From assembly GCA_023515725.1 (NCBI GenBank), contig JALDTO010000158.1, positions 425,268 to 489,267 of the forward strand: a stretch of DNA of 64,000 nucleotides, read 5' to 3'. Origin of the DNA: Amoeboaphelidium protococcarum X5 (Eukaryota; Fungi; Aphelidiomycota). Both the position numbers and the translations under genes were made by a program. Shown here piece after piece: positions 1 through 64,000 of this stretch (position 1 is the stretch's first letter; every line of letters starts with the position of its first letter). The notes beneath the pieces were generated by a model. It was not told where the DNA came from and searched no databases. It saw nothing but the letters and a program-made list of their open reading frames with translations.

Positions 1-25100: not shown

Positions 25101-26245
25101 CTGGCAGTAATATACTCAAGGTGGAGAAAGACAATTCGACTATTGTATATGCAGCTGACTAAAGATCAATGAATATTATAAAGCAGATTTCTTTAGGTTC
25201 CGTAGAGCTCCGGTAAAATAGGCAGCTCACAGATATTGTCAACTCAGTGTACATGGAGCTAAAAGATCAGGTCAAGGTTTTGTATAAATTTGCTATAATC
25301 AGCGACATTAATGTAAATCTCACAATGTTGAAGAAGGACGCGATAGACATTGTTTTGAGCTGCTATGTTGTTGGTCTATTTTCGATATCCATGTCTTATT
25401 ATGAGGCGCTGCAAGAGAAAGTGAGGTTCTCACTTTTGTCTGATGATGAAAAGAATAACTAGAATGCTGATAATTGTGGTATGTCTAACACATCATTCAA
25501 TGATATACCCCTTGGTAAGAGCACCACCGTTTAAACTCTAAATCCTCTGATGCGATACTCATTGTTTTAACCTGTTACCCAAGAATAGCCCATTATCACG
25601 CCACTGTCTCACGTTCCTGGTCGACTGATTACATCGCACATTGACAGGATATGTATCTGTCTGATTAATGAGGATCTAAATGTCCATATGCGTGGTGGGC
25701 AGAGTGGATTTGGATTTCATTTTGAGAATTATTCACAAAATCAGAATGCTGCCTCATCTTCAGGTGGTGGGAGGTAAAACAGTTCAAGTGGAGCTTTGGC
25801 GTTTCCTAAAAAGTTGCTTCTTCTACCCCTGCTTGGTCAGTCATCCTCTAATGCTGTGGTGCGATAAGAGGATGATTTGAATATTTTTATTGGATAATCT
25901 GCCGCTGATATTTTCGCAATGGTAAGCGCACACTGTACCAGTCTAGATGGAGATGCGGTGTGTTCATTCAAAATGGAGGTGTGTGCTGTTAAAGAGGAAG
26001 GAAATGGTAATCGGGCTTACTCTTTGATTTGCATTTCAGGCGATGTTGTCACTTTAGCGGATTAGAACCATTCTCCACAGCGCTCAGCTGATGATTCTGC
26101 TAGACCGTCAGAAGGACGCAATGAATATGGCTTGAAGGAGCCTGTTGGTGTCAAGGCTACAGATTTGAAGAATAACTCTGTTTTTGTGGACAGCTTTTGT
26201 CAAGTTGACATGATAAACGCCATGTGGTCTACTTTTGCGCGCTGA
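22139..26245 (+). CDS. C2CD5: C2 domain-containing protein 5 homolog (1368 aa)
   Basis: MPCILKIKVVAARDLPVMDKSSDNTDSYVEI, DPEYHWADSFRSPRISNEAR, GGIVSAKSVKL, RDAWWDELREEI and LPFIDYEIHRQLLMKL; single frame, with an N/G-rich insert inside the C2 domain. Confidence 0.9.
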
Positions 26246-26623
26246 ATAAGAGAAACTATTTTGTTTTATAATGGCCTGCACTAAGTGGCGCAGTATTAAT
26301 AGCAAACTCACACATAGTTTACAAGTCATTTTGTTGAAGTCGAGATTGATTGAACATCGATCTCATTTTACTTTAAAAGTATTGTAATGTATTAATATAT
26401 CAGAGTTTTAAATTGATTAATCAATACAGAATTGAGCTTTTCGATGCGAATAAATGTAATAAGTCTTACTATCAGGGGCTATTCCTATTTTGTTGCGTGA
26501 CTCGGATTATTGATCAAGGGATATAATTTGACTGCTGCGCCATTTTCCATAGATTCCCTAGTTCTCGATATAGCTTATTTGTGAACTATATCCTCTGATA
26601 TAAGTATATCTGCATATATAGAA

Positions 26624-27796
26624 ATGAATTTTAGATCCAATTGGTATTCCGTGTGTACTAGCGATAATCTTCCGGCCGGGTAAGTGGCTGGCATGAGATT
26701 GCTAGGTGATCCTATCTGTCTATTCCGAACGGCTAAGAGTGGACGCGTCGGCTGCCTGGTTGATCGTGATGAGTCTCGTGGTGAACAATTGAGTCTAGGA
26801 CGCGTCGAAGGAGAGCACCTTCAGTCCAAATATCAAGGTTGGGAGTATGATCTGACCGGACGCGTCGTCAAGATTCCTTAGGTCACTGACGAGGAATGCA
26901 AGACGATGAACGTGTCTGTCTACGCGTATCCTTGCTGGGAACAAGGCGGTCGCATTTGGGTGTGGCCTGGCGAAAAGTCAGAGGCTAATGTGAACCTGAT
27001 TCCTGATGTGTCTGCAATGGTGCCACCGAGTGGATGGAGTCTATTGTACAACCAACATTGGGACGCCAATATCTGTCCGCTCCTGACTGTCGAGTCTAAC
27101 ACCAACGTGTCTCATGGTCCATTTGTTCATCATGGCACCGTGTCTAATCGTAAGTAGGCTTAAGTGCTACATCCGGTGAACTCTGAATTTGATCTTGGTC
27201 CAGTGCTGGGTCCTAAATTTGCCAAGTAGACTGGTTACAAGTCCCGCACAACTTTGGCCGATGGCACTACTTTTGAGCAGGTTCTCTTGCCTTCTTTCCA
27301 GGTGGCTCTGACTTAGGAGCAGAATGGGAGTCCAATGGTACGTGTTATGATGCAGATCGTTCCAGTGAGTAAGAACCACACTCGCTTCATCACTTGTACC
27401 TATGTCTAGATTGGCAGTCCGCTGTATTACATCAGCAAGATTCCTGGCATGAAGTTTATCATGAAATGGGTAGCTGACAAGGGATTCTTCCAAGATTATG
27501 AAGTTATTCGCTCCCAGATGCTGAACAGCCGCAAAGGTGTTCACTCGCTCAAGAATCCCGATGCATGCGACTACCTGACTGTGGTTGTAAAGTAGATGGT
27601 GGCTGATGGGATGGCGATGAAGTATAACTGCATCAAGCAGGGCGATTATGAGCTGAAGTTGAATAGTTTCTGGTTCAGCGGATGGAAGTGCACCACCAAG
27701 ACTGACGCGTTGAATGACGGCCTAGTTGTAGATCCTTCCGAGGATGGCGACTACAAGCCGACTCCGCTGCCTGGAATCAACAGTAGTCTATACTGA
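26624..27796 (+). CDS. Rieske non-heme iron oxygenase-like protein (CAO/PAO/VanA-like architecture) lacking Rieske ligands
   Basis: NWYSV, LLGDPICLFR, LSLGRVEG, GWEYD..G....IP, YPCWEQGGRIWVWPG and ESNTNVSHGPFVH. Confidence 0.85.
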
Positions 27797-28087
27797 TTAA
27801 CACAGTTTCTAGAAAAAATCATGAAGTAACACGAATTTTAATAATTGAAATATAATAAATGTTTTCCATCTATTTAATTATTTCTTTACTTGAATGGATT
27901 ATTATATAAACGCGGTAAAGCTTTCAAGCCGTTTCGTTCTGTCGGCATGTGATCCTTAAGAGCTTCCATCCTTTCCATTTAACGGAATTGCTGAGTTAAC
28001 GCCGCTTATTATTCTAGTTGAATTACACTTGATTTATTATAATATTAGTCTGAAATATTTATATTATATTGATTTTCTATGTACATT

Positions 28088-31000
28088 ATGGGAAATGATG
28101 ATGATGATGAAAATGAGCCTATGCTGACTCCATTCCAAAAGGCCAAGATGCATTTCCGAAAGATGGAAGAGGAGTAGTCGCAACCATCCTCAACGTAATA
28201 ATCTTCAGTTTCCTCTAGCAGTACAAGTCTGCCGTTATCCAGATCTGGAGATCGGAGTAGATAGCGGTCTATGGGCAATCTATATACTTAATAAAGCGGT
28301 GTTTCGTAATAGTCAGATGTTACATCTTCTAGGACCGCTCTACCTAAAAGTGTCAGCCATGATAATGTGACTGTGCAGAGTGCTATTCGATAACTCAAAC
28401 TTGGATCGCAATTCAATACAAACTTAAGTGGTGATAGTAGCAGTAGTGGAAGTAATATTAATACTAATAATAAGGCCAATTATGCTATTGATCCATTCTC
28501 TGATGAATTCGCCGTTAGTACATCCAACACCTCTGCCAGTAACAGTAGAAATAGTCTTCGGGTGAAGACTTCTAGTTAAATCTCTCTGAATAATAGCAAA
28601 GATGGCCTTGATGATAGTGGGAGTAGAGTTTATTTAAGAAAAACTAATAATACTGTGAGTAGTAGCAGTGGCGATAGCATTAATAAGCCATCTCTACCAC
28701 CTCGACCTAATAATGACAGTTCTCCTATGGCCATTGGCACTTCTTAATCATCATCCAGTCGCAATGTTATTAATCGACCACCTCTCCCGGCGCGTCCTAA
28801 AATATCATCCACTGAATTTCTGAATATCGTCAGTTTGCCATCATCTGCTGCATCTTCTCCTCTATTCGCTGGTGGTGGATAGTAAGTGTTCGATTTAAAT
28901 TCTGGATAGTCACCTGGAGTGGCGTCATCACAAGCTGCAAGTAATGCTAGTAATAAATCAAGTGGAGTGACTCAATCTTATAAAAGCTCTTTAGAAAAGA
29001 CGGCCGCATACCCGGATGCTTTCAATGCCAATAGAAAGACTCCCTATGTTAGGACACCGTCATGTATTAAGGAGCTGAGTGTTAAAGGTTCCCCGTACCG
29101 CGCAGCAATTGGTAGAGGATATCTGGCTGTTGGCTCACAGACACTAAAGTTGTACAATTTGCAGACTGGAGATTTGGCTTTTACAGTCTAGCTTAATGTT
29201 TAATCGTCATCATCCTCTAATTAATCCTCATCTCTTGGATCATCTTCCAATTAAGGTAGTTCATCATCATAGTCGAAGCAGCAGGAGTCAGCTAAATGTT
29301 CAGCTCTATGCTTCGCCACTGTTCCAATTCTACCTGGACACTCTGGATCTCAGTTGAATGCATGGGATACTGAATATCGATACCTGTGGGTAGGTGCTCG
29401 TGATGGTGAAGTTTACATTGTGGATGTATTCAGTGGGGAAATTGTGGAGCGGCGGTCCAGTGCTCACTCTCATGCGATTACATTTATTGAGCGCGTGGTG
29501 TTTACCAGCAGTGTTAATAATAGCTAGAGCTGTGGTATGTTGACGATAGATGATAATGGGGTGGCTTAATTATGGACTGAGCCTCATCCTTCTTCCGTCT
29601 AGCTGTTTAACATTCCGGCACTGTAAGCAGCAGCCACGTTGACTTCATAGTCATCTGCAAAGACTATTCATTTTGGAAAGATTATCAGCTTGGAAGGTCG
29701 TCCTAAGACTATTCGTATTGCACCGAAATAGGTTGGTGTCTGCATTGTTTAGTCATAGAATTAAGATTCTTTGTAGTTTCAGACTCAATTATGGACCATC
29801 AAAGATCGTTCTATTGAAATTGTACCTCTCTCAACTGCCAATGCGCACTAATTCAGTAGAGATTCCATGTCGAGGCGTGTTGAAGTTCCTTAAACGGTCG
29901 GTGCTCTCACCTGCATCTCCTCCCCATAACAGACTTACTAATTACTACATTCTTTGTCGTCAGCGTAGCATACTATTCTTAGTAGAGTTTATACTGGTCA
30001 TATTGATGGTAAAATTTTGGAATGGTCAACCAGTAGTTCTGAATAGTAGTAGCAAGCAGCGATACGGCTTATTGACATGGGATCGTACAGAATATCTGCC
30101 CTGCTTAATACAATTGATGGTCATCTCTGGGTTGGTACCGGAACTGGTCGATGCTCCATCCTTGATGTGTCTGCCACTACTCAATAGGATTCTGGATAAT
30201 TTTCTGTTACTTGCTTGAAAGATTGGATAGCTTCTCATGGGCACGCCGTTGAGAGTTTTGAAGTTGATTTTGACTCTTTAATACGTGGCGATTCTCTCCT
30301 CGTGAGCTCCTGTTCAAAGGATGGACATGTCTAGTTTTATGATGGTCTACTCAGCTAAGATTATGAAGACATGTTTGTCAGGATGAGGGAATAGCAATTC
30401 TGTACTTATACTCCGTTATCACTTTTAATGTGTTCCTGGAATATTGATGCAAATAAGCCTGATGCTTTGGAAGTAAGGGGCGAGGATGCATACTTTCTCG
30501 ACAAGTACGTTAATCAGGTGGAAGGTGGTGCGGATATAATTGTTTTTGGATTCCAAGAGATTGTGGACTTGGAGAGCACTAAAGTTGCTGCAGGTGGATT
30601 TTTCTCCCGAGCTTCTGGTAAGAAGGCCTCGGCGGATCAAGTGCAATCAATGTCTGCTGAGGAAGCTAGTTAGCAAGCCAGTCGGGCAACAGCATGGAAG
30701 GATAGGCTGGTGCGATTACTACGTTAGAATTACAAGCGCCCTTACCATTTGTTAGAATGCAAGAATCTGGTGGGATTGTTTACATGTATCTTTGTTCGAG
30801 AAGATTTATACGCTTAGAATCTTATCTCCAATGTTAGTTGCAGTCTAATTAGTACCGGTCTTGGTGGTACCTTTGGTAATAAGGGTGGTATCGTGGTACG
30901 ATTTGTCCTTGATCATTCTTCTTTCTGCTTTGTCAATGCTCATCTCCCCGCTCATCAGAATAAAGTGGCCAAGCGTAACGTCGATGCCCTGACTATTGTG

Positions 31001-31732
31001 AAATCATCTACGCTGGGTGAATTAAAGTCCAAGGCTGGTTAGTCGCTGGACTTATGTCTTTCGCATGGTGGGAATGGTTGTTAGGCTTTAGATCATGAAT
31101 TTTGCTTCTTTGCTGGAGATCTTAATTACAGAATTGACATGGACCGAGACAAGGTGGTGTAGCTGATTAATGATGGATAGTTGGAGGAATTGAAGTTACA
31201 TGATTAGTTATTACGATAGAAAAAGTAATCAAGCACCGCTTCTCTGTTGAAGATTTTTGATGAAGGTGTCATTAACTTCGCGCCCACTTACAAGTATGAT
31301 CCTGGAACTGATATTTATGACACTAGTGAGAAGAAGCGCGTTCCTGCCTGGTGCGACCGTATTCTCTTCAGAGATAGTATCTCTTAAATGTCCAAAGTCA
31401 GGCCCGATGTTTCGTGTCGAATGCATAACCAGGAGTCAAAGATACGGCAAGAGAAGTACGGTCGATTGGAATGCTGGATATCTGATCACAGGCCTATTTA
31501 TTCAGCCTTTAATGTTCACTACCGATCTATGCAGTCTGTTGAAAAGTTTAATTTTGTCAAGCTGGAATCTCAGCAGTATTCAGTGGACCGAATGGCTGAA
31601 GTTTAATTGAACTGTAAAGTGAATTGGCTCAAGTGTCGTCTGCCTAACAATGTCACTGAATCAGATGTTCGACGAGTATTGCAGAGTTGTAATGGCGATT
31701 TGGGCGAAGTGTTGCGTAAATTTGAATAATGA
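28088..31732 (+). CDS. Inositol polyphosphate 5-phosphatase with upstream Ser/Pro-rich and WD40-like regions (1214 aa)
   Basis: [54 protein letters not shown] and SDHRPI. Confidence 0.92.
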
Positions 31733-31801
31733 TTAGTTATTATTTGTTAAAATAGACTTAGCGTGTATACTGTTTAAGTTTATATTATCTCACATAGTTA
31801 G

Positions 31802-32896
31802 TCAAGCCCTTTCAATAAAAGTATCCGATATCCATGTTATCTGCTAAAGGTACTTCTCTTTGACGGCGCTTTCTTGTTTATTCTGCTCGCGTTCGATCAG
31901 TTTCAGACGCGTCTCCAGCTTTTCCATTGCATAACCAGCGTATTACTAGATCTTGATCTGCTCAAATGCAGTTGGCTCAATAACACTAAATGATATCCCA
32001 CGTTTGATCATCTACAGAATGTTCATATCCTCCAAAGACAACTCCTTTATTAAGAAATGAAATTCCCTCTTCTTGAGCACAGCTTTATCCCTTCTCTTAC
32101 TTTTAGATGAAGATTCTGAATTTGCAGCAGTATTCTTCGAGGTGGCAGAGCTCTTGCGTCGCCGAGGCATCTCAGTTGTAGTAGGAGCAAATCGCCAGTT
32201 ATGATACGCGATCAACGGGTACTCATCAGGATGAACTAGTCGCAAAATTCGCCGCCGAGTAACTGTGGAGTATTTTCTTTATTTCTACGGCGTTTGATAC
32301 TCATCGCCCAGTTTCAATGACATTTCTCTCTGCTTCTCCTCAACGAATGCACACTCATAAAGTCCAAACACGTCATAGTTGTATAGATCTACGCCCGTGC
32401 ACCTTAAAACATTCTTCACAGTGTCACGGCAAGTCATTCGGTAATTGACAGTATCAAAAATTTCCACTGTGGCAATGTCAGCATCTTGTACTTGTAACGT
32501 GGCCATCTGAGAATTTCTACGCTCAGAATTTGTGCTTTCTGACGCGGTATCATTAGTGCTGTCTTTGTCATCACCTGCCAAGCATTCTCCTCTGGTATCC
32601 ATTCCAAAAGTTATAGTGTCTGGATGCTGCACATAAAACTTGATGTTCATCGCCAATAGATTACATACCTGATCATGCTTGGTTTAGTTGTTTTCCATGG
32701 CAGGATTGAGGATATTGATATTCTGTCCATTATGACTTTAATTTCTCTGTGGCGCCATTGGAGTCTGTTGAGACGGTTGTTGTTGTTGTTGTTTCACCTC
32801 ACATTGTTTCATCTATGGCGAAGACGCTTTCACTGACGATTATTAGGATAAGTAAGTGGCCATGAAATCATCCATACTATCATTAGTAGTAGACAT
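31802..32896 (-). CDS. Ras-association domain protein with C-terminal SARAH-like helix (RASSF-like)
   Basis: RA pattern TCRDTVKNVL...FGLYE...LRLVHPDEYPL; C-terminus YAMEKLETRLKLIEREQNKQESAVKEKYLQQITWISDTFIERA. Confidence 0.6.
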
Positions 32897-33102
32897 TATT
32901 GTGGTATGAGCTTGCTGTTCAGTATTGTAGCTTCTCTTCACTTGAAAGAAATTGTATTCAGCCTCAATGGCCAAGGCACCATTTGATCTGAGTATGCTGA
33001 TTGGCCACGTTCCTATTACACTTCAAGGCTAAATTTAACTGTGGATAGACCGCTCTTACTTTATTATTATTCTTGGTTACTTTAACACAAAATCAGTATA
33101 AC

Positions 33103-34986
33103 ATGTTGGATCAGGATATTTGGATTCGTTACGTGTATACTGCGGTATGTTTGCCGTTGACAACTGTGGCATTGATAGCAGTAATGGCGTGCGCTGCTGC
33201 TATTAACGTTATCAGGCTTTATGACGATGAAACACAGTATATCACTTTTGTGCTGACGTCTATTCTAACACAACTAGGTATCGTAAATATGTTTATATCG
33301 ACTTACGCATTTGGTATGGCTTATCAATATGTTACATCTTGGAATCGTAGGTGGAAACTTTACGTGAAAGAGTTTGTCGGATACTACGTGTTCCTTGCCT
33401 TGATCAGTTATTCTGCATATTTAGATGTCTTACCTAGAGCATGGCTATTAACACTTCATTCGACAGTGGCTGCAATTTATATATATCTGGTAAGGCCTTT
33501 AATATTTCGTCCAGATTTTGTCGAAGCTGAGCACAATCCAATGCTGGCCTTGTTTGAACATGATGAATTTTGCTGTCGCAATGAGACTCCTCTGTTTCGC
33601 TTATCTGCTGGTCACGATCATTTTCACCAGTAATCATAGAAGAAGTCACGCGATGGAGCAACAGACTCGGGATATACCAGGTAAATTTTATCCTTTATTA
33701 AGTCAAGACTGAGGCTTCCACAGTCATTTAGTGGTATTGAAAGAGCTATATTGGGTATGGTAATTGTAAAAGTCCTCACTTCTTGGACTGTTTATGTTTG
33801 GAGTATTGATCTTAGTGCCGTGCTTTTATTTCCTATCAGTATTGCTGCCTGGTTCATGTGGCTCGAGAGGGAGCAGCATTTTTATCGCGACTTTAGTTAT
33901 ACTTGGTTCTTGCTTATAATGCCTGAGTTTTATCTGAATATATTGGCATCCATATACTTTTAGGCTAATAGCTTCATTACAGCTGGCGACACGTCGAATC
34001 AAATTGCCGTCCTCATTGTGTATGAAATGCTAGTGTCTATCGTGTCAAAAATATTTTACCATCTAGTGCTTAATGTCGCTTCTTAGAAAGAGTAGGCACC
34101 GGTATTGCTATTTCCTGTTTATCTATATCAATATCTGATTCAGTTCTTTCTGCTTCTGTCTGTTAAAGAGTTTAAAAGTCCTGCATTCTGGATTTCTGTG
34201 AGTATTGCTGTGGCGTTCAATGTTATTGACATTACTGGAGCAGCGACGGAGATTTTTATGTAGGTGTAAAAGAAGCTTCGTAAAGATGATGTTGGAATTC
34301 AATTTGGCTTCTAAAGTCGCGGTGATTAGTTACAAGTAAAGTCCATGAGCGTTAAGAATGAAATCGCGAATGCCTAGATTGTAATCAAAAGTTCACGTCT
34401 GGATTCGGATTCAACCGAGACTGTGATTGATTAAAGCTATGATGCAGAAGCGGACAAAGATGATATTGCGGGGTACTATCTGAAAAAGTCCTATACATAC
34501 GCTCTGATAACGATGCAAGTCAAGTCTGTGAGTATTCTTATAGCTGGATTAATTGGCGCAAGTATTTCTTTCATGGATCTCAGGTCACTATATCTACTGA
34601 ATCTCATATCGAAACTTCCATTTGATCTGAAAGGGACAGCCTGCGTGTATCTATGTAACCATCTGGATCAAAGTCTGACCGAGAGAATCGTTGTAATCGT
34701 CGTGTCTTACATTATCATTGCGTCTATTGCCATTGCATTGTGCATTTTCAAAATGTCAAAGAGATTTAACGGTGCATAGTCTTTGCCATAGATTGAGAAT
34801 AGCATCGATGTAAAGCATTAAAGCGAAAGATTAAGGATTTAGATGCTATAGAATGCTTTGGAGGTAATCGGCTTGTCTAAAGGTCATTTATCACGTCAAT
34901 TTGGTAATGGTAATCATCTACTCTATTTCGTTTGCGTGATTACGCATGCTAGCTGGTCTTTTCTGTCATACTTACAGTAACGTTGA
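33103..34986 (+). CDS. Uncharacterised multi-pass membrane protein (about 627 aa)
   Basis: Three ORF-track fragments share one frame joined through TAR codons; many hydrophobic segments; start codon uncertain. Confidence 0.7.
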
Positions 34987-35066
34987 TATAAACTGGCAAT
35001 AAGAGAAAAACAAATAGAGAAATGTGTTAATGAGTTAATGAATAATTCATTATTCAGAGAAAGCTA

Positions 35067-35666
35067 TCAATTTTCAACCATTTTCTGCACAAAGTAGGCG
35101 GCCCACTCAACCATGTACATGGATCTGATCTGCAGAAGCGTCTCCTTGTGCTTATTGTCGGCAGGATCGAAATTTGGCACTTGTTTCACCTCTTAATCGC
35201 TCAGCATTTCGTTGATGCGTTGATCAAATTCTTCCTTTTTGAAATCCTGCTCTTTACCCATCACTATCATCTTGAGCAAGTGACCAATACTTTCGCTTTC
35301 ATGTCCAGCATCACCATTGAAAGTGCTGTACTGGCTAGCAGCTCGCGCACAATCAAAAAAGTGATCCAAGCAGAATCTCAGCGTCACCTCCCACTGATTC
35401 CATTGCTTCTTCGGGATTCGAGTCTGCACTGAGGACAAGACGTGAGCCTGAACGCGCTTGACAAAGCTTTGTCTCACAGCCACACTCCATTCGTTCCACC
35501 TCTTCTCAACCATATCGAGGCTCCGTTGCAATTCAGGATTAAGCTTATCATCATTACTCTTATCCTGCTTCTTTAGCTAGCGCACATTGATGATTTGCTG
35601 GGCGATCGATGCATTTTACTGCACCTATTACACACTCTGCACTTGATCTTGAGTTTGCGAAGACAT
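35067..35666 (-). CDS. Uncharacterised protein (199 aa)
   Basis: ATG-to-TGA frame containing ORF 35193-35531, with protein-like composition. Confidence 0.65.
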
Positions 35667-36058
35667 TTTTGGTATGGCAATTTTATATGGCAATTATAGA
35701 TTGTAAATTTCGTATTTGCTACTATTAAAGTAAGACTGTTATATTGACAAAAGGATGATGATAGAATGTAATAACTAAGTTTGTGGTTGTTTCGAGTACA
35801 ATTTACTGCTGGCCAATCACCTACGATCTTATAAATAGCCTGATTAGGCTCAATCTAAGCCGAGCGTTGACAAGTTCTGAGTAAAAGCCACTATAAACGG
35901 ATGCTCGTCTAGTACTCTGTCAAATAATGGGTTAAACTTTTCCAATGAGATAAATGTGAAAACTACTTTTGGCATTGCAGATTTACTATGCAATGTATGC
36001 CAGATACAATCACAAGACAAATGAGCGCAACCAGAGAATATAATTTATCTTCATAAAT

Positions 36059-36595
36059 TCAACACATAACTAGCAGAATAATAGTTGATAAAGCTGCAGT
36101 AAGAGAGCGATGCAAAAGTGAGTTAGATGCACCATTCGAGGGGTCGGTCACGTTGCGCCCACATGGTCCGATGCATTACTGAGGTGCAGGAGGCCGTGCA
36201 ACAGTGGATGCATTGCCAGTAGCAGTACCAATAATTTAAAATGGAGAGCCATAATCATAATCTGGCTGGGCATTACCTACAGCATTATTATAACTGATTC
36301 TGATACTGTAAGTGGAAGTGAATAGATAATCAGGCACCGTCCAACCGCAATAAGTAGATTATGGAGATAGCGCATTGCAAAGAGTAGTCACGTACACAAC
36401 CTTCGATGGTGGTCCTGTGATTAATTCAACAGACAAAAAATTGGCAGCAGGACCTCCTTCATTAATTTGCCAACGAACACCCACTTGTTAATTCACCTGC
36501 CAAGTAGTATTCTGACCAGGATCAATGACCGCGTAACGCGCATAGACGTGAGAGAGTAGAAGCAAGGAAGCCACCAACAACGATTGCATGATCAT
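36059..36595 (-). CDS. Putative GPI-anchored surface protein with Kre9/Knh1-like N-terminal Ig-like domain
   Basis: Signal peptide, then P...TTWQVNQQVGVRW, VELITG, WTVPD...YSIRI and YGSPFQI; hydrophobic C-terminal tail after SNGAS. Absent from the ORF track. Confidence 0.7.
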
Positions 36596-36858
36596 TTCTT
36601 TAATACTAAATAGGCAAAGTGATGAACTAAAAAATAATCCAACTAAAATTTCAATTAAAAAGTAAAGTGAAATGGACTATAATTGTTCAAGGGGCTTTGT
36701 CGTTAGAGCATATCGCGATCACTTGTTTCAGACCCTGAAAATTCTGAAATTCACCTACTGTCTGTCACCTCTCAATGTTGATAGACTACTGCAATGTCTT
36801 AAGCATTTATATTTGTTATAACATAGCTTATATTTTGTTAATTTTAAATATAATTAAG

Positions 36859-37818
36859 TCATTGAGCAATTTCAATCACAATTTTACCCTTCACCTTTCT
36901 GTCCTCTAGATATTTGAACGCTTCGACAGTGTCTTCAAACTTAAAAACCTTGTCTACATAAGGCTTGATCGCGGAGGACTCTGCTAATGATTTCATCTCA
37001 TCCAGCTCTTTTCTAGAATTACTAGCCGTAAACTGGACACAATTCTTTGTCCATGCACACTGAACTAGAGGATACATACCACCACCACCCACAACGTACG
37101 TACCAATCTTCTTTAGGAGTGGTAACAAACGCTGAACGGAATCATAACATGCCATGTCCAGGATTACATCAAACTTCTCCGTCAACTTTGTTACATCTTC
37201 TTTGTCGTAGCAGATAACAGAATCAGCACCGAGTCCCTTGATCATATCCGCCTTCGAACTCTGACCAACTGCAACAACATATGCACCATAGTGCTTAGCA
37301 ATTTGAACGGCAAAGGATCCAACGCCGCTAGATGCACCATTAATCAGCACTTTGTCCCCTTTCTTAACTTTACCGTGGTCTCTCAAAGCCTACAATGCAG
37401 TAACACATGCTTCTGGAATACAAGCGGCCTACTTGAAATCCAGATTAGACGGCTTAAGGGAGAAGAGTTTCTCCGGTTTACAGACGTATTCGCTCAGGCT
37501 GCCCATATTTGCACTTGAAATGTCACCCCAAATCTGATCACCGACTTTTAAATCTTTAACTTTAGACCCGACAGCCTCAACTACACCAGCAACATCAGAT
37601 CCTAATATCTTTATGCTTGGACTAGAAAAGCCGAAAACTAAGCGGATCATCCAAGGATCAGCCTTTAACAGACGCAGATCAGAAGAGTTTAAAGATACTG
37701 CATGTACTTTCACCAGCACTTCGTCCTCTTTAGGAATCGGCTTATCAATCTTCTTCATGTACAAAGCATCAGGACCTCCATATCTATCCCGCCATATCGC
37801 TCTTATCTGCTCTTGCAT
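36859..37818 (-). CDS. MDR-family NAD(P)-dependent oxidoreductase (quinone reductase-like)
   Basis: YGGPD, EVLVKVHAVSLN, LGSDVAGVVEAVG, VLINGASSGVGSFAVQIAK and GKIVI. Confidence 0.9.
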
Positions 37819-38317
37819 TATTTTTAACGTTTTACCTGACACTGTTGCTTGTTGCTTTACTTTCTTTAATAGTGAAAGCAGCTCAATTGTTTGTTTGTTT
37901 CAAAGAAGGTTCGTTATGCATCGATCCTTCATGCCATCCCACGTAGCAACACTAAATCTCAAACATCGATCATTGTCATTGTAGATGAATATATCAAACA
38001 TTAAGAATGGTAAAATACAATGATATGAATGCAATGAAGATACTGTTGCAACTCGAGTAAAAAACGCCACAATTTAAATTAACAAGATTGCACCACATTT
38101 ACTCTTAATGTGGCAAAACTAAGCGGAATCTGCCGCGCCCATGTAATAATGAAACAATCAAGCTGAAAAATCCAGCAGTGTAAATTCAACGTATAGGCTG
38201 CAGTAAGAAATATGAAACACAGAATATTCTGTATGTATAAACTATGTGTGCATTTATGACTGTATGCAATGGATGTGATTACAATTACAATGAGGCGCAG
38301 CAATAGAAGATTATGAA

Positions 38318-38336
38318 GTGTGTGTGTGTGTGTGTG
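38318..38336. repeat. (GT)n microsatellite
   Basis: Perfect GT run upstream of the zinc-finger gene. Confidence 0.9.
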
Positions 38337-38686
38337 AAATGATCCGGCAATCGTCGAGCGGGTGGAACGAAACGCGTCCGTCCATTGTTCTTTTCTCTTC
38401 ATTCATCTGCTGGATCACAATCAGTCACTCACTTAGTATTGGCATTGTCAAGTAAGCATCATCACTACTGGTTGGCTCTGTGAAAGTGAAGTATTGTCCA
38501 CCATCCATCTGTGCATTTAATTGTTTATAACACTAGTTTGATTAATTCTGTGAATATTCTGTATATATATATAGTAGGTACTTATTATATGACTCTTGAC
38601 CATCGTCATTATACATGTGTACGTTCTAATTGAACTTTTACATTTGTGTAGTACCTGTTGGTAATTGTATTGTAATTATAATAATA

Positions 38687-40825
38687 ATGTCTGATGAGAA
38701 CGATAATTCTTTGATTCAGCAATATAATTCTGGTGATCATCAGTGGAATAGTCATTTAAGCTCTGCTGCCGCTGCTACTGATGATGCGGTTTCTGTTACC
38801 AAGCATCCTAGTAACGACGCTGAATCTGTTAAAGTTTCCCAATTTGCATCCATCTTAGATACTAATAATAATAAATAGCTGCAACAGTTGTTACCTGGAG
38901 CCCGTTCCCAGCAACGGAGTCTGAAATCTTAAGAATAATCGTAATAACAAGATTAGTTGTTATTCTTATCATCATCGTCTCTGTTGTCTTCGTAGTAGCA
39001 ATAGGAAGTGTAGTCGTAGTACCAATAACAGCCTCATTATCATCCTCCTTTAGAGTTGCATAGTGGCAGTAAACTTTATTCTCAAGATAATATTGGTTTA
39101 TAATCTGCGCTTAATAGTTCTGATACTTTGGAATAATAATAGTAGTAATCAAACAGCATTGCGAATATAAATCAACTTCATCATAATCAGAACATGTTGA
39201 TCAGTTCGGCTCTATTACCCAATACGCCGCCGTTTACACCTAAGCGTAGTGGAAGTCCAGGATGTATGGTGAGTTAGTAGGTGCGACCATAATCGGTGCT
39301 TGTCAATAGTTATGATGATTAGAAAGGGGCTCAAGTCGAGTTTGAAAATCATTAGGGAAAGTATAATGGCGGATAGTTGAGCAAGCTAGAAGGTGGTGGT
39401 AAGGAAACTAATCATTTGGAAGTTGCCCATCATGGGAAGTAGCAGCTTGATTTGACACCTGACGCTTCTTCTGCTGCTTCCTCAACTGTAAATGTATTTG
39501 ACGATCATCATCAATATGGAAGTTTCGACTAGCTGGAGCAGCTCTTGACGGGCTCTGGGAATCTTTTGAACGATATTGAAGTAAGTGGTGGCGGCGCTAG
39601 TTGTGGAGATCATAGCTATCTGCTTGATTTCCATTATGGTGGGGGAAATCATCATGGATAAATGTAATAGTAGCAATCATTTAATGTTTGCGGTTAGTAG
39701 AACAATCTTACAGAGTCAAAGAATACTCAGAAGGAGGATGAGAACGATGGAGTTTTCATCTCTTAACAAGCATAGCAGTAGTAGCAGTAAGATTTCTATA
39801 CTTTGGGATTGAGTCCATTGTTTAAGAATGCTGCCGCCTCTTTTGGAATGGCTCTGAATTTACAAGAGGTTCCTTTATACAATCAACATCATTAATTGCA
39901 TCATTAGCAGTAGTAGTAACAGCATCATAGTCACAATAATGGAATGGGGTCAGACGGACAGTATGGATCATCACTACTGCTGGGAAGTGGTAATTAAAGT
40001 GCTAAACCGTCGATGGATAAGAAGCCTTCTGCCATGAGAAGAAGAGCTTTCTCAATGTTGAGTAACAATAATAGTTAGAGTCCTATTATGCATGGTGCTA
40101 GCATACCTTAGGTTCAGTATTAGCATCAGGTTTAGAACAGACGCGCGTCCATCAATGAAGGTGCTTACACCAGCCTGTTTGATGAGAGCTACTGGCCTCT
40201 GGAGACGTAACCTACCAATGGATAGCCGTTACTAGACGCCATGTCGTTTCTGGTTGACAGTCATCCTGGCGGTGATTGTGCTGGTGCGGGATGTCATCAC
40301 TAGCATCATGCGAATCATTTTAGTGGCCATAGCGTGGATTCACTGTAGCATTTTGACAATGCCGCGACTGGTAAAGCTAAAAAGTCGCGAAAGAGAAAGA
40401 AGATTGACGATGCTCCCGTTGAAGATGGAATTGAAGGTCAGTAGTTGTATGCGTGCGACTTTCCGGGATGCAATAAATAGTTTGACAAGTACCATAATCT
40501 GAAGAGCCATGTCAAGAGTCATTCCGTTGAGCGCCCATACGCTTGCGAGACTTGTGGACTGCGATTTAGTAGAAATCATGATTTGAAGCGTCACGAGCGC
40601 ATCCACGCTGGCGTGAGACCGTACGTGTGCGAGTATTGTTAGAAGTCCTTTCTGCGCCTGGATGCGTTGAATAGACATTTGAAGGTGAACAATGGCCGCG
40701 GCTGTCGTACGCGCGTGAAGAAGGACGAGCTGGTCTAATTGGCGGTTGCCGGTATGGAACAACTGCACCAGGACGGCTTCAGTAGTTTCCATGACTAGGC
40801 TTTGAATTAGTAACATTATGCTTGA
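38687..40825 (+). CDS. C2H2 zinc-finger transcription factor, Crz1-like
   Basis: Long Q/S/N-rich region with poly-Gln written as TAG/TAA, then three fingers: HNLKSHVKSH, FSRNHDLKRHERIH and FLRLDALNRH...GRGC. Confidence 0.85.
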
Positions 40826-41025
40826 TTACTTGCTTGATTAAAAATGTGCAATATACAGCCTACTAGTTATTCCTTGATTTTTGGTTTGATTATGATTTGA
40901 TTTAGTTTTTGATGTTGAAGATGATAGTTAACAGATATGTAAAGCAATCGTGTAGATTAAGACGTCTGTCTCATTCAACAAGCCAACATCTATTTATTAC
41001 AACAATCACTAGCAACTTTATTAAA

Positions 41026-44000
41026 TCAAGTTCTCTTTGGTTCTTTCCATTGATAAAACTCGATGAAAACCACACTGACATTGTCGGTACTTCCCAACTT
41101 CAGACTCTCGTCAACCAGAGCCTCACTGATGCCCTTCGTTCTATTTCCATGTTTCTTCATGTACTTCTTGACAAATTTACGAACAGCATCGGGAGTCATC
41201 ACATCCCAGAGACCATCACAGGCCAGCACAACATATTGTTCATCGCCTCGCATGTCAACCTCCAGGATATCCGCATCTGGAGTGATGACTTTATGCCTAA
41301 TATTTCCAAATGCTCGCGTCACTGCAACAATACCGTTGACTCTCAGTATTCCACCCTCCTCAGATATGAATCCGCCCAACTTTTCAATTCTCGCCTTTTC
41401 CGTGGCAGACCCCGGCTTATGAGGATTGACTAGCTCTATAGTCTCCTTCTCCCGATAGAGTGATGCCAAAGAGTCACCTACCCACGCAACGAACATCTTG
41501 TTCTTCCTAAACACGATTACAACACCAGTACTACCGGCTGTGGTTGGAAGATAAAGTCTGTCAGATGCCTCCTTTAACTCATCCTAAGTTTTGAGAAATG
41601 ACTCTGTGAGAGCCTTCTTGAAATCAGTATCCAGCTCGGGATGCTTCATCAAGTTGTAATGCAGATGAGTCTCTACAAATGCTGCAACGTGGATACCACC
41701 ATGGCCATCGTAGACTGCATAATATGATATTGGGTCTTCCACTGCCTATTTTCGGTCCACCAACACATCGATATAAGGCAGATGAATATGACGATCCTCC
41801 ATTGTCGGTCTGATTCCTTATTTCGCGCAATACTCATACTTGGTGGGAACTAACGGTGCCTCTTTCAGCTCATTTGGATTTTAATCAAACTCTTCAGCAT
41901 CAGACAAGAGACGATTCTCTACAATGCCACTCAATTGACTTTTAATCTTACCCGCATCATAGACATCCTTATCAGACAGTTTATACTAATTCGCATGCTA
42001 AGCTATGAAATCCAACGCCAACTGTCTAGTGATCTTGGCGACAAAGTAATCCCAAACTGCAACGGAAGGATACTGCTTCTAACATTTGAAAGTGTACATC
42101 AGAAACTGAGGATTAGTGTAAATGTCATGGATGACGTGCGCAAGGCAAAACTTTTCCAAATCTCTAGGTAGCACCGTATCTTGCACGTTGAAAAAGAATG
42201 GAAACTGAGCAGAGCTCTGCTTCTTATTACTATCCTCCGCGGGCGCCAAGTTTTCCGTCACTGCACTGACGGCGGATTTCCATACAGATTTAATATCAGT
42301 CAACCAACCAGCCATATCCACAGACTGATCAGCGCTTTCCAGAATATAAGATCTTCCTCTAGTGGTGATTTTGATCTATTTTACCGGAGTGATTATAGCA
42401 ACTTTAGCTTGCTACTACTACAACTTCTCCTCTTCAACTTTCTTATCTGGAACTGTGATCTTCGTAATCATGGTGGGATAGGTAGGATTCAACTCAATTT
42501 CATCCAACTCGGCAGCACTGTCATTAGACTTGATTTCGATCTGCGTGCCCATATTATCATCTTTAACTATTTCTTGCTGGACGTCACTCTCACGCTTAAT
42601 AGAAGAATCCGTACCTTGTTCTTCTGATGATTAATTATCTCCTTCATTCATACTACTATCAATTGTAATCTCCTACTTTGGAAGCTCTGCAATACTAAGC
42701 TGCACTTCAATACTCTTTTCAATGTCTTTACCTTCAGCAGACTGATCTTCAATGACAATTTCAGCAGTCTTGGCAATTTTACTCCCGCCACTGCCCGGAG
42801 AGTCGGCGGCGCTATCAGCCTTCTTTACAATCTCCTTAATGACTGGTGGATAAGTAGACACATCAACCACGTCCTTTAATCTAATCTCAACCTGAATCTC
42901 TTGATCTTTCTCGTCAACAGACATAATAAGACGCGCCTGCTATAGAGTACAATGCTTTTGCAGTTTCTTTGTACAATCACCAATCTGTACCAGGAGCACA
43001 CCTTCACGGATCGACTTGTTGGCATTTCGTTCGGCAACTGCGGTGGGAGTACTAGCCTGGACCACTGCTCTTATACGCCGCAGAATATAATCTGCCCACT
43101 CGAGGACGTGTTAATTAGTCGGACCAAATTTCTTTATGCCACCAATTACGTGTTCCTCCAACTGAGTGCGCATTATAATCTTAATACTCTACTGATCAAA
43201 AGTGACATTAAACAAAAACCAGAAAGCCGCCTCCACATTCTACTCTCGCTCCTGATGTATAGTCAGAATCTGCTTGATCATTGGGAATACGCCCATCTAG
43301 ATCAAAGAGTGGACACTTTCTGGTTATAGAGCTAGATTTCCAAGTAGCCAGCAAAACTGCTCACAAATCTAAGGATCTTGTAGGTTTCCACCATTCGCCG
43401 AGTTGGTTATCATGAAGCCCATTCTATCAATCAAGTACTTGCGAGCATGCGACTCCACAGTCAGATTTCTAAATAGCCATAAGAATGAAGCAACAGACTG
43501 TCGGTCATTCATAGCAGCGGCGAATTTCTAATGCAGAACCTCAAGCCATGTATTGTCCAAAACAGCCTTAGAGTTGTGCTCAGCAAAGTTGATCAACGAT
43601 CTTATAGCCTCACGCACCACATCCTGAGGTATCATTGGAGTCTTTAATAACTCAAAAATGGCCTTAATGCGACTTTCTTCACCATTCTTATGAGATTTGG
43701 CATTTCTACTCAAGATCATCAACAGCAGCAGAATCTTGTCCAAAAATGGATTCTTGTCATCTGACACCAACTCAAAGATTAAGCTAACCAGATCACTATT
43801 GTACTGGAATGTCTGCGCAGCTTTAAAGTTAGCCATGACTCTATAATGTGCAATAAAATCAATAAGATACTACTTGCAGCCCTCGCGCTATTTCACTGTC
43901 ATCTTCTTATAATCAAACTTTAATACCTTGGATAGATCTTCTGCTATACGCACATGATCTTGATCAGATGCAGGTACCGCAAATACAGGACTATTCAGAG

Positions 44001-44805
44001 ACTGATCAGCTTCGTTTGGCTCTCCAGTCACCACGTCAACTCTCTCATAATTATTCGTAGCATCAGGTACAGTAGTCATCGTATTGGAGCTATTGACTGA
44101 TATTTACGTCTAATTCTCACCATAATTCGATGAGGTAAGCGACTGATACTGCTTTGGCAGAGTATTTCCTCGAACGGCCATCAATGAATTGGCAGTATCA
44201 CGATCCTTCAGTATTGGCACAGTATCTTCAGCTTCAGTTGATTCGGAAGTGATTGCACTAGACGGCTGCGTTGGCAAGGAACTTCCTGCTGTGAATTATT
44301 ACGGAGTACCTACTTCATAGCGAATAGTCTGTTCATCATCGTCATTATTATTAAATTGGTCCTTACTGCCAGTGCGGCTCTATTGATTGCTTCCATTACT
44401 GTTGGTGCTGTTCTAAATAGCTTCAATTCTTAGCGGCTTACGATCTTTGCTCATATCACCAGTTTAAGCAGCGCTAGTGTCATTAGACATTCGAGGTAGA
44501 GAAGCTTGATCTGCATCAGTGTTAAATAGACTGACATCACTATGAGCACCAGTCAACTTCTTCATACCTCCTGCTCCATCCTATTGCTGACCACCAGCGA
44601 CACTCAGAAACTGACCAGCAGCACTTATATCTGGGCGCACAAACTAATGATTAGACACTCGGACGGAGCCAGTGAAATCATTGTGCTACTGTAGCACTCT
44701 CTCATCCAGCAGTGGAGATGGCGATGTAGGCTGTTCGCCAGCTGATTCCGCCTAAGGACTTTCAATTCGGATATCACTGTTAATATCTTCTCTATCCTAA
44801 GACAT
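41026..44805 (-). CDS. Large PP2C phosphatase with N-terminal ARM-like and PH-like regions (1259 aa)
   Basis: Five ORF-track fragments share one frame; PP2C motifs RQTMEDRH, AVYDGHGG, AWVGDS, LACDGLWDV and GSTDNVSV. Confidence 0.85.
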
Positions 44806-45060
44806 TACGCTTCTATCTTTCGCTGACTCTTAACTATGTTTTAATGCGGATAATCAATAAATCAAAAACTTTAATGACGATTTTTAGACACAGTGCAAGT
44901 GCTGAAACAAAGGTGGTTGATTTTCATTTCGTTTCAAATGGTTGCTAAGGGCTCGAACTTGCGGTCGGTTGATCATAAAGACAGTGTATGTTGGATAATA
45001 TAATCTCTTATCTTATTACAACTACAGTATAGCTCTATTTTTAATTTAAATACCTTTCAA

Positions 45061-45717
45061 TCATGTGGAATACATTACAGCGCTGTAAGCCACACCAAAA
45101 AGCGCACCGATGAATTTCTCAGCAATCGAGTGATAGTACGTGCTGGTGATGATGAGCATGAAAAGCCACAAAGCTAGTAAAGCTCTCAGAGAAAACAATA
45201 ACGCGCGGATTAGAACGCTCCTGATACCAGTCTAATTTCGCTGTCCATAAAATAGAACCAACTCCTGTCTGATGACCAGAGAAGAGTGGAGAAGAATGAA
45301 GCAGTGACCGCTAATGTCGAATGAGTTCCAAGTGTGCTGCATACGCCTGCATGAATGATAATCAGTCAAGACGGTGACATTTTACTCAGTCAAACACAAA
45401 GCATAAGGATTCCAGTGCTTGTAAAAGTTGTCAAATACCAACACGGTCATTGAGTACCAGTAGAGAGTGGCTAGAAGTAGGCGACCGACAAGGCGAGTCT
45501 GCACCGGCGATCGTTGACAAAGCAGCGCCGCACCGAACAATAAACCACTCGTCCACGCCCAGCCCATCTTTACAAATTTAAGATTCAAATACTAGATCCA
45601 ATGGACATTATACAAATTTATTCCAATACTGTCCAATAGCGATTCTCCAAAGAGCGAGAATAATACAATTATACTCAAATAGATTAAGATATCCGTCCGT
45701 CTGCGATTGATAGCCAT
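45061..45717 (-). CDS. Fat storage-inducing transmembrane protein (FIT2/Scs3)
   Basis: NLKFVKMGWAWT, FDISGHCFIL and TSTYYHSIAEKFIG. Confidence 0.9.
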
Positions 45718-45997
45718 GACAATAGTTCGTTATTAATGTATTATTCAGCAAAAAGAAAGAACCAACTGTCGCAAGATCAACGCCTGCTGTAATTCAAGTA
45801 CTATTGAGATGTAGTACAAATCTTACAATTCTAACAATTGTTACGCCCACTCTCATTATGTTCAACACTTTCACAGTATCAATAACCGCGTAGATTTATT
45901 ATCACCTACTACAATAAGAATTAAAGCTTATCAAATGGTTTGAGACTTAAAAATTGTATCAACTTTCTTTTCGCTAAGCTTCATAGTAGAAATCGTT

Positions 45998-47428
45998 ATG
46001 GACATTCCAGGATATATTTATGATCCGGTAAAGAATAGATATTTTAAATAAGATGCTTCTACTAAGAGTCCCAGAAAGAAATTAAAATAGCCTGAGTAGT
46101 CTGATACTTACATACAAAATTCTGCTGCTGATGATGAATAAAAATAAGACTTGCTTGATTTGAAAGCGTACTCTCTGACGCGTCAGTTATAAAGTAGAAA
46201 AGTTTATGGACGCCTTGTGAATATAAATCCTGTACATATGATAGAGTATTTCGCGATAAAAGAAGCTATCTAAGAGTATGTTGGTAATAGCTGGATTGAT
46301 AAGCCAGAGCCAGAGTAATGTTTATGTATAAATGAGAATATATACGCGTTTTAGCACGTACGATCCCCGCGCACAATGCAATTGATATCGGAGGATGTAA
46401 ATGTACGGGAGACCCCTTTAAGTGACTAATTAATAATGTCACATATCACAGATGCTATCGATATTACTTAGAGGAGCAAACAATCTTATATCACTGTGTA
46501 GAGAGCTACTCGATTTTATGCCATCATGCGATTCCTTACTGACCGTTAGCTGTTTAACATTCGCAATAAATTTTGTGAATTCTGGTGGGAGAGGAGTATT
46601 AATCCAATGAATTTCTTGGTTTATATACCCAATATTGATTCCGTTCTTCTGCTGATGGACCAAAATTCAAGCCTCATTAATTTGCAGACAAAGTTCAAGA
46701 CTCGAGTCGGCCTGGGATTGTCGCGTGGTCAAGAAGTTAGCGCCGTAGCCACAATCAAGCATTAGAATGTGCTTTACGCATCTAATACTGGGGATTTATA
46801 TTGTCTCACATTCACATCATTGTCTAATCAGTATTCGCGAAGTCATATTGGGCGTGTCAATGTGGGAGGCAGGAATGCGTGTATAGACAGTATTGTTCCA
46901 TTTGGAGATGGTAGTTGGGTTTTACTTCAATTTAAATTCTGTTAACAGTTGCAAATATATCACTTGGATGGTCTGAAAGAGTAATATGGTTCGGAATAGA
47001 AAATTTCATAGGGTATCATCACTGCTAGATATATCATTAATCTAAATCTGGATGTTGATGGGTACGATATATTTGACAATGATATACAGATTTAAAGTGT
47101 TGAACTCGATCCTGATGAATGTATATTACTGGTGCTGTTCAAGTGTAATGATGCTCACTAATCGCGATTACACTTCTTTGACTTTGTAGATATTAGCTAT
47201 TAATTGTAATCGTTGTATTATGCCTCATCTTTAAAAGAGCCGGCGGTAGTAGTACCCTATGCTACCGTTATAACAGAAGATGAAAGTTTCTGTTTGAATA
47301 ACGCCATGTTTGGTATTAAAGAGTTCTATCGCGGAACGGCTGACCTGTATCTGGTAATAAACGGCTCACGTTGCTTCCGACTGTGTACATACGATCGGTC
47401 TAGGCGGATTTGTCTACCATCTCAATGA
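45998..47428 (+). CDS. DCAF4/WDR21-like divergent beta-propeller protein
   Basis: N-terminal IPGYIYDPVKNRYFK motif; 476-aa frame ending in ORF 47213-47428. Confidence 0.55.
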
Positions 47429-47504
47429 ATTAATATAATAAGAAATTTTTATTTTATACAATGCATGCATTCAATTCATATAATGAGAAATAGGATAACA
47501 TTTT

Positions 47505-47933
47505 TCAAAACCTCCAACTGGTGGAGTAATCTTTGGGTGAAATGACCAAATTCTTACCGGCACGCGCACCTCTAAACACAACTTCCAGAATGTCAATCAT
47601 CTCCTGCTTGTCTTCTATGGGCCATTTGATCTTGTTATTATCTCCAGTGCCGCAGTCAATCATTATGTGTCGATTCCTGTAAAAGAACATGACTGAGCAC
47701 GGATCATACAGCTCGTACATGATATTAAAATCTGGCACCTCTGTGATGTCCACCAGATAGATGACGGCAAAGTTCTTGACGCGATCAGCAATTTTGAACA
47801 GAGTTTCATCCATTACAATACACTGCGGATCTCGGTCATATCCAAATCGGATCACCACCACTCGATCTTCTTCTGACAGTATGGCCTAGTCCACCTGCCA
47901 GCCATTAGTAAGATGCGGTAAGAAATAAGACAT
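47505..47933 (-). CDS. DIB1: U5 snRNP protein Dib1/Dim1/TXNL4A
   Basis: MSYFLPHLTNGWQVD(TAG)AILSEEDRVVVIRFG...MYELYDP...SPKDYST; 142 aa. Confidence 0.97.
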
Positions 47934-48060
47934 TTTCAATTCTTTCCCTTTTTAGTAGATCTAGCGTTAAGCTTTCGAAAGATTCGCGTCAATTGCACAA
48001 TCGCTTCAGTTTGATGATCCGCTAAAGAATTAAAAATCTATTGACGCGCGATAAAATTAA

Positions 48061-49389
48061 ATGATGGAGTACATTTAGGAATTAATGCAGTAAAACTAAG
48101 TGTTCTCTGCTGGTGCTGGATTGATAGGAGTAGGCGCTGGACTGGCATTTATGAGATCTGCTTCCAAGACTGGAGTAATGCTCTTAAAGCGAAGATATCT
48201 AACAACTTTGGAGATTCCATCGCATGATAGATCGTACGATTGGTTTATGTAATGGATGACGCAGAAGCAGCTGGGGTCGAGAAGACATTTATCAGTGAGG
48301 ACATCTTTCATGCAGCATGATAATGGCAGCGTATCTACTCATTTCACATTTCTTCCTGGTCAAGGCTTTCATTATTTTAGGTACGGCGGCGCGTGGTTCC
48401 AGGTGGAACGACTGAGGGACAAAGGCTCGGACGCTCTGATGAGTATGGCCGTGTCAAGTGGTGGACTGAATACTCGGCCGCGCGAGTCTATCACTCTGAC
48501 AGGACTTACTTAGAATGTCGATGTACTGACTGAGATGCTGAATGATTGTAGAAATCACGCACTGGAATTGCAGGAAGGTAAATTGGTTTTATATACTGCA
48601 ATGGGACACGAATGGCGACCGTTTGGAAGTCCCAAGAGACGTCGCAGCATAGATTCAGTCATACTTAAACGCGGATAGTCTGAGCTGATTGTAAACGATG
48701 TTCAAGATTTTTTGGATCCTCATAGAGGTGGCCGCTGGTACATTAAACGCGGAATACCGTACAGGCGTGGATATTTGTTACATGGTCCAGCAGGATCCGG
48801 CAAGACTTCGTTCATCTACGCTCTGGCTTCACACTTGGAATTTAATATCGCCACCCTCAATCTGGCCGAGAAATGGATGTCAGATGATAGATTAGCTATG
48901 CTATTTGCCTCTGTACCAGCGCGCACTATTGTCCTTTTGGAAGATATAGACGCTGCATTCTTGAATCGCGATTCATAGGCTGGTAATAATCTGACGTTCT
49001 CTGGTCTTCTTAATGCACTCGATGGTGTATCATCTTCAGAGGAGGGTCGACTGATTTTCATGACCACAAATCATATAGAGCGATTGGATCCCGCTTTGCT
49101 CAGATAAGGCAGAATTGACGTTAAATTGCACGTTGACGATGCGACAATAGAGTAGGCTAGGAGAATGTTCTTAAAGTTTTATGATGATGACGATGATGAT
49201 GGAGAGGGCAAGTAGTTGGTTGACGAGTTTATCACAAAGCTGAAAAAGAGTCTAGGCAAAGTGGAATCATGTGATGAAAACGATATTCTCCACGGAATCA
49301 GTATGGCTTCCCTATAGGGGCATTTTGTCATCCACAAAGACGATCCTAAAAAGGCAATACTTGACGTAGATAACGTTTTTAAACAGTGA
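48061..49389 (+). CDS. BCS1: Mitochondrial AAA chaperone Bcs1
   Basis: [51 protein letters not shown] and [14 protein letters not shown]. Confidence 0.95.
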
Positions 49390-49639
49390 TGCACTGTGTA
49401 TGTTTAGTACAAGTCATTTGTCGTTCAACTGTCAAAGTCGCGCTGCGTCGCGCTTAGATCGTTTCGTGAATTTTCTGTTCCAGTCAAAGTAACAAACAAA
49501 CACTTGAGAGGAGAGTTCTCAGTCTATCTTCTACTTCTACTTCTTCTTCATTCTATCTACTGGCAGAATAATTTATATAACAGAAATAGGTATAAGTCCT
49601 GCGGTAGTGTGCGACCAGCTGTTTAAAGAATTGAAAGTA

Positions 49640-51070
49640 ATGAAGATCCAAGTTATAAGTTCTATGATCACCTGTTATCACGCTAAGCTATTTACGGCTT
49701 GATATAACATGCGAATGATGTCCTAAGTTCACAAAATAAGAGCCTTCGTCAAAACATAATGCTGAAATTAGTTTCAAGTCGAAGTCAGATTCCATGGTTC
49801 TGAAAATATGGAGATTGGTATATTATTTGTGGACTTGAAGAGTAGATTTGTCACTTGAAGATGAGCCGTTTTACTTATCCATCTTGTAATCTGGTCTCTT
49901 GAACCTTGTCTGGTTATCTTCTGGTTGTTGCATACTCTTCTTTTCTATAATCTGAGATGGTAATATATAACGGAATAGCTGGTGTGTAGATTATTAATAA
50001 TATGAAACGCTCTTAATCTTATATAATAATGTCAAAGAGTTGACCAAACAGTTTATGAATGGGTATGAAGTGGTGGATTGTTTCAGCCGTCTGTCGGCTA
50101 TATATTTCCGTAATTAGATCTTGGCGCTGGTAAAGAATAATGGTGGTGAAGTGTCCTATTGCTCCATATCCTAGTTGGAAGATATTATTACGGAGGTGCT
50201 GAAGGAATAGACCAAGAAAGCTGATGATGAGCTATTTGTAACTTTCCAAGGATCCAAATACTTCTTACTACGCGCCAAGAGTCTCCTCGCGTCGTCCTCC
50301 TCCAGATCAACTGCTCCGGCACAGAGCTTTAGTCTCAACAATGATATTAAGCTCTATGGAATTGAACAGCAGTATCTGAAGTACAATAGCTACTTCGCTG
50401 TCTCAAGAATGTCCCTTGCAGCGCGTCTTCTGAAGAGCAAGCAAAGCTCCAACATTTTAAAGTGCTGGACAAGCTCTTAGAGAGAGGTTTGAAGACTGCT
50501 GTTTCCCCTGACAACAAGGCTTTTGTCTATAAGAAGAAATTATCGCAGGATGTTAGAGATTTGGCTTAGTGGAATAGTCTCCAGGATGCGGCCAGAAGAG
50601 GTAAAGTAGGCGCCAACAACAAAACCGTGCTTATTTGGAACTCTGCGGCTGGATTCTCTGAAAATTTGGACGTCCTCTTTGATGCGAGCCTGAGTTTTGA
50701 CTACCTCGCCTATGTTGACTAGGAAGTGGATGCTGCTGTGCTAAATCAGAAAGTTGGCTTTGTCGAGGGCAAGGAGCTAGCTGAATTTCTGGTTTAAGTC
50801 ATGCATATTCTGGATAAGGCACAGTTTAAATAACTGAGCAACTTTTGGAGCATTGATCAGTTTAAGCGTACTTGCAAGCAAGCGGACGTGCCTGAACTAT
50901 CCACGAGGTTCTAACCCGTGGTTAAATTTCTCGGCCATCTCATTGAGTCTCTAGTCTAGATCAATTGAGGACCTCTCCGCGTGGCTGCTTAATCTGGAAG
51001 GCCTTGGTTGATGGAAAACCAGACGATGCTGATGACTTGAAGATCTTGATTGACATACTGTAGATATGAT
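49640..51070 (+). pseudogene. Probable frameshifted gene remnant of unknown family
   Basis: Protein-like TGA-free stretches in different frames (about 49956-50492, 50366-50968 and a short 3' piece); no clean ATG-to-TGA model and no obvious introns. Confidence 0.4.
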
Positions 51071-51395
51071 GTGCGTTCTTACTCATTTAAAATTTACATG
51101 ATTTCTCTTCCAGCAAAACGCCTAATTAGTTCTGACAGATGGATGCTTGGCCGTTGTTTCAACTGTCAAATAAAACAAAGACAATGCTATAAAAATTGAT
51201 ATTCCAGTAGAGCATTTTTTCATATATATATATTATATTTAAACACACTCATACTCACATTGTCCATAATCCCGTGTCTCCAGCTGACTTGCGGTTTTAC
51301 ACGGGGAGTTGACTGGATGATTCCAGCTCGGACAAGTGCAACGTCACAATTGCTAGCAGTCGTAGAGCGGCTTTCCACCAGGCAGTAAAGCATAT

Positions 51396-52199
51396 TCATC
51401 TATTCCTATTCATATAATATTCAAATCTTCTTCTCAGCCACCCTTTTAGAGTACTATGATATATTTCATAGATTTTGCAGGCTCCATATCTCTCAACCAA
51501 CTCCCTCTCATAATCTCTTAGGAAGTCTCTCAAATCGGAGACCGATAGCTGTCTCTAGGAGTCCAAGTCCTGCATCCAAGGGAGAGCCAAAGAAGTAACT
51601 TCATCTCTACGGAAAGTTGGTAGCTGTTGTCTCAGAACTTCAATTCTCTGTAGCGTATCTCTGTCCACGGCAAATCGGACAAAGCGCGAACTGTGGGCAC
51701 GACCTGTAGTAGGAGAGGGATCTTCCACAACGAGACCGCCTAACCAAACACCGCCATACTATTGGCCAAATAGCGCTTGCCTACGGCTCAAGCGGCCGTA
51801 AATCTCTCTCCAATGCCTGCGGAGGTGGTCACTTCCAACCTCCACGAAGATTCTTTTCATCGTATGATAGTTCAAGGCCATCACTTAAACTTCAATAATC
51901 CCAGTGAATCTCGCTTGCTGATAAGTGCCAATATGCAATGCAATAAAAGCATAATTTTGCTTCTCTGTCTTGTCAGAATACGAGCAGTCCCAGCCAAGTC
52001 ACATTCCTCTGAACGCTTTTTTTTAATCCAATGTCATTGATAAAGCTCTCCTTTTCTGCACTGTAACTCGCTCGTGGAACAGCATGTGGTGTTGATGTTG
52101 CCTACAACACACGTTCAGCGTCTAAATCCTTGTGTAATACTTTACTTCAACTTCGGTCCAGGGGCGGACGTTCTGAACATCACGTCCAACAATTTGCAT
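51396..52199 (-). pseudogene. Unknown ORF interrupted by one in-frame TGA (intact part 51396-51881)
   Basis: Frame MQIVGRDV...GM-TGA(51999-52001)-LGWDCS...RRRFEYYMNRNR-TGA; GTAAG donor-like sites upstream near 52250 and 52360. Confidence 0.35.
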
Positions 52200-52543
52200 T
52201 AACAGAATATGGAATGATATGACAATACAAGAACATCAGAATTTAACTCTTACCTTAACTTGTGTATAAGCGAATTTGGTTGGTGTGCAGTAGGATGTTG
52301 AGCTGTGATAGCAATGCAATGAAATGACCAGCTACCGACAGTTACAGCATAAAATCTTACCTTTAATCTCTAGGCAATAGTAATATCTAACAGATAATAC
52401 CAAAATAATAAGCATCTACAACAAAGTAACAATGATGATGATGACAGATGAATATAGAATAACAGCAAGACAATAGTGTTTCACAGACTATAGACTGGAG
52501 TGATTTAGATAATATGGTGATGTTCCATTGCAGACTCTATAAA

Positions 52544-52575
52544 TGACTGACTGACTGACTGATTGATTGATTGAT
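52544..52575. repeat. (TGAC)n(TGAT)n compound microsatellite in a low-complexity, apparently gene-free stretch
   Basis: Direct reading of the tandem tetramers. Confidence 0.85.
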
Positions 52576-53555
52576 GACTATTGATATGTCGACAAAATCT
52601 CCAACAACAATGATGATGATGATAATAATCTCGCAAGCCTTGGTACTTGTAAACGCGAAACTAAGAGCCAAATAACTCACTCTATCTCCACACCTTGTGA
52701 ATAAATGTATAATAAACGTCGTCGCCGATAGTGATTGATTAGACTGGAACCTGATGATGAATAAACTACACACGTTACTGATTACACAGCCATTTGTGAT
52801 AAGGACAGATAACTAGATAATATACTTACAGAATAATCTGAGTGAACAACATTTAGGAAATAAAGTCCAAAGAGTAACGACTGCGGCAACAAAGATCATG
52901 ATGAGATGGTGGTGATACAGCAGAGAGAATCGAGCAAGCAAGTGACACTTTGACAACAACAACAAGACAGACATATAGATAGACATTGCTATAAAATGGA
53001 GCAACCTGCGTTCATCATCTTATCCGAGTTGATACTAAATCTGATAGTGCAGAATAGTCACGGCATCGATGGACTCCAGCAATGTGGTGTATGTAATATA
53101 TGAACCGATCAACTACTAGTGATGTAATAGAATATCAGAGACAAGGAGAGCAAAGCGAAACAAAAACCGGCAAACTAATAATCCCCATACATATTGTCAT
53201 ACATGCATTAGATATAGTGATAAATAATAATAATTACCTTTACTAACAATCATATACAACAACAACAATACAAATCAAGTCTCTCTAGGCAACTAACAAT
53301 GAATAACGTTAAAAATCTCTAGGCAAACTACACATACATCATAGATTAGAATCCAAATATTCTCAATACCATCGATGGCCAGTCATTTCATTGCATAGCT
53401 GTTTCATTTTGTATTCATTGTTATGTCATGAGCCTGTTGATATAAGTAAGGTTCATGTTGATTATTCCACATTACTCTGCACTGATCAAGAGTGATGGAA
53501 AGAAGAGAGAAACGAGTTCGCCGACAAACGGTCATTATTTCGAGTCACAAGCCGG

Positions 53556-53622
53556 CCGGCGTGATGAAACAGCCTCAGTAACGATGCGATGATTGGATGG
53601 ATCCAGTTGCACTACTGACCGG
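53556..53622 (+). ncRNA. Candidate box C/D snoRNA
   Basis: CCGG stem plus 1 nt plus GTGATGA (53561), then CTGA (53615) plus CCGG; same terminal geometry as the snoRNA at 20650. Internal boxes are degenerate and the target is unclear. Confidence 0.5.
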
Positions 53623-53884
53623 GGATTGCTGCACTGTAGTTATAAGAGTCGCAATCATACCATTAAATACGGTCAAGATATCAAACGCGATTCCATTGAT
53701 AAGACAACGGTGAAACAAAAAGTAAAGGAGAACAGCTTATCGTACACTGCGCTTGAATTTACACAATATAAATTCAATCATCAAATATCTTCGTATACAT
53801 GGCCACAGCTTTATCCTCAGTCTAACCGTTACTACTACTACTACTCCTTCTATGTCTACAAGTATGCAAAGACGATACAAGTTG

Positions 53885-56800
53885 TCACTGCTGCGGCTGT
53901 TATAACTTGGATCCCGACATGGACATGGAGACGCGTTCGCCGCGGATAGCATTGGCACACCAGTCGGCGAGCAGTCTTCTTCCTTCGCCTTTGGAGTGGC
54001 CAAACGATCTCTCCCAGGATGCCCATAGAATGCATTTCAGTAGATCTGGGTAAGACATGCCTTCAAACGCAGCCATCTTGGCCAATTTTCCATCCCAGCA
54101 CCAGCCTGGATTAGGATTGACCTCGAGAAGCTTGATGGAACGTTTAGGAGCGTGTTTCCTCGCAGATGCACCATGCTCATACCCACTAGCCTATCCGACA
54201 GAAGCAGAATCAATAACAGACGAGGGCGAGCGAACAGAACTAACGCTACCATGGCCAGAATCAGACATGTCGAGTCTAACATCGGGAGTAACGCTCAATG
54301 AAGATTCTGTAGAATTGTCCATAACCAGTGACTTGATCTCATCCTTGTTCTCACTTGAACTCTGAGCGGAGGTTTCTACCGCAATCTATACACCTTGAGT
54401 TGTAATAGTTATATTGTTAGGCGCAGACTCATCTCCACCTACTACTCCATTACTATTGTTCGCAACATTGAACAAATCGCCAGTCTCAACATCATACAAA
54501 ATCTCGCGGTCAGCCCGCCAGTCAAAACGAGCATAATCTCTACAGCCAAAACGTTCAAACAGGATAGTACATGCACGCTTCAACTCCTCCTCCTCTTCAA
54601 GAGTTAGACCGCCACTCTTGAATATTCTTCGTTGAGTTGTTGAGGCACAATTCTGTTACTACTACTGCTGCTGCTGTCCCAAAGAGACTCCGCCATTCTT
54701 AAGGCCACATGGTGAATTACAGCTTGACAACTTTGGACTCGGGATTCTCTTGGCGGGATAGAAATCAACATCAGTCCAATATGGGGACGATGGATCCCAC
54801 TTGGATTCCCAGCCCAAAATCGGTTCCAGACCGCCCTAAACCACCTTGGAATAATCAACCTGCAGAATTGGGAAGAAATGGAAACCAGTCTCGGGATTTC
54901 CAATTACACCGACGGAATATTCAGTACCAGTCAAATACTCTTAAATTATAAATTACTTCAAACCGTACGTACTAACCAAAGACAGGACATACACGGCCAA
55001 ATCGTGTTTGTTGTAGCAGATAGATTTTGAGGTGATTCCCAACGAGTTGTCACCCTTCATTGGCTTAACAAAAGCAGGATAGCGGATGTTACCAGCCTGA
55101 TCTTCTGCCTCGATCAATCTTACAATATCTTCCAACTAAACGTCTTTGGTGTCAACCGATTCTGGCAAAATAATGTGAGTCTCCTGAGGAACGCTGATAC
55201 CAAGCTTGGAGGCTGTAGCATTGACAAATCCCTTATCATAACAGACACCCAAACTCACAGGATTAGCCCCACTGTAAGGTATGCCACACATCTCTAGGAA
55301 GGAGGCGATGTGAAGCTCTTTGTGAGCATCGTTCAAAAATCCTTCATCGCACAAGTTCAAAATAAAGCTAGGAGGGCGCACAGTCAGACGGGTAACCAGA
55401 TCACGATGAGACTCATAGATAGTAATCTAAGAAGCATCATAACCACAATCTAGAAGCGCATCAATCATCTTTCGTCTAGTGACCAGATCCTCCTCATTCC
55501 ATCTACCATGCAGTTTATCACGACAAGGGAGAGAGACATCTCCCAGCAGCACGGAAAGCTGATGGTTTGGAAAAGGCGGCGGAGGCAGCAAATGGTACAG
55601 TGAAGGAGTAGCTAAAGTAATCGTCTTTGCCTTGGCGCTATAACTAACAGAGCTAGATGGAGGTTCAATATGCGACGATGGTGGTAGGATAACGCGGTCA
55701 ATCCACTCGCGAAGAACATTGTTAGTAGATGCTTAATTACCATTAGCACCATTCTAATCCATCAAAAATTGCTATCCATGACCGGCACCATTATCATCAC
55801 AGCTGGCACCATTGTTGTACTTTAAACTATCAACACTAGAAGTATCCGTAGAATCGGCTCCATTCGTGCAGGACTCAATCCACTCAATCACAGCCTTCTT
55901 ATACTCGATGGATTGCAAATCATTTTCAAAGCCAGAATTCATCTCCTGCAAGCTGAGGCGCTCAATCCATTCCCTAACAGCCTGAGCATTCTCGGCAGAC
56001 ATTTACGGGTGAGGAGCTTGGGTGCGGCCTTTGACGGATCCCTTCTTTCTCTTGCTTATGGCTCGAGGATGATTCTGGATCTTGGTAGCTTGGATAAGCA
56101 AACGTTGCTCCATCATACCTAAATCTTAACCACGCTGGCTCATTTCCTTCGCAGCAGTTACAGTGTTGACTCCATCCTGTACCACGGCAGCCTGGTCAGT
56201 ATCAATCTGAAAACCAGCCTCATTCAAGATGGAGATCAATTCACTTCTACTATACAGACGCTCGCTGTAGAATTGATCCCTGACCACACCACGATTCACC
56301 ATAGTCACAACTTCTCTTGAGTGGAGACGCTTCTTGTCCTTGGACAGCACTCTCTCACGACACACAAAAGTCTTGTCATCGATCCACTCCCAAGAACGAG
56401 GACTATAATGCTGTCGCATGTAGTCACCATCGACGAGATCGAGCACCATCTTACCATCAATCTTCAACATTCTGTTAATTTCCCTCAGCACGGCCCTGTC
56501 TCCTTCATCTCCATGATCAACCACCGTCTCAACAGGATCCTTGGCGAAATCGTCAGTAAAGTCAACTTCCATACGGTCATTTGCACTGAAATAACCAAAG
56601 CTATTTCCCATGACCATAACAAAGTCAAAGTCGTTGCTGTCATAAGGCACATTCCTGCAGTCTCCTACAGTAAAGGTGGGCACATTCTGACGATACGGAG
56701 CATCAGGTAAGTTGGTAGCACGTTCTCTAGCGAGCGAAATTAGATACGCAGACTAGTCATGACCATACAGACGCAAGTTAGGATAACGCTCGGCCAGCAA

Positions 56801-57226
56801 TAACGTATGACGACCTACAAATCGAAATGGTAAAGATCAATTCGAAACTCATTACGAAAATAAGTTCAACTTACCTTGGCCACAACACAAGTCCAATACT
56901 TTAGGCCAGCTTTAGTGTTAAAGATCCCCGCTAACCGAAGCTTCCTTGCTACCACGTTAGAATATCTCCGCAATCTTTGGATTAGACTCTAACATTCTAC
57001 AAAATCGAATAACGATAGAAAAGCTTAAACTCAGTACGCATGAACATGAAACTTACCGCAACTCTTCCTTGGTAATTTCAGCATCTTCAACAACATCTCC
57101 GTCAGTCTTCAAGTACAAATCGTCAGCAAACACACTCTTCCACCACTGAGCAGGCACCATATGTTCAAAATCCTCTTCAGTCACTCTGCCATGGCAGTTG
57201 GCTGTGTATCCAGAAGGTTCAGGCAT
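53885..57226 (-). CDS. SAM methyltransferase / D-Ala-D-Ala ligase-like ATP-grasp fusion (1073 aa); exons 57226-57057, 56996-56875 and 56814-53885
   Basis: WWKSVF..LYLKTDGDVVE, VLDLCCGQGRH and MGNSFGYF, then NLCDEGF..ELHIASFLEMCGIPYSGA, CYDK, YPAFVKPMKGDNSLGI, QEYLTGTEYSVG, GCRDYARFDWR and LLEVNPNPG. Two 60-nt GTAAGT..TAG introns restore the frame. Confidence 0.9.
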
Positions 57227-58288
57227 GGTTGGTTGGTTGTCTTAAATAATGTTCAAAGTCAGACACTGTATGTAGAGCTGAGTGCAAACTATAACGAGAG
57301 ATTGAGAGTAGCAGAACTTGCAATAATAAATACTTCTATATGAATAGAATTTAGACTTTCACCACCAGCAAGCAAGCAATTGAAATATAAACTACAAAAA
57401 CAAACTTTGGCCGGTTTTACTTTCAGAAACGGTTGAAACTTCTTCAAACGGACGCACGAGACTTACCAAAAATAGACGAGTGCTTTGCTTCGTATAAACA
57501 GAGATCTGCAATTGAATACTACTTTTATTACTACTGCAACTATAAATTAAATTCCAAAACTAGGTGTGCAATTAACTTGTTAACACACACACACACAAAG
57601 CAGGTATAATTATTCTTCTTATGAGTCCACCCGAGAGGAGTTGAGATGAATTCAATATAGGATATTCTGTTTAGTGTTGGAACTGAGTGAGAGCGTTCCA
57701 GCAATTCAGCGCGATTGTACGAGAGAAACAGAGCTCCCGTCCGTCCGCGCGTGTCTCTGTGCGAACGAGAAGGGAAATTTCATCTGTGGCGTCGACGCCT
57801 CACAAAGCTTAAAATTCTAGTCGGCTTTGTCATGTCCTTAAGATTACCGTAATAGATTGACCGTTATTACGTGATCATTCACTTTCATAAAATTACGATC
57901 TCTTCACCAGTCTTTTAATTTCTTGTGAGAGTAGGGAGGAGATGGTCCACCTTCTGACTTTCTATCATTTCAGTTCTATTTGTCTTATCGAATTGGATCG
58001 AATTCCACCAGCAATCATGTTTGAAATTATTTAAGTTGAATATTCCTATTGTCCTCGCATAAGTTAGGTTGATTGAGTTACAACTGATCGTGATGAAGGA
58101 GGACTCAAACAGCGATCATCTTGAAACAAGCGATGAGCTTATTTACCGCGTGCTCGTCGCCGTGATGTCATAAGTCTGCCACTTTGCTTAGATCAGTTCT
58201 CACACTGTAGAAAATCGATTCGCGTTCATCATCGCGTCTACCTCTTCTTCTGCTATCATCTCCTTAGAACTGATTGAAAAGGTCTATA

Positions 58289-59641
58289 ATGTTGTCAGTC
58301 CTAGTTTTGTTAATCTCTGCAGCGGTCATCGAAGGGTCCGGTGTAAAGCGCATTGAAAAGGGCGTGAATTTGCGCAAGATTGCCGAGTTTCCTTTCAATA
58401 ATCCAGCCTTCGTCACCGCTGTCAGAAACCCGCTGAACAATGGCTCGTTCGATATGCTAATTTCCACGTTTGGTGTTTCGCTGCCATTTAGAAAGTCACC
58501 AGATGGTGTCTGGATGGTGGAAGATATTGGCACGAAATTGTTCAAGGCTAAACGCGGATCTTCCGTGTCATTAGACGCCCAGCTGTTGGGCGATCGCCAG
58601 TTGACTTGGCCCAATGAGGTGGAACTGACTGAAGATGGTCAGCTTATCGCTGCCGGTGGCTTTTTGGTTCCTGGCAAGAAAGGCCATGTGTCTGTACTCG
58701 ACTTGAAGCAGTTCAAGTCAGGTAAGTCAGCGCAGTGGAAGGAACTGATTGGCAACGACAAGGGATTTTTCCATCGCTCATCAGTTGTCCAGATTGCGCC
58801 ACCATCACTGAGTGAGTCAGATGATGGTAAGAGACTCGTAACTTGCCGCGGGCGTAAAGGTATTTTTGATAGTGGTTCTGGTGAGATGATCTATTTGGAC
58901 AAAAAGTCAGATGGCTCTTATGTTGAACACCTAATTGCACCGGGATGTGACTGTTTCTTCGTGCCTATTGATCTGAATGGTGATGGTGTTATGGAGTTTA
59001 TCATTCCAGAGTTTTTTGGTAAAAAGTTGATCCTTTAGTGGACTGAGGATCCTTAGGGTGATTGGACGAAAACTGATCTAGTAAGACAGCGCGTCATTGA
59101 TGATACTCTGGGAGCTGCATTTGATATCACAGTCGCTGACCTGTTTAATGATGGTAGCCTGCAACTTGTTGTTGGTAATCATTAGGATGGCAAGAAGGGA
59201 CCCAAGCCTTAGATGTTTGCTTATGATGTGATTAAGCCGACAACTTCTGATCAGATTGTCTTTGAGAGCGGTAGCCCAATCTCTAACTTCATGAACGGCT
59301 TAGTCTTTGAGCGTCACGTTCTGTCTGATAAGTTCAAATTGCGAGCCAGCATATTTAATCCTTCTCCTGGCGCACCTGGTAGTCAAGTAGTGTTTAAGCC
59401 TTTGAAGTCACAGAAGCGCCCTTATATTTTAATCTCTGGCGATGATGACTAGCGTGCTCATTTGCTAGTTCCCCGTAATTCTGGTAAAAAGTGGAGCTAC
59501 GATCATGTTGAAATTCATGACTGCAAAGGCACAGTTGGAGGCGTTTTTGTCAATGATCTGGATGGTAATGGTCGTGCTGACGTGATCATCCCATGTTATG
59601 GCTCCAACACCATCGCTGTATACGAGTTTGAGGGAGCATGA
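58289..59641 (+). CDS. Secreted FG-GAP/VCBS-like beta-propeller protein
   Basis: Signal peptide MLSVLVLLISAAVIEG; Ca-binding-type motifs DLNGDGVMEF, DLFNDGSLQLVV and DLDGNGRADVII. Confidence 0.8.
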
Positions 59642-60060
59642 GTAATGATCGAACATTATGTCAATAAGATTTTATGAATATCTATACTCTCGTTATTGGT
59701 GTCAACTTGTCTATCATCACGATTTTATTCATGCTCAGCTTATGTAAAGAAGTCGTGTTTATTTAGTTCATTCGCTGGACTCGACTATGTCACGCCAATA
59801 ATCTTTATCATTCAACGAATACAGAAACTCTTAACATCTACCAAATACGTTATGTCCGCATAACTCGTTGTGTATCGAAAATTTAAATCACATCAAGTTT
59901 CAGCAACAACTAATGATTGCCAATCAGATTAGAGCATACGAAGCCAATTACTGTGCTCGCCCACTTTAAATAGATGCTTGGCTCAATCCACCCATCTTTT
60001 GTTTGTGATTTTCACCACATTCCAGTAACTATTACTGAAATTGCAGCGATGATAAAGACA

Positions 60061-60669
60061 TCAATTCTAAATCGGACACTTGGCAATGTGTTATTTAAAC
60101 TGAAGGAAGGCTTCGCTGTCGCTGCACCTGATTTCAACCAAATAGCTCAACCTCTGTAAAATGTCGAAGGCTCTTTAAGTGGTGTACTTCAGTAGTCCAG
60201 AAAGAACAAGAATGGCAACGCTATTTAGACTGCCCTTAATAAACGATACATTGAACCAGAAAAGGCTGATCTAATAATGCTTAGTATGTTTGAAATATGA
60301 TGTTAGTTGAATGGTAGAATAAATTTATTGAACGCGTCTATCTTGTTTCAATATTTTGTATGTCACGTATAATGAGTAACATGTTGTGACCTGCAGCTTA
60401 GTAGGCGCATTAAGTCTAAGTAGAAATATCATCGTATCACACAGAGTCTATTGTACCTCTAGATTTAGTTCATGCATCTCTAAATTCTTACACGCGTCTG
60501 AGCATTGATTACTAAGCGGAGTGTTTCTCATTGAAGCCTGAAGCCAATCGATGTATTTATCGAGGACTCTATGCTTCTATGGTGCGTTATACAGTAGGTC
60601 CATAAAATTGTACTTTTATTGTTATAGCTTCTGTTAATACAATGTCAATCCATTAGTCAATTCACTCAT
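60061..60669 (-). CDS. Possible uncharacterised protein (202 aa)
   Basis: ATG-to-TGA frame under TAR=Gln with no recognisable motif; may be spliced or degenerate. Confidence 0.3.
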
Positions 60670-60799
60670 ATTGATTATAATCAAGCCATCTTTAGTGATT
60701 GAAGAAATGAGAATGTGTAAATCTGCAAATTTATATTTCCCAACAAGAAATTGAATGCTATAATTAATTGTGATGAGGCGACAGTATCTAAGACTTTAA

Positions 60800-61213
60800 T
60801 CAATACTCAAAAAAGCGGGCTTCTTGATAGTCCAACTTGGATTTTCCAACGCGTGTGACCATGTATGTCTCGGCGATTGGGTCAATCGCAGGAGCTTGAA
60901 GATGTTGACGCATTTCTGGCGTTGTACCCATTGTCCACGACGCATTACGAAGGAAATCTCTTCTGGCAGCAGCAATATTATTCGTCATGCGGAAATGAAA
61001 TATAGATCCACTTCCCACAGGATCTTTACCTCCGTTTGCAATAAGACAGCGAATGATATTAAGTTTAGAATGCGCAGGATTTGCCTCAACGGCTTCAGCT
61101 AAGCGCGTCTCATTCCACAGCAAGACGAGAACTGGATCACCTAAAGGCATCTAACGCAGAATCGTGATCCAATCTTGAGGAAATATTGATTGAATCTCTT
61201 CTTCGATAGTCAT
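60800..61213 (-). CDS. Uncharacterised small protein
   Basis: ORF 60800-61150 extends through TAG to ATG at 61213 (MTIEEEIQSIFPQDW...); the frame stays open further upstream. Confidence 0.5.
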
Positions 61214-61551
61214 CAAAATTCTAATTGGATTGAGTATTATCGAAGCGTTAACCGGAATGATTTTGTTGACTTGAATTTTACTAGCGAAAGATACAGCGCT
61301 AATAGCCTGATTACTACTTATCGGAGAGCAAATGATTATCCAACAAATTTACTGAGCTTTGAAGAAGTTTGAAGTTCTGCTATAGACGTTAAATGAACTA
61401 AGCGCGGCTTCACTCATTGAGAAGTCTATAATTGTCTCAATTTTTCTAATCAACTGATTTTTCTTACGCGACGTGTCACTTGGTTTCATGTTCTGTTTTC
61501 TCCGGATCCTCCAAACACTTGTACTTCAACTAAAATACCTGCAAGAAAGTC

Positions 61552-62975
61552 ATGCAAAGGGTGGAGGGACGCGTTATAGCAACTAATTCTGCAAATAGTC
61601 GTGGAAATATTGTTATCAAGGATGATACAGATATTCTTCATATTCATTTTGACAAGACAAGCAAGCATTTCCGTCTTTTAAGAGAAATGGTAAGAGCTGT
61701 TCTACTGTTATGCTGACTAACTGAATAACATTACTTCTGTAGATTAATCGTGTAATTGCATTGAATTTAGTGTCGGTGTATGAGAGAGACAGTCAAAAGC
61801 ACGCCAAAGCTCAATGGTCAGTGGCAGAGCTCGAACTGTATCCTTCAGATTGTGACAAGTTCACCAGATCATTGCCGTGCTTTTGTTTCACATCGATTGG
61901 TGATTTGTTTGAGATGGTGCGCGAGATGGACGCGTCTGTTTCATAAGCTGTTGATGTTGTTGCTGTGCTGACTAAGATATCTAGCAATGTGGCTGTGAAT
62001 GCAACTGATCAATATGTATAAGCTGGCGTATTGAATGATGATACTGGGTCGGTGTCTGTAGTAAGACTTGCTGACACTGGCGACCATTTAACAAACTTAT
62101 CAACGATAACTCAGTACTCAGTGGTTTGTCTTCACAATATTTAGCTAGTAGATGTGGCGGCTTGCGGACCTTTACCACAACTTCTAATTACGTATGATAC
62201 TCTTGTTTAGGTTTGTCCTGATAGTGCCCAATTCTCTTCACTGCATGAATATGCTTCCCTGTTGCAATGTGCCGCTTTAAATGATGATTTAAATCTTAGT
62301 CTAGCTGGAGATTCGTCGAATAATTTCTTTCATGACAAGGACTAATTTGGTATTTGGATTGACAAGTAGGATCAGCTTTCAAGTTAAGCATGCATTTCCA
62401 GAATGAATAGCTTCAATGAACACGCGAAACATCATGACAATAAATGCTCGTACCTACATGATATTGAGAATGCTGCTAAAAAGTTGAGTCCCTTTGAGAC
62501 GCGTTCTTTCAACATTAAAGTCATAATAACAAGAATTTAATTGCTGGATTGTTTAAAGTCATACTGGTATGCTTTTTATAATTATAGTATTATATATCGA
62601 TCACCTATTTGTATGTGTAGTTTATGCTGCCAGAAGACTTACGCGGTTCAGAGTCAATTCAAGTACACTTGTGACAACTGTGTGGACAAGTCAAAATCTG
62701 CAAAGACTAACCCGCGTAGATATTTGCGCATAAGAATGACAGTCGCCGACAACAGCGGATCTGTGACTGATCCCTATGTATCTGCATTGGCCTCGTTGCT
62801 GCTTCTGGGAATTGACAATGCCATGCAATATTTGCAGTTGAGCCGCGCTGATCTAGTAAATTTGGAAGAAGTTTTGACGTTTAAACACGCCAAAATGAAC
62901 GTCAAGTTGTACTGGGATGATCACATCAAGCAACATGCTTTGCAAATCAACACTATTGATTTAATGGAGTAATGA
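61552..62975 (+). CDS. Divergent RPA1/MEIOB-like multi-OB-fold ssDNA-binding protein; intron 61690-61742
   Basis: FTSIGDL...VDVVAVL...DDTG OB pattern; C-terminal CSLC...YTCDNC...RYLRIRMTVADNSG zinc-ribbon OB; 53-nt GTAAGA..ACTAAC..TAG intron. Confidence 0.7.
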
Positions 62976-63061
62976 TTATACCACAACTATTGAAGTGAAA
63001 AAGAAACCAAGTCATTAGGGAAATTCATTAAATTATTAATTCCAATTCAATTCAAAATCAT

Positions 63062-64000
63062 TCAAAACAAATGTTCCATGCGCAGAAATTTGGAGGAATT
63101 AGTCTTGACAATGTCTTCAAAAATCTACTTATTCACCTCCTTGTCAACTTTGGTGGCCACAACAGAACGGATGGAGAATGCTCTTAAAGCATCAGAAACA
63201 GACAACGTTCCAATTGCAGAATCTTTGCGTCCAGTAAACGGAAAGCTATCAGGCCCACGCTAACATTGACTATTTATATTCACACGGCTAACTTGATGCA
63301 CCAAATCATCCACCAATTCAGAGATTAGTCTGGTGTCCTTCTAACCAAAAATGGAAGCCTACTGCCCATACTAGGATTCGGCTAAATAATCGAAGATCTC
63401 CTTGTGATCTTTATACATGACGATCGGTACAATAGGACCAAATTGCTCTTCAAAATAAATTCTCATCGACTTTGTAACATCAGTCAGCACAGTCGGCGCG
63501 TAGAATGTTCTATCAAACTTTCCACCCCGCTGTTTGTTAGCAATAGACGCACCCTTAGACAATGCATCATCCACCAGGCCTTACAAGTAATCTATCTTTC
63601 CTTCTTCAGCGATTGGAGTGACTTTCACATTCTGAACCCATGGACAGCCAATAGGTAATCTATCCACAGCTGCGGCAAACTTTTCCACGAACGACTGATG
63701 AATAGACTCATGGACGAAAATCAGCTTAATTGCAGTACAACGCTAGCCCATGTAAGAGAACGACCCAAGAACACATTCAGGAACTGCAACATCATTCAAG
63801 TCAGCATCAGGTAGGACAATCGCAGGATTCTTAGCCTCCAATCCGAGCACTACCTTCAAACGATGTGGCTTTGGGTGATGTTTCAGCAAACTGTCAGCCG
63901 CCGAAGAAGTTCCAATTAGCGCGAAACCGTCCAAGTGGCCGCTCTTCATCAAAGCTGGCATTATCTCACGTCCACTGCCTGTCAACACATTAACTACACC
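63062..64000 (-). CDS. Non-phosphorylating NADP-dependent glyceraldehyde-3-phosphate dehydrogenase (GAPN-type ALDH), 5' end outside window
   Basis: [16 protein letters not shown](TAG)RCTAIK, EEQFGP and [24 protein letters not shown]. Confidence 0.88.

Follow-up and report, generated by a model that had tools for sequence, protein, structure and literature searches.

A Rieske oxygenase homolog that has lost its cluster ligands and kept its iron-site triad in the aphelid Amoeboaphelidium protococcarum

Amoeboaphelidium protococcarum is an aphelid parasitoid of green algae. In the assembly analysed here (23.6 Mb in 346 contigs, ~41% GC) most genes are present as two diverged copies on separate contigs, and the literature gives 24.7 Mb and 40.5% GC for the species, with a gene count double that of A. 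occidentale (PMC10608142). The window, by which we mean the whole 64-kb stretch of contig C158 under analysis, carries on its forward strand a coding sequence at 26624..27796, which opens with the ATG at 26624 and reads on in one frame to the first TGA, at 27794-27796, giving 390 codons plus the stop. Eight TAA or TAG codons lie within this frame, and TAA and TAG are read as glutamine. Two observations establish this reading: with TGA as the only stop, the longest open reading frames in the 64-kb window reach 1377, 1275 and 1219 aa, against a maximum of 254 aa under the standard code, with no other single-stop scheme giving comparable lengths in the window; and the window gene and its second genomic copy on contig C98 show silent glutamine interchanges of TAG with CAG and of TAA with TAG. 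The standard-code reading, which yields fragments of 65-90 aa only, was dropped. Introns are ruled out by the continuous frame and by transcript contigs that are colinear with the genome, so that the gene is a single intronless open reading frame.

Those contigs come from X5 and X4, two public runs of one 2021 study whose run type is not on record, and they define an unspliced, polyadenylated transcript with a minimum extent of 26567..27859 (+). The X5 contig spans 26567-27820 and the X4 contig 26702-27859, with no joints reported. The X4 contig ends in 18 non-templated A residues right after an AATAAA signal, and the genome sequence immediately ahead of the tail is AATAAATG. Since a poly(A) tail and gene-bounded contigs mark the material as RNA, the window gene is transcribed. 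By contig depth, a crude measure, the window-gene contigs are ~7-12 times deeper than those of neighbouring genes (718 and 1327, against ~30-160 for the flanking genes). The contigs differ from the window at three sites, all of them synonymous. The dual RNA-seq paper on A. protococcarum does not mention the gene, and neither exhaustive nor word-index protein searches returned the window protein or a near-identical copy from a collection in which an intact A. protococcarum paralog, described below, is present; the gene may thus lack a public annotation, even though its transcript appears abundant.

The defining feature of Rieske oxygenases is an electron relay in which a [2Fe-2S] cluster supplies a mononuclear iron. 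The N-terminal part of the window protein is a Rieske-like domain without cluster ligands (26624..26959, +; codons 1-112). A previous sequence-only reading had proposed that DRDESR and SKYQGW stand where the family has DRCxHR and CxYHGW, and both motifs are indeed found, at 26762..26779 (+) and 26825..26842 (+), respectively. In alignment to homologs, the cluster-ligand columns are occupied by Asp49, Ser51, Ser68 and Gln71, so that all four ligands are replaced (Cys49Asp, His51Ser, Cys68Ser and His71Gln). The same reading held that both iron-site histidines and the FQD carboxylate survive and that the bridging Asp has become Asn, which the alignment upholds. The iron-site motif ESNTNVSHGPFVHH (27092..27133, +) retains His164 and His169 and places Asn161 in the bridging-Asp column (E-x3-D-x2-H), where every other aligned homolog bar the C98 copy has Asp. 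Further downstream, FQDYE (27488..27502, +) contributes Asp291 to the near-invariant carboxylate column of the family. A 2-His-1-carboxylate site, as assigned by alignment to the family ligand columns, is therefore present, and the internal electron path has lost both of its ends, the four cluster ligands and the bridging Asp, as had been claimed. The Asn that adjoins the iron motif in the family (EN..D) is Ser in the window protein.

The alignment comprises 129 sequences of at least 300 aa each. Of these, 95 show the pattern C-H-C-H / E-N-D-H-H / D and 11 more differ solely by an Asp for the first Glu, so that 106 of the 129 carry the full ligand set if Asp is allowed at that leading position. 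The combination of D-S-S-Q with a bridging Asn is confined, in this alignment, to the window gene and the C98 copy. Separately, the intact PAO-type family includes a subclade of chytrid proteins (P0076, P0079, P0080, P0081, P0084 and P0116, from Spizellomycetales and Rhizophlyctis) that reads C-H-C-D, with Asp for the fourth Rieske ligand; some of its members have altered iron motifs as well. Here zoosporic fungi depart from the canonical cluster site a second time, and independently.

Profile matches agree with this picture of the two domains. The Rieske profile PF00355 scores 27.5 bits on a 65-aa stop-free piece (26684-26881; cut-off 20.3) and 43.8 bits for the window gene in a six-frame genome search. 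Pfam applied to seven stop-free pieces (E up to 1) returned Rieske only and no PaO (PF08417), VanA_C or KshA_C, and a six-frame genome search for the PaO domain matched the intact paralog pair only, leaving the window gene without a match. The window protein resembles the PAO/TIC55/PTC52/CAO-type proteins (PF08417) in its two-domain layout, its H-x4-H spacing and its FQD carboxylate, but differs from them in that four ligands and the bridge are replaced, there is no anchor and no PaO score, and it belongs to a clade of three lineages.

Rieske-domain genes fall into four kinds in this genome, all of them paired: the window gene and its C98 copy, with cluster ligands replaced (C158 and C98); an intact, 468-aa oxygenase of PAO type whose C-terminal tail is hydrophobic (C207 and C206), which accounts for the genome's only PaO-domain matches; the mitochondrial Rieske protein (C200 and C233); and a 201-aa Rieske-only protein (C213 and C179; L005:1474-2079 on the minus strand and L008:1114-1722 on the plus strand). 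The intact paralog, identical at 463 of 468 residues to the NCBI entry 'hypothetical protein MP228_008452 [Amoeboaphelidium protococcarum]', aligns with the window protein end to end at 29% identity and at the aligned positions reads CAHR...CKYHGW, ENLLDPAHIPFTH and FQDYE. The window protein is not extended at its N-terminus and stops ~60 residues before the paralog's hydrophobic tail; lacking both an extension and a C-terminal membrane tail, it is probably soluble. The N-terminal half of the 201-aa protein is rich in Ser and Gln, its C-terminal part being a minimal Rieske domain with the ligand motifs CPH...CPKH, and this is the only gene with a cluster and no iron site apart from the mitochondrial Rieske protein; as such it is a conceivable trans donor. 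An oxygenase paralog complementary to the window protein, with a cluster and without an iron site, had been suggested as something to look for, and six-frame searches with the Rieske and PaO profiles found none among the oxygenase-type genes of the genome.

The C98 copy (L004) carries the same ligand substitutions as the window gene. Over 1170 aligned bases the two differ at 73 positions and by zero indels, with 57.5 synonymous and 15.5 non-synonymous changes, a dS of 0.26 and a dN/dS of 0.067 (Nei-Gojobori); the comparison value for the intact paralog pair is 0.050. These values place the window gene under purifying selection. Split by region, the ratio is lowest in the Rieske-like domain (0.037), higher in the catalytic domain (0.056) and highest over the C-terminal 90 codons (0.154); constraint is thus strongest on the emptied Rieske-like lobe. 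In the C98 copy, a Phe next to the carboxylate has become Ser, and a TAA (L004:2656-2658) stands where the window gene has its TGA stop. With this TAA read as glutamine, the C98 frame continues for 109 further codons through AT-rich sequence, with no in-frame TGA ahead of the position that matches the window poly(A) site. TGA is kept in the C98 region at 25 of the 28 other window reading-frame ends that matched, the three exceptions being listed as an alignment gap, a probably spurious antisense reading frame and the window gene itself. This copy may encode a longer C-terminus, yield a non-stop mRNA, be in early decay or terminate at TAA in a context-dependent way, and the Phe-to-Ser change beside the carboxylate together with the lost TGA stop suggests that constraint on it may be weakening.

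To place the protein among its relatives, an exhaustive HMMER search of 1.84 billion representative proteins was run with a 90-aa stop-free piece as query. Of its 39 matches only two are close, both metagenomic: P0001 (395 aa, 36% identical to the window protein along its entire length) and P0006 (371 aa, 30% identical). Neither a word-index search with P0001 nor a profile search with P0001 and P0006 returned further members of the clade, the profile score falling from 714 to 106 bits at the next match. The cluster ligands read C-H-T-H in P0001 and C-H-S-H in P0006, and both proteins retain the bridging Asp and the H, H, D triad. Conservation of the iron-site residues in related proteins had been named as a point on which the sequence-only reading could fall; the triad is kept in both clade relatives. 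P0006 is recognised by the PaO profile (29.1 bits; cut-off 27) and P0001 has no score, and against NCBIfam the two stayed far below threshold, reaching no more than 74-98 bits with SdmA, whose cut-off is 600.

In a tree from a quick IQ-TREE search (LG+C20; unrooted, with long branches), the grouping (P0006,(P0001,(window, C98 copy))) receives an SH-aLRT of 100 and sits on a long branch. This clade falls inside a 52-row PaO-domain group (SH-aLRT 98) and outside a supported clade (99) of intact aphelid and chytrid proteins, and the tree thereby indicates that the window protein descends from within the PAO/TIC55/CAO-type subfamily. Loss of the electron-transfer residues had been read as coordinated, and here the relatives tell otherwise: since P0001 and P0006 keep the bridging Asp and three of the four ligands, the loss was stepwise rather than one coordinated event, with the third ligand, a Cys, going first. 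In the simplest history suggested by these sequences, that ligand would have been lost in the clade ancestor and the remaining three, with the bridge, later, on the branch to Amoeboaphelidium but ahead of the split between the two genomic copies. Because the two relatives retain three ligands and the bridging Asp, the clade ancestor may have kept some cluster-based chemistry.

P0001 and P0006 both lie on short metagenome contigs. The P0001 contig (L015, from a JGI metagenome) is eukaryote-like and uses the standard code, and a gene adjoining P0001 is 34-46% identical to its Amoeboaphelidium counterpart; judged by its contig, the source of P0001 is not a close relative of Amoeboaphelidium. Its flanks hold what we take to be a fragment resembling a Helitron/PIF1-type helicase and a FRA10AC1-like gene.

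The evidence on fold comes from an AlphaFold model of P0001, the 36%-identical relative, rather than of the window protein itself (pLDDT 84.9, pTM 0.84). Over both of its domains the model matches two-domain alpha-3 Rieske oxygenases, among them GxtA/SxtT, NdmA and dicamba monooxygenase (DdmC), with Foldseek E-values of ~1e-20 to 1e-16 and TM scores of 0.6-0.75 over ~350 columns. The comparison holds for P0001, not for the window protein: these are its nearest solved relatives, by predicted fold and also by sequence, where SxtT is the best match at E = 1.5e-19. Each of them retains an intact Rieske cluster and the bridging Asp and is served by a reductase of its own.

We interpret the window gene as a working gene whose soluble product would derive from a PAO/VanA-type (alpha-3) Rieske oxygenase. 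With the canonical residues for the [2Fe-2S] cluster gone, the cluster would no longer be held, and the Rieske-like lobe would have been kept for structural reasons, probably to mediate contacts within an oligomer. The catalytic lobe, with His164, His169 and Asp291, most likely still binds a metal, as the conservation of these residues in three lineages suggests. The reductase-to-Rieske-to-iron relay cannot operate, because the protein's own cluster and the bridging carboxylate are both lost. His71Gln and Asp161Asn are both amide swaps of residues that normally face each other across the subunit boundary, and these two side chains might therefore still hydrogen-bond, a suggestion that draws on a single evolutionary event. 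We envision that the substrate would be a hydrophobic small molecule, handled by metal chemistry without an external electron relay, for which Lewis-acid catalysis, an oxidation paid for by the substrate and a peroxide-driven oxidation are candidates. On balance, we consider it somewhat probable that this maintained, soluble, cluster-free protein has a relay-independent, metal-dependent activity.

Electrons might instead be supplied in trans, either in mixed trimers with the intact, tail-anchored paralog or by a separate Rieske protein, and we regard this as unlikely, though it has precedents. NdmC, of the NdmCDE caffeine N7-demethylase, is a non-heme iron oxygenase of the family that works although it carries no Rieske cluster itself (PMC4408171), and in Micromonas pusilla CAO the Rieske and mononuclear-iron functions reside on two related chains (PMC9615114, citing Kunugi et al. 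2013). The genome at hand would also offer donors, in the intact pair on C206 and C207 with all its ligands and in the Rieske-only 201-aa protein on C213 and C179, and the finding that constraint is highest in the Rieske-like lobe would fit a conserved subunit interface. The precedents, however, differ from the present case: NdmC has lost its entire Rieske domain, which is found on the reductase NdmD, whereas the window protein keeps the domain, constrained but emptied, and has no evident NdmD-like partner; and unlike the Micromonas system, there is here no complementary paralog and the bridging carboxylate is lost. It is this Asp, now Asn, that elsewhere in the family connects the cluster of a neighbouring subunit with the iron. 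Moreover, the two paralogs share only 29% identity and lie in separate deep clades, the intact one is membrane-anchored and the window protein has no anchor, and the small Rieske protein looks general, being widely conserved and unlinked to the window gene. The earlier reading against a simple split heterodimer, argued from loss of the Asp, is supported by the lack of a complementary oxygenase paralog and qualified by the two proteins that could in principle donate in trans.

About as doubtful, in our estimation, is a non-catalytic role in which the protein would bind, sequester or regulate and the His-His-Asp triad would serve stability or the holding of a ligand. The catalytic lobe of the family is a hydrophobic ligand pocket, an apparently abundant transcript would suit a stoichiometric binder, and a carotenoid-oxygenase homolog without most of its iron histidines lies 6.4 kb upstream. 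NirD-type domains show that a Rieske fold without cluster-binding residues can take on a non-redox role. PSB33/TEF5, which acts in photosystem II assembly, is likewise a Rieske fold without cluster and iron residues in a non-redox role (PMC12164590). Both are stand-alone Rieske-like domains without a catalytic lobe, whereas the window protein has the lobe, and in contrast to PSB33/TEF5 it keeps the iron residues; that these ligands and their flanking motif outlasted the loss of five relay residues would be unexpected in a pure binder. Finally, we see hardly any chance that the gene is simply decaying, its in-frame stops and lost ligands being damage. Such a reading could draw on the eight TAA/TAG codons that would be stops in the standard code, on the undetected Pfam PaO domain and on the C98 copy's lack of a TGA stop, but the in-frame stops are all TAA or TAG in a window with TGA-only reading frames of up to 1377 aa, the copies have accumulated zero frameshifts or indels at a dN/dS close to that of the intact pair, and the polyadenylated mRNA is colinear with the genome. 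Selection between the copies and the polyadenylated transcript led us to reject a pseudogene.

The upstream homolog belongs to the carotenoid-cleavage-oxygenase (RPE65) family and lies at 18347-20206 (+). It had been described as a dead carotenoid oxygenase some 6 kb away; its position stands, at 6.4 kb, and its loss of histidines is apparent from a rough alignment by eye, in which Arg, Arg and Lys/Ser stand at the positions of three motif histidines of the C182 copy (L011), so that, relative to this intact copy, the homolog appears to have lost three or more of its four iron histidines. The homolog has a conserved second copy on C98 with its TGA stop kept. There are two distinct carotenoid-oxygenase loci (haploid count), and the probability that one would lie within 7 kb of the window gene by chance is, as a post hoc estimate, a few in a thousand. 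Between and around the two lie RRP40, a C2CD5-like gene and an inositol-phosphatase-like gene, none of them related to the pair. Reductase-independent chemistry, tetrapyrrole binding and a pigment toolkit shared with this homolog, as put forward in the sequence-only reading, would be candidate roles.

The intact PAO-type family is also found in soil and pollen chytrids and in Endogonales, and its presence in chytrids that do not live on algae means that PAO-type ancestry alone does not imply chlorophyll. Chlorophyll is detoxified to cyclopheophorbide enols by a pathway whose genetic basis is unknown and which, among opisthokonts, has been seen only in diatom-parasitic chytrids (PMC6775998). 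That a chlorophyll-catabolite scaffold has here been turned into a redox-independent metal enzyme, or into a sequestering protein, for phototoxic algal pigments is a coherent but speculative proposal to which we give little credence; one candidate role would be the conversion of chlorophyll derivatives to non-fluorescent cyclopheophorbide enols, possibly together with the His-poor carotenoid-oxygenase homolog.

With all the residues that hold the cluster lost, the window protein must work without the internal relay of its family. A literature search returned no description of a comparable full-length, cluster-emptied protein and nothing that joins 'Rieske' and 'aphelid'; in the nearest precedents, either the Rieske domain is deleted (NdmC) or the catalytic lobe is absent (PSB33/TEF5). 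Under strong selection, transcribed and with its iron triad kept, the protein would constitute a natural experiment on what the catalytic lobe can do alone, be it peroxide-driven, substrate-driven or non-redox chemistry, or ligand binding. The genes for pigment handling are unknown in phagotrophic eukaryotes; here, in a parasitoid that digests green algae, PAO-type ancestry makes the protein a concrete candidate for a part in that process.
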